A DNA stretch of 64,000 nucleotides, taken from positions 6,000-69,999 of the forward strand of contig JBDLTH010000080.1 in the NCBI GenBank assembly GCA_039799165.1, read 5' to 3'. How positions within the stretch are numbered: the stretch's first letter is position 1; each line of letters begins with the position of its first letter. Positions 1-64,000 of this stretch are shown piece after piece. A program made the translations under genes and the position numbers. The notes below the pieces were generated by a model that saw only the letters and a program-made list of their open reading frames with translations, had not been told where the DNA came from and ran no database searches. This stretch comes from Bacteroidota bacterium. GTDB lineage: Bacteria; Bacteroidota; Bacteroidia; Bacteroidales; Dysgonomonadaceae.

Positions 1-2
1 TG

Positions 3-899
3 CATGGTATGTCAGGTGTAGGTAAAACACATCTCTGTCATGCCATTGGTTCAAAAATATTAGAACAACTGCCCCAGAAAAAAGTGTTGTACGTATCAGC
101 TCACCTGTTCAAGGTACAATATACCGATGCTACCCGATTCAATACAGTTAACGATTTTATCAATTTCTATCAAGGCATAGATGTATTGATAATAGATGAC
201 ATTCAAGAGTTAACTGGATTGGAGAAAACACAAAATACGTTTTTCCACATATTCAATCATTTGCACCAAAACAATAAGCAGTTGATTTTGACTTCGGACA
301 AGGCTCCATCAGAGCTGCAAGGGGTAGAAGATCGTTTATTGACACGTTTCAGGTGGGGGTTGACAACCAAACTAGATAATCCAGATTATGATCTGCGAAT
401 TCGAATTTTGCAAAACAAAATCTTGCAAGATGGCTTGTCCATACCATCCGATGTGGTTGAGTTTATTGCCGAAAACGTAACTGAAAATGTGCGCGACCTC
501 GAAGGTGTGATTGTATCGTTGATGGCCTATTCTGTAATCTATAATAAAGATGTCGATTTAGCTTTAGCCAAACGTGTAATAGGTCAAGCAATACGCAAGA
601 TTGAGAAAAAGAAACTGACCATCGAGAGCATTTCGGAGGCAGTATGTAAACACTTCAATATAAAAACAGAACTGTTGCAAACAGCATCTCGCAAGAGAGA
701 GATTGTACAGGCTCGACAAGTTTCGATGTATCTATCTAAAATTTATACTGAACTGTCATTAGCCCAGATAGGATTGATTATAGGAAAGAAAAACCATGCA
801 ACGGTGTTGCATGCTTGCAAAACGGTCAAAGATCAATTGCAAGTAGATAAGGCGTTTAGAGACGATATTGAAGAAATAGAGAAAACATTAAAAAAATAA
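3..899 (+). CDS. dnaA: Chromosomal replication initiator DnaA (5'-truncated by window edge)
   Basis: Walker [11 protein letters not shown], Walker B LIIDDIQ, sensor TSDKAP, NVRDLEG box, C-terminal domain [12 protein letters not shown]...[10 protein letters not shown]; frame open from position 3. Confidence 0.97.
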
Positions 900-904
900 C
901 AGAA

Positions 905-933
905 GCCGGGCAGTATAAATGTCCGGTTTTTTT
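905..933 (+). terminator. Intrinsic terminator after dnaA
   Basis: gccgggca-N7-tgtccggt stem followed by T run. Confidence 0.75.
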
Positions 934-1016
934 ATCTTTACATCTTGATAATACGTGATACCGTGCTCACGAGTTTTGGCATCTCGTTTTTATCTCCTTT
1001 AGTTTGATAATAAAAA

Positions 1017-1610
1017 ATGATTCATTCGATGAAAACGTTCAAAATTACATTTTTACTTGCAGTTTTAGTATCCGTATTCTTTTCCAGCTGTTCGTATAAC
1101 ACGATGGTCGAAAAGCAAGAGTCAACCTCTTCGCAGTGGGGACAAGTTCAAAATGCGTACCAACGTCGTGCCGATCTTATTCCTAACTTGGTTAATACCG
1201 TTAAAGGCTATGCTTCGCATGAACAACAGACCTTGACTGCCGTTATTGAGGCTAGAGCTAAGGCTACCCAGATAACGTTAAGTGCTGATAACTTGACAGA
1301 CGAGAATATTCAAAAATACCAGCAGGCACAAGGACAATTGAGTACGGCTTTGGGCAAACTGATGATGGTACAAGAGCAATACCCTGACTTGAAGGCAAAC
1401 CAAAACTTCATGGCATTGCAAGACGAGCTTGCGGGTACTGAAAATCGCATTGCAGTAGAGCGTAACAAGTACAATGACGTTGTCAAAGATTATAACCAAT
1501 ATATACGCAAGTTTCCTCAAACCATATGGTCAGGCTGGTTTGGTTTCGAGAAGAAAGGCTATTTCGAAGCCGATGCCAGTAGCCAGAATGCCCCACAAGT
1601 TCAGTTTTAA
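1017..1610 (+). CDS. lemA: LemA family protein (start may be 1029)
   Basis: YQRRADLIPNLVNTVKGYA, YPDLKANQNF, ENRIAVER motifs. Confidence 0.95.
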   Translation: MIHSMKTFKITFLLAVLVSVFFSSCSYNTMVEKQESTSSQWGQVQNAYQRRADLIPNLVNTVKGYASHEQQTLTAVIEARAKATQITLSADNLTDENIQKYQQAQGQLSTALGKLMMVQEQYPDLKANQNFMALQDELAGTENRIAVERNKYNDVVKDYNQYIRKFPQTIWSGWFGFEKKGYFEADASSQNAPQVQF

Positions 1611-1640
1611 AGCTACGGTTTTATCCATTCAGTTTAAAAA

Positions 1641-2423
1641 ATGCACATGAAACTATTTCGGCAGTTAGTTGTAACCATTTTTGTGTTTGCTGTATCCTTG
1701 CTCCATGCTCAAGATATCCCCAGCCCCATGTCTCCACCTCGTTTGGTAAACGACTTTGCGGGTATATTTGGGAGTAATGAGCGTGAAGAATTGGAGCAGA
1801 TGTTGCGTGCATATAACGATTCTACATCTACCCAAATTTATGTTGTAACCGTCAATGATCTGCAAGGTTATGCGGTTTCAGACTATGCGTTCAGGTTGGG
1901 CGAGCAATGGCAAGTAGGTCAGAAATCGAAAGATAATGGAGCTGTCATCCTCATCAAACCGAAACGAGGTAACAGCAGAGGCGATGTTTTTATAGCCGTA
2001 GGATATGGCCTTGAGGCTACATTGAACGATGCCCGAATAGGTCGTATTATTGATGGTTATATGATTCCTCACTTTCGAGAAGACGATTATTACGGTGGAG
2101 CCAAGTCGGCAGTTTTGGTTATGATAGATTATCTAGCAGGGCAGTTTGAGGCAGATCCATCTGAGGATAATAGTATTAGTGCATCTGATATATTATTAGG
2201 TATTGTGCTCATAATCTTGTTTATTTATTTTATGAATAAGATAGGTGGTGGTAATAACAATAGTGGTACAGGCTCGTTTGGTGGTGGACTTTCGAGTAGA
2301 GGTAGTTCCCGAAGTAGTAGCAGAAGCTTTGGTGGTGGATTTTCGAGAGGATCACGAGGCGGCAGCTTTGGCGGTGGCGGTGGTGGAAGCTTTGGCGGTG
2401 GCGGAGCTGGTCGCAGTTGGTAG
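1641..2423 (+). CDS. TPM domain (YgcG-like) membrane protein with Gly-rich tail
   Basis: LVNDFAGIF, GQKSKDNGAVILI, VGYGLE motifs, TM helix, GGGSFGGGGAGRSW terminus; usual lemA partner. Confidence 0.9.
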   Translation: MHMKLFRQLVVTIFVFAVSLLHAQDIPSPMSPPRLVNDFAGIFGSNEREELEQMLRAYNDSTSTQIYVVTVNDLQGYAVSDYAFRLGEQWQVGQKSKDNGAVILIKPKRGNSRGDVFIAVGYGLEATLNDARIGRIIDGYMIPHFREDDYYGGAKSAVLVMIDYLAGQFEADPSEDNSISASDILLGIVLIILFIYFMNKIGGGNNNSGTGSFGGGLSSRGSSRSSSRSFGGGFSRGSRGGSFGGGGGGSFGGGGAGRSW

Positions 2424-2557
2424 TTTTAATAAAAACGGATGTTGCGTATTTGTAAAAAGCTTCGTGTTTACCATTTTATGTCTTATTATAATTGTATATT
2501 TGTGCTTGTATCTAAGTACAGTTTTGTGTTCATTATTAACTAGAAAATAGAATTGTT

Positions 2558-3070
2558 ATGTTAAGTAAAAAAGTAGAAGAAGCGTTGAACAACCAGATAA
2601 ATGCCGAATTTTGGTCTAGCTATTTATATTTGTCAATGTCAGCATATTTTGCAAAGGACGGCAAGAATGGTTTTGCTAACTGGTTCAAAGTGCAAGCATT
2701 AGAAGAGAAAGATCATGCAATGAAATTATTTGATTATATCATTGCACGTGGAGGTACGGTAACGATTAGCCCTATTGACAAAGTTCCTCATAAATGGAAG
2801 AATACCCTTGATGCGTTTAAAAATGCGTTGGCACACGAAAAACTGGTAACATCGATGATTAGTAATTTGGTAACGTTGGGTAATGACGAAAAAGATTATG
2901 CAACAGTATCTATGTTGCAATGGTTTGTAGATGAGCAGGTAGAGGAAGAAGAAACAGCAAAAGAATACATCGATAGTTTAGAGATGATTCAAGACAACGG
3001 TTTTGGTATTTATACGTTAGATAAAGAGCTGAAGAGCAGACAATATACGCCCTTGAAGGCGAATTCATAA
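2558..3070 (+). CDS. ftnA: Non-heme ferritin
   Basis: LNNQINAEFWSSYLYLSMS, QALEEKDHA, LQWFVDEQVEEE ferroxidase motifs. Confidence 0.95.
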   Translation: MLSKKVEEALNNQINAEFWSSYLYLSMSAYFAKDGKNGFANWFKVQALEEKDHAMKLFDYIIARGGTVTISPIDKVPHKWKNTLDAFKNALAHEKLVTSMISNLVTLGNDEKDYATVSMLQWFVDEQVEEEETAKEYIDSLEMIQDNGFGIYTLDKELKSRQYTPLKANS

Positions 3071-3090
3071 AATAAGACAAGAGATAATAG

Positions 3091-3120
3091 AAGGGCAGAT
3101 TGTTTCGATCTGTCCTTTTT
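3091..3120 (+). terminator. Intrinsic terminator after ferritin
   Basis: aagggcagat/atctgtcctt stem plus T tract. Confidence 0.7.
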
Positions 3121-3138
3121 AGTATTTAGAAATGTAAG

Positions 3139-3654
3139 ATGGAAAAATATTTTATTCAGATAATTGCTACAGGTGTGTTGATTCTTACACTGCCCGTAGT
3201 GAAATTTATTGTACGTAAAATAATTCGTAAATATGTTGGTGTAAGCGTAAAATTTGATAATAGAACAAATCAGATTCGGCGTATATTCTCGATTTGCATC
3301 AACCTTGTGTTCATTATAGGTGTTATTATTATTTGGGGTGTTGATCCTCGAAACTTGTTGGTGGCATTATCCTCTATATTTGCTGTTATTGGTGTTGCAT
3401 TATTTGCACAATGGTCTATATTGAGTAATGTAACGGCAGGTATTATTATATTTTTTACAGCACCGTTTAAGGTTGGTGATTATATTCGGATTCTGGATAA
3501 GGATATGCCATTTGAGGCACTTGTTGAGGATATATTGACTTTTTACACTATTTTGCGAACACGCGATGGTGAAGAGGTGTCTTATCCCAACTCTCTTTTT
3601 TTGCAAAAAGGTATTTCGGTTATTCGTATTCACAAATGGGATGAAGAGATTTGA
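3139..3654 (+). CDS. Small MscS-family mechanosensitive channel protein
   Basis: TM helices, ILSNVTAGIIIFFTAPFKVGDYIRI, YPNS motif. Confidence 0.85.
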   Translation: MEKYFIQIIATGVLILTLPVVKFIVRKIIRKYVGVSVKFDNRTNQIRRIFSICINLVFIIGVIIIWGVDPRNLLVALSSIFAVIGVALFAQWSILSNVTAGIIIFFTAPFKVGDYIRILDKDMPFEALVEDILTFYTILRTRDGEEVSYPNSLFLQKGISVIRIHKWDEEI

Positions 3655-3780
3655 AAATGGTTTTTTTATCATCATTTTGTTCTCTAAAAGCAAGGAATTA
3701 TTGGACAATTATGTATACCTTTATTCGTTGTAATATTATTAGGTTTAATACATTGACTTTGTCTTGTAAATTTTTGAATA

Positions 3781-4758
3781 ATGAATTTGAATGAAGTAAA
3801 CACGCTTTTCATCGATAAAGTAAAAAGTAAAATAAGGGGGTCTGTTGTTGAAACTATAGAGGACATATTATCCTTAAGTAAAGAAGCTATTTATAGAAGA
3901 TTGAGAGGAGATGTCATTTTCTCCTATCCTGAGGCTGTATTGTTGGCTCAAAAATTGGATATCTCGCTTGATGAATTAAACTTTCAAAATAGCGAAGAGT
4001 TTCACTTCAAAATTAGTAAAGCTTCAAAGTTATTAGGCGAAGAAGCATATGTCGATTACATCACAATGGGAGTGAGTGATTTAAGTCCTTATCTGAAAGA
4101 TGTTTCATCTCATTTGCATTTTGTAGGATCGGGTATACCGCTTTCATTAGTTCTGAAGTATAATTCATTATCCAAGTTTCGGTACTTTAAATGGCATCAC
4201 GAGAATAGGGGCTTGGAGATAAACAAAAGTAAATTTTCTCAGACCATTATGCCCGCAGAGCTCTATGAGCTAGCAGAAGTTTTTTTGGTTCAACTTAGGC
4301 AAATCAATACTACGCTGATTCTTTCCGACAAAATGTGTGAGTTCTATTTGAGAGATCTAAAACATTTTATTCTTCTCGGGCTTGTAGATCAAGTAGATAT
4401 TGACTTGATAAGGGATGAACTGCACAAAATGATTGATGAGTTTGAAGGCATTGTAGCATCGGGAACGTATAAAAATGGAGCAAAAGTTTCAGTTTATCTA
4501 ACTGATATTAATATTGACTCAACATTTGGATATTTTGACAGTCAAGATTTGAGCTTTGCTTTCTCTAAAATGTTTGGTATGAATTATGCGACTACTCGAA
4601 GCAAAAAAGTAACACGTATGTACCGAGATGCTTTGGATGATTTGAAAGACTATGGAACTTTAATATCTCAGAGTGGGGCTACTGTCCGGAGTGGTTTTTT
4701 TAATGAACAACATCGACTTATCGATGATTTCTTAGTGCAGTTTTTGCCAAAGAGCTAG
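3781..4758 (+). CDS. Bacteroidales conserved protein with N-terminal HTH, putative transcriptional regulator
   Basis: N-terminal LSLSKEAIYRRLRGDVIF...LAQKLDISLD resembles an HTH; family recognised from memory, function unassigned. Confidence 0.6.
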   Translation: MNLNEVNTLFIDKVKSKIRGSVVETIEDILSLSKEAIYRRLRGDVIFSYPEAVLLAQKLDISLDELNFQNSEEFHFKISKASKLLGEEAYVDYITMGVSDLSPYLKDVSSHLHFVGSGIPLSLVLKYNSLSKFRYFKWHHENRGLEINKSKFSQTIMPAELYELAEVFLVQLRQINTTLILSDKMCEFYLRDLKHFILLGLVDQVDIDLIRDELHKMIDEFEGIVASGTYKNGAKVSVYLTDINIDSTFGYFDSQDLSFAFSKMFGMNYATTRSKKVTRMYRDALDDLKDYGTLISQSGATVRSGFFNEQHRLIDDFLVQFLPKS

Positions 4759-4772
4759 AGCTGAGTAATACG

Positions 4773-4820
4773 AAAAACAAAAAGAGTTGGATATATATAT
4801 ATCCAACTCTTTTTGTTTTT
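4773..4820. terminator. Bidirectional terminator, perfect 48-bp palindrome
   Basis: aaaaacaaaaagagttggatatat|atatatccaactctttttgttttt between convergent genes. Confidence 0.8.
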
Positions 4821-4851
4821 TTATGAACAAGAATATCTGAAAATAGTCAAA

Positions 4852-6000
4852 CTATTCAGGAGAATTAATTTGCTCTATTTTTAAGAATGCTTTAGTTTGA
4901 GCTACATTCGTGGCATTAGCTAATAATGAAGGACTAGGTGCACCCATCATAAACGAAAGAACATAACTTGTCTTATCATTAACATCGGTTGTAGTCCACA
5001 TATACGAGCGTTGCTCTGGAGCATTGTAATATACATCAGGGTCTCCCCAAGCAGCATTTGCATTTGTGCTCACAGCTACAGCATTATCCCCATTGTTACC
5101 GTACCACATGTCAACTAGAGGAAGTCTAAATGCATTCGTTGCCTGAGCAGAGATACCTCCAGGCCATCCAAAGATAGAATTCCACATAAGTGTTGGAGTA
5201 CCACTATTACTTCTGATCTGAATATCTGCAGCTTGAAGTTGGGAGTTGTTAGGTACAAATACACGTACTGAAAACTTTCCGTCAGGCGTTGTTATCACTC
5301 TGTGGAATCCATTTGCTGTATTTTCAGACGTCGCTACCAGAGTTCCTAAGGTTGCAATGTTTTTAATATCTGCACTAACTATATCACCTACCGTAACTAG
5401 CCTAACTCGTTCTGTGGTAGAGCCAAAGCGTATAACAAATTTAGCAGCTGTGGGTGAGCTGGCAATAGGAGTACCAACTACATCATATATTAGGTAGCCA
5501 CTACCATACTCAAGTTTGCCAGGTTTTAGAGTAGCTGTAAGACCCGTATTTCCACTAGAAGCTATCGGGCTTCCCAATCCATATTTACCACCATTACCAC
5601 CAGTGTAATAAACTCTTAATATCCCTTTGTAGGCTATCCCTGCCTTAAACTGAGTAGGTTCTAGTGTAGAAGAGTTAGCTGGTAATGATTCGATCTCAGG
5701 AAGTGAGGACGACGATTCATCGATAGATCTCCACTCAACACCATTCCAAAAGTAATACCCTTTGGCCATGCCTGCTCCAATGTTGTATACAAATAATCCT
5801 TCTGCTTGACCAGGGATGCCATCTAAATCGAACGTATTCGAAGTAAGATTTACTCTAGGTGCTAGCAAACCTTTATCTGTACTAACCATATCCACCAATG
5901 CAGAAGCATTAGGGGTCTCTGTATTTATACCTACCTGTGCATGCATCAATGAAGCACATACAATACAAGAAAATACTAAAAAAAACTTTTTCACTCTCAT
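4852..6000 (-). CDS. Secreted/surface protein of QVGINT N-terminal type with Ig-like YTGGNGG repeat
   Basis: Signal peptide then QVGINTETPNASALVDMVSTDKGLLAPRV; YTGGNGGKY...GLTATLKPG...VGTP module; paralog of 6570-8075. Confidence 0.7.
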   Translation of the reverse strand: MRVKKFFLVFSCIVCASLMHAQVGINTETPNASALVDMVSTDKGLLAPRVNLTSNTFDLDGIPGQAEGLFVYNIGAGMAKGYYFWNGVEWRSIDESSSSLPEIESLPANSSTLEPTQFKAGIAYKGILRVYYTGGNGGKYGLGSPIASSGNTGLTATLKPGKLEYGSGYLIYDVVGTPIASSPTAAKFVIRFGSTTERVRLVTVGDIVSADIKNIATLGTLVATSENTANGFHRVITTPDGKFSVRVFVPNNSQLQAADIQIRSNSGTPTLMWNSIFGWPGGISAQATNAFRLPLVDMWYGNNGDNAVAVSTNANAAWGDPDVYYNAPEQRSYMWTTTDVNDKTSYVLSFMMGAPSPSLLANATNVAQTKAFLKIEQINSPE

Positions 6001-6241
6001 AAAATTGAATCTTTAAGAAAACATATATATTATTTCAGCTATATTATTTGGATCTTTGATCATTCCTAGGTTTGTTTTTTCTTTTAAGTTACTTAGGTGA
6101 TTTTTTGGGAAAATAGTGCAAGTCAAATTTTATCTTTAACTTGCACAGGATTTAATAGAGAGAGTTTTTAAGATAACCAAATCTTTATTACAATTAGCTA
6201 TTGATATACTTTGTTTTAAAACAACCCCTTAAATTCTTTTG

Positions 6242-6267
6242 CAAAAATACTTGATTATTTAATCCAA
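6242..6267 (-). promoter_or_regulatory. Putative Bacteroidetes sigma-A promoter for 4852-6000
   Basis: Minus strand TTG-N15-TATTTTTG matching the TAnnTTTG -7 box; same geometry conserved in the paralog promoter. Confidence 0.55.
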
Positions 6268-6508
6268 CTACTGTCTTTATGTGTGTGCTGGCGATTAAAA
6301 ATAACGATTAAGGTTTGGTGTTCGGGTTTAGTTGCTCTTAAGAAAAAATGATAAAAATGAAAATTTGATTTTCGGATTTTGATATTTGTTTTCTTTTGAT
6401 AATCGAAATCAAAATTCTGATTTTCTAATGTAGTATATATAGAATTTGTGAGTAAAAATAAGATTTTTATTTATCTGTATTGCTTTCTTGCAGAATATCT
6501 GAATAGCA

Positions 6509-6560
6509 ATAACAAGAGTTAGATCTATTATTGCAATAGATCCAACCCCTCTTTTGTTAT
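6509..6560 (-). terminator. Terminator-like hairpin after 6570-8075
   Basis: ataacaagagttagatctatt...aatagatccaacccctcttttgttat; arms resemble the 4773-4820 hairpin. Confidence 0.6.
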
Positions 6561-6569
6561 AATAGTATT

Positions 6570-8075
6570 TCAATAAGCTACATATGCATCACATGCCGCA
6601 AAAGCAACAATAATATCATCAGCGTTTGAGTCAATCCCATTGATATTTGATATCGTTACTTCGGTATACGGTTTTGTTGCATTTACAACATATGTTAGCC
6701 CCTTGTTGTTAACACCAGAAGTGCATCTAATATTTACACGAGAAGTTCCTGACCCTGTAATAGCAAAATTAGCCAAACAGTCTGACAGAATGTTTATTGG
6801 AGTGATAGTGCCAGCAGAGTTGGTAGATACACTATGAGAGTCGTTAGTATAATACCAGTTGCTAATAATTGAAACATTATTTACAGGTTTTGAAAAAATT
6901 AATGTAATACTCGAAATAGCGGCAGCACTAGAACGTCCAATACGCACAGGAGAGCCATCATTGGGTAATGAAGAACCACAAAACCCTCTGTCAGGATTAA
7001 CGCCAATTGCCCCTGGTGTTGAACTTGTTTTCTTACTTACATTAACAATAGAGCCACCAATATTCAATGTTGTTGATAGAGGTAAGCTTGGCGTATTCAA
7101 CCCTAATTGATTGTCGCAATTGGTCGCAAATATTGTATTCACAACTTCGAGTTGAAAACTACATGTTGCTTTTCCTGCAGTGATAGCAAAATTAGCTGTA
7201 CCAGAACTTGTAGGTGTACCTGTTATATAAAATACGAGTGTACCATCTCCTACATTATAGTTACCAGCAGGTAAAATCGCCTTTAACCCAGTAGCACCAG
7301 TAGAAGTAAAGGTTTGTTGAGAGTATGCTCCACCATTTCCGTTTTTGTAAGGAATAGATATAATATGACCAGTGGGCACACCTTCGCCAAGTCTTAATCT
7401 AGGACCATTGACAATAATGTTGTTGCAAGATAAGGTACCTGTACCAACTCCCGAAATAGTCCTAGAGCATAGATTGTACCAGCGATCAGATTCATTTCGG
7501 TATTGTTCTATACAATTATTATCTGAATTTTGGATAGTCAGACCTACCGTAGGATTTTTGATATTATCACGTTGAGCAGTAGTTAGCTGGGGAAATAGTA
7601 TGCCTTTGTCAGACGATCTGATATTTAACACAGCACTACTATCCACTACTGTAGTACCAATATTAACCCCACCCATTTGATAAATTCTCTGTGAAACGTT
7701 TGTTGCAACATTCCCAGTACCTTGTATAAACCAAGGATTGGTGCCTGAACCACCAAAAGAAGTCCATTCAGATCCATCGAAATAATAATAACCAATAGTA
7801 GTTATTTTTTCGGTCTTCGTTGTTAAGATTCCTGACAAGTCTGTAATGTATACAATTGCTCCTTTTTGACTAATTGTATAAACAGGGTCTTTTGATATAA
7901 CCTGAGCTCTTGTCAAATTAGGGGCTATAATCCCCTCTGCTGTACTAGCATCCGTATTTGATGCCTCTATATGCAATGTAGACTTTGGTGTTTGTGTATT
8001 TATACCCATTTGTGCATACATGAATGAAGAACATAGAACACTAGATAACGCTAAAAAAAACTTTTTCACACTCAT
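6570..8075 (-). CDS. Secreted/surface protein of QMGINT N-terminal type with Ig-like repeat
   Basis: Signal peptide, QMGINTQTPKSTLHI, second IGTT...SAVLNIRSSDKGILFPQLT module, PYKNGNGGAY...ITGTPTSSG module. Confidence 0.7.
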   Translation of the reverse strand: MSVKKFFLALSSVLCSSFMYAQMGINTQTPKSTLHIEASNTDASTAEGIIAPNLTRAQVISKDPVYTISQKGAIVYITDLSGILTTKTEKITTIGYYYFDGSEWTSFGGSGTNPWFIQGTGNVATNVSQRIYQMGGVNIGTTVVDSSAVLNIRSSDKGILFPQLTTAQRDNIKNPTVGLTIQNSDNNCIEQYRNESDRWYNLCSRTISGVGTGTLSCNNIIVNGPRLRLGEGVPTGHIISIPYKNGNGGAYSQQTFTSTGATGLKAILPAGNYNVGDGTLVFYITGTPTSSGTANFAITAGKATCSFQLEVVNTIFATNCDNQLGLNTPSLPLSTTLNIGGSIVNVSKKTSSTPGAIGVNPDRGFCGSSLPNDGSPVRIGRSSAAAISSITLIFSKPVNNVSIISNWYYTNDSHSVSTNSAGTITPINILSDCLANFAITGSGTSRVNIRCTSGVNNKGLTYVVNATKPYTEVTISNINGIDSNADDIIVAFAACDAYVAY

Positions 8076-8281
8076 AAGATTTAACTTTTTAAGAAATATT
8101 GTGTATTGGCTTTACTAATCATATTTCTATTTTCCGCAATAAAAAACAAAAAATAGTACAAATTGAATTTTAGTTTCAACTTGGACAAGACCTAATTTGA
8201 GAGTTAATAAAAGATAACCAAATCTTTTTAAAATTAGCTGTTGACAGACCTCGTAATTAAAACAATCTTTAAATCAAGTCT

Positions 8282-8307
8282 CAAAATTACCTGATTATCT
8301 TAGTCAA
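8282..8307 (-). promoter_or_regulatory. Putative sigma-A promoter for 6570-8075
   Basis: Minus strand TTG-N15-TAATTTTG, homologous to 6242-6267. Confidence 0.55.
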
Positions 8308-8588
8308 TCATTGTCTATTTGTGTATATCAAATCACTTTAAGTATCGGTTTAAGTTTGATTTTACCAACAGATGGTCAATAAATAAAATAATTATGTGTT
8401 AAATTTCGGGATAAGATATTGTTTGTGTGTTTTGCGACTATTATCGAAAACGATATTTTGCTTTTGTGAATAAAAATAGATCCATATGTTTATAATTCTT
8501 ATTTCTGTATTATCTTCGTATAAAATAGCCAAATAACAAAAGTAGAGCTTATTTGGCTAGAGCTTCAACTAATACTAACGAAATAGCT

Positions 8589-10067
8589 ATGAATCGTAAA
8601 AGAACACTTCAAAAAAGTACGCTAAGTCTATGTTTGCTGGCGGCAATGTCTACAACTGCCCAGTTAAAAGCCGCTAACTTGGGCGATAGTAATGGATCTG
8701 TTGTGCAAACAGCCAACGATAATACGAAGGTGTATGTCTCACAACGCCCCAAAGTAACCGATCGTTTGTTTAAATCAGACTCGGTAGAGGCTATGATAGT
8801 CAAGATAAAGAAACAACTAACCAATGCACGTTTGGCGTGGATGTTCGAAAACTGCTTTCCAAACACCCTCGACACCACAGTGCATTATCGTAAACAAGAT
8901 GGGCGAGACGATACCTTTGTGTACACGGGCGATATCCACGCTATGTGGTTGAGAGATTCGGGTGCACAAGTATGGCCTTATGTGCAATTGGCAAAGGGAG
9001 ATTTGAAACTACGGAAGATGTTGGCAGGAGTTATCCACAGACACACTAAATCAATCCTTATCGATCCCTATGCAAATGCCTTCAACGATGGAGCAGTAGG
9101 AGGGCAATGGATGACCGATATGACCCAAATGAGGCCCGAAGTATATGAGCGTAAATGGGAAATAGACTCGCTTTGCTATACCATACGCTTGGCTTACGAA
9201 TACTGGAAAGTAACTGGCGACTCGTCAGTGTTTACTGCCGACTGGGTGCGTGCGATGGAGCTTGTTTTGCAAACATTTAAAGAGCAACAACGCAAAGACA
9301 GCGTAGGACCCTATCAGTTTTTGCGTGAAACAGCCCGTCAGTTAGACACGATGTCCAATGCAGGATTGGGTAATCCCGTAAAACCAGTTGGGCTTATTGC
9401 ATCCGCATTTCGCCCTTCGGACGATGCTACCACCTTTCAGTTTTTAATACCATCCAACTTTTTTGCAGTAGCCTCGTTGCGTGAAGCATCTGAGATATTG
9501 ACTAAGGTGAAGAATAATAAAAACTTGGCACGGCAATGCGTAGCTTTGGCAAATGAGGTAGAAGCCGCCTTAAAGCAATATGCTGTATATAACCATCCAA
9601 AATACGGAAAGATATATGCATTCGAAGTTGATGGATTTGGCAATCAGTTATTGATGGACGATGCCAATGTACCTAGCTTGTTGTCGTTGACCTATCTCAA
9701 ACTAGTAGATGCTTCCGATCCTATTTATCAAAACACACGTCGCTTTGTGTGGAGCGAAGATAACCCCTACTTCTTCAAAGGAAAAGCAGGTGAGGGAATA
9801 GGCGGACCCCATATTGGTTACGATATGGTATGGCCCATGAGTATTATGATGAAGGCATTTACGAGCAACAACGATCAGGAAATAAAAGACTGCATCAAAA
9901 TGCTGATGAGTACCGATGCAGGAACAGGTTTTATGCACGAGTCGTTTCATAAAGACGATGCTACCAAATTTACCCGTGAATGGTTTGCATGGCAAAACAC
10001 CTTGTTTGGCGAGTTGATTATAAAACTGATAAATGAAGGAAAATTAGATTTACTGAATAGTATTTAA
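8589..10067 (+). CDS. Glycoside hydrolase family 125 (exo-alpha-1,6-mannosidase-like), secreted
   Basis: TGDIHAMWLRDS, ERKWEIDSLCY, FRPSDD, DDANVPSLL, FTREWFAW motifs; ATG 8589 preferred over TTG 8553. Confidence 0.92.
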   Translation: MNRKRTLQKSTLSLCLLAAMSTTAQLKAANLGDSNGSVVQTANDNTKVYVSQRPKVTDRLFKSDSVEAMIVKIKKQLTNARLAWMFENCFPNTLDTTVHYRKQDGRDDTFVYTGDIHAMWLRDSGAQVWPYVQLAKGDLKLRKMLAGVIHRHTKSILIDPYANAFNDGAVGGQWMTDMTQMRPEVYERKWEIDSLCYTIRLAYEYWKVTGDSSVFTADWVRAMELVLQTFKEQQRKDSVGPYQFLRETARQLDTMSNAGLGNPVKPVGLIASAFRPSDDATTFQFLIPSNFFAVASLREASEILTKVKNNKNLARQCVALANEVEAALKQYAVYNHPKYGKIYAFEVDGFGNQLLMDDANVPSLLSLTYLKLVDASDPIYQNTRRFVWSEDNPYFFKGKAGEGIGGPHIGYDMVWPMSIMMKAFTSNNDQEIKDCIKMLMSTDAGTGFMHESFHKDDATKFTREWFAWQNTLFGELIIKLINEGKLDLLNSI

Positions 10068-10096
10068 GTAAATTCTAAAATGTTAATCGTTTTTTT

Positions 10097-10140
10097 TTAG
10101 AAAGAGACGATCTCATTTTTTGAGATTGGTCTCTTTCTAA
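10097..10140 (+). terminator. Inverted repeat after GH125, probable terminator
   Basis: ttagaaagagac...gtctctttctaa stem with inner atctca/tgagat. Confidence 0.6.
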
Positions 10141-10881
10141 TTTAATACAAGTAAGAAAAGGGAAGGCAAACATTTTAAATCGATTAAGTTTTGTTTTGGG
10201 GAACATGTATTGTAAAGTACGCGAAACAATAGATGTTATTTTTTTTGAGTAAACTTAAACATAGATATTTTTTATAAATTTAAATTTTGGATTTACTTTT
10301 ATTTTTTTTTAAGTTTGTATTGTTGCTAGGGGCAAAGCAATGTAATTACCCGTAATTAGTGTGGATGAAGGTAGTTCAATTGTAATAGAACGCAAGATGT
10401 CTTATACAATAGAATAATGCATTGAGGATAAATTTAGTAGCATCGTTTTGTAATTAAATCGCATTAAAAATTTAACATAAGCAGTGAAAAATTAGAATTA
10501 TTTTAATAAAAAAAATAAAAACAGGAAAATATATTGAATCGATCTAAGTTTTGTTTAGGCGAGATTGATTCTAAAACATGTGAATAAGAAAAAGTGTTGA
10601 AGGTATTGAGCAAATCTAAGATTTGATAAGGGTTTTCATGAATTAATGTTTTGGGGTACATTGAATTTTTTCTAACCAACAAACCTATGCGATCACATTT
10701 AGGCTATACACACTCTGTATGGGTGTGAATGGATGTGTCTTAGATCTTCATCATATAATCTATCAAGCTGATAAATAAAGAATAAACTATGATATAGGTT
10801 TTATAGTGTCCTATAAAATTAGTTCTCATACAGACTTGTACTACATGTAAAAAGATAATTGTTTTAGTAAAAAAGTTAATA

Positions 10882-11868
10882 ATGAACGGAAATAAACATT
10901 TTGATTCGATTAAATTATTTTTAATCTTCTGGGTTGTATTTGCCCATGTAATTCGCCTATCCAGTGATTTCAGTCTCTTCCTATCCTTGTTTGTATCAAC
11001 ATTTGTCATGCCCATGTTTATAATGATATCAGGGTATCAAGCAAAAAAAATAAACTGGGTTAAGTACAAGAGAACTACGCTAAGTCTGTTACTTACATAT
11101 GCAGTATTTCAGATAGTCTATTCCTTCCCATCTTTTATAAATCATCTTATGGGAGCAGGCGATTTCAGCTACATCGATTTTTTCTTTGTACCCGTTTCCG
11201 TCCTTTGGTTTGTATGGGGGTTGATAATATGGCGAACCCTGATTTTCCTTATCGTAAAGTACAAAGTACCCACTGTATATAGTATGTCTGTGGCTCTGAT
11301 TGTGTCGTTAGCCCTCGGATTTAGCGACACCGTTATACCTAATTCACGCATATTTGTATTCTTCCCCCTCTTTTACTTAGGATATTTATGCCCTAAATCT
11401 GTTTTAGACAAAGTGCAGCATTTATCCAAAACAATCTCGATAGCTATACTGTCAATAGTAGCACTGTTGACAATCTATTTACTGTCAAAAGATTTGTATC
11501 AGCAGTCTTCAAATACCATATTTGGCGAATCGCCTTTCTCTTGGTATCCGAGCGTATATGTAGGCATCGTAGCACGCCTGTCGTTTTACCTAATAGCCCT
11601 TGCATGTAGTGCTGCCATATTCAGCCTATGGCCCGATACCTATCACAAATATGGCAGCAAAAGCTTTCAGATACTTATCTTGCATCCCATATTCGTATAC
11701 CCCATATACCATGCAATAGTATCCTATAACCAATGGCAAGTACCCTTTGTCTTAGAAATGGCAATAGCCATGGCTATTGTAGGCTTGTGCATAATGTTAT
11801 CTCGATTTAAGCTTACTACATACCTCATCAATCCCATGGCTTATTTTAAATATGGAGTGCGATCCTAA
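10882..11868 (+). CDS. Acyltransferase family 3 (membrane O-acyltransferase)
   Basis: FDSIK...VVFAH, MPMFIMISGY, LWFVWGLIIWR, about 10 hydrophobic segments. Confidence 0.85.
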   Translation: MNGNKHFDSIKLFLIFWVVFAHVIRLSSDFSLFLSLFVSTFVMPMFIMISGYQAKKINWVKYKRTTLSLLLTYAVFQIVYSFPSFINHLMGAGDFSYIDFFFVPVSVLWFVWGLIIWRTLIFLIVKYKVPTVYSMSVALIVSLALGFSDTVIPNSRIFVFFPLFYLGYLCPKSVLDKVQHLSKTISIAILSIVALLTIYLLSKDLYQQSSNTIFGESPFSWYPSVYVGIVARLSFYLIALACSAAIFSLWPDTYHKYGSKSFQILILHPIFVYPIYHAIVSYNQWQVPFVLEMAIAMAIVGLCIMLSRFKLTTYLINPMAYFKYGVRS

Positions 11869-11906
11869 CTAGATTTACAGTTTTCAGTAGGAGGTAATTA
11901 CCATAC

Positions 11907-11942
11907 AGAGTACCACAGAAAACAACTTTTTTGTGGTACTCT
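11907..11942 (+). terminator. Hairpin after acyltransferase
   Basis: agagtaccacagaaaa-caac-ttttttgtggtactct inverted repeat. Confidence 0.6.
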
Positions 11943-12091
11943 ATAAGCATAAGCAGGCGTACATAGTAGCAGTGTTAATAATTTTATTTATTTTGGTATC
12001 ATGGCACCAAACATTTGTGAGGCTCAGTATATTTTGCGTACTTTGCACTTATACAGAATCATTCTATATAAGAAACAAACGAATAGGTAAT

Positions 12092-12682
12092 ATGGGTAAA
12101 GTTCTGGCAGTAGCCGAAACGTCTTACATCATCAGAAAAGGATTGGTTTATGCACTCTCTCAATTGCCAACAGTATCTAAAGTTGTAGAGCTAAAAGAGC
12201 TGGAGGATATTAAATATCAGATCAACATACTCAATCCCGATGCCGTACTTATAAACCCCATGCTATTGGGGCATACGCACAAAGGAGATGTGAAGCATCA
12301 ATTGACGCTTGACAAAAGCATTGCCGTAATAGCCTTGGTGTATAACTTGATCGACGAGCGATTTTATCAATCGTACGATGGCGTAGTACGCATCAATGAC
12401 TCAGAGTCGAAGATTGCAGAAGTGTTGACAGGATGTTTAGAGCGAGATACAGAAAAAATAAACGATCACGAGGAGTTGAGCGATCGAGAGAAGGAAATTC
12501 TGATAAGTGTAGTAAAAGGAATGAGCAACAAAGAAGTTGCCGAATATCATAATATATCTATCCATACCGCAATAACCCATCGACGCAACATTGGTCGTAA
12601 GTTAGAAATTCATAGCGTGTCGGGGCTTACGATATATGCTATATTAAATAAATTGGTAGACATAACAGAGATAAAACTATGA
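12092..12682 (+). CDS. LuxR-family HTH regulator with degenerate receiver-like N-domain
   Basis: LSDREKEIL...GMSNKEVA...ISIHTAITHRRNI...KL LuxR HTH; ATG 12092 chosen because the upstream extension crosses a hairpin. Confidence 0.88.
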   Translation: MGKVLAVAETSYIIRKGLVYALSQLPTVSKVVELKELEDIKYQINILNPDAVLINPMLLGHTHKGDVKHQLTLDKSIAVIALVYNLIDERFYQSYDGVVRINDSESKIAEVLTGCLERDTEKINDHEELSDREKEILISVVKGMSNKEVAEYHNISIHTAITHRRNIGRKLEIHSVSGLTIYAILNKLVDITEIKL

Positions 12683-13383
12683 GCAATATAACAATCAATT
12701 ATACCAAAGGGATGAAAATGTCGGATCTGATAGATGCCGATTATAAACTCTTGCTTTTGCTTACACGTCTACATTTTACACTGGGCTTTGGAGACAAAAG
12801 TGTAGAGGTAGTTTGCGAACAATATGGTTTTGATGTAGACTGTTTCGTGTTTTTAGCAAGTTTTCACTCCAACAAGAGCAAGTTAGAAGTGCAGCAAGCA
12901 TTTGATGATCTACCCTTAGAGCCTTTTCTGTATTATCTAAAATGTTCGCATACCTATTTTTTAGAAGATCGTTTGCCCAATATACGGCGTAAGCTGAAAT
13001 TAATATTTGACGATAACGAAAAAGATATTGAGGGATTAGTGCTTAATTTTTTCGACCAGTATATGGGCGAAATTTACGAGCATATGAAGTATGAAGACAA
13101 TACCGTTTTTCCGTATGTCCGATCCTTGCTAAGCAGTACCTCTCAAGATGCCTATTCCATCGATATCTTTGAGGAGCGACACAACGATATCGAAGAAAAA
13201 TTGACAGACCTCAAGCGTATCTTGATGAAGTATGTTTCTGGAATCAAAGACCAGTCGTTGATGACTAATATCTTGCTCGAACTATATATGTCAGAAGAAG
13301 AATTGGCAGCACATACATTTATCGAAGACCGATTGGTGATACCTCGGGTCAAGCGGATGGAAAAAATAAATCGTTTTAGTTAA
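12679..13383 (+). CDS. Hemerythrin-like domain protein
   Basis: H / HMKYE / H / HTFIED iron-ligand pattern; ATGA overlap with the LuxR gene. Confidence 0.8.
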   Translation: MSNITINYTKGMKMSDLIDADYKLLLLLTRLHFTLGFGDKSVEVVCEQYGFDVDCFVFLASFHSNKSKLEVQQAFDDLPLEPFLYYLKCSHTYFLEDRLPNIRRKLKLIFDDNEKDIEGLVLNFFDQYMGEIYEHMKYEDNTVFPYVRSLLSSTSQDAYSIDIFEERHNDIEEKLTDLKRILMKYVSGIKDQSLMTNILLELYMSEEELAAHTFIEDRLVIPRVKRMEKINRFS

Positions 13384-13391
13384 TAGTATAA

Positions 13392-13425
13392 AAAAAGAGA
13401 ATACCCATGCGGATATTCTCTTTTT
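13392..13425. terminator. Bidirectional terminator
   Basis: aaaaagagaataccc-atgc-ggatattctcttttt between convergent genes. Confidence 0.75.
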
Positions 13426-13445
13426 GGTTCTATACTTTAAGATAA

Positions 13446-14708
13446 TTAATATCCTCTGATCGCTTTGATACCAGGAAGTACCTTGCCTTCGATAAACTCA
13501 AGCAACGCTCCACCACCGGTTGATACATAAGATACATCGTCAGCCAACTCAAATTTGTTTACACAAGCTACCGAGTCGCCACCACCAACAAGCGAGAATG
13601 CACCATGTTTAGTAGCATCGGCAATAGCTTCGGCAACTACTTTAGATCCATGAGCAAAGTTTTCGAATTCGAATACGCCCACTGGACCATTCCATAGAAT
13701 AGTTTTAGACGCTTTGATAACATCCGAAAATTCTTTTTCGCCAGCAGGGCCAATGTCAAAGCCCGACCATCCGTCAGGTATCTCTGTAGCTTGCGTAAAT
13801 TGAGATTTAGCATCATTGCTAAAGCTGTCGCCCAATTTAGCATCGCTAGCAATAACCAATTTCACGTTGTTTGCTTTCGCTTTAGCTATAATTTCTTTAG
13901 CCAACTCTAGCTTGTCGTCTTCGCAAAGCGAATTACCGATTTTGCCTCCTTCGGCTTTGATAAAGGTAAATGCCATACCGCCACCTATAATCAGATTATC
14001 AACCTTGTTCAACAAGTTTTCGATAATATCTATTTTCGACGACACCTTCGACCCACCAATGATAGCAGTGAATGGACGTGCAGGCTCTTTCATTATTTTC
14101 TCAACAGCATCTATTTCACGTTGCAATAGATAACCAAACATTTTGTGATCAGCATCAAAACTATCCGCAATAAGAGCCGTAGACGCATGTGCACGATGTG
14201 CCGTACCAAAGGCGTCATTTACATACACATCAGCATACGAAGCCAGCGTTTTGGTAAAATCTTTTTGCTTCTCTTTGATTACTTTTTTAGCAGCAGCTTT
14301 ATCATCGTCCGAAGCATCTTCAGCCAGTCCACGAGGTTTACCCTCCTCTTCAGCATAAAAACGTAGGTTTTCTAACAATAGAGCTTCGCCAGGTTGCAGT
14401 GCAGCAGCCTTCATAGCCGCCTCTTCGCCAGCACAATCACTTGCAAATTGTACATCTACACCAAGTAGTTTGCTGACATGAGCAAGGATATGCTTCAGCG
14501 AGTATTTGTCTTCAACGCCTTTAGGGCGACCTAGGTGCGATGAAATAATAGGGCTACCACCATCAGCAATAATTTTCTTAAGAGTAGGCAGTGCAGCACG
14601 AATACGCGTGTCGTCAGTGATGTTAAAGTTAGCATCAAGAGGCACATTGAAGTCAACCCGTACAAAGGCCTTTTTACCAGCAAAGTTGAATTTGTCAATT
14701 GTTATCAT
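13446..14708 (-). CDS. pgk: Phosphoglycerate kinase
   Basis: [42 protein letters not shown] motifs. Confidence 0.98.
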
Positions 14709-14776
14709 ATCTGTTTTTATTTATATAAATATATTAGATGTTTTTATTCCATTCCATAACTTTCACGAAAACGACA

Positions 14777-14784
14777 CAAATATA
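14777..14784 (-). promoter_or_regulatory. -7 box of pgk promoter
   Basis: TATATTTG on minus strand about 70 nt upstream of the pgk ATG. Confidence 0.5.
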
Positions 14785-15017
14785 CGAAATTATGTCTTAC
14801 ATGTTTTTTTGAGAATGTAAATTATTCGGAAAAACCAGATCACCGTTTCGCACCCCTATTATTTATTATTAAGATTTGAAACGTGAACAGTAAGTGCCTT
14901 TTTTAGAGCCAGATAGTTCTGTTGTAGCGGTTGTGTACGGTTTTGGTATAATATCAGATTAAGTATTATTAGTGTCGTCATTATCTCATACTTGTGTATG
15001 ATATAAAATGAAAATGC

Positions 15018-15025
15018 TATCTTTG
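15018..15025 (+). promoter_or_regulatory. -7 box of moxR/bat operon promoter
   Basis: TATCTTTG consensus about 175 nt upstream of moxR. Confidence 0.5.
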
Positions 15026-15200
15026 TAACTTCGTGTATCCACATCCAAGTGATATGGTAGACGAGATACGAATGGTGAAACTTACGTTTGAATATGCTAA
15101 ACTTTTTTTAACGACAAAATCTTTAATCTAAGATTTAACATCTATGATTTTGTTTCACTACCAACAGAGATAATATAACTAATATAATATATTCTATTTT

Positions 15201-16193
15201 ATGGCTCAGATAGATATTCGAGAATTAAACGAACGAATTCAAAACAAAAGTGCGTTCGTTGATATGATAATCCAAGGAATGGATAAGGTGATTATAGGAC
15301 AAAAACATCTAGTCGAATCACTTTTGATTGGTCTCTTGTCAGATGGTCATATCTTATTAGAAGGTGTTCCGGGATTAGCAAAAACATTGGCTATAAAAAC
15401 ACTAGCATCCTTAGTCGAAGCCGATTATCATCGAATTCAATTTACCCCAGACTTACTCCCTGCCGACGTTGTAGGTACAATGATATATAGCCAAAAAAGA
15501 GAAGAATTTGTTGTTAAAAAAGGACCCATCTTTTCTAATTTCGTATTGGCTGACGAGATCAACCGTGCACCAGCCAAAGTACAAAGTGCGTTGCTCGAGG
15601 CCATGCAAGAGCGTCAAGTAACCATTGGCGAAAGCACGTTGTTATTGCCCAAGCCATTTTTGGTAATGGCTACCCAAAACCCCATTGAACAAGAAGGTAC
15701 ATACCCCTTGCCCGAGGCACAAGTAGACCGTTTTATGTTGAAGGTAATAATCAACTACCCCAACAAGGAGGAAGAAAAATTGATCCTTCGTCAAAACATA
15801 AGTGGTAGTTACGAAACCCTCAAGCCAGTACTCAAGGCAGACGAAATACTAGATGCACGCAAAGTAGTAAGCGATGTATACTTGGACGAAAAAATAGAAC
15901 GATATATTGTTGACATTGTTTTTGCAACACGTTTTCCTGCCGACAATGGTTTGGCATCATTAAAAAGCCTGATTGGTTTTGGAGCATCGCCTCGTGCAAG
16001 TATCAGCCTAGCATTAGCCGCCCGAGCCTATGCCTTCATCAAACGCCGAGGCTACGTAATACCCGAAGATGTGAGAGCCGTATGTTACGACGTTTTGCGT
16101 CATCGTATCGGTCTTACGTACGAAGCCGAAGCCAGCAATACAACATCCGAAGAAATCATCAGCGAAATACTAAACAAGGTAGAAGTTCCTTGA
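15201..16193 (+). CDS. moxR: MoxR-family AAA+ ATPase
   Basis: LEGVPGLAKT, RIQFTPDLLPAD, LADEINRAPAKVQSALLEAM, GASPRA. Confidence 0.96.
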   Translation: MAQIDIRELNERIQNKSAFVDMIIQGMDKVIIGQKHLVESLLIGLLSDGHILLEGVPGLAKTLAIKTLASLVEADYHRIQFTPDLLPADVVGTMIYSQKREEFVVKKGPIFSNFVLADEINRAPAKVQSALLEAMQERQVTIGESTLLLPKPFLVMATQNPIEQEGTYPLPEAQVDRFMLKVIINYPNKEEEKLILRQNISGSYETLKPVLKADEILDARKVVSDVYLDEKIERYIVDIVFATRFPADNGLASLKSLIGFGASPRASISLALAARAYAFIKRRGYVIPEDVRAVCYDVLRHRIGLTYEAEASNTTSEEIISEILNKVEVP

Positions 16194-16200
16194 AAAAAAA

Positions 16201-16254
16201 ATCGGTATACCAATCAACAGCTATCAGTCGGTAGCTGTTGATTGGTATACCGAT
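16201..16254. repeat. Perfect 23-bp-arm inverted repeat between moxR and DUF58 gene
   Basis: atcggtataccaatcaacagcta-N8-tagctgttgattggtataccgat. Confidence 0.9.
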
Positions 16255-16266
16255 AACTGTTGAAGT

Positions 16267-17145
16267 ATGGAAACGAGCGAATTATTAAAGAAAGTACGCC
16301 AGATAGAAATAAAAACCAGAGGATTGTCTCGCAATATATTTGCAGGGCAATATCACTCAGCGTTTAAAGGTAGAGGGATGGCCTTCTCCGAAGTGCGTGA
16401 ATACCAGTATGGAGACGATATCCGAGATATTGACTGGAACGTTACCGCCCGCTACAATAAACCCTTTATCAAGGTGTTTGAAGAAGAGCGTGAGATGACC
16501 GTTATGCTCATGATAGACGTGTCGGGAAGCCTTGACTTTGGTACGCAAAATGCAACCAAACGAGATATCGTAACCGAGATGGCGGCGACTTTGGCTTTCT
16601 CTGCCATTCAGAACAATGATAAAATAGGGGTCATATTTTTTACCAACAAAATAGAGAAATTTATACCCCCAAAGAAAGGGAAAAAACATATACTGTACAT
16701 TATACGTGAGCTGATAGATTTTAAACCTGACAACAAGCAAACGGATATGGCTAAAGCATTGAAGTTTCTGACTAATGCAATCAAAAAAAGATGTACCGCC
16801 TTTTTAATATCCGACTTTATTGATGTATATGACTTCGATAATGCCCTTACCATAGCCAATCGCAAGCACGACCTCGTTGCACTTCAGATATACGACAAGC
16901 TCGATACCGAACTGCCAGCCGTGGGTTTGATGAAGTTGATGGATGCCGAAACAGGCGAAGAAGAGTGGATAGACACCTCATCTAAGCAGGTGCGTGAGCA
17001 TTACTCCAAACATTATATGAAACAACAGCTTGATGTGCAACAAGCATTTACCAAAAGTAGGGTAGACAATGTGTCGATGACTACCGATCAGGATTATGTG
17101 AAAACCCTGTTGGCACTATTTCAGAAACGAAATTATATGAGATGA
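16267..17145 (+). CDS. DUF58 (vWA-like) protein of the MoxR/Bat operon
   Basis: FSEVREYQYGDDIRDIDWNVTAR, DVSGS, ISDF motifs. Confidence 0.93.
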   Translation: METSELLKKVRQIEIKTRGLSRNIFAGQYHSAFKGRGMAFSEVREYQYGDDIRDIDWNVTARYNKPFIKVFEEEREMTVMLMIDVSGSLDFGTQNATKRDIVTEMAATLAFSAIQNNDKIGVIFFTNKIEKFIPPKKGKKHILYIIRELIDFKPDNKQTDMAKALKFLTNAIKKRCTAFLISDFIDVYDFDNALTIANRKHDLVALQIYDKLDTELPAVGLMKLMDAETGEEEWIDTSSKQVREHYSKHYMKQQLDVQQAFTKSRVDNVSMTTDQDYVKTLLALFQKRNYMR

Positions 17146-17207
17146 CAATAGGCTTATGGCCGAAGATGAACTCAGAGATAGGATAAAATAATAGGATAAA
17201 AAGATTT

Positions 17208-18632
17208 ATGTTGAGCAAAAAGTTAATACTAACTATATCGTTGATTTGTATTTCGATACTACAATTTACAGTCATTGCCCAAAAGGCAACAGCAAAGGTT
17301 ACAATACAGCCTGTCGAAATAGCCATAGGGCAACAATCGACCATAAGCCTAGAAGTGGTAGCACCCAAAGGGCGAAAACTGACTATGCCTGTATATCAAG
17401 ATACATTGATTACTGGTATCGAAATTATTAGCATGCCCAAAGCCGACACCGCATATGTTAATGATGCAATCACGATAACACAGCACTATGTGGTCAGTTC
17501 TTTCGATTCGGCTTTTTACCAAATACCCTATATGCTGGTGATGGATGGAGCAGAAGCAATACAATCCAACCCCTTTGAGCTGAAAGTAACATCACCCATG
17601 CTTACCGATGTAACAAAATCGTACTTGGAGGAGATCACAAAAGCAGAGACCGACTCTTTGAATTTGGAAAAAATGGGTGTGTACGATGTCAAAAATGTAC
17701 AGACCCCCGATGTCTTGTGGCAAGACTATTTGCTACTAGGCTTGGCAATACTATCACTACTGTTACTCATCATAGCCGGTATCTATGGTATCTATATATA
17801 TAAACAAAAACAAGCAAGAGGCTATTTCTTTACCCCTCCAGTTGTCGATCCTCCACATGTGTTAGCCATCAATGCCCTGAATCAAGTAAAAGCAGAAAAA
17901 ATATGGAGTCAAGGCAGACAAAAAGAATACTACACACAAGTTACCGATATATTGCGCCAATATGTAGAAAAACGCTTCTATGTTACTGCTTTTGAAATGA
18001 CCTCGGACGAGATTTTGACAATCATCGAAAATTATATAGAAGCTAATTCCTCGACCGACAGCTTGCGACAAGTTCTCAAAACGGCCGATTTGGTTAAGTT
18101 TGCAAAATATACACCCTCGTCCGACGAAAACGATTTAAGCCTCGTCAATTCTATTTTGTTTGTAAATCAAACCAAAAAAGAAGAAGTCGTAGAAAAACCA
18201 GTCGAGAGTATTGTTGCACCAGTAGCAACCGTGAAAACGGGAGCCGATGATGACCCCAATGAACCTATTGATTGGTCGATTCCCGAAAATCAGATGATTG
18301 ATGCACCTGATGAAGTAGCAGTACCCGATAATAAAGTCATAGAACAGTCCCCTCAAGAGCCTGTTTCACAGTCGAAAGAGCCAAAGCCTACACCACCCCA
18401 ACTTACTGAAGAGTTGCAAGCCTATGCACCCAAACCCCTCGGCTTGGTCGAACCCACATCAGACAAGGAAGATCGTAACCGATCTGCGGGAGGCAGTAGC
18501 AATCGCATCAGTAACATCAGTCGAATTGATAGTACCAATAACATCACTATAAACAGAGGTTTCAATGATACTATTGAAAACAAAGACAGTGGATCTACCA
18601 ATTCAAGCTCTATCAATAAATATAAAATATAA
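17208..18632 (+). CDS. Bat-operon exported membrane protein with acidic low-complexity C-terminal extension
   Basis: Signal peptide, Ig-like N-region, TM, KEYYTQVTDILRQY...EMTSDEIL...ADLVKFAK; position between DUF58 and batA. Confidence 0.75.
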   Translation: MLSKKLILTISLICISILQFTVIAQKATAKVTIQPVEIAIGQQSTISLEVVAPKGRKLTMPVYQDTLITGIEIISMPKADTAYVNDAITITQHYVVSSFDSAFYQIPYMLVMDGAEAIQSNPFELKVTSPMLTDVTKSYLEEITKAETDSLNLEKMGVYDVKNVQTPDVLWQDYLLLGLAILSLLLLIIAGIYGIYIYKQKQARGYFFTPPVVDPPHVLAINALNQVKAEKIWSQGRQKEYYTQVTDILRQYVEKRFYVTAFEMTSDEILTIIENYIEANSSTDSLRQVLKTADLVKFAKYTPSSDENDLSLVNSILFVNQTKKEEVVEKPVESIVAPVATVKTGADDDPNEPIDWSIPENQMIDAPDEVAVPDNKVIEQSPQEPVSQSKEPKPTPPQLTEELQAYAPKPLGLVEPTSDKEDRNRSAGGSSNRISNISRIDSTNNITINRGFNDTIENKDSGSTNSSSINKYKI

Positions 18633-18639
18633 GTAACGC

Positions 18640-19623
18640 ATGGAATTTGCACAACCTCAATACTTCTTTCTACTCATATTACTTGTGCCATTGGTGGTGT
18701 GGTACATTTTCAAGTTAAGAAAAGTACAAGCCTCCCTCAAAGTATCGTCCGTAGGAGCATTTAGTTCCATGCCCAAAACCTTACGTGTGCATCTTAGGCA
18801 TATGCCTTTTATTATCCGTATCGTGATCATTGTGTTAGTTGTTGCAGTGTTAGCACGACCACAAGCTAGTAATACCTTAGAAACATCAAGCACCGAAGGC
18901 ATCGACATCATAGTTGCATTAGACGTATCAGGATCTATGCTTGCACAAGACTTTAAGCCCAACAGGCTCGAAGCAGCTAAAAAACTATCGTCCGAATTTA
19001 TATCCTCTCGAGAACAAGACAAGATAGGCTTGGTGATATTTGCAGGCGAGAGCTTTACACAAGCACCCCTCACCATAGACCATGGCGTGTTGCTCAATCT
19101 GCTCAATGGTGTAAACCCAAAGCTCATCCAAGACGGTACAGCAATAGGCCTAGGCTTAGCAAACTCAGTAAACCGACTGAAAGACAGTAAGTCAAAATCG
19201 AGAATCGTTATTTTACTTACTGACGGATCTAACAACAGAGGGCAGATAGCCCCCCTTACAGCCGCCGAAGTAGCCAAAGAATACGGTATACGTGTATATA
19301 CCATTGGTGTAGGTACGCAAGGCATGGCACCATCGCCCGTGATGACACCCTTTGGCGAGCGTGTGCAAATGGTACCTGTCGACATTGACGAAAAAACATT
19401 GACCGAGATAGCAAATATTACGGGTGGACAATATTTTAGAGCCTTAGACAATACAGGCTTAAAACAGATTTATGCCGAAATAGATGCTATGGAAAAGTAC
19501 CTAATCAATGTAAATAGAGTAACCCGCAAAAGCGAGTTGTACCTACCCTATGCCCTGTGGGCTATCGGTTTGCTATTGCTCGAAATAGGGCTACGCAGAA
19601 CATGGTTACGAAATATACCCTAA
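18640..19623 (+). CDS. batA: BatA, vWA domain membrane protein
   Basis: EFAQPQYF, LARPQ, DVSGSM MIDAS, GTAIGLGL, LLTDGSNN. Confidence 0.92.
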   Translation: MEFAQPQYFFLLILLVPLVVWYIFKLRKVQASLKVSSVGAFSSMPKTLRVHLRHMPFIIRIVIIVLVVAVLARPQASNTLETSSTEGIDIIVALDVSGSMLAQDFKPNRLEAAKKLSSEFISSREQDKIGLVIFAGESFTQAPLTIDHGVLLNLLNGVNPKLIQDGTAIGLGLANSVNRLKDSKSKSRIVILLTDGSNNRGQIAPLTAAEVAKEYGIRVYTIGVGTQGMAPSPVMTPFGERVQMVPVDIDEKTLTEIANITGGQYFRALDNTGLKQIYAEIDAMEKYLINVNRVTRKSELYLPYALWAIGLLLLEIGLRRTWLRNIP

Positions 19624-19674
19624 ATACAATTAAATAAAAGAAGAAAGCAATTCTAAAAAAATAGAATCAAAGAT

Positions 19675-20697
19675 ATGTTTCGATTTGCAAATCCCGAATA
19701 CTTATACCTCCTGTTTATTCTGCCCCTAATGGTAGTCGCATTCATCTTGCTCAACAGATCCAAGTTGAAAGCCGTAAAAGAATTAGGAGACCTCAAGTTG
19801 GTAAAGCGACAGATGCAAGGCTTATCATTAAAACGATCGTACCTCAAATTTTGGTTGGTGTTTGCAGCCGTCGTATTTGGTATTATTGTACTGGCACGAC
19901 CTCAATTTGGCACCAAAGTAGAAAAGATGGACAAAAAAGGCATCGAGTTAGTCATTGCCATCGACGTATCCAACTCCATGCTGGCACGAGACATCAACCC
20001 TGACAGGCTGTCTAAGGCAAAACAGATATTGACACGTATTATCGACGAACGCAAAAACGACAAAGTGGCCATCGTGGTGTTTGCTGGCGAAGCTTTCGTA
20101 CAATTGCCCATGACCTCCGATATACATGCTGCAAAAATATTTCTCGACAACATCAACCCTGCACTAGTACCCGTTCAAGGTACAGTGATAGGTAGTGCAA
20201 TCAATATATCGATGAACAGTTTCACGAGCGACAAAGAGGTCGATAAGTCGATTATTTTGATAACCGATGGCGAGGGACATGAAGACAATGCCGTAGAAAT
20301 GGCACAAAAAGCAGCAGCGGCAGAGATACAGATCAACGTTTTGGGGATCGGATCGCCCGAAGGAGCACCCATACCCCTGTCGGCAGATAGCAACGATGTG
20401 AAGAAAGACGCAACAGGTGTACCCGTTGTAACCAAACTCAACGAAGATATGTGTAAGCAAATAGCCCAAGCAGCAAATGGAATGTATGTGCGTGCCGATA
20501 ATTCGAACAATGCACTCAAAAGCTTGCAAGCCGAGCTGGATAAGCTACAACGAAAAAGTACCGAGGGCGTTGAATACTCGGATTATGACGAGAAGTTTCA
20601 GTTTTTTGCATGGATTATGCTTATCTTATTAGTAGTAGAGGTATGCGTATTCGATAAAAAGAACAAGCTATTCAAAAACATCAGATTATTTAAATGA
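19675..20697 (+). CDS. batB: BatB, vWA domain membrane protein
   Basis: FRFANPEYL, LARPQFG, DVSNSM, LITDGEGH. Confidence 0.92.
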   Translation: MFRFANPEYLYLLFILPLMVVAFILLNRSKLKAVKELGDLKLVKRQMQGLSLKRSYLKFWLVFAAVVFGIIVLARPQFGTKVEKMDKKGIELVIAIDVSNSMLARDINPDRLSKAKQILTRIIDERKNDKVAIVVFAGEAFVQLPMTSDIHAAKIFLDNINPALVPVQGTVIGSAINISMNSFTSDKEVDKSIILITDGEGHEDNAVEMAQKAAAAEIQINVLGIGSPEGAPIPLSADSNDVKKDATGVPVVTKLNEDMCKQIAQAANGMYVRADNSNNALKSLQAELDKLQRKSTEGVEYSDYDEKFQFFAWIMLILLVVEVCVFDKKNKLFKNIRLFK

Positions 20698-20711
20698 TTC
20701 AGATTACATAT

Positions 20712-21449
20712 ATGAAGCAATTATATATTATCATCGCATTGGTGTGCATATCATGCAATATGATGGCACAGAGCGGTGTACGTAAGAGCATACGTGAGGG
20801 AAATAAACTATATGAAGAAAAACTATACAACTCGGCAGAAGCCAGTTACAAAAAAGCCTTGAGCGAGAATGCCAAATCACCCGAAGGTATTTACAACTTA
20901 GCCAATGCGTATTATAAACAAGGAAATACAGATGAGGCTCTTAAACTGTACGAACAATATTTGAACGTAGAGAATAAAGATGCTACCAAAATGAGCCAAG
21001 CTTTGCACAATGTAGGCAACGTGTTTTTGAGTAAAAAGAAGTTGAAAGAATCGATAGAATCCTATAAAAGTGCATTACGGCTGAATCCCCATGACGATCA
21101 GACTCGTTACAACTTAGCAGCAGCAAAAAAGATGCTAGAAAACGAGCAGAACAAGCAGGATCAAGATAAAGACCAGAATAAGGATCAAAATAAGGATCAG
21201 AACAAAGACCAAAACAAGGATAAGGATCAAAAGAAAGACCAAAAGAAAGACCAAAATAAAGATCAGCAGAATCAGAACAAAGATCAGAAACAAGATCAGC
21301 AACAACAAATGTCGCAAGACAATATTCAGCAATTGCTAAAAGCAATAGAGCAGGACGAAAAAGGCACACAGGAACGTGTACAAAGAATGCAGGCTGAGGA
21401 GCGTAAAAGACAAAACGAGCAGAATAGAAAACAAGGTAAGGACTGGTAA
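20712..21449 (+). CDS. batC: BatC, TPR protein
   Basis: TPR repeats (GIYNLANAYY, ALHNVGNVF, YKSALRLNPHDDQTRYNL), Q/K/D-rich linker. Confidence 0.9.
   Translation: MKQLYIIIALVCISCNMMAQSGVRKSIREGNKLYEEKLYNSAEASYKKALSENAKSPEGIYNLANAYYKQGNTDEALKLYEQYLNVENKDATKMSQALHNVGNVFLSKKKLKESIESYKSALRLNPHDDQTRYNLAAAKKMLENEQNKQDQDKDQNKDQNKDQNKDQNKDKDQKKDQKKDQNKDQQNQNKDQKQDQQQQMSQDNIQQLLKAIEQDEKGTQERVQRMQAEERKRQNEQNRKQGKDW
21171..21299 (+). repeat. Degenerate 12-bp coding tandem repeat (DQNK)n in batC
   Basis: gaccagaataag gatcaaaataag gatcagaacaaa gaccaaaacaag... Confidence 0.85.
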
Positions 21450-21462
21450 TATAGATAATAAT

Positions 21463-22068
21463 ATGCACATACAACAACGATATTGGTTGGTATTGATCGT
21501 GTTGGTACTAGGTTGCCAGTATACTGATGCACATCAATACGTGTCAGAATTAGACGCATATCAAACAAGTCAATCAGACAAAAAGCCATCGAAAGCCCAA
21601 AAAGGCAAGTCGAAGCAAAATACAGACAGTGAGATTTCAGATCAAGATGCTTTTCTAAAATCGGAGGTGAGAAAACTGAAAATAGAAGACACACACGTGT
21701 TCGAAGTAAGCTACCGTCTCTATACTACATTAGATGTAAAAGGCATCACGAAGGTAAACCATCCTAAATTTGATAATTTTGACGTGTTGCAAGAGTGGAT
21801 ACCTAATGATGGATATATAGCAGTAGATGAAGTTGACGGACAACGATATTATGTAGTCGACCTTTGCAAAATTATTTTGGCACCCAACCGCTCGGGTACA
21901 ACAACCCTATCAGGCGGTAGCATCCAAGTTGTATTTGATATAAGTACAGACAAGACGGTCGACACATTTTTTGGAACAATGTACATTAAAAAAGAAGTCA
22001 ACAAACAATTATCAATACAGCCATTCACCATCGATGCAGGTTTGGTCGGTAATTGGGTAGAAGCGTAA
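21463..22068 (+). CDS. Short BatD-like single-domain secreted protein
   Basis: Signal peptide; aligns by eye with BatD domain 2 (PKFDNF/PEFDGF, GQRYYV/GRNYNV, APNRSG/FPQRSG, DTFFG/DTFFG). Confidence 0.75.
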   Translation: MHIQQRYWLVLIVLVLGCQYTDAHQYVSELDAYQTSQSDKKPSKAQKGKSKQNTDSEISDQDAFLKSEVRKLKIEDTHVFEVSYRLYTTLDVKGITKVNHPKFDNFDVLQEWIPNDGYIAVDEVDGQRYYVVDLCKIILAPNRSGTTTLSGGSIQVVFDISTDKTVDTFFGTMYIKKEVNKQLSIQPFTIDAGLVGNWVEA

Positions 22069-22123
22069 CCGTCAGATTATAAATATAAAAAGTGTAACAC
22101 ATCAAAAATATACGAAACATATT

Positions 22124-23977
22124 ATGCGTCAAATGCAAAAATACGTATACTTCTTAGTATTCCTTCTGAGTGTCGTTAACCTCGATGCTCAAGAAATATC
22201 TTTTAGGGCATCAGCCCCCAGTGCAGTAGTAAAAGGAGAATCCTTTCGGCTACTATACACATTGAGCAATGGTCAAGGTCAAAATATACAAATACCATCC
22301 ACTATCAATGGTTTCGAGATACTGTATGGTCCAGCCCTATCCAGTAGCCATAGCACCCGTATTGTGAATGGTAAGGCAAGTACCAACTCGTCCGAATCCT
22401 ATATATACACCCTATCAGCCACAGCTCAAGGAACGTACAATATACCTGCGGCAACAATCAGTGTCGATGGTAAAAGCTATACCTCCAATCGGTTAACGAT
22501 ACAGGTATTACCTCCTGACAAGTCGGCTCACAATCAACAAAACAACCCCAATAATCAAACAGGTCAAGCACAACAACAAACATCACCATCGTCATCTAAT
22601 GCAGCCAACATCAAAGCTTCGGATGCGTTTATCAGAGCCATTGTATCCAAAACACGTGTACGTGAGCAAGAAGCCTTTGTAGTTGTTTTTCGGTTTTATA
22701 CCATCCTCGATGTAAAGGAGATAGGTAAAATAGAGTTTCCCGAGTTCGATGGCTTTATGGTCGAAGACGAACCCCTTTCTAGCACCCGTCAGTTGTCGTT
22801 TGAGCATTATAATGGGCGCAACTACAATGTGGCTGACCTCAAACGCACCCTCCTGTTTCCACAACGGTCGGGGCAAATAACCATCCCCTCAGGCAAATTA
22901 GAAATGGTATTCCGTGTTAGGTCAGGAAAAACAGAGGATACGTTCTTTGGTCCTCAGCATGTGATGACTGACCTCAAGAAGGCGATGACTACCGCACCTC
23001 TAACCATCAATGTGAGCGAACTACCTGCGGGCAAGCCAAGCAATTTTTCGAATGGAGTAGGCTCATTTTCGATGACACATCAGCTATCGGCTACCGATGT
23101 TAAGGCGAATGACGCCATAACTCTGGTCCTCAAAATAGCAGGTACGGGCAACATGAAGTTGATACGCACCCCCGAGCTGGGTTTAGCCAAAGAGTTTGAG
23201 CTATATGACCCCAAGATAGATAACGATCTGAAGTTTACAGACAGTGGCTTGAGTGGAACGAAGACTATTGAGTATATGTTTATACCCCGCCATCAGGGTA
23301 CATACAAGCTTGCCCCTATCGAGATTCCGTATTTCGATACTCGAACCAATTCGTATAAAACATTAACTACGCCCGAGTATACCATTCAAGTAGCCAAAGA
23401 CCCTAATGCTGGAAATAATACGGCAACAAGCTTTGCTCAAACCGATGTGGTTGTAGATAGAGACATCAGGTATATAAAAACAGGCATTACCGAATTTGAG
23501 CAAGTAAATGATTTTACAATCAATAACTTTAGCTATTATATGTGGTATATTATACTTACAGCTTTGTTTATAGCCTGTTTTGTATTCTATCGAAAACAAG
23601 TGAAACAAAATACCGATGTTATTGGGCTGAGAACCAAGCGTGCAAACAGAATGGCAGTAAAACGACTCAAACAAGCCGAAGCCTATATACAAGCTAACCA
23701 GAAGGACAAGTTTTACGAAGAGCTTTTGCGAGCTACATGGGGCTACCTGAGCGATAAGTTGGCAATACCCATGGCACAGCTCAATCGTAGCAATGTGGAA
23801 CTAGAACTTGCTCGATACGGAGCTGGATCGCAGTTGGCAACTAAATTTATGTCTATTCTCGATACCTGCGAGTTTGCACAATATGCACCCTCCGAATCGA
23901 GTATGGCAATGAACGATTTGTACCAAGATACGGTAACAGCCATTGGCGAAATGGAAAATGTCAAGATTAAAAGATAA
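22124..23977 (+). CDS. batD: BatD
   Basis: FRASAPSAV, GFEILYGP, GSFSM, GTGNMKLI, FDTRTNSYKTL, CEFAQYAP; position in the operon. Confidence 0.9.
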   Translation: MRQMQKYVYFLVFLLSVVNLDAQEISFRASAPSAVVKGESFRLLYTLSNGQGQNIQIPSTINGFEILYGPALSSSHSTRIVNGKASTNSSESYIYTLSATAQGTYNIPAATISVDGKSYTSNRLTIQVLPPDKSAHNQQNNPNNQTGQAQQQTSPSSSNAANIKASDAFIRAIVSKTRVREQEAFVVVFRFYTILDVKEIGKIEFPEFDGFMVEDEPLSSTRQLSFEHYNGRNYNVADLKRTLLFPQRSGQITIPSGKLEMVFRVRSGKTEDTFFGPQHVMTDLKKAMTTAPLTINVSELPAGKPSNFSNGVGSFSMTHQLSATDVKANDAITLVLKIAGTGNMKLIRTPELGLAKEFELYDPKIDNDLKFTDSGLSGTKTIEYMFIPRHQGTYKLAPIEIPYFDTRTNSYKTLTTPEYTIQVAKDPNAGNNTATSFAQTDVVVDRDIRYIKTGITEFEQVNDFTINNFSYYMWYIILTALFIACFVFYRKQVKQNTDVIGLRTKRANRMAVKRLKQAEAYIQANQKDKFYEELLRATWGYLSDKLAIPMAQLNRSNVELELARYGAGSQLATKFMSILDTCEFAQYAPSESSMAMNDLYQDTVTAIGEMENVKIKR

Positions 23978-24006
23978 TATACTTGAAAATAAATAGTTTA
24001 AGTAAA

Positions 24007-24843
24007 ATGAAACTTTGTATAAAACCATTGTTGTTTATATCGATTTGTATTCTATTATCAACAGTAGGCTTACACGCACAAGATAAAATAGGTCAAGTAA
24101 ACGATACTACGCAGATCATTGAGGCCACAGCTCAACAGATAGAAGAGCTGAGAGGCGAAAGCCAGTTGCAATATCAAGAAGGAAACTTCAGAAAGGCAAT
24201 TGAACTGCTCGAAGCCGAAATAGATCAAGCCAACAAGCGGGGCGAGGCATCGGCTCAGTTATACTACAACCTAGGCAATGCCTACTTCAGGGATGGCGAA
24301 TTGGCAAAAGCAATGCTCAATTATGAGCGAGCCTTGCTATACGACCCAGGCGATGCCGACATTCGGCACAATATCGAGTACACACAAACTCGTATCGAAG
24401 ACAAGATACTGACGGCCGATAATTTTTTTCTGAAAATTTGGTTCGAGGGGCTTCAAAACCTCCAACCGTCCAATAGTTGGGCCACGTTGTCAGTCGTGTT
24501 CTTTGTGCTGTTTATAGGCTGTTTATTTCTGTTTTTCTTTGCCCCTATACGAGCATTAAAAAAAACAGGATTCTATGCAGGACTAGTTCTACTAGCATCA
24601 CTTATATTTACCAATATATTTGCGGTTAATCAAAAATCAAAAATCAAAAATCGCAATACCGCCATTGTTATGGAAGGCTCGGTACCCGTTGCTAGCTCAC
24701 CCAGTAGTTCGTCCAAAGAACTATTTATTTTACATGCAGGCACAAAAGTATCAGTAAACAAAACCGATGGTAGCTGGTGTGAGATTGAAATAGCCAATGG
24801 AAGCATCGGCTGGATACAGAAAGATAAAATAGAAATAATTTGA
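24007..24843 (+). CDS. batE: BatE, TPR + SH3 protein
   Basis: LYYNLGNAYFR, ILNYERAL-like TPR, C-terminal LHAGTKV...W..IEIANGSIGWI SH3. Confidence 0.9.
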   Translation: MKLCIKPLLFISICILLSTVGLHAQDKIGQVNDTTQIIEATAQQIEELRGESQLQYQEGNFRKAIELLEAEIDQANKRGEASAQLYYNLGNAYFRDGELAKAMLNYERALLYDPGDADIRHNIEYTQTRIEDKILTADNFFLKIWFEGLQNLQPSNSWATLSVVFFVLFIGCLFLFFFAPIRALKKTGFYAGLVLLASLIFTNIFAVNQKSKIKNRNTAIVMEGSVPVASSPSSSSKELFILHAGTKVSVNKTDGSWCEIEIANGSIGWIQKDKIEII

Positions 24844-24847
24844 AGAT

Positions 24848-25576
24848 ATGTTACTTAACACAGCACATGAAATAGTAGAGCAAATATTGCCTTACGAGCG
24901 CGATTTATTTTTTTTGATGAATGGCTCAGATAATATTTTCTGGGATAGTTTCATGTGGATTTACAGTAACAAGCTTACGTGGATTCCTCTAGCACTAGTC
25001 GCTTTGGGCGTACTAGTCTATAAAATCAAATGGCAGTATGCACTTTGGGTTGTTTTATGTACCGCCTTACTCTTTATATTGTGCGACCAAGTGTCGGCAG
25101 GAGTCATCAAAACCTTATTCGAGCGATATAGACCCACACATCACCCCGATTTTAAAGATATGGTAGACATTGTAAACGACTATCGAGGTGGTCGCTTTGG
25201 CTTTGTATCCGCACATGCAGCCAATGGCTTTGGTGCGGCAGTCTTTTTTTCGTTGTTGCTTAAGTATCGTTGGCTCACAGTAACGCTATTTACATGGGCT
25301 ACCATCACCTGCTATTCACGCATCTATCTAGGCGTGCATTTTATCTCCGATGTCCTAGGAGGTATGCTGTTAGGTGCAATCTTAGGATATATAGTATACA
25401 CTATATTTCAGTATGGTCGAGTTCACTTTCTAAGACAATCAACACGCCTATCAAAACTACCCTTCTATAGTCAAGAAAGAGGGCAAATACTCACATTTTC
25501 AATTCTAAGCATCATCTTACTCATCATTCTTGTCAGCATATTGAATTTTATATTTGGTTTTCGTTTGCTTTATTGA
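24848..25576 (+). CDS. PAP2-family phosphatase
   Basis: K...RYRP, FVSAHA, SRIYLGVHF..D motifs. Confidence 0.9.
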   Translation: MLLNTAHEIVEQILPYERDLFFLMNGSDNIFWDSFMWIYSNKLTWIPLALVALGVLVYKIKWQYALWVVLCTALLFILCDQVSAGVIKTLFERYRPTHHPDFKDMVDIVNDYRGGRFGFVSAHAANGFGAAVFFSLLLKYRWLTVTLFTWATITCYSRIYLGVHFISDVLGGMLLGAILGYIVYTIFQYGRVHFLRQSTRLSKLPFYSQERGQILTFSILSIILLIILVSILNFIFGFRLLY

Positions 25577-25635
25577 AGTTATTTCATAACTTTAAACCAA
25601 CAAACTTAGTGTTAACCATCTAATTATTATTCATT

Positions 25636-25890
25636 ATGACAAGAACAATAACGTATAATGAACTTCGTAAAATCAAAGATCGTTTGCCCGATGGAAGTAT
25701 TCATCAAATAGCAAAAGAATTACACTTATCAGACGAAACAGTTCGAAATTATTTTGGTGGGCATAGTTATGCAGATGGGCAAAGTTGCGGCATTCATATC
25801 GAGCCAGGGCCCGATGGAGGAATCGTTGTTCTCGACGATGTTTCAATTTTAGATTTAGCACTACAACTATTAGACACAGACAAAAAATGA
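25636..25890 (+). CDS. Small conserved Bacteroidales putative DNA-binding protein
   Basis: TITYNELRKIKDRLPDGSIHQIAKEL...TVRNYFGG HTH-like; family recalled from Bacteroides synteny. Confidence 0.75.
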   Translation: MTRTITYNELRKIKDRLPDGSIHQIAKELHLSDETVRNYFGGHSYADGQSCGIHIEPGPDGGIVVLDDVSILDLALQLLDTDKK

Positions 25891-25897
25891 TTTATTT

Positions 25898-27016
25898 ATG
25901 AGTGATAAATTAGTTACACTAGCCATTCACACACAAGAAAAAGCCCAGATTCTGAAGGCAGTTCTCAATGCTGAGCAAATAGAGGTTATTGTCGAAACCA
26001 TTATTGAAGACAATTCTGATCACATCACAGGTATGCGTTTGCGTATACACGAATCCGATCTGTCCAAAGCCCTCAATATACTCGAAAGTCGCAATCTATT
26101 TAGTTACGACGAACCAGAGACCTACCGTACCGATGATGGACGTAAACGCATACTGGTACCTGTCGATTTTTCTGAATATTCACTCAAAGCATGTCGTATC
26201 GCTTTCAACTTAGCCAAGGAAATCAACGGCAAAGTCAAAATACTAAATGTATACTTCAATCCCTATTACCCCACGGCACTGCCAATGTCAGAAGCTTTTG
26301 CCTATCAAGGAAAAGAGGAGGCCGAGTTTCAACGTATTGTAGAGCGAGTAAACGAAGATATAAAAAAACTGTGCAATACGATCGATCAGAAAATAGCAAG
26401 TGGAGAGTTTCCCTCCGTCAACTACTCGTATGTCCTGAAAGAAGGCTTGCCCGAAGAGGAGATTGTGTCCTTTGCCCAAGAGTACAAGCCAGCACTCATT
26501 GTGATGGGTACACGAGGCAAAGATCAGAAAAGTGCAGACCTCATAGGAAGCGTTACTGCCGAGGTAATAGAGATGGTAGGCATACCCTTGTTGGCAATAC
26601 CCGATAAAACCTCGTTTTACGATTTCAAACAAGTCAAGACTATTTCGTTTCTAACCAACTTTAGCCAGCGCGATCTACTCTCGTTTGCTGTTATGGTGGA
26701 GTTTTTCAAGAACTGTCCAGTCAAAATTTATATGACACACATCAAAGAGAAGAAAACCGACGAATGGACGGTGATAAAGTTAGAGGGAATACAAGCATAC
26801 TTCAAAAAAGAATATCCCCATGTCAATATCGACTATAAGCTAATTGCCGGCGATGATGTTGTACTTGCGTTAGACGAATTTGTGACAAACTCACAGATCG
26901 ATTTAATAGCCCTTACTACAGCCAAAAGAAACATTTTTACCCGCCTGTTTCGTCCAAGTGTATCCCGTAAAATGTTGTTGCAAAGTGATACCCCTCTGTT
27001 CGTGTTGCGAGGATAA
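25898..27016 (+). CDS. Universal stress protein (UspA family)
   Basis: ILVPVDFSEYS, LIVMGTRG, IGSVTAEV motifs. Confidence 0.9.
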   Translation: MSDKLVTLAIHTQEKAQILKAVLNAEQIEVIVETIIEDNSDHITGMRLRIHESDLSKALNILESRNLFSYDEPETYRTDDGRKRILVPVDFSEYSLKACRIAFNLAKEINGKVKILNVYFNPYYPTALPMSEAFAYQGKEEAEFQRIVERVNEDIKKLCNTIDQKIASGEFPSVNYSYVLKEGLPEEEIVSFAQEYKPALIVMGTRGKDQKSADLIGSVTAEVIEMVGIPLLAIPDKTSFYDFKQVKTISFLTNFSQRDLLSFAVMVEFFKNCPVKIYMTHIKEKKTDEWTVIKLEGIQAYFKKEYPHVNIDYKLIAGDDVVLALDEFVTNSQIDLIALTTAKRNIFTRLFRPSVSRKMLLQSDTPLFVLRG

Positions 27017-27141
27017 ATATTTTTTGCGTACCTTAGTCAGTCCAAAAAAAATAATATAAATATAGAATCAGCCCTCGTGTTTTTGGAGGGTAGGTTCTAT
27101 ATTTGTAGTATAGATAACTTGTACTATTTTTAACTAAACCA

Positions 27142-29211
27142 ATGAAAAAAACGATTGTAATGACAATGACAGGACTGTCAATGATGTTGACAAGTTGCGG
27201 TGGAGCAAGCGATAAAGCTTCGCAAACGGCAGCTTCGCCCACCGACGATTTTGTGTATGAAGTAGATGCATTTGCCGATTTGCAAATATTGCGTTATAAA
27301 GTACCTCAATTCGAGTTGCTCAGTTTGCAACAAAAAGAGATGATCTATTACCTGTCGCAGGCAGCCATAGAAGGACGAGATATTTTGTTTGACCAAAACA
27401 ACCGCTACAACTTGGCAATACGTCGCACATTGGAAGCGATTTACGAAAATTATACGGGAGATCCTAACGATAAAGAATTTAAAGCATTAGAAATCTATCT
27501 TAAACGAGTATGGTTTTCGAATGGTATACACCATCACTATGGCGAAGATAAATTTTTGCCCGAATTTTCGGTCGACTTTTTCGAGGAGCAAGTGAGGTTA
27601 TTAACCGAAGAGCTTGTGCCTACCAAAGATAACCAGTCCACCGACGATTTTTTGGGAATGATCGTACCCATTATGTTCAACCCCTCTGTAATGCCCAAGA
27701 AAGTAAATCAGGCAGCAGGAGTAGACTTGATAAAAACATCAGCCAATAACTATTACGGAGACGGTGTAAGCCAAAAAGAGGTAGAAACCTTTTATGCTAA
27801 AATGAAAAACCCGAACGATTCTACCCCCATCATGTTTGGGATGAACAGTCGTTTAGTCAAACAAAACGGAGTGTTGGTCGAAAAAGTATGGAAAGTAGGG
27901 GGAGTATACGATCCTGCTATTCAGCGTGTAATAGGATGGCTGAACAAAGCCAAAGCAGTAGCCGAAAACGATGCACAAAAGAAAGTCATAGACCTGCTTA
28001 TCTCGTTTTATACATCTGGCGATCTTAAAACTTTTGATCAATATGCAATTGCATGGGTGCAAGACACCCTGTCGAGAATAGACTTTGTGAATGGGTTTAC
28101 CGAAAGTTACGGCGACCCATTGGGCATGAAAGCCAGTTGGGAGTCGATCGTAAACTTCAAAAACGAAGAAGCCACCAAGCGTACCGAGATTATAAGCAAC
28201 AATGCACAATGGTTCGAGAACAACTCGCCAGTAGAGCCTCGTTTTCGCAAAGAAAAGGTAAAAGGTATTGTAGCCAAAGTAATCACCGTAGCCCAATTGG
28301 GAGGCGATTGCTATCCATCTACCCCCATTGGTGTCAATCTACCTAACTCTAACTGGATACGTAAAGACTATGGCTCAAAATCGGTAACTATCGAGAACAT
28401 CATGGAGGCATATGACAAAGCTGCGGAGCATAGCGGATTTAGCGACGAGTTTGTATGGTCTAAAACCGAGTTGGACTTGTTGCACAAATATGGTTTTGTA
28501 ACCGATGTGTTACATACCGATTTGCATGAGATATTGGGACATGGATCGGGGCAGTTGATGCCGGGTGTAGATCCAGATGCCTTAAAATCGTATGGGTCTA
28601 CGATCGAAGAAACACGTGCCGATCTCTTTGGTCTGTATTATGTAGCCGACCCTAAATTGGTAGAACTGAAAATAATACCCGATGCCGAGGCATACAAAGC
28701 CGAGTATTATAAATTTATGATGAATGGGTTGATGACACAGCTTACCCGTATCGATGCAGGTAAAGATGTAGAAGAATCACATATGCGTAACCGGCAATTA
28801 ATAGCCCGATGGGTGTATGAAAAAGGCAAAACAGAGAATGTAGTCGAATTTAAACAACGAGATGGCAAGACATACGTTGTTGTAAACGATTATGTCAAGC
28901 TACGTAAGCTATTTGGACAGTTTTTGGGCGAGATACAACGTATCAAGTCAGAAGGAGACCTAGCAGCAGCCAAAGCATTAGTCGAAAACTATGCCGTAAA
29001 GGTAGACCCTAGCCTGCACAATGAGGTGCTAAGCCGTTACAAAAACCTAAATCTAAAACCGTATAAAGGATTCGTAAACCCTGTGTTTGACCTAGTAAAA
29101 GACGATGCAGGTAAACTAATAGATGTGAAGATTTTATATACCGAAAATTATGTAGAGCAAATGATGAGATACTCCAAGCAGTTCTCTGTTTTGCCTACTT
29201 ATAACGATTAA
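27142..29211 (+). CDS. Dipeptidyl-peptidase III (M49), lipoprotein
   Basis: HEILGH hexapeptide Zn motif, EETRAD, lipobox LTSC. Confidence 0.93.
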   Translation: MKKTIVMTMTGLSMMLTSCGGASDKASQTAASPTDDFVYEVDAFADLQILRYKVPQFELLSLQQKEMIYYLSQAAIEGRDILFDQNNRYNLAIRRTLEAIYENYTGDPNDKEFKALEIYLKRVWFSNGIHHHYGEDKFLPEFSVDFFEEQVRLLTEELVPTKDNQSTDDFLGMIVPIMFNPSVMPKKVNQAAGVDLIKTSANNYYGDGVSQKEVETFYAKMKNPNDSTPIMFGMNSRLVKQNGVLVEKVWKVGGVYDPAIQRVIGWLNKAKAVAENDAQKKVIDLLISFYTSGDLKTFDQYAIAWVQDTLSRIDFVNGFTESYGDPLGMKASWESIVNFKNEEATKRTEIISNNAQWFENNSPVEPRFRKEKVKGIVAKVITVAQLGGDCYPSTPIGVNLPNSNWIRKDYGSKSVTIENIMEAYDKAAEHSGFSDEFVWSKTELDLLHKYGFVTDVLHTDLHEILGHGSGQLMPGVDPDALKSYGSTIEETRADLFGLYYVADPKLVELKIIPDAEAYKAEYYKFMMNGLMTQLTRIDAGKDVEESHMRNRQLIARWVYEKGKTENVVEFKQRDGKTYVVVNDYVKLRKLFGQFLGEIQRIKSEGDLAAAKALVENYAVKVDPSLHNEVLSRYKNLNLKPYKGFVNPVFDLVKDDAGKLIDVKILYTENYVEQMMRYSKQFSVLPTYND

Positions 29212-29230
29212 GGTAGTTCTATAAGCAAAG

Positions 29231-29265
29231 AAAACCCCGAGCGGATTCAATCCTTCGGGGTTTTT
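29231..29265. terminator. Bidirectional terminator
   Basis: aaaaccccgag...ttcggggttttt between convergent genes. Confidence 0.75.
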
Positions 29266-29375
29266 AGTTGTCATATCAATCAGTAAATTATGTCAATCAG
29301 TGGCTCAAACAATTTTCGATTGTATGTACGATGCTAAAGAACATCTTGCCAGCATCACAACTATCGACCAATAAA

Positions 29376-29870
29376 TTAGATGTATTGTTTTAAATCTTCT
29401 AACCAGTTGGCAATACGCTCGTCCGTTTGGTCAAACTCATTATCATCGTCCAAAGCTAAACCAATAAATTTGCCGTCTACTACCGACTCCGAAGCATCGT
29501 ATGTATAACCATCAGTAGATACTGCACCTACTATCTCGGCATTGTCTTTGATGGCTTTGTATATCTCCGAGATGCCATTACAAAAAGTATCGGCATACGA
29601 AGAACTATCACCTAAACCAAAAAGAGCTACTTTCTTGCCCGCAAAGTTGATGTTGCTAAACTGAGGAAGAAACTCTTCCCAGTCGCTTTGCAAATCGCCA
29701 TATCCTGTTGTAGATGCACCTAAAAGAAGAAAATCGTAACCCTCTATTTTGTCAACTGACAAACGTGCTACATCAAACACATCAGCTGTAGGGAGTGCTT
29801 TCTTAAATTTGGCAGCTACCGATTCAGTAGCACCGCTTGACGTTCCGTATATAATTGCTATTTTGCTCAT
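29376..29870 (-). CDS. fldA: Long-chain flavodoxin
   Basis: YGTSSGATE, GASTTGYGDLQ, FGLGD, FIGLALD motifs. Confidence 0.93.
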   Translation of the reverse strand: MSKIAIIYGTSSGATESVAAKFKKALPTADVFDVARLSVDKIEGYDFLLLGASTTGYGDLQSDWEEFLPQFSNINFAGKKVALFGLGDSSSYADTFCNGISEIYKAIKDNAEIVGAVSTDGYTYDASESVVDGKFIGLALDDDNEFDQTDERIANWLEDLKQYI

Positions 29871-30125
29871 TATAATAAATTTATTAAATTGAAAATAATA
29901 TTTTTCACTTACATTATAACAAATATAATAAGTTTAGGTTTACAGAGATGTCAATATCTATTTTGGTATTAAGTAAACGGGCTTGCTAATAGTCATAAGA
30001 CCATTTAAATAGTTGATATATAACACCTATCGATATCTATCGAACTTTAATCAATAGTATCTATGTTTTGGCGATTTGTCTATTATTCCGAAGAGTCTAC
30101 ACCAAAACCCTTCATTATTGATAAA

Positions 30126-30656
30126 TTAGGGTTCTTCCAATACTTTCCTCAATAATTCAAGCCCCAACTCATTGGTAGTCTCAATATCCGATTTAGCACC
30201 TAAAATCCACAAAAAAACAGCACTTCTCAAAGAAGATTTCATCTCGAAACTCTGTTTTACTGTAGCTGATCTACTATTGCCTGAGAAGGTATAATTGAAA
30301 ACCGATTGGGAGGTGAATGGCTTTTTAACATCACATTTGATAGAGATAAATAGGGGACTGTCTAATTTTATGATTTCTTGATAGCCAATGTCTCTATTAG
30401 TTTCATCACCAATCCAATGCAGTTGTGTACCCACCATTGCACCTGCCCCTTTGATCTCGTATTTCAACTGCGGATTTTTGTATAAAAAGGGCGACCATTT
30501 GTAAAAATGCCTTTGGTCTGCCACTAGCATAAACACGCTGTCAAGAGCAGCGTTGACCGTAATCTCTGTTTCTATTTTCAGCTCTGTTAGCTGGCTAGCT
30601 TTGAAGAGTGTGAATAGGATAACCGCCATAAGCACTAAGGAAATGCAGATAATCAT
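30126..30656 (-). CDS. SRPBCC (START-like) domain protein with N-terminal anchor
   Basis: ETEITVNA...VF.LV.D...KWSPF, G.MVGT.LHW.G pattern. Confidence 0.75.
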   Translation of the reverse strand: MIICISLVLMAVILFTLFKASQLTELKIETEITVNAALDSVFMLVADQRHFYKWSPFLYKNPQLKYEIKGAGAMVGTQLHWIGDETNRDIGYQEIIKLDSPLFISIKCDVKKPFTSQSVFNYTFSGNSRSATVKQSFEMKSSLRSAVFLWILGAKSDIETTNELGLELLRKVLEEP

Positions 30657-30774
30657 TCTTTTTCATTTTTGAAGTTCACTCTACTATACCTAGATATTAG
30701 TTTATTATAATCAGAGCGAGCTTTTCTGTACGATACCTAAATCTTTTATTTACTGAGTACAAAATTAGAATAAG

Positions 30775-30818
30775 ATTCCTTAATATTTCTTGTCATATGA
30801 CAAGAAATATTAAGGAAT
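30775..30818. promoter_or_regulatory. Perfect 44-bp palindrome, candidate Crp/Fnr-family operator (core TTGTC-ATAT-GACAA)
   Basis: attccttaatatttcttgtcat|atgacaagaaatattaaggaat; minus-strand TAATTTTG box at 30760-30767. Confidence 0.55.
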
Positions 30819-30854
30819 GAATTATTATTACACCAAAAAGTAGTGTAGTCAAGT

Positions 30855-31451
30855 CTAAGATAGCTTTTGTTCACCTGCTTTCACAAGTGATTTTCGGATT
30901 CGGCTTAACGATGTATCGGTTATTCCCAAATACGAAGCAATGGTTTTGAGTGGAGCATATTGGATGGTTTGAGGTTTTTCTTTCGAAAGCATTAAGTAAC
31001 GCTCCGAAGCCGAATAGGCAATCATAGATACAGACCGTTGCTTGAAATGAAACAAATTGCCCGAAAGCCATACTTTACCCCATTCTCTAAAGCCATCAAG
31101 TGAATGAAAGAGTTCTTTAAAAACATCGAAATTGATTTGATAGCAAATGCAATCGGTCAATGCCTGAATACTTTCTTTTGTAGGTATACGCTCAAACAGT
31201 GCCGATACTTCGATCACAATTTCGTTGACTGTAAAAAAATTGGTGGTTATATCGTCTCCTTTGCAGCTGTATACAAATGAGCGCATCAAACCACTTTCAA
31301 CAATAAGATATTCGTTGGCAGTCTGTCCCTCTTTTATAATAAAAGCACCTTTTTTAACATTTACTTTTTCATGGACATTCATAATCAGGATCAGCTCTTT
31401 ATCGTCAATAAGCGGGTGCTTATAGACATGTTCAAATACTTTTTTATTCAT
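30855..31451 (-). CDS. Crp/Fnr-family transcriptional regulator
   Basis: cNMP-binding fold (KKGAFIIKEG, SGLMRSF), C-terminal IASYLGITDTSLSRIR HTH. Confidence 0.9.
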   Translation of the reverse strand: MNKKVFEHVYKHPLIDDKELILIMNVHEKVNVKKGAFIIKEGQTANEYLIVESGLMRSFVYSCKGDDITTNFFTVNEIVIEVSALFERIPTKESIQALTDCICYQINFDVFKELFHSLDGFREWGKVWLSGNLFHFKQRSVSMIAYSASERYLMLSKEKPQTIQYAPLKTIASYLGITDTSLSRIRKSLVKAGEQKLS

Positions 31452-31530
31452 ATTCTAAGTATTATTTGGTATGTTTTGTAATTTGATAACCTAAATAGTA
31501 TGTTCTTGATAGTATAGTCTGGTAAAAGCA

Positions 31531-31572
31531 AAAATGGGATAAACAAGCGTTTTCAGATTGTTTATCCCATTT
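31531..31572 (-). terminator. Terminator after DUF349 gene
   Basis: aaatgggataaacaa/ttgtttatcccattt stem, A run at 5' side gives a U tract on the minus strand. Confidence 0.7.
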
Positions 31573-31602
31573 GTATAAGAGAGATACAGATTTGCAGTCT
31601 GG

Positions 31603-33474
31603 TTATTCTATTTCTTTAAGATTTTGGTCAATCGCTTCCACTTTTTTGGCGATCAATTCGAGTTCGTTTCTTAAATCTTGAATCTTATGCTCCATTTCTT
31701 TAAACAATCCGCTTCCGCTAGCACCTTTTGATACCGATAAAAATCCCATATTGTTTTCGTAGGTTTGCAAATCTTGCTTCACCTTGTTCAAATGGTGCAT
31801 CAATCGTTCCCTTTCTCTGAAGAGTTTGTTTCTTGGGTTTTCGGCTTTCGACAGATCATCCATATTGGATTTGAACGATTGTAGTCTACGTTCCGATTTG
31901 TCCATCTTCAAGCGTTCAAATTGCTTGTCCAAAGCACCCTGATACTCGTGGTATATTTTATCCTTTTCTTTGAATGGAACAAAACCAATGGCATGCCACT
32001 CGTCCATCAACGAGCGTAATGTATTCATTGCCTCATTTGGATCTGCAACTTCCGAGAGGGCTTCGATTTTTAGAAGCAAGTCTTTTTTCTTTAGCAGGTT
32101 TTCAGTCTCCTCGGTTTTTTGAGACGAGGTGTTTTTGTTTTTTTGCTCAAAAAAGTAGTCGCATGCTGCTACAAACTGTTTCCAAACAACGTCTGAATGT
32201 TTGTGAGGTACAGGGCCTATTTTTTTCCATTCTTTCTGGATGACGATCATCTCGTCCGTCGTTTTTTTCCAATCAGTACTATCTTTCAATGCCTCAGCTT
32301 TTTCGCACAAAGCCTTTTTTAGGTTGAGATTTTCCTCCATCCTGTCGCGCTGATTCTTGAAAAATATGGCTTTCTTCTCGAAGAACGTGTCGCACAAAGC
32401 TCTGTATTCTTCAAAAATCTGATTGTTGTATTTTTTAGGAACAAAGCCAATCGTTTTCCATTTCGCTTGATGTGCCAGTACCTCTTTGTTTTTATCGTCC
32501 CACTCTTTGAAGGTGTTTAATGCACTATAGTCAATCGCCTTTAGAGCTTCGCATATCAATGTTTTTTCGGTCAAGTTATTCTCTTCTTGCCCTTTCATCG
32601 TTTCAAAGTGAGTTTGGTGTTTTTTGTTTATTTCGGTAGATGCCGCTTTAAACTTTTCCCAAACCTCATCTCTTATCTCTTTCGACACAGGTCCTATTTC
32701 CCTCCATTGATGGTGGAAGTTTTGCAACTGATGAAATGCGGATACAATATCCGATTCTTCTTGTAGTTTTTCAACAGCTTCTATAATTGAGTTTTTTAGC
32801 TCCAAGTTTTTCTTGAAATCATAATCTCTAAACTCATTGTTTATTTTTATGATGTCATAGAATTTTTCAGATTGCATCTGATATGCCTTCCACAGTTCAT
32901 TTACTTTGGCAATGGGTACGTGTTTTATTTCGTTCCACTGTTGCTGTAGTTCTTTAAACTCTTTGTATAGTTTATTGAAGTCGTCGGTGCTTTCAGTCAA
33001 GCCTCTTATGGCTTCTATTACAGCCAATTTCTTTTTCAGATTTTCTTCCTTCAGCTTATCTTCGTCAGCAATGGCTTTTGCTCTTTTCTCTTTTATTGTA
33101 TTTAGTAGTGTTTTGAATGTTTCTTCAAGCGAATCTATTGGATGTGCAAAGTCGGATTCACTGCCACCATCAGCCAAAAAGCGTTCTTTGAGAGCTTCGT
33201 TTTCTGCCGACTTTAATTTAAAGAACGAATGCTTCAGGCTATCCACATCGGCACGTGTGGGCACAATAGGCTGTGTAGACAGTTCTTTTAGCCGAGCAAT
33301 AATTTCCTCTTTTGTCAACAATTGGTGTGTTGGCAACTGAGTGTTAGTTGTTACTTCTGCTTGCACTTCCTCTATAGTTTGTAGTTCTATATCGGTTTTC
33401 GTTTCGATGTTTACATTTTCGTTGTCCACAGCCGATAGGTTTGCTTGCAATGCAGGGTCTAGATTCTCATTCAT
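31603..33474 (-). CDS. DUF349 domain-containing protein
   Basis: Repeated LQ..W..IG.V...W..F helical units, ENL..K..LCE.AE. Confidence 0.88.
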   Translation of the reverse strand: MNENLDPALQANLSAVDNENVNIETKTDIELQTIEEVQAEVTTNTQLPTHQLLTKEEIIARLKELSTQPIVPTRADVDSLKHSFFKLKSAENEALKERFLADGGSESDFAHPIDSLEETFKTLLNTIKEKRAKAIADEDKLKEENLKKKLAVIEAIRGLTESTDDFNKLYKEFKELQQQWNEIKHVPIAKVNELWKAYQMQSEKFYDIIKINNEFRDYDFKKNLELKNSIIEAVEKLQEESDIVSAFHQLQNFHHQWREIGPVSKEIRDEVWEKFKAASTEINKKHQTHFETMKGQEENNLTEKTLICEALKAIDYSALNTFKEWDDKNKEVLAHQAKWKTIGFVPKKYNNQIFEEYRALCDTFFEKKAIFFKNQRDRMEENLNLKKALCEKAEALKDSTDWKKTTDEMIVIQKEWKKIGPVPHKHSDVVWKQFVAACDYFFEQKNKNTSSQKTEETENLLKKKDLLLKIEALSEVADPNEAMNTLRSLMDEWHAIGFVPFKEKDKIYHEYQGALDKQFERLKMDKSERRLQSFKSNMDDLSKAENPRNKLFRERERLMHHLNKVKQDLQTYENNMGFLSVSKGASGSGLFKEMEHKIQDLRNELELIAKKVEAIDQNLKEIE

Positions 33475-33690
33475 AATAACGTAAGTTAGATTAGAAAAAC
33501 ACTTCTAAATATTCCAATAATACAAATTAATGAAATATTTTCGGTATTATGGTTATATCTCTTTTTAATTTTTGGGTATTTTTCAGTAGGTAACTTTTTA
33601 GTCCAACAAAATCGTATCGGCAGTACATGTTTTCATGCCGTATATTATGTATATTTGTTGTCGAAAAAAAAATTAATACACTATTGTAAG

Positions 33691-34143
33691 ATGAACGAAT
33701 TGGAAATAAACTACAGTTATACGAAAACGCAGAAGTTGTTTTATCTGGTCGTTGGTGCATACATCAGTTTGTATGGTATGTATAAATGCGTATTGTTGGC
33801 GTTGGCTAATACGTTATCAATCGAATTTTATTTGGCACTAACAGCCTTGATATTGGGTGTGATACAGATACTAGCGGTTACGTTGTGGGTATCAAAGCCA
33901 ATATTTAGGGTAGATTCTGAATCAATATATGTTAATATGGTAAATCTAAAATCGGTATATACTGCACACTGGATCGATATAAAAGAAGTGGGCTTGGGTA
34001 TAAGCTACCTCAAATTTACAGAAACCAATGGTAAAGCATATCAAGTAGATATAAGCGAACTGAAATATAATGATTTGAAATCTGTAAAAAGTAAGATTAT
34101 CGAGTTTTGCGAATCGAAGCGTATTCCTTACCGAAACGATTGA
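33691..34143 (+). CDS. Hypothetical two-TM membrane protein
   Basis: Clean ORF, two hydrophobic helices, followed by terminator; ATG 33691 preferred. Confidence 0.7.
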   Translation: MNELEINYSYTKTQKLFYLVVGAYISLYGMYKCVLLALANTLSIEFYLALTALILGVIQILAVTLWVSKPIFRVDSESIYVNMVNLKSVYTAHWIDIKEVGLGISYLKFTETNGKAYQVDISELKYNDLKSVKSKIIEFCESKRIPYRND

Positions 34144-34161
34144 GTCGAATGATTAGTATAC

Positions 34162-34196
34162 AAGACGGAGAGCTTTTTTTAGCCCTCCGTCTTTTT
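34162..34196. terminator. Bidirectional terminator
   Basis: aagacggagagc...gccctccgtctt plus T run. Confidence 0.7.
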
Positions 34197-34197
34197 A

Positions 34198-34821
34198 TTA
34201 TATAGCCTCTTGTACCTTTTTTTCTACAGGTATGTGCGTGCTTCGGCACGACAGGTCTATTCCTGTTTCTTTCTCAAGGTTGGCAATAAACGACTTTACA
34301 TTTACTTTGTAGTGACGGTCGTATAGCCACGATACACTGTTTATTTCGTTGGGGTTGGGGATACTATTGATGTATACCTTACCCTCATTCGGGTTGTTTA
34401 TAATAATGATTAATTCGGAAAAACTCCAATCGCGTCCTCCTTTTTTACCATACGCTTGTACATAATTATCGTCATGTATATCGATAATCCATTCCATATC
34501 AACACTGCTACGGGCTAGTGTATCGTAAAATTGAGTTGGGCTACATTGTATATCTAATACCTGAAACTTGAGTGCTTTGGACTGATTGATAAACAACCTG
34601 ATGCTAATGCCCATAAAGAATAAGGATGCGATAAATAAATAATTAGCGTAATAGGGGTTGACTCTGTACAAATCGACTGTCGATATACAAAACAGAATAC
34701 TTAGTACAGCCAGTGCAATAGGCACGATGTGGTAATGGTAAATCTTGTTGCGTAGAGAAATCTTAATTGCCTTTTTCTGTATAGAATCTCTGAAATCGAA
34801 ATTTGATAAATTGGGTCTCAT
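34198..34821 (-). CDS. Hypothetical membrane protein
   Basis: 207-aa ORF with two TM helices, no recognised motif. Confidence 0.65.
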   Translation of the reverse strand: MRPNLSNFDFRDSIQKKAIKISLRNKIYHYHIVPIALAVLSILFCISTVDLYRVNPYYANYLFIASLFFMGISIRLFINQSKALKFQVLDIQCSPTQFYDTLARSSVDMEWIIDIHDDNYVQAYGKKGGRDWSFSELIIIINNPNEGKVYINSIPNPNEINSVSWLYDRHYKVNVKSFIANLEKETGIDLSCRSTHIPVEKKVQEAI

Positions 34822-35089
34822 ATTAGGTATAAGTTTTTTGTGTTAATAAAAAAACATCAGTTTAAAACCTGAGTACATGCACAGAAGATGCAAGATTACC
34901 TATATTTAATTACCGTTTCGGTGCTAAGCTAGTAAATATTTGTTTATCCCAACATATAAAACGGCATGCGTTAACATTTTTAACTAAAATTGTGTTGAAT
35001 AATGTCTATTTTTAGTTAAATAAGGAGGGGCGAAATGTTATTGGGCTTGTGTTGTTAGTAGACAAACCCAATAATGTTTTCTTCTAAAA

Positions 35090-38000
35090 TTAGTCAAGTA
35101 CCAATTTTATAAACTTTGTTTCTTTCCCCTTGATGTCTATTTTTTTCGAATCCATTATTTTGCCATTTGCATCGCAGTTATACACCTTCATGCTAGGTTG
35201 ATATTTCGATGATATGCTAATCGGGCTATCAATCCCTGCTATTTCACGTAGTTGCACTACAATTGCATTTTCGTTCATTTGTGGCGACATGTTCACGATC
35301 AGGATATTGTGTTCATCAATAGTTATTATCGAACCACTTGGTTGTTGTATATTATTAGAAACTCCTGCCGAGAATATGCGAGATTGAAGAGGGATTCTAT
35401 TATCCCAAGCAAATTTAGTAGCCTTTGCTATTGAGTTGTCTTTAGATGAAGTCATATAATAATTCCATTCAAACTCCCCATGCTGATCGGCATTAAAATT
35501 TGTTACCCAATAGTTATTCATGGGCCACGAAAAGATGTGATTGGTTTCGGGTTTAGAATCGGGTTTGAATCGTCCGAGGTTGATATTTCCAAATTGCATC
35601 ATAGGCACTTCGGGGCTTCCCATAACTATCTGTCCTTTAGGTGATCGTACCGATGCAAAGTTTTGCACATTATTCCAGTCATTAGACGATCCAGGTATTT
35701 GATCTACACCAGCTTCGATAACACCACCCGCTACGTCAAAAAATATTTTTCCATTCTCCAACTCAAATGGAAATGCAACATAGAGGGCTTCGGGAGCAGT
35801 AACAAGTTTCTTTTTCAATTTATAATTAAAATTGATTTGCTTAGATGTTTTGTAAACCCTTATTTCGAAACTAAAATTGTTTGTGTCCATCCCTGCAGCA
35901 CTCGTTCCTGTAAATGTATACGTATCCCATATATCGCCTTTGGTCATGCCAAGGTAAGTAATATCGGTGGGTGTAACGCGCTCAAACTTGCCCGGTCTGA
36001 ATGCGTCTAAAGCCCCCCTTACATCATCTCGTTCATATATCAGTTCGCCCAACTTCCACATCGAGTTTGTTGATAAAAGATTCATATTTAATTCTTTGTC
36101 AAACCATTCACTTATCACGCCTCTTTTAATATCCATTGTTATACGATACCAAGGGTTGTCTATCACTTGGTTCTCGCTCAGCTTGCGTTCTATGGTCATA
36201 CGTGGTGTATCCGTTACATTGATGTTGTAACTCGTTAAGCTTAATGGCGAAATAGTGTCTACCCACAAAGTCCAATAACTAGCATCGGCATAGGTACGCA
36301 AACGTTGCATTTTGATTGGTTTACCATCCTTATCGCTTATTGTTACTAGCTTGTCCGAAGGTATCACTTCGTGATCGGCGTAGATGATGGTTTGTCCAGA
36401 GTAAGCCCAATTCATCGGGTTGAATACTGCAATGCTGGCATACCTTTTATCTCTATGGATATAATCTTGCAGAAGCCCCCATGCCGTCTCGCCAATTGGT
36501 CGAGAACGTCGATACGACTCCCAAGCATACGCTCCTTTATGCGCACGTTGTTCCATAGTCTCTTTCCCAAACGGATCACGTACACTGTTATGAAAACCAA
36601 ATGTATGTTCGCCAAAAAACAACAAGGCCTTGTTTGCCTCATTGATTTCGAGGTTCACCGATGTGGCAATTTCCGAACCTAGCAATTTGCTTGTGGATAG
36701 TGCTATCTGATTGGCTATCAGGTCGGTTTGAGTGAACCGAGCCATCGACACTTCACGTGCAGCTGAACCAAAACCATCGGTCCACCAGTCGGGCCATGCA
36801 GCTTGGTAGCGTTGTAGTGTATTACCATATCTTTTTTCAATATCTACCATAAATTCCGATGCCACAGCTTGCCGCAATTTGGGGAAAGCATATTTCTCGT
36901 TCCACAGCTTAATCATTGTCGAACCAGCTATGGATGGTGGCGAATTGTCGGTCAAATAGCCTGAGTACTGGATGGAAGCAATATCGTATGGGTAGTTTTT
37001 TTGTTCAAGCGTATATAGATATTCGAGCATTTGAGATTCGAAATTTTCGAAATTACCTTTCTCTACATTTAGTTTGTTTCCGTGGTGATAATGTTCGGCT
37101 CTGTAAGTGAGTGTTGCTTTACCCGAAGGCGAAATCCACCAGAAGGCAGTGGGCGTATCGAACGAGATGAGTGCCTTATGTCCATGCGTACCCATTGTTA
37201 CATATTTAACGCCCAAGTCGGGAAACAATTCACTCAAATTCCATGCAATGCCATTCACATCGTTTTGCATTGCCAGTTGCACGTTTATGCCTGCGTCTTT
37301 AAATTGCTTGATTGGGTAAAGCGAGTATGCCAATTCTTGCTCACCAGGCAGTTCGTCGTAGTTGAAGTACATGGCAGTAACCTCTATACGCCCTTCGTTT
37401 ATCCTTCGTTTCAAGCGTTCAATTTGTTTCACGGGGCGTGTACGCAAATATTCACTCACTGCCCATGAGGCTTCGCATGTCCACCTAAATTGTGCATCAA
37501 CGGGATAACTGTCTGTCATATCGCAATAGTCGAGTGCATAATCGATAAAGCGTAAATGCTCCGATAGTATCTCGTGCTGAGCCCGTGTATAACCAATGTC
37601 GGTGTGGCTATGTTGTACAAAATTAACAGACCATTCTTTGGTTGGTTTTAGAACAAGGGGTGTTGTGGCAGAGCCTTCAGCTGTAGTTACTGTAACGATG
37701 TCGTTGTATTCTTTTTTAGCAGGGTCTATGTATAATTTAATCTTATTTATCCCCAATTGTACGTTTTGTTGCAACTTGGTATTTCCCAATTCTATTTCGG
37801 CTTTTGTCGGCATTCCAAAATGCGAGTAATCAATGTCTACAACTTGCTTGCCATTGCTTTTGAGTATACCTGCTGTAGCTATGGCAGTAACACCCTGTTG
37901 GATGGGTGCCTGAAAAATCATCACCCAGCTATTACTACCACCTTCCGTATTTTCTATTCTGAAGGTTACAGGTTTTTCTTTGCCAAGCGGATTGGATGGC

Positions 38001-38452
38001 ATTGTGAGATACATATATCCAAATCGATCGCCACTACCGTTTTGGCTTACTTGCTCGAATGTGAGTGTCGATTTATCATTGCCCTTTACCGACCATCCTT
38101 GATGGTGTGGAATCTGAAATGTTGCTATTTTTTTATCATTGGCATAGAGTACAAATTCGGGAGAAACTCCTCCTAAATACATGTTGGAGGTAGCGGCTGT
38201 GAAAACAAAATTTACTTCCGATTTCAATGTTTTGGGCAGAGCATCACTTTGCCATTCCATCACTTGGCGTTCTTTGGCACTCCTTACAATCATTGCTTTT
38301 GTTGCAGTTTTTACATGCGATCCATAATCAATGTCTGTACCCGATATTTTGTGATGATAACCCTGCACGATTGTGCAATCTCGCATCGGAAAAGCAAAAA
38401 TAAGGCTAAGGCTGAGAATGTTAAGCGTAATGAGAAGTAAGGTTTTTTTCAT
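35090..38452 (-). CDS. GH38-like (alpha-mannosidase-type) glycoside hydrolase, secreted
   Basis: VQHSHTDIGYT metal motif, QNDVNG, PDWWTDG, EHTFG, YVAFPF; signal peptide. Confidence 0.8.
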   Translation of the reverse strand: MKKTLLLITLNILSLSLIFAFPMRDCTIVQGYHHKISGTDIDYGSHVKTATKAMIVRSAKERQVMEWQSDALPKTLKSEVNFVFTAATSNMYLGGVSPEFVLYANDKKIATFQIPHHQGWSVKGNDKSTLTFEQVSQNGSGDRFGYMYLTMPSNPLGKEKPVTFRIENTEGGSNSWVMIFQAPIQQGVTAIATAGILKSNGKQVVDIDYSHFGMPTKAEIELGNTKLQQNVQLGINKIKLYIDPAKKEYNDIVTVTTAEGSATTPLVLKPTKEWSVNFVQHSHTDIGYTRAQHEILSEHLRFIDYALDYCDMTDSYPVDAQFRWTCEASWAVSEYLRTRPVKQIERLKRRINEGRIEVTAMYFNYDELPGEQELAYSLYPIKQFKDAGINVQLAMQNDVNGIAWNLSELFPDLGVKYVTMGTHGHKALISFDTPTAFWWISPSGKATLTYRAEHYHHGNKLNVEKGNFENFESQMLEYLYTLEQKNYPYDIASIQYSGYLTDNSPPSIAGSTMIKLWNEKYAFPKLRQAVASEFMVDIEKRYGNTLQRYQAAWPDWWTDGFGSAAREVSMARFTQTDLIANQIALSTSKLLGSEIATSVNLEINEANKALLFFGEHTFGFHNSVRDPFGKETMEQRAHKGAYAWESYRRSRPIGETAWGLLQDYIHRDKRYASIAVFNPMNWAYSGQTIIYADHEVIPSDKLVTISDKDGKPIKMQRLRTYADASYWTLWVDTISPLSLTSYNINVTDTPRMTIERKLSENQVIDNPWYRITMDIKRGVISEWFDKELNMNLLSTNSMWKLGELIYERDDVRGALDAFRPGKFERVTPTDITYLGMTKGDIWDTYTFTGTSAAGMDTNNFSFEIRVYKTSKQINFNYKLKKKLVTAPEALYVAFPFELENGKIFFDVAGGVIEAGVDQIPGSSNDWNNVQNFASVRSPKGQIVMGSPEVPMMQFGNINLGRFKPDSKPETNHIFSWPMNNYWVTNFNADQHGEFEWNYYMTSSKDNSIAKATKFAWDNRIPLQSRIFSAGVSNNIQQPSGSIITIDEHNILIVNMSPQMNENAIVVQLREIAGIDSPISISSKYQPSMKVYNCDANGKIMDSKKIDIKGKETKFIKLVLD

Positions 38453-38467
38453 CTTGTTTTTTGTTTA

Positions 38468-38481
38468 GAGCCTGTTTAAAT
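38468..38481 (+). repeat. IS terminal repeat copy 1
   Basis: gagcctgtttaaat preceded by TA. Confidence 0.85.
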
Positions 38482-38657
38482 CTAAAGATATTAAAAACAG
38501 TGACCATTATAATTCGAACTTGGTTCTCGTTGAGCGTTAAGCATGCTAACATTTTTAAATGAAACGACTAAAATTTAGACAATTACTTAATCGATACCCC
38601 ATAGAATACAATAATAGCGTTTTTAGACGATACTTGCAAAAGAAAATCTTTTTTTAA

Positions 38658-38671
38658 GAGCCTGTTTAAAT
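38658..38671 (+). repeat. IS terminal repeat copy 2 (contains transposase stop codon)
   Basis: gagcctgtttaaat identical to copy 1, 190 bp away, direct orientation. Confidence 0.85.
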
Positions 38672-39431
38672 TTTATTCAACAATAATTTTATAGAAGCAA
38701 TTTTGACTATTTCTTCGGCAGAATCAAAAGTCGTTTCATAATTTCGACACAACCTTCTGTTATAATCCAGCCAAGCAAATGTTCTCTCAAGGGCTCAACG
38801 TTTTTTAATAGGTCTGAAGCCCTACTTTTATAGTTGCTAATGACTACTTGTAAAATATAGCCAAATGTATTTCTAATATTATCAGCCAATTAACCTCTGT
38901 ATCTACCGTCTGCAATACTGGTTTTTATAGAAGAGCAAAGCTCTTCAAGAACGCACATAAGAAGCATTGCGGTTTTGTTGTCATTGATATTAGCTACCGT
39001 AATCATTACGGCTATCAAAAAACCATTTTTATCAACTACAACATGACGTTTGATACCTTTTACTTTTTTGTTACCATCAATTCCATTCAAAGCTTTATTG
39101 TTGCTCCATTTTACGCTTTGACTATCAATAAATTCCCAAAGAGGCTTCTGGTTTCTGTCCTCGCCTAATCCTAACCGATTCCCACAGCTTACTTGCCAGT
39201 AAATCAAATTTATGGTAGTTAGACCATTTTCGAAACATAGTAATAAACCAATTCCCATTTGGGGTATTCTTTTGGCAACATACGCCATTGACAAGTGCTT
39301 CTTACCAAATAAAAAATGGCATTCCATATCTCTGCTAATTCATGTTTGCGTTTACGTTCTTGTGGTAATAAAACTTTTTCTATAAATTGCCACTGGTTAT
39401 CGGTTAAGTCGGTTGCATAATTTTTATTCAT
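38666..39431 (-). pseudogene. IS5-family (DUF4096 + DDE) transposase pseudogene
   Basis: YATDLTDNQWQ, CQWRMLPKEYPKWELVYYY, IDSQSVK, KVKGIKRHVVVD, ADGRYRG, ERTFAWL...RRLCRNYE...IKLLLNKI*; several frameshifts and in-frame stops. Confidence 0.92.
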
Positions 39432-39627
39432 TTTGATTTAATATGTTTATAATCTTGTATTTATAAATAAAAAATCAATTTAAAAACTAATCCTATAAGG
39501 GAAGAAGATGTATTTTTTAGCAACTAGAGTTTATATTGATTAATCGTTTATAGGATCTGATATTTTGGAATTATGTATAGGCAGGGAATTTCAAAAAGAC
39601 AGTTTTCCAAAACATTGTGTAAATTAA

Positions 39628-39828
39628 AAGTCATTAGGAAATTCAAATGCTGGATCTCAATCCTCAAGTAACATCCTCGGTTCTAGGGGATATCCTCATT
39701 CTTCAGAGGGTGAGGCAAAAGGACAAAATATTTATGTGCAGGGTACTACTCATACTACAATTCAAGACGATGCAGGAAATCATATACAAAACAAAATAAA
39801 TGAGAGAATTGATGAATTTCATAAATAA
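39628..39828 (+). pseudogene. Start-less open frame, probable C-terminal remnant of a larger gene
   Basis: 66 sense codons KSLGNSNAGSQ...NKINERIDEFHK* overlapping the next ATG. Confidence 0.4.
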
Positions 39829-40243
39829 TAAACTGTTTTGGGTTTTAGTACCTATATTAATGATCGTTTTAATCTTTTTATTTTATTGTATTTGCTTTTT
39901 TCGAAGTCAGACAGATACAAATGATGTGATAATTTCAGGTTTTGTATATGACCTAAAAACAAAAAAAACTTTGGGAGATGTAAATGTCAAGGTTTTTAAT
40001 TATCGATTTGAGGATGATCATGGATTTCAAAATTATGATGAGTATTTGGGTTTTGATACTATTTATGTCAAAACCTCTCATGACGGCACTTATAAAGTAT
40101 CTATACCAAAAAGTGCATTTATTCGTATTTATTTTATACATGACGGATTTATTAGTCTAAGTGACACTAGTATCTTTTCGGAAAAGAAAATATTTCTTGA
40201 TGCTTATCTGATACCCCAAAATGTACGTGTTAAAGAAGAATAA
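39812..40243 (+). CDS. Membrane-anchored protein with carboxypeptidase-regulatory-like domain (IS passenger)
   Basis: N-terminal TM then ISGFVYDLKTKKTLGDVNV...T..DG.Y; start 39812 or 39800. Confidence 0.65.
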   Translation: MNFINNKLFWVLVPILMIVLIFLFYCICFFRSQTDTNDVIISGFVYDLKTKKTLGDVNVKVFNYRFEDDHGFQNYDEYLGFDTIYVKTSHDGTYKVSIPKSAFIRIYFIHDGFISLSDTSIFSEKKIFLDAYLIPQNVRVKEE

Positions 40244-40317
40244 ACCTAGTAGCAGTTTAGAAGATAGAAAAAGAAAGTGTTTTCGAGTAAAATAATCTAA
40301 ATAACCTTTTATCTAAA

Positions 40318-40332
40318 ATTTAAAACAGGCTC
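40318..40332 (-). repeat. IS terminal repeat copy 3 (inverted)
   Basis: atttaaaacaggctc, reverse complement of copies 1/2 with one extra base, followed by TA. Confidence 0.85.
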
Positions 40333-40360
40333 TAGGTATAATCTTTTTGTGCGTGTTTGC

Positions 40361-40645
40361 CTAGCTTCCGAGCAGAAATACAAACAAATAAGGACTTAAA
40401 AAATAGATAAGTACAGCATGTATCAGTAAAAACAGGGGGATTAGTATCTTGAATTTAAGATGTTTAGTTTTGTGCCGAAACAGGCTCATCCCTGCAAAAG
40501 CTCCTGCCGAACCAAAGAAAAAGGCTGCCAGTAACAGCTTCTGTTCGCTGATTCTGTATTGCCCCCTTTTTGCCTTACGTTTGTCTTGTGCATACATCAA
40601 CAAAACAAAAGCATTCCACACCACCAAGGCTACAACTAGATACAT
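40361..40645 (-). CDS. DUF1294 domain membrane protein
   Basis: Y.QDKRKA....RISE..L......GSAGA..GM.LFRHKTKH.KF. Confidence 0.9.
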   Translation of the reverse strand: MYLVVALVVWNAFVLLMYAQDKRKAKRGQYRISEQKLLLAAFFFGSAGAFAGMSLFRHKTKHLKFKILIPLFLLIHAVLIYFLSPYLFVFLLGS

Positions 40646-40663
40646 ACGCTGAGGGGGGTGAAA

Positions 40664-43129
40664 TTAATCAAAATCGACAACCGTGATGCCAGCTCCGCCA
40701 AACTGCACATGCTCGTCTTGGTAGTTACTCACCCCATTTACCGTACGCAGGTAGTCTCTAATTACCTGACGCAACGCACCCGTACCTGTGCCATGCAGGA
40801 TGCGTACCCGTGATACGCTTACTTGTATAGCATCGTCAATAAAGTACATCACGGCTTGCAAAGCCTCGTCGGCACGCATGCCACGCACGTCTATTTCTTG
40901 TTTAAAGTTTAGCTTTTTGTCATAAATCTGATCGCTGGTTTGGCTACTTACAAAGGTGCTTTTGGCGGTTTCTCGTTTCACCTGATTTTTGCTCACCTTA
41001 TCAAGGGTATCGAGCTTTACGGTCGATTTTATCATGCCAAAGGCTACAATGGCATTTTTGCCTTGCATACCCATCAGCTCGCCTACGGATGTTTGCCCTT
41101 TCATACGCACATAATCGCCTACTTGCAGTGCTTCCGTTTTTTGCTCTTTGGGGGCTTTTACCTTGTTTTGTTTCTGTTGCTCCTTCTCTTTAAGCTTTTG
41201 TATTTTGCGGGCTATTTTGTCGTCTCCCAAATGCTCCACAGCATCCAGATTGGCTTTGAATTGGCTTAACGCTTGGCGAGCTTCTTTGGTTTTTTCTTTG
41301 TCGGCTTGAGCCTCTTTGATGGTGCGTATCGTATTCTCTATTTTAGCATTCGCATCTGCCAACAGGCGTTGTGCCTCTTCTTTGGCTTGGCGAATCAGCT
41401 CTTTGCGTTGCTTTTCTACCTCGGTGAGGTCGGTTTCGTATTTCTCGGTAACCTCTTCTAGCTTCTTTTCTTTCTGACGGATGTTTTGACGTTTACTTTC
41501 CCAATAACGCTTGTCTCGCACAATGTCTTGCAGGTACTTATCCATGTTGATGTAGTCGCTTCCGACCAGTTCCGAGGCATCGTTTATTACATCTTCGGGC
41601 AAACCTATTTTGCGGGCTATTTCGATAGCAAACGAACTGCCTGGATTGCCTATGGATAGGGCAAACAGGGGTTGCATGATGTGGCGGTCATAGAGCATGG
41701 CACCGTTTACCACGCCCTTGTGTTCGTTGGCAAAGTGTTTGAGATTCTGATAGTGGGTAGTGATAACGCCAAATGCCTCGCGCTCGTTGAAGCGTTTGAG
41801 TAGCGATTCGGCAATAGCTCCGCCTATCTGTGGCTCGGTACCCCCTCCAAATTCGTCAATCAACAAAATCGTTTTGTGATCGCAATTGCGTACAAAGTAT
41901 TTCATGTTGGTAAGGTGCGAGCTGTACGTACTGAGGTCGTTTTCTATCGATTGCTCGTCGCCTATATCGATAAATATATGATCGAAGATTCCCACTTTCG
42001 AGCTTTCGGCTACGGGGATGGGCAGTCCGCATTGCACCATGTATTGCAATAGCCCTACTGTTTTGAGGCATACTGATTTACCACCTGCATTGGGTCCTGA
42101 TATGATGAGCAGGCGGGTATCGGCTTCGAGCCAAATATCGAGGGGTACTACGGTCTTGTTTTGTTTCTTGTGCGACAGGTACAGCAGGGGATGGGTAGCC
42201 CTGTTCCAGCTGATAAGTTGTGCATCAGTCATTGTAGGGCGTATGGCGTTGATGTCGAGCGAAAAGCGTGCTTTGGCTCGAATAAAATCGATCCACCCCA
42301 AAAAGTCGTACGATTGTAGGATATCGGGGGCTAAGGGGCGTACATTGTCGGTAAAGGCAATCAGTATTTTAACTATTTCTCTACGTTCTTCGCTCTCCAG
42401 TTCTCGCACACGGTTGTTGGCTTCTACTACTTCGGCAGGTTCGATAAATACGGTCTTGCCCGATGCCGACTCGTCATGCACAATACCTTTGAGTTTGCGT
42501 TTAAAGGCAGGTGCTACGGGTATTACCAGTCGCCCATCGCGCATGGTGGGGGCAACGTCTTTTTCGACTAGCCCTTCGGCTTGTGCCGATCTGAGGATGG
42601 CACTTAGGCTTTTGGATATGCTGCTGGATACCTGTGCCATCTCGCGACGTATGTGGCTTAGGTTACTGGAGGCATTGTCTTTGATGCGTCCATACTTGTC
42701 CAATATGGCATCTATTTGGTTGAGCAATTGTGGAAACACCACAACGTCGCCTGCTAGTGCTTGCAAATGAGGGTAGGGGGTGTTGTCTTCGTCTTCTTTT
42801 TTCAGAAAGCTGACAATCTCCCGAATGGTCTGGAGCGAGCGACGCAGGTCAAACACGGCTGGTTCGTCTAACCATGTGCCTTCTACCCTGATGTTTTTGA
42901 GTGCGGGGCGTACATCAAAAAAATGATTGACCGGAAATTCGTCTTCTTCTTGTATGATGCGTATAAACTCGTCTGTTTGCGAAAGTAATTTTTCGATGGA
43001 TGCGTAGGCATTCAGAAAAGCCATTTCGTGGGTTTTCTCTTCGCCCAATGTGCTTAGGCATTTGTCTACAATGAGGTTACGCACTTTGTCGAACCCTATC
43101 TTAACTTCGAAATTATCGGGATATATCAC
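40664..43129 (-). CDS. mutS2: MutS2 endonuclease with Smr domain
   Basis: ISGPNAGGKS, DIGDEQSIENDLSTYSSH, LIDEFGGGTEP, TTHY, Smr ILHGTGTGALR. Confidence 0.95.
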   Translation of the reverse strand: MIYPDNFEVKIGFDKVRNLIVDKCLSTLGEEKTHEMAFLNAYASIEKLLSQTDEFIRIIQEEDEFPVNHFFDVRPALKNIRVEGTWLDEPAVFDLRRSLQTIREIVSFLKKEDEDNTPYPHLQALAGDVVVFPQLLNQIDAILDKYGRIKDNASSNLSHIRREMAQVSSSISKSLSAILRSAQAEGLVEKDVAPTMRDGRLVIPVAPAFKRKLKGIVHDESASGKTVFIEPAEVVEANNRVRELESEERREIVKILIAFTDNVRPLAPDILQSYDFLGWIDFIRAKARFSLDINAIRPTMTDAQLISWNRATHPLLYLSHKKQNKTVVPLDIWLEADTRLLIISGPNAGGKSVCLKTVGLLQYMVQCGLPIPVAESSKVGIFDHIFIDIGDEQSIENDLSTYSSHLTNMKYFVRNCDHKTILLIDEFGGGTEPQIGGAIAESLLKRFNEREAFGVITTHYQNLKHFANEHKGVVNGAMLYDRHIMQPLFALSIGNPGSSFAIEIARKIGLPEDVINDASELVGSDYINMDKYLQDIVRDKRYWESKRQNIRQKEKKLEEVTEKYETDLTEVEKQRKELIRQAKEEAQRLLADANAKIENTIRTIKEAQADKEKTKEARQALSQFKANLDAVEHLGDDKIARKIQKLKEKEQQKQNKVKAPKEQKTEALQVGDYVRMKGQTSVGELMGMQGKNAIVAFGMIKSTVKLDTLDKVSKNQVKRETAKSTFVSSQTSDQIYDKKLNFKQEIDVRGMRADEALQAVMYFIDDAIQVSVSRVRILHGTGTGALRQVIRDYLRTVNGVSNYQDEHVQFGGAGITVVDFD

Positions 43130-43232
43130 GCTATTTGTCTTCTTGTTTTTAAACAGACTACAAAGATAGTAAAATGATTGCTCTTACAATGTGCCGATGG
43201 GTTGGGGGGAGGGAATGAATAAGAAGATTTAT

Positions 43233-43892
43233 TTATTTCTTTGTTAAGGGTATTTTGAGAATTGCATTTATCAGCAATCCAGCATGCTGGTTAGGTATCC
43301 ATTCTTGATAATTTGGGGGTTGGTGCTTCACGATATCAGGTCTAAAGTTAAGAGTTGAATAGCCAACAGAACCTACAATAGTCCATTTCGGTGTTTTGTA
43401 TTCTACACCTGCCCCTATATTGTAGGTAAGGCTTGTTTCGGCGAAACTCTTTTTGTCATGTCCTTTATACGTAAAGCGACCCGTCATTACTCCCACTGCA
43501 ATTTCGTTTTCGAGAAACAAAGATAGGCTTTCGTCTACATGAAAATGAAATTTAGGTACAACACCAACCTGTGGGTGAAACAGGCTGTACTTTAGGCTTG
43601 CTGTACTTGGGTTTTTAGGTGGAATTGGTATGCCATTTTTATCTGCGGTTGCATTTGTTTCATCACTGAAAGTATAAAGCCCATATCGGGTTCTCAACTC
43701 TAGACTAAAGAAGTGATTGCGATGTGGCATATATTCTAAGCCCATAATGAATCCTCCTCCCCGAACGTCTTGGTCAAGCCCTGTTCCATTGTAATAGATG
43801 CCTGGCATGAGTGAGAGTTTTGATTGTGCTTGCACCAGTTGTGAAACGAGTGCAAAAATAAAGATAAAACTTATAGATAGTATAACTTTCAT
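43233..43892 (-). CDS. Putative outer-membrane beta-barrel protein
   Basis: SPI signal peptide (AQ cleavage), alternating beta-strand pattern, YNIGAGVEY; 4 nt downstream of peptide 3 stop. Confidence 0.6.
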   Translation of the reverse strand: MKVILSISFIFIFALVSQLVQAQSKLSLMPGIYYNGTGLDQDVRGGGFIMGLEYMPHRNHFFSLELRTRYGLYTFSDETNATADKNGIPIPPKNPSTASLKYSLFHPQVGVVPKFHFHVDESLSLFLENEIAVGVMTGRFTYKGHDKKSFAETSLTYNIGAGVEYKTPKWTIVGSVGYSTLNFRPDIVKHQPPNYQEWIPNQHAGLLINAILKIPLTKK

Positions 43893-43896
43893 ATAC

Positions 43897-44082
43897 TTAG
43901 CTCATGATACTGCATAAGGTGAGATTAGCTATAATGAGTAGTGTGCCTGCCAATAATATTTTTAGTGCTTTAGACTGATATTGTTCTTTTTTTTCCATTA
44001 TAATACATACAATCAGCAGAACACTTCCGCCTATAATTAATGCTATACCGCAGAGTAGCAATCCCCAAATTAGTGTAATCAT
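43897..44082 (-). CDS. Small two-helix membrane peptide 3 (61 aa, ends TLCSIMS)
   Basis: Paralog of 44382-44597: ALKILLAGTLL...TLC. Confidence 0.75.
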   Translation of the reverse strand: MITLIWGLLLCGIALIIGGSVLLIVCIIMEKKEQYQSKALKILLAGTLLIIANLTLCSIMS

Positions 44083-44154
44083 GAGCGTATTTCTTGTTTT
44101 TCAGTAAATGTTTATTTTAAAAGAAAGCTTCTTAATAAATGAAGGATAGCCCAT

Positions 44155-44343
44155 TTATAAAGCAAGCAAATAAGCGAATACACAAATAAATATACCGCAT
44201 CCGATTAGCTTTATAGAATTGAGCGTATGCTTTCGTTTATCTTCTTTTATGAGAGAAACGATCAATATCATTATTCCTACCATGCTAGTCAGTACTCCTA
44301 TTACGAATATAATCAAGAGGACTAAGAATAAAATATATTCCAT
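44155..44343 (-). CDS. Small two-helix membrane peptide 2 (62 aa)
   Basis: Same helix-charged loop-helix layout (KEDKRK..LNSIKLI); ATG 44343 preferred over TTG 44349. Confidence 0.7.
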   Translation of the reverse strand: MEYILFLVLLIIFVIGVLTSMVGIMILIVSLIKEDKRKHTLNSIKLIGCGIFICVFAYLLAL

Positions 44344-44381
44344 TATCAATATTGTCTTTTGCGTATTAAAACGGAGTTTAC

Positions 44382-44597
44382 TTAGTGCATGGGACCTAAG
44401 CTAAAGGTCATGGTGCAAAGCGTAAAACCACCTATGCCTAGCAATGTACCCAGTAGTATGACTTTTAGTGCGTTTATGGCACGTTTTTTTTTATCATCTA
44501 CAAATACTACACTAATTAGCATGATGATGCCAACAACAAGAAGTAGTATGGCTATACCTAGTATAAAGAACGATAAAATGTTTAAAGACTCTTTCAT
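44382..44597 (-). CDS. Small two-helix membrane peptide 1 (71 aa, ends TLCTMTFSLGPMH)
   Basis: 30 nt downstream of rSAM stop; DDKKKR loop, ALKVILLGTLL...TLC. Confidence 0.75.
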   Translation of the reverse strand: MKESLNILSFFILGIAILLLVVGIIMLISVVFVDDKKKRAINALKVILLGTLLGIGGFTLCTMTFSLGPMH

Positions 44598-44627
44598 AAT
44601 AATAGCAAATGAGTGGATTACGGATTT

Positions 44628-45989
44628 TTATATATCAGATTGGTTTCGATACAACAGATTCATGGTTTCGAAAGGGATAATTCGCCCATCGTCATGTACA
44701 ATATGCACGCACGATTTTTTGATGGCTCGCACATCAAAGTTGTGTGCATCCATAAATTGCATAATAATTACCCGAAACAGGTTGTCGTATTCCAGCCCAG
44801 GTGCATACACTTCGGGTAGGCAACATAGCAGTTGGGTTACGTTTTCCGAAGCCTTGTCTACCGATATACCTGTACTGAAAAGCTTTATCATCTGGTCTTG
44901 CAGATCGGCATCTTGCTCGTATACAATGGTGTTTTTAGAAGCCGTATTCAACAGGGCTTTCGGGTCTATGTATCGGGTTAGGGGTATTACCTGTCCGTTC
45001 AGTTTTAGGGCATAGCCCATAGCCAGCGCATCGGGGTTGCAAGGTACGGGTACAATGTCGTTGGCTTCGAACAGCTTGCTCTGAGCGAGTATGTTGTTAC
45101 GCACCTCGGTAAGGGTTAGCCGATGATTGACCGAGTGGGGGTGGTTGCGTCCAGCTATTTGTATTGGCTGAAAGGTTACACCACGCACGCATCGTTGTTT
45201 TACGGCAAAGTCAAGTATACTGCCTATTTCATCGTCATTTAGCCCCTGTTGCAAGGTAACTACAAGCGTGGTGCTTAGGTTGAGTTCGTTGAGGGTTTCC
45301 AACGCTTTGTATTTAAGCGAAAGCAAATCGGCTCCTCGCAATTCTTTAATTACTTCGGGGCGAAACGAATCGAATTGCAGGTACACCTCAAAGTCGGGCA
45401 TGTAGCTTGCCAGTCGAGTTGCAAATGCACGGTCTTGTGCAATGCGAATACCGTTGGTGTTTAGCATCAAATGCTTGATGGGTTTTTTCTTGGCAATGTC
45501 TAATATTTCGAAAAAATGGGGGTGTATAGTGGGTTCGCCACCACTTATTTGCACAACATCGGGTTCGCCCTCGCTAGCTACTATAATGTCTAGCATGCGT
45601 TCTATTTCTGCTACACTTTTGTGTTTGCCTTGAGCCGACGATGCGGCATAGCAGGTGGGGCAATTGAGGTTGCACTGATCGGTAATTTCTACAATGCAAA
45701 GGCAACTGTGTTGCTCATGATCGGTACACAGACCACAATCATAGGGGCATCCTTTTTCTACGGGCATCGCAAACTTGAGTGGCATATCCGAAGCCTTGTT
45801 GTAGTTGCGTATATTTTTGTAATAGTCTACATCCGTAGCCAGCAATGTTTTACTAAACCCATGTTGTGGGCAAGCTTTGGTCATAAACACGTTGTTGCCC
45901 TCAATCACTATCTTGGCATCGATACGTTGCAGGCACTCGGCACAAAGGCTCGTTGTGTAGTCGTAATATACATAATCTCTTACAGGCAT
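44628..45989 (-). CDS. Radical SAM enzyme, Tes/GDGT-MAS (MJ0619)-like family
   Basis: N-terminal TTSLCAEC...CPQHG, auxiliary GCPYDCGLC..HEQHSC, core CNLNCPTC, SGGEPT, LNTNG, YLQFD, RGVTFQP, C-terminal SCVH...DGRIIPF. Confidence 0.85.
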   Translation of the reverse strand: MPVRDYVYYDYTTSLCAECLQRIDAKIVIEGNNVFMTKACPQHGFSKTLLATDVDYYKNIRNYNKASDMPLKFAMPVEKGCPYDCGLCTDHEQHSCLCIVEITDQCNLNCPTCYAASSAQGKHKSVAEIERMLDIIVASEGEPDVVQISGGEPTIHPHFFEILDIAKKKPIKHLMLNTNGIRIAQDRAFATRLASYMPDFEVYLQFDSFRPEVIKELRGADLLSLKYKALETLNELNLSTTLVVTLQQGLNDDEIGSILDFAVKQRCVRGVTFQPIQIAGRNHPHSVNHRLTLTEVRNNILAQSKLFEANDIVPVPCNPDALAMGYALKLNGQVIPLTRYIDPKALLNTASKNTIVYEQDADLQDQMIKLFSTGISVDKASENVTQLLCCLPEVYAPGLEYDNLFRVIIMQFMDAHNFDVRAIKKSCVHIVHDDGRIIPFETMNLLYRNQSDI

Positions 45990-46003
45990 ATTAATGATGT
46001 GTT

Positions 46004-46789
46004 TTAGGTGGTTTGTTTACTCGTTGATGGATGGCTTGCAAGCAGCCGTTTGGGCTGCACGATATAGGGTGCATAATAAAATATGGTGAGCAGGCTAGCA
46101 AGTTGAATACTGCCCAACCCAAACGCATAGCGCCATCCGGGCTTGATGAAGTCGAGGGCAAAGCGAAATACAAAATAGGCGATCATAAACAGCTTGAATA
46201 GTCCTCCCGATTGCAGGGTATATGTTTTTTGTACCTGCTTGAGAATAATCCAAATGCCGATGAGGTAAACAATCTCGTACAAGGCTACGGGGTGGCGCAT
46301 GATGTTGTCGCCCAAGTTCATTGCCCACGGCAATGACGAGGGCAGTCCATACGTTTCTTCGTACACACCTGCACTAAAACAGCCAATGCGTCCGATAATT
46401 ATTCCTAGCAAAAGTGGGTATACATATATGTCGCCAGTGCTTTGCTTTTCGCCTACTATTTTTTTGAATAGTTCTACGCCTATCAATCCACCTATTAGCC
46501 CGCCAGCCAATGTTTTGTTGAACCAGAAGTACAGTAGCTTGTTTGACGATGCCATCCATTGCGGTATGTTTTCGGCAGCACCCAACAAGTGCGATCCTAC
46601 AATAGCCCCACTGGTTGCACCTATTAGTGCTACTAGCCGATTGATGTCTTCGACCGAGTCGCCTTGTTTTTTGCGTAACATGAGGTAATACCTAAAAGCT
46701 ATACATGTAGCCATCAGCTCTAGTAAGCTATGCCACAAGATAGTTGTGCCAGCTATTTGTATGCCCATCGGAAAGTTAAAATCGATCAT
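46004..46789 (-). CDS. Prolipoprotein diacylglyceryl transferase-like protein (divergent Lgt)
   Basis: GGLIGG, GRIGCF, YG.P..LPW, HPVALYE, FRF.LDF motifs; multi-TM; ATG 46789 preferred. Confidence 0.85.
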   Translation of the reverse strand: MIDFNFPMGIQIAGTTILWHSLLELMATCIAFRYYLMLRKKQGDSVEDINRLVALIGATSGAIVGSHLLGAAENIPQWMASSNKLLYFWFNKTLAGGLIGGLIGVELFKKIVGEKQSTGDIYVYPLLLGIIIGRIGCFSAGVYEETYGLPSSLPWAMNLGDNIMRHPVALYEIVYLIGIWIILKQVQKTYTLQSGGLFKLFMIAYFVFRFALDFIKPGWRYAFGLGSIQLASLLTIFYYAPYIVQPKRLLASHPSTSKQTT

Positions 46790-47002
46790 TCTTATCGATA
46801 TAAGGTTGATTTTTGTTGTTTCTTTATCTAAAACAGTGTGCAATAGTACGTTTTTTAACTGAAAGTAGCAAGTAAAGGATAATATTGTGAGATTAAATTA
46901 TTAAAAGATCATCAATCATAAATATGATAGGAATGTATAATTTACCTTATTTTTATTACTTGATTTAAAAGCTTACTTTTGTGCTAAATTTTAAAAAAGA
47001 AG

Positions 47003-47803
47003 ATGAAAAAAATAAATGTATTCGTAGTTCTTGTAGCAGTAGCTTTGGGCTTTGCTGCTTGTAACAACAAAAAAGCGACACCAACCGACGAGGTGAATGC
47101 AACAACATCAGTATCAGCAAAAAAAATATTATTTGTATTATCTAGCCACGACAGCTTGGGCAATACAGGTAACAAAACAGGTTACTATCTGTCAGAAGTA
47201 GCACACCCATGGGAAGTACTAAAAAATGCAGGATACGAAATAGATTTTGTAAGCCCCAAAGGTGGTAATCCTCCCGTAGATGGTTTTGACTTGAAAGACT
47301 CTATCAACCATGTGTTTTGGACAGATAGCATCTACCAGCTTAAATTACAAAATACAATGAAGCCTGCTGATGTAAACCCCGAAGCCTATGCCGCTATTCA
47401 TTATGCTGGTGGGCATGGTACCATGTGGGATTTTGCCGACAATACAGAGTTGGCAAGCATTGCTACCCAAATTTATGAAAAAGGAGGTGTAGTAAGTGCC
47501 GTATGTCATGGACCAGCTGGTTTGGTAAACATCAAACTATCAGATGGTAGCTATTTGGTAGCAGGTAAAAAAATAAATGGCTTTACGAACGAAGAAGAGG
47601 TGGCTGTGAAACTTGAAAAAGTAGTGCCTTTTATGCTAGAAACTAAGCTTATTGAGCGTGGTGCTATCTTCGAAAAAACAGAGATGTGGCAAGCTCATGT
47701 AGTGGTAGATCAGCGTGTGGTAACGGGTCAAAACCCACAATCGGCAACCAAAGTAGGAGAGGCTATATTGAGCGAATTGACAAAAATAAATACGAAACAA
47801 TAA
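47003..47803 (+). CDS. DJ-1/PfpI (Hsp31-like) family protein, lipoprotein
   Basis: YLSEVAHPW, AGGHGTMWD, AVCHGP, VTGQNPQS; lipobox FAAC. Confidence 0.9.
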   Translation: MKKINVFVVLVAVALGFAACNNKKATPTDEVNATTSVSAKKILFVLSSHDSLGNTGNKTGYYLSEVAHPWEVLKNAGYEIDFVSPKGGNPPVDGFDLKDSINHVFWTDSIYQLKLQNTMKPADVNPEAYAAIHYAGGHGTMWDFADNTELASIATQIYEKGGVVSAVCHGPAGLVNIKLSDGSYLVAGKKINGFTNEEEVAVKLEKVVPFMLETKLIERGAIFEKTEMWQAHVVVDQRVVTGQNPQSATKVGEAILSELTKINTKQ

Positions 47804-47880
47804 ATTGGCGAATTTTTATTGTATGTGAATTGATTGCATGACGATGCTTCGGACTGAACTAGTTTTTCGAGCATCCTAAA

Positions 47881-47923
47881 CAAAACGCCCCCTTTGAATG
47901 TAAGATTCGATGGGGGTGTTTTG
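47881..47923 (+). terminator. Terminator after DJ-1 gene
   Basis: caaaacgccccc/gggggtgttttg stem. Confidence 0.65.
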
Positions 47924-48024
47924 GCTTTGTGGGTATGTCTTGTATCTTAAAAACAAAAAATGCTAAGTTTATCTAAAATCTTATTTCTACTTTTACTATT
48001 TCAATTTGTATCAAAATTAAGAAT

Positions 48025-48879
48025 ATGAGATTAGACGGAAGAAGGACGAGCGACAATGTTGACGATCGGCGCGGAAAAGGGGGCGTAGGAAAGGCATCGC
48101 TAGGTATTGGCGGAACTATTCTTGTGGGACTCATTGTATGGTTGATGGGCGGCAACCCCATGGAGGTGCTTCAGCAACAGGCATCACAAAACATAGGTGT
48201 GCAAGGTAGTTATACCCCAACAGCCGAGGAGGAACAGGCTGCAACTTTTGCCAAAACTATTTTGGCAGGTACAGAGGATGTTTGGAAAGAAGTATTTGCC
48301 CAAAATGGGATGAAGTACGTTGCCCCTCGTATGGTGCTGTTTAGTGGAGGCACACAATCGGGGTGTGGTAACGCCTCATCAGCCACAGGTCCATTCTACT
48401 GTTCGGCAGATCAGACGGTATATATCGACCTCTCGTTTTTCAATCAGATGAAGACGCAACTTAATGCAGGAGGCGACTTTGCCTACGCTTATGTTATAGC
48501 ACACGAGGTAGGGCATCACGTACAATACCTTTTGGGTACCTTAAACAAGGTGCATACACAGCAGCAACGCCTAAGCGAAAAAGAAAGCAACCAGCTTAAT
48601 GTCAGACTAGAGTTGCAAGCCGATTATTATGCAGGTATTTGGGCATATCACGATAACAAAAACTTTAACTCGATAGAGGATGGCGATATAGATGAGGGTC
48701 TGAATGCGGCAACACAGATAGGCGACGACCGCCTGCAAATGCAATCGCAAGGATATACTGTACCTGATGCTTTCAACCATGGTACATCGGCTCAACGCAG
48801 TCGTTGGCTCAAAAAAGGCTTGCAAAGCGGACAATTATCCGGTGGCGATACGTTTTCTATCGCCTACTCGGCATTGTAA
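48025..48879 (+). CDS. Neutral zinc metallopeptidase (YpfJ-like)
   Basis: R.S.NVDDRRG, GPFYCSAD, AHEVGHHVQ, LELQADYYAG, HGTSAQR. Confidence 0.92.
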   Translation: MRLDGRRTSDNVDDRRGKGGVGKASLGIGGTILVGLIVWLMGGNPMEVLQQQASQNIGVQGSYTPTAEEEQAATFAKTILAGTEDVWKEVFAQNGMKYVAPRMVLFSGGTQSGCGNASSATGPFYCSADQTVYIDLSFFNQMKTQLNAGGDFAYAYVIAHEVGHHVQYLLGTLNKVHTQQQRLSEKESNQLNVRLELQADYYAGIWAYHDNKNFNSIEDGDIDEGLNAATQIGDDRLQMQSQGYTVPDAFNHGTSAQRSRWLKKGLQSGQLSGGDTFSIAYSAL

Positions 48880-48883
48880 CTGT

Positions 48884-49474
48884 TTATTTAGCTAATAGCT
48901 TGTCGATGTCTTTGGCTATCTTCGATGGATTGGTGGTGGGTGCGTAACGTTCGATTACGTTACCCTCTTGATCCACCAAAAATTTGGTAAAATTCCACTT
49001 GATGCGTTTACCTAGAATGCCACCGGTGCTTTCTTTTAGGTATTCGAACAAAGGGTCGGCATGGTCGCCATTTACATCAATCTTGGCAAACGTGGTGAAG
49101 GTGGTTTTGTATTTCATCTCGCAAAATGTAGCCAGCTCTTCATTTGTACCAGGTGCTTGCCCTCCAAACTGGTTGCACGGAAAGTCGAGTACCTCAAATC
49201 CCTTGTCTTTATATGTTAAATAAAGGGCTTGCAAATCTTTGTATTGTGGCGTAAAACCACATTCGGTAGCCGTGTTTACAATCAACAGCACCTTGCCTTT
49301 GTAGTTGCTTAGTGGTACACTGTTGCCTTGGCTATCATTTACTTCAATGTTATATATTTTCATATCAGGGGTTTGATGAGTATATGCTGTAATGCCCATA
49401 TAGGCAGTTACAAGTATACAGGTTACTATTAATACATGAATAAGATTTCGTTTTCTAGATTTTTTTTGTAGCAT
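48884..49474 (-). CDS. Glutathione peroxidase (Cys type)
   Basis: VNTATECGFTPQY, FPCNQFGGQ, IKWNFTKFLVD. Confidence 0.94.
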   Translation of the reverse strand: MLQKKSRKRNLIHVLIVTCILVTAYMGITAYTHQTPDMKIYNIEVNDSQGNSVPLSNYKGKVLLIVNTATECGFTPQYKDLQALYLTYKDKGFEVLDFPCNQFGGQAPGTNEELATFCEMKYKTTFTTFAKIDVNGDHADPLFEYLKESTGGILGKRIKWNFTKFLVDQEGNVIERYAPTTNPSKIAKDIDKLLAK

Positions 49475-49498
49475 TGTTTGTTTTATTTAAAATATTAG

Positions 49499-50518
49499 TC
49501 AAAAAGTTCTGCCCGATTTATTTTGAATTGGAGCATGTTGGCTTATTTGTTTTAGTATATGTTGCAGTACATTTACCGAAACACTATTACCAAACTGTTT
49601 GTATGCCTGACTGGTAGATGTATCTAGCCTAAATGTGTCTGGAAAGCCTTGCAATCTGGCACACTCTCTAGGGCTTAGTTTGCGTATATGCCCGTCTATC
49701 AAGTAAAGTCCTGTTTTAGCACCCACGCCTCCACCATAAGCCGACAGCGTAATAGCATGCCCCAGCGGATGGTAGATGCGTTCGCCCTGCCCGCCTTTGT
49801 TTACCTTGCCTATTTGGATGGGCTTATTTAACAATTGCATCTTGCCAAAGAGGGTGTTCTGGGGCGTATATTCTTTATAAATATCAATATCAAGCCGTTC
49901 AATCACTTTAGCTTCCGAAGGGTTTGGTTCGATAATATCGAGTAAGCAAGTAGGCAATGCACTCGGTTTTGGAAATTCAAATATTTTAACATTTAATGTT
50001 TTACGAAATCCTACGATGTAGATACGCTCTCTGTTTTGAGGCAGTCCAAAACAACTGGTATTTAACACTTGGTGGTAGATGTCATAGCCCAGCGTATCGA
50101 GCGTATTGGCAATTACTGCCAGCGTTTTGCCCCCATCATGTTTTGCCAGATTTTTCACATTTTCCAAAAGCAAGACTTTAGGTTGATGTTGCCTGACGAT
50201 GCGTGCAATATCAAAAAAAAGTGTGCCTCGGGTATCGTCAAAACCCCGTTGCTTGCCCGATACCGAAAACGCTTGACACGGAAATCCACCACACAATATA
50301 TCGTGTGCAGGTATCCTATGTTCTTCTATTTGGGTAATATCGCCCTGTGGAGCTAGACCAAAATTGTTGAGATAAGTGGCTGCCGCATGCTTGTCCCATT
50401 CGGATGCAAACACGCACTTTGCACCAAACGAATCGAGTGCGAGGTGAAAGCCTCCGATACCAGCAAATAGGTCTACAAAGGTGTACGTTGACAAACTTGG
50501 CGTATCTATTTCAATCAT
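49499..50518 (-). CDS. C5-cytosine DNA methyltransferase, M.HhaI-like, no adjacent endonuclease
   Basis: DLFAGIGG, GFPCQAFS, ENVKN, QNRERIY, TRD GGQGERIY...AITLSAYGGG, QAYKQFGNSV; ATG 50518 gives MIEI as in M.HhaI. Confidence 0.95.
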   Translation of the reverse strand: MIEIDTPSLSTYTFVDLFAGIGGFHLALDSFGAKCVFASEWDKHAAATYLNNFGLAPQGDITQIEEHRIPAHDILCGGFPCQAFSVSGKQRGFDDTRGTLFFDIARIVRQHQPKVLLLENVKNLAKHDGGKTLAVIANTLDTLGYDIYHQVLNTSCFGLPQNRERIYIVGFRKTLNVKIFEFPKPSALPTCLLDIIEPNPSEAKVIERLDIDIYKEYTPQNTLFGKMQLLNKPIQIGKVNKGGQGERIYHPLGHAITLSAYGGGVGAKTGLYLIDGHIRKLSPRECARLQGFPDTFRLDTSTSQAYKQFGNSVSVNVLQHILKQISQHAPIQNKSGRTF

Positions 50519-50601
50519 GCTTACAAATTTAGGCAATCTTTTTCTGATAATGCCCGTTTACTGGGTTTATCAGAATTGCAGTTCGCTTCTAGCCCAATCC
50601 A

Positions 50602-51615
50602 CTAGGCTTTTAATCGCTCATCAAAATAGGCATGCAGTTTAGCCTCCATTGGTTTGCAAATCCATTGACGCACTTGCTCAATAGCTATGCAGGCAACAAA
50701 TATAACAATGGCCAGCAAAAACAAGGCAATGAGCAAGGTGTACTGATCGTAGAACTTTTCGGACAAGAAGTTGACTGCCTCTAAAATCATTGCCCAAACC
50801 ATCCGATGTGCATGTATAAGGTATACACCAAACGACAGACTCGCTAGTTTGTTGATGGTTGCCGAATACCCTACTTTTAGGTTTTTGAAAATGAAGAAAA
50901 ACGCAATTGCCGACAACGTAATAAAGGGACTATTGAGATTAAAGAAACGCTCTTCGACCGTGCCTCCTAAAACAGCTACGTTGTACATAATCGCAAAAGT
51001 GATGAGTGAGGCGATTAGGTAAACCAACAAAGGGCGTTTGATCTGGATATCATATTTTTTGAGATAGGCAGCAATCAGATAAATACAGATAAAATTGAAA
51101 ATGGAATAGCCATCATTCGAAATTTTTTCGAATGCAAAACCCGAAAAATAGTTCAGATAGGCAATGCCACAGATCGAGATCAGCAACTGCTGTTTGCTCA
51201 GTTTCTCGATGCCCAAATTAAGAAAAGGCGTTAGCAAATACAAGGCTATAAATGTAGATAAAAACCACCAATAGCTAGTGGATATGGGCAAAATAGAAGT
51301 TAGATAATTGTAAGGCGTAAAGGGGTATCCACACAGCAGAAATAAAAATCCAATGCCCAATGTATAAAAAAGAGCTTGTATCACCAATGAAATCAAATTG
51401 TTGACTCTGAACGTAATACCATAGTATCCCGAAATGAATATAAACACATGAACAGGTATAATAAAAAAACAATTGAAGAAAACACGTGATAGCCAGCTGT
51501 TTTCGCCCACTTCATACCCAAGTGCAATGCCATATAGGTGTGTGATTACCACCATAAGCATAACCACAACGCGTAGTAACTCGATGTTCGACTCTCTTTT
51601 TGATTTTGATGCCAT
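50602..51615 (-). CDS. Acyltransferase family 3
   Basis: RESNIELLR...H, FIFISGY, WWF...FI.LYLL.P.LN; multi-TM; ATG 51615 preferred. Confidence 0.88.
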   Translation of the reverse strand: MASKSKRESNIELLRVVVMLMVVITHLYGIALGYEVGENSWLSRVFFNCFFIIPVHVFIFISGYYGITFRVNNLISLVIQALFYTLGIGFLFLLCGYPFTPYNYLTSILPISTSYWWFLSTFIALYLLTPFLNLGIEKLSKQQLLISICGIAYLNYFSGFAFEKISNDGYSIFNFICIYLIAAYLKKYDIQIKRPLLVYLIASLITFAIMYNVAVLGGTVEERFFNLNSPFITLSAIAFFFIFKNLKVGYSATINKLASLSFGVYLIHAHRMVWAMILEAVNFLSEKFYDQYTLLIALFLLAIVIFVACIAIEQVRQWICKPMEAKLHAYFDERLKA

Positions 51616-51709
51616 ACTTTCAATTTTTATACTTGTGTGCAACTCAATGCGGTTGAGCCACAAAATTAGTTAATTTTTTTCGATATTTCTGGAGAGGGGG
51701 GCGATTCTC

Positions 51710-51750
51710 AAAAATAGCAATGGCTACTCAGATCATGTAAGTAGCCATTG
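51710..51750 (-). terminator. Terminator after lipoprotein gene
   Basis: caatggctact/agtagccattg stem with minus-strand U tract. Confidence 0.65.
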
Positions 51751-51782
51751 TGTCGTTTTTATTCTAATGCTGTGTGCCTTGC

Positions 51783-52571
51783 TTAGTCAATTACTTTGTA
51801 TGTAATTGTAGCCATTGTCTTATTTGTCTCGGCATTTATTACTTTCACAGGATAGCCGTCAGCATCGTATTCGTAGGCTACTTTAACGTCCGTTACACCA
51901 TCTTCAATAAGTTCAATAGCGTTGTTTTTACCTGCAAATCCCTGTGTTAGGATATACTCTGTATCAACAAACCATTTAGGAAGATTTACGATATTCGAAT
52001 ACATCGATTTTTTATTATCGTACTTGTATTCATTTATATCTGATTCCGTTAGGCTATGCACTATTGTCTCTTTAATTAGGTTATCATTAGCATCATACTC
52101 ATACTCATAGCTTGTTCTGTTTCCGTTCGTATTTACTTTCTTTATCACTCGTTGTGCCGAGTCAATAAATAGGCTATCTACCATTTTTACGCTATTTGGA
52201 TTGTTGTTTTGAATCTTTTCTCTCAGAATATAGTCTGTATGGTGTGTGTAGGTGGTGGTGTAATAATATGCCGTATTACCTGAAGTATCCTCATTATATA
52301 CTTGAACAAGCTTGTTGTTGGCATCGTATGTTAGTGAGTATTTATACTCAAGTTTATATACACCATCTACTTTTTGCGATACAGTGTAGGTAACCAGCTG
52401 ATTTTTATTGTTGTATTCAAAATTTTCAATATCTTGATCTACAGCAGAGTAATCTGCTTTAACAACTAATTTCTTTACCTCACTTGTTGTTATGTTATTG
52501 TCATCGTCCGAACACGACCCCAATGCAAACATGCTACCTAGAATGGTAGCGATAACCAGTAATTTTTTCAT
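51783..52571 (-). CDS. Surface lipoprotein with YD-like beta repeats (DUF4595-like)
   Basis: Lipobox LGSC followed by SDDD, repeated Y.YD..N.L motifs. Confidence 0.7.
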   Translation of the reverse strand: MKKLLVIATILGSMFALGSCSDDDNNITTSEVKKLVVKADYSAVDQDIENFEYNNKNQLVTYTVSQKVDGVYKLEYKYSLTYDANNKLVQVYNEDTSGNTAYYYTTTYTHHTDYILREKIQNNNPNSVKMVDSLFIDSAQRVIKKVNTNGNRTSYEYEYDANDNLIKETIVHSLTESDINEYKYDNKKSMYSNIVNLPKWFVDTEYILTQGFAGKNNAIELIEDGVTDVKVAYEYDADGYPVKVINAETNKTMATITYKVID

Positions 52572-52755
52572 AATTTTCAATCTTTTTTAAAATAAGTTAC
52601 AAACTTATAAATAAAAAACGATTTGTGAAAATCATGTAGTTCAGTGTGGTGTTTTTTTTATCTTGGTTGGTGTTCTAGTTAGTTTATTTATAGATGCGGT
52701 TGTTGTATGCAGATCAGGTAAAGGTGTTCTCTATTTTCCCCCCCCTCTTTTTTCG

Positions 52756-53139
52756 TTACAAATCTTTTAGTTTCTGTATAAAATTTTCACTAGCATAGGG
52801 CGTTTCCGTATATTCTTCGCCCAGTTGCTCACGTCCCCAATTGAATAGTTGGATGATAAGCGGAATAAACTCGTTGCCACTTTGGCTCAAGCTATACTCA
52901 ACCTTAGGGGGGAGTTCGTTGTACTCTTTGCGTACAATCAGCCCATCAGCCTCTAAATCGCTTAGGCTTTGGGTGAGCATTTTGGTCGTAATATCGAGTA
53001 TGCTTTTGCGTAGTTCGCCATATCGCATCACCCCCTCCATATGTAGACGAAACAATATGCGTCCTTTATATTTGCCACCAATGCGTTTGAATGCGTAATC
53101 TAATGCACACTGGGTATTTGCTTTTGTTTTTTCTGACAT
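52756..53139 (-). CDS. HxlR-family winged-helix regulator
   Basis: C.LD....IGGKYK..IL, RYGEL, T.KML.Q.L..LE.DG, PPKVEYSL. Confidence 0.92.
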   Translation of the reverse strand: MSEKTKANTQCALDYAFKRIGGKYKGRILFRLHMEGVMRYGELRKSILDITTKMLTQSLSDLEADGLIVRKEYNELPPKVEYSLSQSGNEFIPLIIQLFNWGREQLGEEYTETPYASENFIQKLKDL

Positions 53140-53320
53140 CTTTTTTATTCTTTAGTTGCCTCATTCTGAGCATCAGATACTTTTAGGTGCGTAAGGTACT
53201 AAAAAGTACATACTTGACAGCTACCAGCAATCGCCGTATCTTTGTGTATGCTATGCGTAGTTGATATTGCAAAAGTAAACAATTAGATGAAGCAAATGTC
53301 TTACTCAATATTAAAAAAAC

Positions 53321-54286
53321 ATGATTAAAAAACGATTTCTATTAGCACTTACGGTTCTTTGTTTTGTTCCGATCAGCTTATTCGCTCAAACATTCAAGGC
53401 AAGTGGATTTCAGCAATTTCAGATTGGCGATATACAAGCCGTTGTATTATCCGATGGGTATATTCCTTTTGCCAGCGTGCAACCCATACTAGCTCCTGTG
53501 GCAGATGCCGATTCGGTATCGGCAGTATTGAAGGCACAGTTTCGCAGTACCACTAGTTTTGAGTTGGCTATGAATATACTTTTGTTGCAAAAAGGCGATA
53601 GACTTATCTTGTTCGATGCAGGTTATGGATCTTTGGTAGGTGATTATGCAGGCAAACTTATTCATAATTTGGCACTAGTGGGCATTACTCCCGAGCAGAT
53701 AACCGATGTGATTGTAACACATGCACACCGAGACCATATTGGTGGATTGGTGGATAGCCGAGGGCATTCCGTATACAGCAACGCAAGCATTTATATATCC
53801 CGAGTAGAGTATGACTTATGGACAAAGGGCAAGCCCGATTTCAGCAAATCGAAGCTAACCGATGCGGCTGCTATTGCTGGCATGACAACTGCTACACGCA
53901 GTGCATTGAAGGCTATCGAACCTCAGCTCAAGAAAGTCGAAGATGGTGCTACTGTATTAGATTGTATACAACTCGATATTGTAGCAGGGCATACCGATGG
54001 ACACTTGGTGTCGACTATTTTCTCGAAAGGCGAAAAATTGATTGCGATAGCCGATGTTGTGCATTCCGATGCAGTTCTGTTTGCTCACCCCCAGTGGGGT
54101 ATTGTGTTCGACTCTAATTTTGAGTTAGGTATAGCATCTCGCCTTCGTGTGTTAAAAGAGCTTAGTCAAACAAACGATCTGATTTTTGGTTTTCACCTGC
54201 CCTATCCCGGCATAGGGCGTGTAAAGGAAATAGCACGTAATAGCTATACTTATCAGCCTAAAGCATTCTTTGTGCCGAGTAGATAA
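53321..54286 (+). CDS. Secreted metallo-beta-lactamase-fold hydrolase
   Basis: LFDAG, THAHRDHIGG, GHTDGH, IAD, FHLPYPG; signal peptide. Confidence 0.9.
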   Translation: MIKKRFLLALTVLCFVPISLFAQTFKASGFQQFQIGDIQAVVLSDGYIPFASVQPILAPVADADSVSAVLKAQFRSTTSFELAMNILLLQKGDRLILFDAGYGSLVGDYAGKLIHNLALVGITPEQITDVIVTHAHRDHIGGLVDSRGHSVYSNASIYISRVEYDLWTKGKPDFSKSKLTDAAAIAGMTTATRSALKAIEPQLKKVEDGATVLDCIQLDIVAGHTDGHLVSTIFSKGEKLIAIADVVHSDAVLFAHPQWGIVFDSNFELGIASRLRVLKELSQTNDLIFGFHLPYPGIGRVKEIARNSYTYQPKAFFVPSR

Positions 54287-54306
54287 GTTTATGTTCGAGT
54301 TGTAAT

Positions 54307-54343
54307 ATCCCCCCCCCTTTTTTTATTTTGAAAGGGGGGGATC
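54307..54343 (+). terminator. Hairpin after MBL hydrolase
   Basis: atcc-C run-ttt ... aaa-G run-atc inverted repeat. Confidence 0.55.
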
Positions 54344-54484
54344 AGAACTAGCTCTGTGAGCATCTAGCTGAAAAATTAGATGCAAAACGCATAATTAACC
54401 TTTATTGACTACCTAATATAGCAAAAGCATTTCTTTGTAATAAAAAAAATTGTAGTTTTAGCACACAAAAAAACCGAATAACCT

Positions 54485-55921
54485 ATGATAACATTCTTTA
54501 TTTCAATTGTTGTGCTTATTCTTGGCTACGTAATTTACGGAGCTGTTGTTGAACGTATTTTTGGGATAGACCCCAGCAACCCCACGCCAGCTTATACCGA
54601 GCAAGACGGTGTTGACTATGTGCCTATGGGCTGGGGGCGTATCTTTTTGATTCAATTTCTTAACATCGCAGGTCTTGGTCCCATCTTTGGAGCCGTAATG
54701 GGAGCTATCTATGGTCCATCGGCGTTTTTGTGGATTGTATTCGGAACCATCCTTGGTGGTGGTGTTCACGATTACCTGTCGGGGATGCTATCGTTGCGAA
54801 ACAAGGGAATGAGCCTACCCGAGATAGGCGGCAAGTATATGGGCAACGTTTTTAGACAATCGATGCGCGTATTTACCGTTGTGTTAATGCTATTGGTAGG
54901 CGTTGTTTTTGTGGCAGGTCCTGCAAAATTGCTCGCAGGTCTTACCCCCAGCCAATTAGATTTTACATTTTGGTGTATCGTTATTTTCATCTATTACATC
55001 TTAGCTACGCTTTTGCCTATCGACAAACTGATAGGTAAAATATATCCACTCTTTGGTTTTGCCTTGCTTTTTATGGCAGTAGGTATACTTGTTGCCATGA
55101 TCTGGAACAATGCACCCATCCCCGAGGCAACATTCGCTAACCTGCAAAATATGCACCCTCAACCCGATAAATACCCCATATTTCCGATGGTATTTATATC
55201 CATTGCCTGTGGAGCTATTTCGGGCTTTCATGCCACACAGTCGCCCTTAATGGCACGCTGTATCAAAAACGAAAAAGAAGGTAGACGCATCTTCTACGGG
55301 TCGATGGTAGCCGAAGGCATAGTTGCCCTTGTGTGGGCAGCCGCCGCTATGAGCTTCTTCGGATCGGTAGGAGGCTTGCAAACCTTTCTTGCTGATAATG
55401 GCAACAACGCAGCAGTAGTTGTTAGCGAAATTTCAAATACATGGTTGGGCAAGTTTGGAGGTCTATTGGCTCTATTAGGAGTAATAGCTGCCCCCATCAC
55501 ATCGGGCGATACCGCATTTCGCTCAGCACGCCTCATTGTTGCCGATTTTATAAAATTTAATCAAAAGAGCTTAAAGAATCGTCTGATAATAAGTATTCCA
55601 TTATTTATAATGGCATTCTTTGTGTTGCAAGTTAACTTTGACATCATTTGGCGTTACTTTGCATGGGCTAATCAAACCCTAGCAGCTGCTACCCTTTGGC
55701 TGGTAACGGTGTACCTTGCACGTGAAAAGAAATTCTTTTGGATCAGTTTTTTACCCGCTTTGTTTATGACGGCTGTGGTGAGTGTGTATATAATGATTGC
55801 ACCCGAAGGCTTGGGCTTACCGCTTCAGATAGGCTATATTATAGGTGCAGTGTTTACTTTGACTGTGATGATTCTGTTCTTTGTTTGGAAACGTAATCTC
55901 GACAAGTTGACCGCACTATAA
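54485..55921 (+). CDS. cstA: Carbon starvation protein A family transporter
   Basis: PTPA...DGVDYVP, QFLNIAG.GPIFG, IACGAISGFHATQ, ITSGDTAFR, IWRYF.W.NQ.L. Confidence 0.93.
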   Translation: MITFFISIVVLILGYVIYGAVVERIFGIDPSNPTPAYTEQDGVDYVPMGWGRIFLIQFLNIAGLGPIFGAVMGAIYGPSAFLWIVFGTILGGGVHDYLSGMLSLRNKGMSLPEIGGKYMGNVFRQSMRVFTVVLMLLVGVVFVAGPAKLLAGLTPSQLDFTFWCIVIFIYYILATLLPIDKLIGKIYPLFGFALLFMAVGILVAMIWNNAPIPEATFANLQNMHPQPDKYPIFPMVFISIACGAISGFHATQSPLMARCIKNEKEGRRIFYGSMVAEGIVALVWAAAAMSFFGSVGGLQTFLADNGNNAAVVVSEISNTWLGKFGGLLALLGVIAAPITSGDTAFRSARLIVADFIKFNQKSLKNRLIISIPLFIMAFFVLQVNFDIIWRYFAWANQTLAAATLWLVTVYLAREKKFFWISFLPALFMTAVVSVYIMIAPEGLGLPLQIGYIIGAVFTLTVMILFFVWKRNLDKLTAL

Positions 55922-56032
55922 AGCATATTAAATCGAAGCTTATTTTGAAGCAAAATATTCAATAAATTAAAAAGTCTGTACAACTTGTATAATTATCTGC
56001 TAAAAATTGTAGAAGCGTATTCTTATTTTTTG

Positions 56033-56040
56033 TACCTTTG
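56033..56040 (+). promoter_or_regulatory. -7 box of carAB promoter
   Basis: TACCTTTG consensus about 160 nt upstream of carA. Confidence 0.55.
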
Positions 56041-56059
56041 TACCTCAGATATTCATAGA

Positions 56060-56167
56060 ATGTTTGAAGATGTATTACATGATAACGAAAGCAAGATATA
56101 TAAGGTGAAAAGGAACAGGTTCGATGAATCGTGTTCCTTTTTTTTACCTCGCTATGATTCAGTATAA
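56060..56167 (+). CDS. Putative carAB leader peptide (35 aa)
   Basis: ATG shortly after the promoter; ORF runs through the terminator hairpin with two AGG codons in the 5' arm. Confidence 0.35.
   Translation: MFEDVLHDNESKIYKVKRNRFDESCSFFLPRYDSV
56108..56145 (+). terminator. Terminator in carAB 5' leader (attenuator)
   Basis: aaaaggaacaggttc-gat-gaatc(g)tgttcctttt stem, ending in a run of 8 T. Confidence 0.7.
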
Positions 56168-56202
56168 ATTATTAATTCACAATAAAATAACGCTCTCTAG
56201 AC

Positions 56203-57273
56203 ATGCAGACAGATAGACCTGTACGATTGATTCTTGATGATGGAACTACCTTTGAAGGAAGGTCTTTTGGTGCGGAAAACCCAGCAGCTGGCGAAGTGGT
56301 ATTTAGCACAGCCATGGTAGGGTATCCCGAAAGCCTTACAGATCCTTCGTATATAGGGCAGATTCTCACGCTAACATTTCCCCTAGTAGGTAATTATGGA
56401 GTACCCGAAGATTTGTTTACAGATGGTATTTCGGACTTTAACGAGTCTGAACGCATACAGGTAAGCGGACTCATTGTATCCGATTATTCACGAGAATATT
56501 CGCATTGGAACGCCAATAAAAGTTTGGGCGAATGGCTCAAAGAACACGGAGTACCAGGTATATATGGTATCGACACACGTGAGCTGACCAAGCTGTTACG
56601 TGAAAAAGGTTCGATGAAAGGAAAAATAGTTTTTGGAGACGATAACGAAATCGATTTTATCGACCCTAATCTCGAAAATCAAGTAGCCAAAGCCAGTTGC
56701 AAAGAGGTAATAACCTATGGCAATGGCGATAAACGAGTGGTAATGATAGACTGCGGTGTAAAACACAACATCATACGCTGTTTGCTCAAACGCAACATCA
56801 CACTCATCCGTGTGCCTTGGGATTACGATTTTACAGGCATGCAATACGATGGGCTATTTATATCGAACGGTCCAGGTAACCCCGAGTATTGCGAAATAAC
56901 GGTGCAACACATCCGCAAAGCCATGGAAACAGGCAAACCCATTTGCGGTATCTGTATGGGAAATCAATTGTTGGCAAAAGCAGGTGGAGCAAGTACCTAT
57001 AAGCTGAAGTACGGACACCGCAGCCACAACCAACCCGTGCGTATGGTAGGCACAGAGCGTTGCTTTATCACCTCTCAAAACCACGGTTTTGCCGTATCCA
57101 ACTCTTCGTTGAGTGCCGACTGGGAAGCATTTTTTGTAAACCTCAACGATGGTACAAACGAAGGCATTAGGCACAAAACCAAACCCTACTTCTCGGCACA
57201 GTTTCACCCCGAAGCGGCGAGTGGACCTACGGACACCGATTTTATTTTTGATTTGTTCATCGATAAACTGTAA
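56203..57273 (+). CDS. carA: Carbamoyl-phosphate synthase small subunit
   Basis: GEVVFST.M.GY.E..TDPSY, SNGPGNP, GICMGNQ, QNHGFAV, QFHPEA. Confidence 0.97.
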   Translation: MQTDRPVRLILDDGTTFEGRSFGAENPAAGEVVFSTAMVGYPESLTDPSYIGQILTLTFPLVGNYGVPEDLFTDGISDFNESERIQVSGLIVSDYSREYSHWNANKSLGEWLKEHGVPGIYGIDTRELTKLLREKGSMKGKIVFGDDNEIDFIDPNLENQVAKASCKEVITYGNGDKRVVMIDCGVKHNIIRCLLKRNITLIRVPWDYDFTGMQYDGLFISNGPGNPEYCEITVQHIRKAMETGKPICGICMGNQLLAKAGGASTYKLKYGHRSHNQPVRMVGTERCFITSQNHGFAVSNSSLSADWEAFFVNLNDGTNEGIRHKTKPYFSAQFHPEAASGPTDTDFIFDLFIDKL

Positions 57274-57285
57274 AATATACTGAAT

Positions 57286-60200
57286 ATGGAAGCCAATATA
57301 AAAAAAGTACTCGTTCTTGGTTCAGGAGCTTTAAAGATCGGTGAAGCTGGAGAGTTTGACTACTCGGGTTCGCAAGCACTCAAAGCACTCAAAGAAGAAG
57401 GCATCGAAACGGTACTTATCAACCCCAATATAGCTACGGTACAAACCTCGGAAGGGAGTGCCGACAAAATATACTTTTTACCCATTACCCCTTACTTTGT
57501 AGAAAAGGTAATTCAGAAAGAAAAACCACAAGGCATACTCCTTGCCTTTGGTGGACAAACCGCCCTCAACTGTGGCGTGCAATTGTTTGAACAAGGCATA
57601 CTCGAAAAATATAACTTGCGTGTATTGGGTACACCCGTACAAGCTATTATAGATACCGAAGATCGTGAGCTGTTTGTAAAAAAACTAGATCAGATAGATG
57701 TTAAAACCATCAAAAGTGTAGCCGTAGGTACTATCGACGATGCTGTAACGGCTGCTGCCGATTTGGGCTATCCCATCATTGTACGTGCAGCCTTTGCCCT
57801 TGGAGGTTTAGGTTCAGGATTTTGCGATAATGAGCAAGAACTGAGAGCCCTTGCCGAAAAAGCCTTAGCATACTCGTCTCAGCTGTTGGTCGAAAAATCG
57901 CTCAAAGGATGGAAAGAAATTGAGTACGAAGTGGTACGAGACAAGTACGACAACTGTATGACGGTGTGTAACATGGAAAACTTCGACCCCCTTGGTATAC
58001 ATACGGGCGAGAGTATTGTAGTAGCACCTTCGCAAACCTTGACCAACTCGGAGTTTCATAAACTACGTGAAATAGCCATCCGCATTGTTCGCCACATCGG
58101 CATTGTGGGCGAGTGTAACGTGCAGTATGCTTTCGACCCCGAATCGGAAGATTATCGGGTGATTGAGGTGAATGCTCGTCTGAGCCGTTCATCAGCCTTG
58201 GCATCCAAAGCTACGGGCTATCCCCTCGCATTTGTTGCTGCTAAATTGGGCTTAGGCTACGGATTGTTCGAACTGAAAAATTCGGTAACCAAATCTACCA
58301 GTGCTTTTTTCGAACCCGCATTAGACTACGTAGTAGTAAAAATACCCCGTTGGGATTTAGGCAAATTTCATGGCGTATCCAAAGAAATAGGATCGAGCAT
58401 GAAATCGGTAGGCGAAATTATGGCAATCGGTCGCAGTTTCGAAGAAGCCATCCAAAAAGGCTTACGTATGCTTAATATCGGTATGCACGGCTTTACAGCC
58501 AATAAGTTTGCCGAGATGGAAGACCTTGACGATGCCTTACGTAACCCTACCGATAAACGTATTTTCTGTATCTATCAGGCATTTGCAAAAGGATACGACA
58601 TAAACAAGATATATGAGCTGACAAAAATCGATCATTGGTTTTTGCAAAAGCTACATTATATATACCAATGCTCGGAAGAGATTAAACGATACGACGACAT
58701 TCAGTCCCTACCCGTTGCCTTGCTTCGTGAGGCTAAACAAAAAGGATTTTCTGACTTTCAGATTGCAAAAACTGTTTGCAAAGAGCCATCGCTTATTGAT
58801 GGTGTAGCACAAGAGGTAAGATCGATCCGTAAACACCATGGCATTGTACCTGTTGTAAAACAGATCGATACCTTGGCAGCAGAATATCCAGCTCAAACCA
58901 ACTATCTGTACCTTACGTACAATGGTACTGCAAACGATGTACAGTATTTGGGCGACAAGCGTTCGGTCATCGTGCTGGGTTCGGGAGCATACCGCATAGG
59001 CTCGTCCGTAGAGTTTGACTGGTGTTCGGTAAATGCACTGCAAACCATTCGTAAAGAGGGCTATCGCTCGGTGATGATTAACTACAATCCCGAGACGGTT
59101 TCGACCGACTACGATATGTGCGACCGGTTGTATTTTGACGAATTAACATATGAGCGTGTGATGGATATTATCGAACTCGAAAATCCACACGGCGTTATCC
59201 TATCGGTAGGAGGACAGATACCCAATAACCTTGCCGTACGTCTCGATCAGGCAAAGGTAAACATCTTGGGTACTACTGCCAAAAGCATTGACAATGCCGA
59301 AGACCGTCATAAGTTTTCGAGTATGCTCGACCGCATAGGTGTAGACCAACCTCGTTGGAAAGAGTTGACATCGCTCTCCGACATCAAACTATTTGTAGAT
59401 GAGGTGAACTATCCCGTACTCATACGTCCTTCGTATGTGCTTTCGGGAGCTGCGATGAACGTATGTTCGAACGATCAGGAGCTAGAAAACTTTTTAAGCC
59501 TAGCCGCCGAAGTGTCTAAAAAACACCCCGTAGTAGTATCCGAATTTATCGAAAACGCCAAAGAAATAGAGGTAGACGCAGTTGCCAACAAAGGCGAGAT
59601 TGTGATGTATGCCATATCCGAACACGTAGAGTTTGCAGGCGTACACTCGGGCGATGCCACCATTCAGTTTCCTGCACAGCGTTTGTATATCGAAACGGTG
59701 CGTAGAATAAAGAAAGTAGCACGTCAGATTGCTAAAGAATTGCAAATTTCGGGACCCTTCAATATTCAGTTTTTGGCTCGTAACAACGAGATTAAGGTGA
59801 TCGAGTGCAACCTGCGTGCATCACGCTCATTTCCATTCGTATCCAAAGTGTTGAAAATAAACTTTATCGAACTCGCTACCCAAGTAATGTTGGGCATGGA
59901 TGTAGAGAAACCAAACAAGAGTGCATTTGATCTGGACTATGTGGGTATCAAAGCCTCGCAGTTCTCGTTCTCACGTCTTCAAAAAGCCGACCCTGTGTTG
60001 GGTGTAGATATGGCTTCGACAGGCGAGGTGGGTTGTATTGGTGATGACTTTGACGATGCAATGCTCAAATCGATGCTATCGGTAGGATACCGCATCCCTA
60101 AGAAAACAGTACTGTTTTCGACAGGACCAGCCAAATCGAAGGTTGACCTGCTGGAGGCTGCACGCACCCTACACCACAAAGGCTACGAATTGTATGCTAC

Positions 60201-60507
60201 GGGTGGTTCGCAAAAATTTTTGACTGAAAATGGAATCCCTGCTACCCAAGTATACTGGCCATCAGAAGAAGGGCAGTACCCAAGTGCATTAGAGATGATC
60301 CAGAACAAAGAGATTGATTTGGTGGTGAATATCCCCAAAAACTTTTCGAGTGGCGAGCTTAACAATGGCTACAAAATACGTCGTGCATCTATCGATTACA
60401 ACATTCCGTTGTTGACCAACTCACGCCTAGCATCTGCTTTCATTCAAGCATTTTGCAAAGTGGATATTGACGACATCGAAATAAAAGCGTGGGACGAATA
60501 CGAATAA
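57286..60507 (+). CDS. carB: Carbamoyl-phosphate synthase large subunit
   Basis: [46 protein letters not shown], duplicated ATP-grasp, MGS domain. Confidence 0.98.
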   Translation: [1073 protein letters not shown]

Positions 60508-60537
60508 TACCTGAAGCTTAGTGCGACTGCCGAATAC

Positions 60538-60578
60538 AAACAAGCGACTACCTGAATAGGGCAGTCGCTTGTTTTTTT
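60538..60578 (+). terminator. Terminator after carB
   Basis: aaacaagcgact/agtcgcttgttt stem plus T run. Confidence 0.8.
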
Positions 60579-60647
60579 GTTTTAGATGTGAGGCAGGCAG
60601 ATAGGGGTGTTTGATATTTTATTATCTTTGCTAAAAAGCTACTGATA

Positions 60648-61715
60648 ATGGATTATATAAAGATAAAAGGATATAAATCGATACAAGATTTGCATCTTGA
60701 CCTGAAACCTATCAACATACTTATAGGGGCAAATGGTGCGGGTAAAACAAATTTTATCTCGTTTTTTCATTTTCTCAATATGGCATACAATCAGCTATTG
60801 CTTAGGGGTGTATCCAAATCGGGTGGGGTTAATAAATTCTTGCACCATGGACGTAAGGTAACCGAACAGCTTTCGGCTAAATTATCTTTTGGCAATGGTA
60901 CTAATCACTATGAATTTGCACTAGAGGTTGGCGATACATCGTTTGTAGTTACAAAAGAAATATTGGGCTACGATGGAAGAGATTGGGATATAGCTGAGGC
61001 AAAGCCCGAATTGCAACTAAAAAATAATTCTTTACACAGAGCCAACTATATTAATTCTGCTATTAATGCATTGAAGGTATACCATTTTCACGAAACAGGA
61101 GCAAAGTCTGCTTTCAACGAAGATGCACGTATCAATGATAACTATATGTTAAGTAACCATGGGGCAAACTTAGCATCTATTCTTTATGCCTTACAACAAA
61201 ACAATCGTATTGTTTACAACCGTATTGTGCAAGCATTGCAGTCAGTAGCTCCATATTTTCTCGATTTCGAGTTACGTCCCAATACACCAGATAGCGAGTA
61301 TATACGTTTGGCTTGGAAAGACAAATATCATACTGAAAACACATATGGTGCAACTGATTTTTCGGATGGTACCATTCGCTATTTAGCACTGGTTACACTT
61401 TTTTTACAAGCCAATACGCCACCTGTAATTATCATTGATGAACCCGAATTGGGCTTGCATCCCTTTGCTATCAGCAAGCTTGCAGGTTTGATAAAGTCGG
61501 TAGCCGCCAAGGGGACACAAGTTATATTGGCTACGCAATCCGTAGAACTTATTAATTGTTTCGAACCCGAAGATATAATAACTGTTGACAATATTGATGG
61601 AGCATCGGAGTTTGAACGTTTAGATTCGTCTAAATTGTCGGTCTGGCTTGACGATTATACTATTGGCGATATGTGGAAACAGAATATTTTAGATAAAGGT
61701 TTTCCTAACAGATAA
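60648..61715 (+). CDS. ABC-type AAA ATPase (AAA_21/AAA_15-like), defence-associated
   Basis: GANGAGKT, FSDGT signature, IIIDEPELGLHP, ATQS; TATCTTTG box at 60623-60630. Confidence 0.88.
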   Translation: MDYIKIKGYKSIQDLHLDLKPINILIGANGAGKTNFISFFHFLNMAYNQLLLRGVSKSGGVNKFLHHGRKVTEQLSAKLSFGNGTNHYEFALEVGDTSFVVTKEILGYDGRDWDIAEAKPELQLKNNSLHRANYINSAINALKVYHFHETGAKSAFNEDARINDNYMLSNHGANLASILYALQQNNRIVYNRIVQALQSVAPYFLDFELRPNTPDSEYIRLAWKDKYHTENTYGATDFSDGTIRYLALVTLFLQANTPPVIIIDEPELGLHPFAISKLAGLIKSVAAKGTQVILATQSVELINCFEPEDIITVDNIDGASEFERLDSSKLSVWLDDYTIGDMWKQNILDKGFPNR

Positions 61716-61725
61716 ATATAAGTAA

Positions 61726-62373
61726 ATGAAGTAACTAATAATTATTTGTGAAGGGCAAACAGAGCAAGAGTTCTGTAGAGATGTATTGAGTTTTCATTTT
61801 CAAGATAAGGGTGTAAGCTTACATGCACCACTGATAAAGAAAACGGCAGGAGGTATTGTAAACTGGAGAGACCTGAAAAAACAAATTGAGAATCATCTGA
61901 AGCACGAACCATCGGCAATTGTAAGTACGCTTATCGATTTTTATGGTATACATGCTAAGCATAAATTTCCTGCATTTGGAGATATAGCTAAAGATAATGC
62001 AACTAAGCTCGATAACATGCAAAAAGGGATGTTGCGAGATATACAGAATAACTTGCAATACCGTTTTATACCCTACATACAGTTACACGAATTTGAGGCT
62101 CTTGTATTTTGTTCATTAGATGTTCTCAAAGCTAATTTTGCACCAGCAGAAGCCGATTTTGTAGCACTAGAGACTATAATGAATACATTTTCCAATCCCG
62201 AAGATATAAATAATAGCCGTGAAACAGCTCCATCAAAACGTTTAGAAAAGCATATCAAGGGTTATCATAAAATTACTTATGGTGTCGGTCTTACCCAATC
62301 AATAGGTTTGGTTACTCTAAGGCAGAAATGCCCACGTTTCAATGCTTGGATACAAAGTCTTGAAAGTATCTGA
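61726..62373 (+). pseudogene. DUF4276 (TOPRIM-like) protein with premature TAA at codon 3
   Basis: ATG AAG TAA CTA ATA ATT ATT TGT GAA GGG CAA ACA GAG = MK*LIIICEGQTE, in frame with 61786-62373 (DFYG, QLHEFEA, PEDINN...PSKRL, CPRFNAW). Confidence 0.82.
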
Positions 62374-62507
62374 ATCCTCGCCCCTACATGTAACATTATC
62401 CACCTAAATGACGTCTATATTTAGCATGGTTAAACGTTATGCAGATAAAAACGCTTGATAAAATCAGTAATTATTGCTAACTTGTATTTTTTTAACATTT
62501 ACGAGTT

Positions 62508-62825
62508 ATGATGATAGAAATAGTAGAACATTTAGCAACAGGCATTTCGGTATTAAGTTTGTCCGTTATCATTTATGGCATTGGCAATGCCGTGATTGAT
62601 TTTGTCAAGAATGAGTTTTCGGACAATAAGCACCAAGGCATTCGTAAGATACGAGCCAATTTTGGTAGCTACCTCCTTCTAGGTTTAGAGCTACTTATAG
62701 CAGCTGATATCATAAAAACGGTGGTAGAACCGAGCTACGAAGAGCTTATCGTATTGGCAGGTGTAGTGGTTTTAAGAACCATTCTGTCGGTATTTCTCAA
62801 TCGAGAGATCAAAGAGTTAGAGTAG
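62508..62825 (+). CDS. DUF1622 domain membrane protein
   Basis: FGSYLLLGLELLIAADIIKTVV, L...VVLRTILS.FL.RE. Confidence 0.9.
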   Translation: MMIEIVEHLATGISVLSLSVIIYGIGNAVIDFVKNEFSDNKHQGIRKIRANFGSYLLLGLELLIAADIIKTVVEPSYEELIVLAGVVVLRTILSVFLNREIKELE

Positions 62826-62914
62826 ATTATAAAGTTAGTGATGAACAAAAGGTATTGCTTCATGTTTAATAAGGAAGCAAACTTGGATACAAAATAATTA
62901 ATTAAAAAGCGAGT

Positions 62915-63379
62915 ATGATAGAGCAATTATTAGAATTAGTAAAAGATCAGGTGGTGCCAGCTATAACAGGCAATGCAAGTATACCTGACGATAAGAAAGA
63001 AGCAGCTGTAGAAACAACTACCTCTACTATATTCGACAGTTTGAAAGATCAACTTATCCCCGATAATTTGACAGAGGTGATGAATATGTTTAGTGGCAAC
63101 AGTGCAGCCGCTTCGTTTGGTGGTAATGCTATGGTGCAAACTGTACAAACAGCGGTAGTATCGGCTCTAACCTCAAAGGTGGGTTTAGATGCAGGCTTAG
63201 CCAATACCATAGCTACTACGGCAGTACCTATGGTGATGAATATGTTTACCAATAAAATAAAAGACGATAACGAACCAGGTTTTAACATACAATCGCTTAT
63301 CGAAACTTTCACATCAGCCAAAGGCGGTGCAGGAGGAGGGCTACTAGGTATGCTAGGCGGATTGTTTGGAAGCAAGTAG
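62915..63379 (+). CDS. Conserved hypothetical protein (DUF937-like helical)
   Basis: Clean ORF, GLLGMLGGLFG tail, followed by terminator. Confidence 0.65.
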   Translation: MIEQLLELVKDQVVPAITGNASIPDDKKEAAVETTTSTIFDSLKDQLIPDNLTEVMNMFSGNSAAASFGGNAMVQTVQTAVVSALTSKVGLDAGLANTIATTAVPMVMNMFTNKIKDDNEPGFNIQSLIETFTSAKGGAGGGLLGMLGGLFGSK

Positions 63380-63410
63380 TTAAATAATTGCAGTGTAAAT
63401 TGTAAACTTC

Positions 63411-63456
63411 AAAAACGCTCAAAATGTAGCAAATGTTACGTTTTGAGCGTTTTTTT
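63411..63456 (+). terminator. Intrinsic terminator
   Basis: aaaaacgctcaaaa/ttttgagcgttttt stem plus T run. Confidence 0.8.
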
Positions 63457-63648
63457 GTACTGAAATCTCAAAAATAAATCAAAAAAAGACATATCTTTGC
63501 TATTATAACCTGCTTCTGTATTTAGCGAATATTAACACATAGAGCTAGCACAGTTAGCGTTCTATGTGCATACAAGTTTGTATACTCTCATTTTGTGATC
63601 AGTAAATGATTACATCAGCCACATCAGCACACATAATTTAAACCAAAA

Positions 63649-64000
63649 ATGCAAAGAAACACTCTTTTCGATTCGCTTAAGTTTATACTAATAACGCTTG
63701 TAGTCTTTGGGCATGCCATGGAATATGATGTATTTACCGATCCCATCCGTCGTGCCGTATTTGCCTTTCTGTACAGCTTCCACATGCCATTGTTCATCTT
63801 TCTGTCAGGCTTTTTTTCTAAAAACATGACACACAACAAGTGGCTCAAAACAGTCTATTCGCTCTCTTTAACCTATCTCGTGTTTCAGTTGTTTTATACA
63901 ATAACAACCAGTTTTATGGGCAATACGTTTGACCTAGTCAAGTTTTTAACACAGCCACAATCCATACTCTGGTATATCGTAGGCTTAATATTGTGGCGGA
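63649..64000 (+). CDS. Acyltransferase family 3 (3'-truncated by window edge; absent from ORF track)
   Basis: MQRNTLFDSLKFILITLVVFGH...FHMPLFIFLSGF...LWYIVGLILWR; paralog of 10882-11868; TATCTTTG at 63492-63499. Confidence 0.88.
   Translation, partial: MQRNTLFDSLKFILITLVVFGHAMEYDVFTDPIRRAVFAFLYSFHMPLFIFLSGFFSKNMTHNKWLKTVYSLSLTYLVFQLFYTITTSFMGNTFDLVKFLTQPQSILWYIVGLILWR

Follow-up and report, generated by a model that had tools for sequence, protein, structure and literature searches.

An Lgt paralog, a Tes-like radical SAM enzyme and small Cys-bearing membrane proteins form a conserved gene module in Bacteroidota

Two well-described enzymes frame the gene cluster analyzed here. In E. coli Lgt (PDB 5AZB/5AZC), R143 and R239 are essential and hold the phosphate of the phospholipid, and N146, H103 and Y26 have been reported as essential or important. 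Tes, also called GDGT-MAS (M. jannaschii MJ0619; PDB 7TOL/7TOM; NCBIfam NF045702), couples the phytanyl ends of lipids, and the (seleno)protein TrsS was reportedly described by Haft and Tolstoy in 2025. Surveys treat bacterial Tes homologues as candidate brGDGT genes (PMC8941075; PMC11868695), and Mss of Thermotoga, assigned to a radical SAM family of its own, has been proposed to join bacterial fatty-acid tails (Sci Adv 2022, PMC13159169). RiPPs carrying diacylglycerol, the DAG-RiPPs, have also been described (PNAS 2026, PMC13056109). We analyzed a 64,000-nucleotide stretch of a Bacteroidota genome (the window; contig JBDLTH010000080.1) in which an Lgt-like gene and a Tes-like radical SAM (rSAM) gene precede three genes for small membrane proteins (Table 1). 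In the literature, we found no paper on a module made up of Lgt, a Tes-like rSAM and Cys mini-proteins.

Table 1. Positions of the module genes and adjoining features in the window.
Feature	Position	Strand	Basis and remarks
Lgt-like gene	46004-46789	-	ORF list; 261 aa; ATG start, alternative TTG start at 46843
Radical SAM (rSAM) gene	44628-45989	-	ORF list; 453 aa, N-terminal zinc ribbon
p1 small membrane protein gene	44382-44597	-	ORF list; 71 aa
p2 small membrane protein gene	44155-44349	-	64 aa from TTG; 62 aa from ATG at 44343
p3 small membrane protein gene	43897-44082	-	ORF list; 61 aa
Putative outer-membrane beta-barrel gene	43233-43892	-	ORF list; 219 aa
Intergenic region separating the module from a divergent DJ-1/PfpI-family lipoprotein gene	46790-47002	.	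Presumed promoter region, no promoter assigned

A preliminary description of this DNA had claimed six tightly spaced minus-strand genes, and the ORF list contains all six with the same gaps (14, 30, 32 or 38, 72 and 4 nt, in gene order). A sigma-70 scan of the divergent intergenic region, which does not model Bacteroidota promoters, gave no excess over shuffled sequences (14 sites versus 12.1 ± 3.4). The genes for the Lgt paralog, the rSAM and p1-p3 are a five-gene conserved module, and the beta-barrel gene is a local neighbor. The product of the latter has a signal-peptide-like N-terminus and scores 24.3 bits against Pfam OMP_b-brl, under the cut-off of 28.7, so that the barrel call is plausible but sub-threshold. 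Its gene begins 4 nt past p3 and is probably co-transcribed with the module. No barrel homologue occurs in the 80 related loci, and the 33 homologues that we found are all from Bacteroidales-type genomes. Homologues at 48-62% identity sit in unrelated contexts, with no Lgt or rSAM in the three that were examined. The earlier suggestion that the barrel is part of the system is thus not borne out, and for this gene a chance neighborhood is the reading that holds.

In 73 of 80 related Bacteroidota loci, the Lgt paralog sits just upstream of the rSAM gene in the same orientation, most often with an 8-nt overlap, and the seven unlinked genomes that could be searched carried a strong ortholog of the Lgt paralog elsewhere (E 1e-45 to 1e-89). 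The rSAM occurred in 29 of 401 sampled Bacteroidota genomes, all 29 of which had the Lgt paralog, compared to one Lgt-paralog hit among the 372 genomes without the rSAM. Motif-bearing small ORFs followed the rSAM in 66 of 75 loci, versus 3 of 82 control small membrane ORFs, with one to three copies of the small protein per locus. Two proteins (P0123 and P0269) combine LGT, Zn_ribbon_HMPTM and Radical_SAM domains in that order, and over 50 clusters of fused LGT-rSAM proteins exist, with Verrucomicrobiota and Tepidisphaerales represented. Fusions in Verrucomicrobiota and Planctomycetota are followed by a Cys-motif protein; small proteins after fused enzymes end in ...LAAGLCFAMAR and ...LAFGLCFAAFHR, and an Aquisphaera small protein in ...IAYCSMTGPVNFH, all with the same layout, a likeness that beyond Bacteroidota is one of layout only and not of profile score. 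This recurring pairing, together with co-occurrence and fusion, places the arrangement of Lgt, rSAM and small protein far from chance, and the Lgt paralog is private to the module. Consistent linkage of rSAM homologues to Lgt and small peptides, which the preliminary description had set beforehand as a test that could refute it, was thus found, and its claim of a functional tie between the three components is upheld by conserved adjacency that includes translational coupling, by co-occurrence, by natural fusions, and by the lipobox-like surroundings of an invariant Cys.

The Lgt-like protein passes the cut-off of Pfam LGT (PF01790; 78.1 bits, cut-off 24.9) but fails that of the NCBIfam lgt equivalog (TIGR00544; 42.7 bits, cut-off 118.9), and the genome encodes it in addition to a canonical Lgt, which lies on another contig (221.8 bits, Pfam). 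E. coli Lgt 5AZB, of the same Pfam family and fold, was the sole significant PDB match (E below 0.001) of its AlphaFold model (pLDDT 93.6; E=1.7e-7, TM 0.62), in agreement with the initial reading as a divergent Lgt. Equivalents of R143, G154, Y235 and R239 (E. coli numbering) are invariant across the paralog family, those of R143 and R239 in 68 members (R134 and R209 in the window protein), and the RHP..LYE segment is conserved. In contrast, the N146 position is an invariant Cys (GRIGCF), Y26 is replaced by His, and H103 is absent, with a non-His residue instead; with these positions changed, the donor, the acceptor or even the reaction may differ. The paralog also departs from E. coli Lgt in its shorter periplasmic head region and in the coupling or fusion of its gene to a radical SAM enzyme. 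Its presumed acceptor is, as in E. coli, a Cys after a basic stretch and a hydrophobic helix, but with T/V/I at -1 and with the motif placed toward the C-terminus of a hairpin protein.

The rSAM protein matches Pfam Radical_SAM (84.8 bits), Zn_ribbon_HMPTM (69 bits) and, weakly, Fer4_12, and Pfam detected no SPASM or peptide-recognition domain in it. It fails the NCBIfam cut-offs for Tes (278.1 bits, cut-off 450), where only the first ~312 residues align, and for TrsS (NF045646; 325.9 bits, cut-off 490), which is nonetheless the best-scoring curated model. Because the alignment with TrsS runs end to end (residues 12-447 versus positions 3-433 of 441), the two have the shorter C-terminal domain in common; the 453-codon frame has no in-frame stop and hence, unlike TrsS, no selenocysteine. 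The sequence matches PDB 7TOL (E=3.6e-64), and the model (pLDDT 77, low around the cluster-binding loops) matches 7TOM over its full length (E=1.6e-34, TM 0.80 over 483 columns; next best fold TM 0.38), so the preliminary assignment as Tes-like stands, with scores below the Tes and TrsS cut-offs. Judged from the predicted models, Lgt and GDGT-MAS are the only strong structural relatives of the two enzymes.

Fifteen Cys are conserved in the rSAM family: C16/C19/C40 (plus H43), C81/C85/C88/C96, C106/C110/C113 of the CxxxCxxC motif, and C267/C317/C389/C390/C427. The N-terminal Cys/His site, the CPYDCGLC site and the rSAM motif are each invariant or nearly so in 85 sequences. The protein therefore resembles Tes/GDGT-MAS in its zinc-ribbon/rubredoxin-like N-terminus, its CPYDCGLC auxiliary site, its CxxxCxxC site and its full-length fold. 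However, the C-terminal cluster ligands of GDGT-MAS (SC...CC...FC) are largely swapped for a different conserved set, with only C427 kept. Other conserved Cys (C267, C317, C389 and C390) could stand in for the lost ligands. The host also differs, being a bacterium with ester-linked, non-isoprenoid lipids, and the window-type rSAM always comes with an Lgt paralog and Cys mini-proteins, partners that archaeal Tes is not known to have. Mss, by its description a family apart, is likewise a radical SAM enzyme with a proposed part in bacterial tail joining, and it has no reported Lgt or Cys-protein partners.

The products of p1, p2 and p3 are two-helix hairpins. In p1, a helix, a KKKR loop and a second helix lead to GFTL-Cys61 (Cys codon 44415-44417) and the tail TMTFSLGPMH; p1 scored 18.4 bits against a family HMM trained on 78 small proteins from other loci (best of 200 shuffles 7.7, reversed sequence 9.1) and matched by phmmer the small protein encoded next to the most closely related rSAM gene (E=1e-15). 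With the same layout, p2 ends in GIFI-Cys-VFAYLLAL (Cys codon 44182-44184) and matched a small protein in locus L086 (E=4e-6); its HMM score of 2.5 bits was not above shuffles, so that its family membership rests on paralogy. The C-terminus of p3 is NLTL-Cys57-SIMS (Cys codon 43912-43914), with matches in L086 and L083 (E=8e-8 and 1e-6) and an HMM score of 8.1 bits, marginal against the shuffle maximum of 7.7. These phmmer matches indicate that the three are paralogs in a real family, confirming an earlier claim to that effect (weakly for p2 by family HMM), and p1, p3 and Flavipsychrobacter loci have an [F/L]-T-L-C-[S/T] subtype in common.

Across the family, a basic loop and a 17-residue helix precede G-[F/L]-[S/G]-[T/V/I]-Cys, and a short tail follows it. 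This layout resembles a lipoprotein signal placed at the C-terminus. The Cys is invariant, Gly occupies -4 in 75 of 78 proteins, the last K/R falls 16-22 residues (median 17) ahead of the Cys, and K/R are concentrated in the loop (2.7) versus the tail (0.3). Post-Cys tails are short and variable, 18 of 78 ending in His, and some second-copy proteins have no Cys. A canonical lipobox, [LVI][ASTVI][GAS]-Cys at the N-terminus, is absent: the hairpin does have n- and h-regions, but toward its C-terminus, and the motif (F/L at -3, S/G at -2; FTLC in p1, IFIC in p2, LTLC in p3) is non-canonical because -1 is T/V/I/L. The NCBIfam model of the 'lipo-invert' C-terminal anchoring domain (NF058595) gave one related small protein 13.6 bits, below its cut-off of 37, and genome-wide returned sub-threshold noise only, none of it at module genes, with similar noise in 14 of 14 control genomes.

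A sister clade (L087 and L088) carries a gene of the ICMT family (isoprenylcysteine-carboxyl-methyltransferase, PF04140) between the rSAM and the Lgt paralog. Enzymes of this family act on S-lipidated C-terminal Cys, and one small protein of the clade ends in C-LLII; the clade's rSAM proteins score 368 bits against TrsS, also below the cut-off of 490. Both the methyltransferase and a Cys a few residues from the C-terminus recall eukaryotic CaaX processing (prenylation, -aaX cleavage, ICMT methylation) by analogy only. The window module has no ICMT gene and would draw its lipid from a phospholipid instead of a prenyl diphosphate, and we saw no CaaX protease homologue.

The reading that we tentatively prefer, to which we give somewhat less than an even chance, is that the conserved Cys receives a lipid from the private Lgt, lipid tails are remodeled by the Tes-like enzyme, and the small proteins are dedicated substrates. 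The module would then comprise a private Lgt-family transferase, a Tes/GDGT-MAS-like rSAM and one to three hairpin substrates, with chemistry and product as we infer them from sequences and models. The last helix of the small protein would act as a lipoprotein-signal mimic: after a basic loop in the cytoplasm and ~17 hydrophobic residues, G-[F/L]-[S/G]-[T/V/I]-Cys would emerge on the outer side of the inner membrane, where the Lgt paralog, which keeps both phosphate-holding arginines, would move a diacylglyceryl-type group from phospholipid to the Cys as a thioether. Because the residue at -1 is beta-branched and not Gly, Ala or Ser, cleavage by signal peptidase II is unlikely, and the hairpin would stay attached. 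The rSAM would work on the cytoplasmic face, and in some phyla it is fused to the C-terminal end of the Lgt paralog, on the cytoplasmic side; the C-terminus of E. coli Lgt, which Pailler and colleagues reportedly placed in the cytoplasm in 2012, would suit such a fusion to a cytoplasmic Fe-S enzyme. The Tes-like radical chemistry of the rSAM may take place at terminal acyl-tail carbons, either in the donor lipid or once the lipid is bound to the protein. Bacteroidota acyl tails are mostly iso-branched, and such tails may resemble the phytanyl ends coupled by Tes. Such a pathway would yield a small membrane protein with a covalent bond to a tail-linked lipid, macrocyclic or membrane-spanning. 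Since the Lgt active site would face the outer leaflet and the rSAM the cytoplasm, a shared substrate would need bilayer-crossing tails or sequential action. In favor of this reading are the linkage, the co-occurrence, the fusions, the substrate-like traits of the small proteins, their recurring layout in other phyla, the ICMT-family gene of the sister clade and the structural matches of both enzymes. Against it stand the departure of the motif from the canonical lipobox, the absence of N146, H103 and Y26 from the Lgt paralog, the loss of most GDGT-MAS C-terminal ligands, the second copies lacking Cys, and the restriction of small-protein likeness outside Bacteroidota to layout.

Several of these observations would also suit a lipid-only pathway, in which the rSAM couples tails into membrane-spanning or macrocyclic lipids, the Lgt paralog shifts glyceryl or diacylglyceryl between lipids, and the small proteins are unmodified structural or regulatory subunits. 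The rSAM is GDGT-MAS-like along its full length in fold and sequence, bacterial Tes homologues have been proposed as tail-joining brGDGT candidates, and loss of N146 and H103 fits a changed acceptor. We nevertheless consider this pathway rather unlikely, because it leaves aside an invariant Cys in a lipobox-like motif 16-22 residues past a basic loop and beside a private Lgt, the ICMT-family methyltransferase of the sister clade, and the one to three copies per locus whose sequences have otherwise diverged, as expected of substrates rather than of subunits. The number of diverged copies would also be unusual for a cofactor subunit, which is the premise of a quite unlikely proposal that the small-protein Cys is a transient carrier, a catalytic thiol or a ligand replacing the C-terminal ligands of the rSAM instead of a stable lipidation site. 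That proposal draws on the replacement of those ligands and on the Cys gained in the active site of the Lgt paralog, which hints at thiol chemistry, but by positive-inside topology the small-protein Cys lies on the outer side of the membrane, opposite the cytoplasmic rSAM, whose own 15 conserved Cys are enough for three clusters and a zinc-ribbon site. A chance neighborhood of the five core genes, with no functional unit, has virtually no probability: it is refuted by the fusions in other phyla and by the pairing of the Lgt paralog with the rSAM, which are adjacent in 73 of 80 loci and occur together in all 29 genomes that have the rSAM.

The preliminary description had proposed a RiPP-like lipopeptide class, with lipidation of the peptide Cys by the dedicated Lgt and crosslinking of lipid tails or peptide by the rSAM. 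Taken as a RiPP pathway, this would mean a peptide that is both crosslinked by the rSAM and lipidated by the Lgt paralog, and that leaves the cell as a short lipopeptide natural product. Tandem paralogous small genes adjoining the rSAM, the short and variable tails, 18 of 78 with a terminal His, and the DAG-RiPPs, which demonstrate that diacylglycerol on the Cys of a small ribosomal peptide is possible, are compatible with this idea. It fits poorly and appears very unlikely, because the small proteins are whole integral-membrane hairpins whose conserved part is a membrane helix and not a leader, with no leader/core split; the neighborhoods hold no conserved protease, exporter or other transporter, or immunity gene; and the full-length match of the rSAM, which lacks a SPASM or peptide-recognition domain, is a lipid enzyme. 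Known DAG-RiPPs, moreover, have N-terminal signal peptides with canonical lipoboxes and use housekeeping Lgt/LspA/Lnt and MNIO enzymes, with neither a private Lgt nor a radical SAM enzyme (PMC13056109).

We therefore retain, as a tentative preference, lipidation of dedicated hairpin substrates coupled to remodeling of lipid tails. Present in at least three phyla and without a described function, the module probably marks an unknown way of joining protein to membrane lipid.

All six consecutive minus-strand ORFs that the preliminary description read as one operon, yielding a RiPP-like lipopeptide whose Cys is lipidated by Lgt and whose lipid tails or peptide are crosslinked by the radical SAM enzyme, are present at the coordinates tabulated below, separated by successive gaps of 14, 30, 32 or 38, 72 and 4 nt. 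They lie in a Bacteroidia genome of 2.8 Mb and 185 contigs. Promoter and terminator counts at the locus did not exceed those of shuffled sequences in a scan ill-suited to Bacteroidota promoters, and reading by eye found no clear TAnnTTTG box in the upstream region.

Features of the locus and its surroundings (window positions)
Feature	Position	Strand	Basis
Cytosine-5 methyltransferase-like ORF, 345 aa	49499-50536	-	Motifs FAGIGGF, ENV, QNRER (translation only)
YpfJ-type zinc metallopeptidase	48025-48879	+	362 bits; ordinary gene, upstream flank
DJ-1/PfpI-family protein, lipoprotein-type N-terminus	47003-47803	+	Divergently transcribed; weak matches to HchA/PfpI and PG1828 lipoprotein signal model
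Lgt-family protein	46004-46789	-	ORF call; Pfam LGT
Radical SAM protein	44628-45989	-	ORF call; Pfam Radical_SAM and HMPTM/Tes-type zinc ribbon
Small protein p1	44382-44597	-	ORF call
Small protein p2	44155-44349	-	ORF call
Small protein p3	43897-44082	-	ORF call
219-aa protein (barrel)	43233-43892	-	ORF call; OMP beta-barrel match below threshold
MutS2	40664-43129	-	873 bits; ordinary gene, downstream flank

Scanning species-representative genomes brought up 279 relatives, of which the best 80 were taken for locus comparison; these 80 are all from Bacteroidota and share 65-73% identity. In 73 of these loci the radical SAM gene is directly preceded, on its own strand, by the Lgt paralog, the commonest junction being an 8-nt overlap of the two genes, and all seven genomes without an adjacent copy carry a strong ortholog elsewhere. 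A pseudogenised Lgt at those seven loci was sought by tblastn and none was found, the gene being intact elsewhere in the genome. When 401 Bacteroidota genomes were sampled evenly, the radical SAM gene occurred in 29 (21 of 179 genera), every one of which also carried the Lgt paralog (adjacent in 27/29); outside these, only one other genome gave a match to the paralog, and a weaker one. The distribution is patchy, with the module missing from one genome of the same family and from most of the window's order, and carriers include cultured Chitinophaga, Pedobacter, Aquimarina and Lewinella strains.

Directly 3′ of the radical SAM gene, nearly every locus carries one to three ORFs of 60-113 aa, often with a 4-nt overlap, encoding two or three membrane helices. 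We found that their C-termini share a G-K/R, about 17 hydrophobic residues, [V/I]-G-[F/L]-[S/G]-[T/V/I]-Cys and a tail of 2-16 residues, frequently His-final. A motif-bearing ORF was present in 66 of the 75 loci with enough downstream sequence, compared to 3 of 82 control small membrane ORFs from the same loci. All three window proteins are homologous to small proteins in the closest related loci; against the family HMM, p1 scored 18.4 bits (shuffle maximum 7.7), p3 was marginal and p2 was not significant. Some second-copy small proteins in Chitinophaga have lost the Cys. Basic residues are concentrated in the loop (2.7, versus 0.3 in the tail); by the positive-inside rule the Cys would then sit at the outer face, where a lipobox Cys also lies. 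A further C-terminal signature is found in more than one phylum: of 78 small proteins (loci L003-L082), 18 have His as the last residue, commonly in N-F-H, N-M-H or G-P-[LM]-H, with GPMH in the window's p1 and NFH in an Aquisphaera protein. One related small protein weakly matched the 'lipo-invert' model (NF058595), a term we did not find in the literature searched; genome-wide, its hits were sub-threshold noise, as they were in 14 of 14 control genomes, and we rejected it.

Searching 1.84 billion representative proteins gave 668 relatives at E below 1e-30. Among them are fusions of about 700 aa (P0123 and P0269), in which an N-terminal LGT domain is joined to zinc ribbon and radical SAM domains; a follow-up search found more than 50 fusion clusters, Verrucomicrobiota and Tepidisphaerales included, and unfused relatives in Aquisphaera, Acidobacteriota, Kapabacteria and Opitutaceae. 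Both fusion genes examined are followed by a gene for a membrane protein of about 120 aa, ending ...LAAGLCFAMAR in one and ...LAFGLCFAAFHR in the other. Aquisphaera encodes a radical SAM enzyme together with two Cys-tail proteins, of which one ends ...CSMTGPVNFH, and its Lgt paralog shows the same change, as GR..ACF. A profile link between the small proteins of different phyla was tried and failed, Verrucomicrobiota and Planctomycetota scores being no higher than those of shuffles, so that layout and motif alone are held in common. Both Cys-tail proteins of Aquisphaera giovannonii (L094:4431-6210, CP042997) carry a zinc-ribbon-like CxxC...CxxC before the membrane hairpin, and the 'mini-protein' thus has a soluble domain in some lineages. 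At a Verrucomicrobiota locus, the stop of a gene for a Cys-rich multi-pass membrane protein of 432 aa (L091:1703-3001), for which no Pfam match is on record, overlaps the start of the Lgt-radical SAM fusion gene by one base.

A sister clade within Bacteroidota has a five-gene variant (L087:4981-8451, in genome G031 of the window's order, and L088:4986-8588) that runs Tes-like radical SAM enzyme (about 40% identity to that of the window), ICMT-family methyltransferase (PF04140), DUF4395 membrane protein, Lgt paralog and small Cys protein, the last with three membrane helices and an end of ...GGCLLII or ...FGACMVGIGG.... A selenoprotein reading of G031, flagged with '1 TGA', was dismissed because the TGA falls outside the called ORF. 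Linkage, co-occurrence and fusion make it clear that Lgt paralog, radical SAM enzyme and small proteins act together, and the three probably form a physical complex.

The Lgt-family protein of the window scores 78 bits against Pfam LGT and only 42.7 bits against the NCBIfam housekeeping Lgt model (cut-off 118.9). A canonical Lgt (222 bits) lies on another contig of the same genome, making the window's protein a second, divergent copy. Its AlphaFold model (pLDDT 93.6) has E. coli Lgt as its only significant PDB match. Across the paralog family, R143, G154, Y235 and R239 (E. coli Lgt numbering) are kept, an invariant Cys (GRIGCF) occupies the position of N146 and a His that of Y26, and H103 is absent. 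The E. coli Lgt sequence behind this numbering agrees with the printed alignment segments of the 5AZB structure.

The radical SAM enzyme, whose best-scoring curated models are TrsS and Tes, is neither of the two, as its scores fall below both NCBIfam cut-offs (326 bits versus 490 and 278 bits versus 450, respectively). It nonetheless matches the tetraether-forming Tes enzyme GDGT-MAS in sequence (7TOL, E=3.6e-64), and its AlphaFold model (pLDDT 77) aligns with 7TOM from end to end with a TM of 0.80, the next fold scoring 0.38. Fifteen Cys are conserved across 85 family members, in an N-terminal Cys3-His site, a CPYDCGLC...C motif, a CxxxCxxC site and five further positions. Of the C-terminal Cys in the GDGT-MAS alignment a single one is retained; a third cluster is possible, though with a different ligation. 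The wider Tes-like family occurs in several distinct contexts, and two of its members, P0239 and P0214, have different fusion partners, an N-terminal MobA-like NTP transferase with an HD domain in one and a C-terminal DUF5714 in the other.

The barrel, by contrast with its proposed role as a sixth component, is a local neighbour. No related locus compared contains a homolog, other genes come next in the two closest module relatives, and the barrel's own homologs occupy unrelated neighbourhoods of Bacteroidales-type genomes (three contexts examined), leading us to reject that part of the preliminary description. It may be co-transcribed with the module.

Judged from sequence, the most economical reading is that the private Lgt would S-lipidate the Cys of the small proteins, since these are substrate-like and their last helix mimics a lipoprotein signal. 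A lipidated Cys close to a C-terminus would also suit the ICMT-family gene found in the sister clade. A rival is that the same Cys serves a thiol-cofactor role. As to the radical SAM step, chemistry on the tails of donor or protein-bound lipid appears more likely than peptide crosslinking, because the modelled fold is a full-length relative of the enzyme that couples lipid tails at their terminal carbons and peptide-maturase domains are absent. Tail chemistry could also belong to a lipid-only pathway, with the small proteins as accessories, and a further alternative is a secreted lipopeptide.

Combining Lgt lipidation of the Cys with radical SAM tail chemistry gives a model in which we infer every chemical step and to which we grant slightly less than even credence. 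In a more far-reaching version, the Lgt paralog would attach a glycerolipid to the Cys that lies close to the C-terminal end of the small hairpin protein, and the Tes-type radical enzyme, in physical contact with the transferase and acting from the cytoplasmic side, would join one tail of the protein-bound lipid to a second tail. The product would be a protein covalently anchored by a macrocyclic or membrane-spanning lipid, a new type of protein lipidation that we consider possible and, on balance, rather unlikely. DAG-RiPPs are a separate system and are served by the housekeeping Lgt, whereas this module has a private one.

Although at least three phyla share the module, in some cases as a single fused polypeptide, we found no report of it in the literature searched. 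Bacterial Tes homologs have been counted as possible genes for branched GDGTs, the palaeothermometer lipids, without experimental support (PMC8941075, PMC11868695). The obligate partnership with Lgt and a mini-protein suggests that this reading is wrong for the present Tes-like clade. On the far-reaching version of the model, many of the bacterial 'Tes homologs' by which branched-tetraether producers are now recognised would instead be part of this protein-linked system. With three genes plus a putative substrate of roughly 70 residues, and a presence in cultured strains, the system is testable. If confirmed, lipidation of the Cys would broaden the rules by which bacteria are known to lipidate proteins to a C-terminal, uncleaved site served by a private Lgt with Cys at the usual Asn146 active-site position. 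Should tail coupling be what the radical SAM enzyme does, a sizeable set of bacterial Tes homologs would gain its first defined function and setting.

Follow-up and report, generated by a model that had tools for sequence, protein, structure and literature searches.

A conserved bacterial cassette joins an Lgt paralogue and a Tes-like radical SAM enzyme to micro-proteins that may be lipidated at a C-terminal cysteine

In a contig from a member of the Dysgonomonadaceae (Bacteroidota; GCA_039799165.1, JBDLTH010000080.1), three micro-protein open reading frames (ORFs) directly follow genes for a paralogue of Lgt and a radical SAM (rSAM) enzyme. What are these peptides, and what might such a pair of enzymes do with them? 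A sequence-only reading of the window, by which we mean the whole stretch of 64,000 nucleotides analyzed, had described three tandem micro-ORFs. All three are present on the minus strand, and the peptide strings quoted for them are exact: peptide 1 contains VDDKKKRAINALKVILLGTLLGIGGFTLCTMTFSLGPMH, peptide 3 contains MEKKEQYQSKALKILLAGTLLIIANLTLCSIMS, and peptide 2 contains KEDKRKHTLNSIKLIGCGIFICVFAYLLAL. The features of the locus are as follows.

46004..46789, minus strand: Lgt paralogue, 261 aa from the ATG at 46789 (M19), where homologues begin to align
44628..45989, minus strand: Tes/GDGT-MAS-like rSAM enzyme, 453 aa, soluble
44382..44597, minus strand: peptide 1 (pep1), 71 aa, two-TM hairpin with basic loop DDKKKR, motif GGFTLC61-T and a 10-aa tail
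44415..44417, minus strand: Cys61 codon of peptide 1 (TGC), the family-invariant Cys
44155..44349, minus strand: peptide 2 (pep2), 64 aa, divergent paralogue
43897..44082, minus strand: peptide 3 (pep3), 61 aa, two-TM hairpin with loop EKKEQ, motif ANLTLC57-S and the 4-aa tail SIMS
43912..43914, minus strand: Cys57 codon of peptide 3 (TGC), the family-invariant Cys
43233..43892, minus strand: outer-membrane β-barrel-like (OMP-like) gene, Pfam OMP_b-brl E=4e-5, below cut-off

The paralogy that had been proposed for all three peptides holds beyond chance for pep1 and pep3 (BLASTP E=3e-9) and for pep1 and pep2 (E=4e-6), and no alignment was obtained between pep2 and pep3. Peptide 2 also departs from the others as had been described, with its Cys placed earlier in the helix and the terminal TLC absent; its last Cys stands only 9 residues past the last basic residue, and its start codon is TTG, with an ATG two codons further in. 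Since copies without the Cys, or otherwise deviant, turn up at further multi-copy loci as well (L023, L028, and L065), we regard peptide 2 as a probable degenerate duplicate whose Cys is no longer in the proper register. An AlphaFold2 model built with the family alignment is a helical hairpin (helices 2-32 and 36-67, pLDDT 77.7), in which Cys61 lies within helix 2, close to the helix end.

Related loci provide the main evidence that these ORFs are genes. Of 82 related loci, 80 have, besides the rSAM gene, one to four hairpin ORFs that contain the Cys motif. These lie either 40-60 nt 3′ of the rSAM gene or, in the Chryseobacterium type, between the genes for the two enzymes; in two loci the distance is a few kilobases. 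Among nine Flavobacterium orthologues pN/pS is 0.13, and the differences fall mostly in third codon positions, where 841 were counted against 127 in second positions. A hidden Markov model trained on 59 peptides, none of them from this genome, was run against every open frame of the 2.8-Mb genome (25,002 frames) and placed pep1 first (E=2e-6) and pep3 second (E=2e-4); pep2 was not recovered in this search. In a reverse test, a matching peptide from marine metagenomes was found to follow LGT and Zn_ribbon_HMPTM/Radical_SAM genes directly. A single-sequence search with pep1 returned only pep1 itself; the family emerged only via synteny and a profile. In Pfam and NCBIfam no model covers the peptides, which draw only sub-threshold hydrophobic noise. 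Across the family the proteins are polytopic and 55-120 aa long. Judged on these comparisons, the three ORFs are two-helix membrane micro-proteins that are predicted to be translated and are not chance frames. They belong to an unannotated family, which by its conservation is the predicted obligatory third component of a conserved cassette.

The cassette, as defined by comparison of loci, is made up of an Lgt paralogue, a Tes-like rSAM enzyme, and one to four small Cys-tailed proteins, and it occurs in about 7% of the Bacteroidota genomes sampled. Culturable strains that carry it include Flavobacterium and Chryseobacterium isolates, Parafilimonas terrae DSM 28286, and Epilithonimonas tenax DSM 16811. 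The Lgt paralogue lies directly upstream of the rSAM gene in most related loci with upstream sequence, and apart from these two genes no conserved neighbour of the micro-proteins was found in related loci, including any peptidase, exporter, or CaaX-type protease. All three components coevolve (Mantel r=0.81), and the peptides diverge far faster than the enzymes, with identities of 34% for the micro-proteins vs 52% for the Lgt-like protein and 75% for the rSAM. The OMP-like gene begins 4 nt downstream of peptide 3, with which it is probably cotranscribed; we rejected it as a member of the module, because it is not conserved beside the cassette in other loci. Neither the intergenic stretches nor the region 5′ of the Lgt-like gene contains a Bacteroidetes-type TAnnTTTG box on the minus strand, and sigma-70 and terminator scans gave hits at chance level only. 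A terminator-like hairpin lies inside pep3 and is probably due to chance. Literature searches on TrsS, on Tes with Lgt, on Lgt paralogues with radical SAM enzymes, on DUF4395, and on C-terminal lipoboxes returned nothing describing the module or its peptides, and a 2026 review of lipid-modifying rSAM enzymes makes no mention of Lgt or lipoproteins. The three-gene module is widespread, and we found it in no paper and in no Pfam or NCBIfam model.

The Cys is the sole near-invariant column of the micro-protein family; of the 99 unique peptides that 80 loci encode, 94 carry it, within the motif [LI][ILV][GS]x[G/S/T][ILV]-C-[GS]. The sequence-only reading had staked itself on conservation of this residue in orthologous clusters, and there the residue is kept. 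The loop between the helices is rich in K/R, and the spacing from its last basic residue to the Cys has a family median of 17 (16 in pep1 and pep3, and a deviant 9 in pep2), to be compared with a median of 15 for N-terminal lipobox candidates of the same genome, a crude regular-expression set. Pep1 and pep3 thus each present a basic n-region followed by an uncharged hydrophobic h-region that runs up to the Cys. Because the positive-inside rule places the basic loop in the cytoplasm, the last helix would run from inside to outside and bring the Cys to the periplasmic leaflet; Lgt catalysis takes place just below the membrane–periplasm interface (PMC4728403). By analogy, the predicted placement of the Cys is the same geometry as that of the lipobox Cys in a lipoprotein signal peptide. 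Together with the spacing, the always-adjacent Lgt paralogue and a canonical lipobox in a sister branch described below support the lipoprotein-signal-like character that had been read into the second helix. Two features depart from a lipobox. The motif does not lie at the N terminus of a secreted precursor, as it forms the C-terminal end of helix 2 in a hairpin of 61-71 aa, and the -1 residue is not small (A/G/S): pep1 and pep3 have TLC, and of 93 peptides 82 carry I/L/V/T/F/M at this site while just 11 satisfy the PROSITE-type lipobox core (PS51257-type rule). The tail beyond the Cys is mostly aliphatic and nearly uncharged, and its length is not fixed (1-18 aa, median 6).

The Lgt paralogue matches Pfam LGT (PF01790) with E=1e-21 (77.8 bits vs a 24.9-bit cut-off) and scores 42.4 bits with the NCBIfam Lgt equivalog (TIGR00544), below its cut-off of 118.9; its longest ORF extends to a TTG at 46843. 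The AlphaFold2 model (pLDDT 72.8, pTM 0.72) has E. coli Lgt (5AZB) as its sole significant PDB match (E=6.8e-8, TM 0.61) and displays the seven-TM Lgt fold. Retained residues include GGL, G142, R143, G145, E202, Y235, and R239, each conserved in 74 or all of the 75 sequences, apart from L106 (65 L, 10 F); the phosphate-binding R143 and R239 are both kept. Three other positions have changed across the family: Y26 to H (73 of 75), N146 to C (74 of 75), and H103 to a hydrophobic residue (M/V/L/A). E. coli Lgt is inactive when H103 or Y26 is mutated (PMC4728403). Given the absence of both residues and the presence of a Cys for N146, the paralogue cannot work exactly like Lgt, and these substitutions indicate that it may catalyze something other than canonical transfer. 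A canonical housekeeping Lgt is encoded elsewhere in the genome.

The rSAM enzyme aligns with GDGT-MAS (PDB 7TOL) over residues 12-450 (E=3.6e-64), and Pfam recognizes only Zn_ribbon_HMPTM, Radical_SAM, and a weak Fer4_12. Invariant or near-invariant in 79-80 of 80 sequences are C16xxC19x20C40xxH43, C81/C85/C88 with H91/H94, and C106x3C110x2C113, which correspond to the rubredoxin-type CX2CX20CX2H, the N-terminal CX3CX2C+His cluster, and the radical SAM CX3CX2C of the GDGT-MAS pattern (PMC9433317). The ligands of the C-terminal [4Fe-4S] cluster are partly replaced, the aligned CC..PFC reading SC..PFE; C317, C389, C390, and C427 are nevertheless invariant, and these four C-terminal Cys suggest that a third cluster is retained. 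No TM-like segment was found in the protein. Membership in Tes (NF045702) was rejected at 278 bits against a cut-off of 450, and membership in TrsS (NF045646), the best-scoring NCBIfam model for the rSAM of both the window and the sister branch, at 326 bits against 490; the gene contains no in-frame Sec codon. SPASM-family NCBIfam models gave about 30-55 bits, far under their cut-offs of 250-850. Bacterial Tes homologues have been discussed only as candidate enzymes for brGDGTs or membrane-spanning lipids (PMC8941075). By analogy with Tes, we infer that the enzyme would join the termini of lipid tails by C–C bond formation.

A distant sister branch is found in Prevotellaceae, CPR, and Chlorobi and carries an rSAM about 40% identical to that of the window. 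Its operon, rSAM–ICMT–DUF4395–LGT–small protein, is fixed in all six loci. The small proteins end in VFGGC, LGGGC, LFGAC, AAGSC, IVGSC, or IVGGC, which are canonical lipoboxes, and all seven pass the lipobox core rule (G-[GAS]-C). The sister rSAM scores 360 bits with the TrsS model, below 490, and the sister Lgt-like protein has the sequence GRxGCFFxGCCYG. The methyltransferase belongs to the ICMT/PEMT family, whose members also include enzymes that methylate thiols, phosphates, or lipids; among NCBIfam models, protein-S-isoprenylcysteine O-methyltransferase fits it best, at 71.6 below a cut-off of 160. No ICMT or DUF4395 gene was found anywhere in the window's genome. Homology between the small proteins of the two branches is not significant (hhalign E=0.034), though the right segments are aligned.

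Collectively, these data lead us to favor, at a probability of roughly 45%, a reading in which the micro-proteins are uncleaved acceptors that would be S-lipidated at the Cys by the Lgt paralogue and whose lipid tails would then be remodeled by the rSAM enzyme. In the first step, the Cys thiols of peptides 1 and 3 would each receive, by action of the Lgt paralogue, a glycerolipid moiety, probably a diacylglyceryl group taken from a phospholipid. The peptide, uncut by LspA, would then remain in the membrane as a lipidated hairpin. In the third step, the cytoplasmic Tes-like rSAM would remodel the tail termini of the attached or a neighbouring lipid by radical C–C coupling. A difficulty is that the Cys is predicted to face the periplasm while the rSAM is a cytoplasmic enzyme, which leaves no single atom on which both enzymes could act. 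The micro-proteins display the pattern of a substrate, namely a single near-invariant Cys, fast divergence, and a copy number of one to four, and the acceptor reading is further favored by the retention of the module in 80 of 82 loci, by the lipobox-like geometry, by the lipoboxes of the sister branch, by the preserved fold and ligands of the enzymes, and by the existence of separate housekeeping Lgt and LspA genes in the genome. Against it stand the bulky -1 residue, unlike known Lgt substrates, the loss of H103 and Y26 from the paralogue, the partial replacement of the GDGT-MAS C-terminal ligands in the rSAM, and the non-significant homology between the small proteins of the two branches. 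Such a pathway would yield a macrocyclic or membrane-spanning lipid attached to a micro-protein; against this, no membrane-spanning lipids are known from Bacteroidota. The full version of the proposal, that a C-terminal “reverse” lipobox is S-lipidated by the Lgt paralogue and that the rSAM joins the tails into such a protein-anchored lipid as a new modification, is on present evidence somewhat doubtful.

The micro-proteins could instead be no substrates at all but small membrane components of a lipid-modifying complex formed by the Lgt-like protein and the rSAM, acting as subunits or adaptors that bring the soluble rSAM to the membrane or gate lipid access. The conserved Cys would then pair with another site through redox chemistry, a disulfide, or a metal, and the invariant Cys155 of the Lgt-like cavity is one candidate partner. 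In favor of this reading, the rSAM has no membrane segment yet needs membrane lipids, the Lgt paralogue does not have the residues needed for canonical transfer, its family carries an invariant Cys at the N146 position (in the sister branch, GRxGCFFxGCCYG), and all three components coevolve. Stoichiometric subunits are, however, seldom encoded in one to four fast-diverging tandem copies, and more than one conserved residue would be expected of them; moreover, both the spacing and the motif of the sister branch are specifically those of a lipobox, and the predicted position of the Cys is across the membrane from the rSAM. We consider a subunit role unlikely.

A CaaX-like route, in which the Cys is lipidated, the short C-terminal tail is removed, and, in the sister branch, ICMT then carboxyl-methylates the product, would account for the fact that the Cys always precedes a short, mostly aliphatic tail and for the ICMT/PEMT-family gene in six of six sister operons. 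We judge it improbable, as the window's genome has no ICMT or DUF4395 gene, the cassette has no conserved CaaX-type protease, the tail varies in length, and the ICMT match is below cut-off in a family of broad methyltransferase specificity.

Also improbable, and a shade less likely than the CaaX-like route, is a scheme in which the Tes-like rSAM itself builds a thioether between the sulfur of the peptide Cys and a carbon of a lipid tail, and the Lgt-like protein only presents lipid or peptide. In GDGT-MAS the intermediate is bound through a C–S bond to a sulfur of an Fe–S cluster (PMC9433317), and the peptide Cys would here take over the role of that sulfur. The altered C-terminal cluster ligands of the rSAM and the loss of H103 and Y26 from the Lgt paralogue are in keeping with this scheme. 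The rSAM is, however, cytoplasmic, about 16-17 residues separate the Cys, near the distal end of its helix, from the cytoplasmic side, and the four invariant C-terminal Cys suggest that the third cluster has been kept.

Last among the enzymatic alternatives, and about as improbable, is the proposal of the sequence-only reading that the peptides are RiPP-like precursors, lipidated in the manner of Lgt substrates and cut before the Cys by LspA so that very short diacylglyceryl-Cys lipopeptides are freed. Tandem paralogous small ORFs do adjoin a radical SAM gene, the Cys is invariant with variable tails, and a housekeeping LspA is encoded separately in the genome. LspA cleavage is nonetheless unlikely given the bulky -1 residue, and the release of short lipopeptides is disfavored by the same residue and by the scarcity of the lipobox core. 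Nor does the conserved leader and variable core of the RiPP analogy withstand comparison: in the N-terminal part of the peptides the architecture alone is conserved (mean column identity 26%), the rSAM is a lipid-type enzyme of the Tes kind, there is no conserved peptidase, exporter, RRE, or SPASM element, and the tails are short, uncharged, and without obvious bioactivity. A chance origin of the open frames, or a lack of function in the hydrophobic peptides they encode, as their shortness, GC content of 30-36%, hydrophobicity, and lack of a Pfam or NCBIfam model might suggest, is effectively refuted by their kept position, invariant Cys, purifying selection, and specific recognition by the profile, and it can be put aside.

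If the acceptor reading is true, then Lgt-type chemistry is not limited to N-terminal signal peptides, and bacteria would possess a second, dedicated route of protein lipidation that acts on micro-proteins, the acceptors having been missed or called “hypothetical” by most annotation pipelines. Bacterial Tes homologues would also gain a concrete, testable context, via a protein-linked substrate that can be purified and weighed, and the presence of the sister operon in genome-reduced CPR would suggest a role in basic membrane architecture.

The cassette bears a partial likeness to several known systems. As in clusters that combine RiPPs and radical SAM enzymes (sactipeptides and ranthipeptides), tandem small Cys-conserved ORFs adjoin a radical SAM gene; in contrast to them, the peptides are membrane hairpins, the rSAM belongs to the lipid clade, and SPASM/RRE elements, leader peptidase, and exporter are absent. 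With eukaryotic and archaeal CaaX processing it shares a Cys a few residues from the C terminus followed by aliphatic residues and, in every sister operon examined, an ICMT-family gene, whereas it has an Lgt-like lipid enzyme and a variable tail, no prenyltransferase or CaaX protease, and, in this genome, no ICMT. TrsS (NF045646) is the top NCBIfam model for the rSAMs of the window (326 bits) and the sister branch (360 bits), although both fall below 490 bits and the window gene has no in-frame Sec codon. To Tes/GDGT-MAS (MJ0619; 7TOL/7TOM; NF045702) the rSAM is homologous over its full length, with three identical metal-site patterns, and it is likewise soluble, with lipid tails as its expected target; unlike the archaeal enzyme, which is not encoded with an Lgt paralogue or Cys-tailed micro-proteins, it is bacterial, scores below the family cut-off, and has rearranged C-terminal cluster ligands. 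The last comparison is with lipoprotein lipidation (E. coli Lgt, PDB 5AZB/5AZC, PF01790), with which the module has in common the Lgt fold, the retained R143, R239, GGL, Y235, and E202, a target in which a basic region is followed by a hydrophobic stretch of about 16-17 residues and then by small residues and a Cys where the segment reaches the outer leaflet, and, in the sister branch, a textbook lipobox. It differs in that the motif stands at the C-terminal end of the micro-protein's last helix and not in a cleavable N-terminal signal, in the bulky -1 residue of the present family, and in its use of a second, dedicated paralogue (Y26 to H, H103 to hydrophobic, N146 to C) that is always coupled to a radical SAM enzyme.

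The Lgt paralogue, a radical SAM (rSAM) gene and the three micro-proteins, peptides 1–3, form a row on the window's minus strand:

46843/46789..46004, minus: Lgt-like gene, first of the row
45989..44628, minus: rSAM gene, 453 aa, 14 nt after the Lgt-like gene
44597..44382, minus: peptide 1, 71 aa, 30 nt after the rSAM gene
44349..44155, minus: peptide 2, 64 aa, about 32 nt after peptide 1
44082..43897, minus: peptide 3, 61 aa, 72 nt after peptide 2
43892..43233, minus: OMP beta-barrel-like gene, 219 aa, 4 nt after peptide 3

The next gene in the row is MutS2. The OMP-like gene is, judging by the sequence, probably cotranscribed with peptide 3; its position next to the cassette is not conserved in other lineages. 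The longest Lgt-like ORF opens at a TTG (46843), homologue alignments begin only at the ATG at 46789 (M19), and residues 1–25 of the AlphaFold2 model have pLDDT <50; the true start is probably 46789. A terminator-like hairpin (44015–44031, minus) falls within the coding sequence of peptide 3, and such sites occur in the region at about chance expectation.

Each peptide runs from one hydrophobic helix through a charged loop into another, as the sequence-only reading had described, and the peptide strings given there are exact. Peptides 1 and 3 share ALK(V/I)(I/L)L(L/A)GTLL-x5-TLC, and their similarity is significant (BLASTP E=3e-9). Peptide 1 also aligns with peptide 2 (E=4e-6); direct comparison gave no similarity link between peptides 2 and 3. 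Searched against all 25,002 open frames of the genome, a profile built from 59 peptides of other genomes, with those of the window left out, ranked peptide 1 first (E=2e-6) and peptide 3 second (E=2e-4). The same search missed peptide 2, which looks from its sequence like a degenerate duplicate, and comparable Cys-less copies occur in related loci of other genomes (L023, L028, L065). Given the family alignment, AlphaFold2 models a helical hairpin (H2–32 and H36–67, pLDDT 77.7), with Cys61, the invariant Cys of peptide 1, within helix 2 and close to its end.

A scan of species-representative genomes returned 271 rSAM relatives. The 80 loci kept come mostly from Chitinophagaceae, Flavobacteriaceae, Weeksellaceae-type bacteria (Chryseobacterium, Epilithonimonas), Saprospiraceae and Cyclobacteriaceae. 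An Lgt-like gene immediately precedes the rSAM gene in most loci that have upstream sequence, and one to four small hairpin ORFs accompany the enzyme pair in 80 of 82 loci, usually starting 40–60 nt after the rSAM gene; two loci have them a few kilobases downstream. In Chryseobacterium/Epilithonimonas-type loci the motif is ISG[MYF][VIM]CG, and in L046, L048–L052, L055 and L056 of this type one or more Cys-tailed peptides lie between the two enzyme genes. In the reverse test, a marine-metagenome peptide found by profile lay directly behind LGT and Zn_ribbon_HMPTM/Radical_SAM genes. Clustering of all larger neighboring ORFs revealed no further conserved gene, and no LspA, Lnt, peptidase or transporter. 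The peptides are thus real ORFs that belong obligatorily to the module, and their family is under purifying selection (pN/pS = 0.13 in nine Flavobacterium orthologues, with substitutions mainly at third codon positions). Pairwise identities of the rSAM and Lgt-like proteins correlate across loci (Mantel r=0.81, 0/999 permutations), mean identity falling from 75% for the rSAM enzyme through 52% for the Lgt-like protein to 34% for the peptides. Carriers of the rSAM gene make up about 7% of an even phylum sample (29/401 genomes, 21/179 genera). The rSAM gene was not found in 9 other species of the genus or in 15 other sampled genera of the family; it is present in one genome of the same order, where it stands between an upstream Lgt-like gene and a single downstream hairpin ORF of 63 aa. 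In Lacinutrix neustonica (L104; CP113088, 1875–4207) the Lgt-like gene has one frame change and the rSAM gene two, and a 68-aa peptide ORF is intact despite these breaks; either the cassette is decaying here or the assembly is error-prone.

Over its full length the rSAM enzyme is homologous to GDGT-MAS/Tes (7TOL, E=3.6e-64), and it has no membrane segment. The CX2CX20CX2H, CX3CX2C+His and CX3CX2C sites described for GDGT-MAS/Tes (PMC9433317) are invariant in it; of the aligned cysteines of the C-terminal cluster some are replaced, and four other C-terminal cysteines are invariant. It scores under the cut-offs of both TrsS and Tes. The Lgt-like protein matches Pfam LGT (E=1e-21) and does not match the NCBIfam Lgt equivalog, and the sole significant PDB match of its model is Escherichia coli Lgt (5AZB, E=6.8e-8, TM 0.61). 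Across 75 family members GGL, G142, R143, G145, E202, Y235, R239, E/D243 and K246 (E. coli numbering) are kept, Y26 has become His (73/75), H103 hydrophobic and N146 Cys (74/75). Since E. coli Lgt mutants of H103, Y26 and R143 are inactive (PMC4728403), replacement of the first two means that the paralogue cannot be a plain Lgt; a housekeeping Lgt (222 bits) and LspA are encoded elsewhere in the genome. The Cys at the N146 position of the Lgt signature, C155 in the window, is invariant in all rSAM-linked paralogues and may serve in a disulfide, a metal site or as a catalytic thiol.

The peptide Cys is conserved in orthologous clusters, contrary to what would have refuted the sequence-only reading. 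It is present in 94 of 99 unique peptides, the exceptions being extra copies in multicopy loci, and is the only near-invariant column in an alignment of 37 sequences. Its context, [LI][ILV][GS]x[G/S/T][ILV]-C-[GS], recurred in 32/32 further database members fetched. K/R residues abound in the central loop, and a nearly uncharged tail of 1–18 residues (median 6) follows the Cys. The geometry resembles that of a signal peptide: the last basic residue precedes the Cys by a median of 17 residues in the family, against a median of 15 for N-terminal lipobox candidates of the same genome, a crude regex set. Peptides 1 and 3 each have a spacing of 16, whereas that of peptide 2 is 9. Longer, three-helix proteins of 80–105 aa, with a basic N terminus and an acidic first loop, occur in Chitinophagaceae-type loci (L022, L030–L047, L053–L058), and the predicted orientation of their last helix and G-[IV]-[ST]-C motif is unchanged. 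By the positive-inside rule the loop of both forms would be cytoplasmic and the last helix would run inside to outside, which would place the Cys at the periplasmic-leaflet end, where Lgt works (PMC4728403).

More distant rSAM homologues (~40% identical) form a very large group of >6,700 protein clusters in Prevotellaceae, several CPR phyla, Chlorobi and others. Six of six such loci (L099, L100, L107–L110), from Prevotellaceae, CPR (Falkowbacteria and others), Chlorobaculum and other MAGs, have a constant gene order: rSAM, ICMT/PEMT-family methyltransferase, DUF4395, LGT and a small ORF of 76–123 aa. The single in-frame TGA flagged in the L099 enzyme gene (G071:C25:40013–41371) does not speak for selenocysteine: it is the gene's stop codon, overlapping the following gene as ATGA. 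Each small protein has two helices, a basic loop and, 4–11 residues before its end, one of VFGGC, LGGGC, LFGAC, AAGSC, IVGSC or IVGGC, a canonical lipobox with G/A/S at −1. Their Lgt-like partners score higher (144 bits) and keep Y26, share the H103 loss and the N146-to-Cys change with the main branch, and carry three cysteines in the signature loop (GRxGCFFxGCCYG). Homology between the small proteins of the two branches is not statistically supported (hhalign E=0.034). Intermediate rSAM homologues (57–61% identical) likewise have a Cys-tailed small protein. The association of rSAM enzyme, Lgt-like protein and Cys-tailed membrane protein is accordingly an old and robust one. Neither ICMT nor DUF4395 was found in the genome of the window, which therefore has a reduced, three-component form.

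Collectively, these data favor, at a probability of roughly 0.45, a model in which the peptides would be uncleaved acceptor substrates lipidated by the Lgt paralogue; lipid tails would next be the target of the cytoplasmic Tes-like enzyme, whose family is known for no other chemistry. Four features point to a substrate: a sequence that evolves fast, a copy number that varies, conservation confined to a recognition-like motif, and the canonical lipobox of the sister branch. LspA cleavage is not expected, given the bulky −1 residue and the lack of a conserved peptidase, and the micro-protein would persist as a lipidated hairpin. Less probably, the peptides are nonsubstrate subunits or adaptors, their Cys pairing with the invariant Cys of the Lgt-like cavity as a redox or metal partner. 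CaaX-like removal of the tail, prompted by the ICMT of the sister branch, is improbable in a genome that has none, and a Cys–lipid thioether made directly by the rSAM enzyme is slightly more so, as topology speaks against it. The cleaved lipopeptide, RiPP-like product of the sequence-only reading fares slightly worse still: unlike a lipobox, 82 of 93 peptides carry I/L/V/T/F/M at position −1 (the window has TLC), and no more than 11/93 satisfy the PROSITE-type lipobox core rule. That the peptides are chance ORFs is hardly credible for a family under purifying selection.

The peptides fall outside every Pfam and NCBIfam model, and their database copies are called "hypothetical protein" or are mislabelled, for instance as LysE or ArgO; homologues of the rSAM enzyme are annotated "radical SAM protein" or, wrongly, pterin dimethyltransferase. 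Full-text literature searches and a 2026 review of lipid-modifying rSAM enzymes yielded no description of the module; the curators of TrsS may know of a further context. The chance that the module performs a new protein–lipid modification is considerable, if well below even. We class it as a variation on Lgt-type lipidation combined with Tes-type lipid chemistry.
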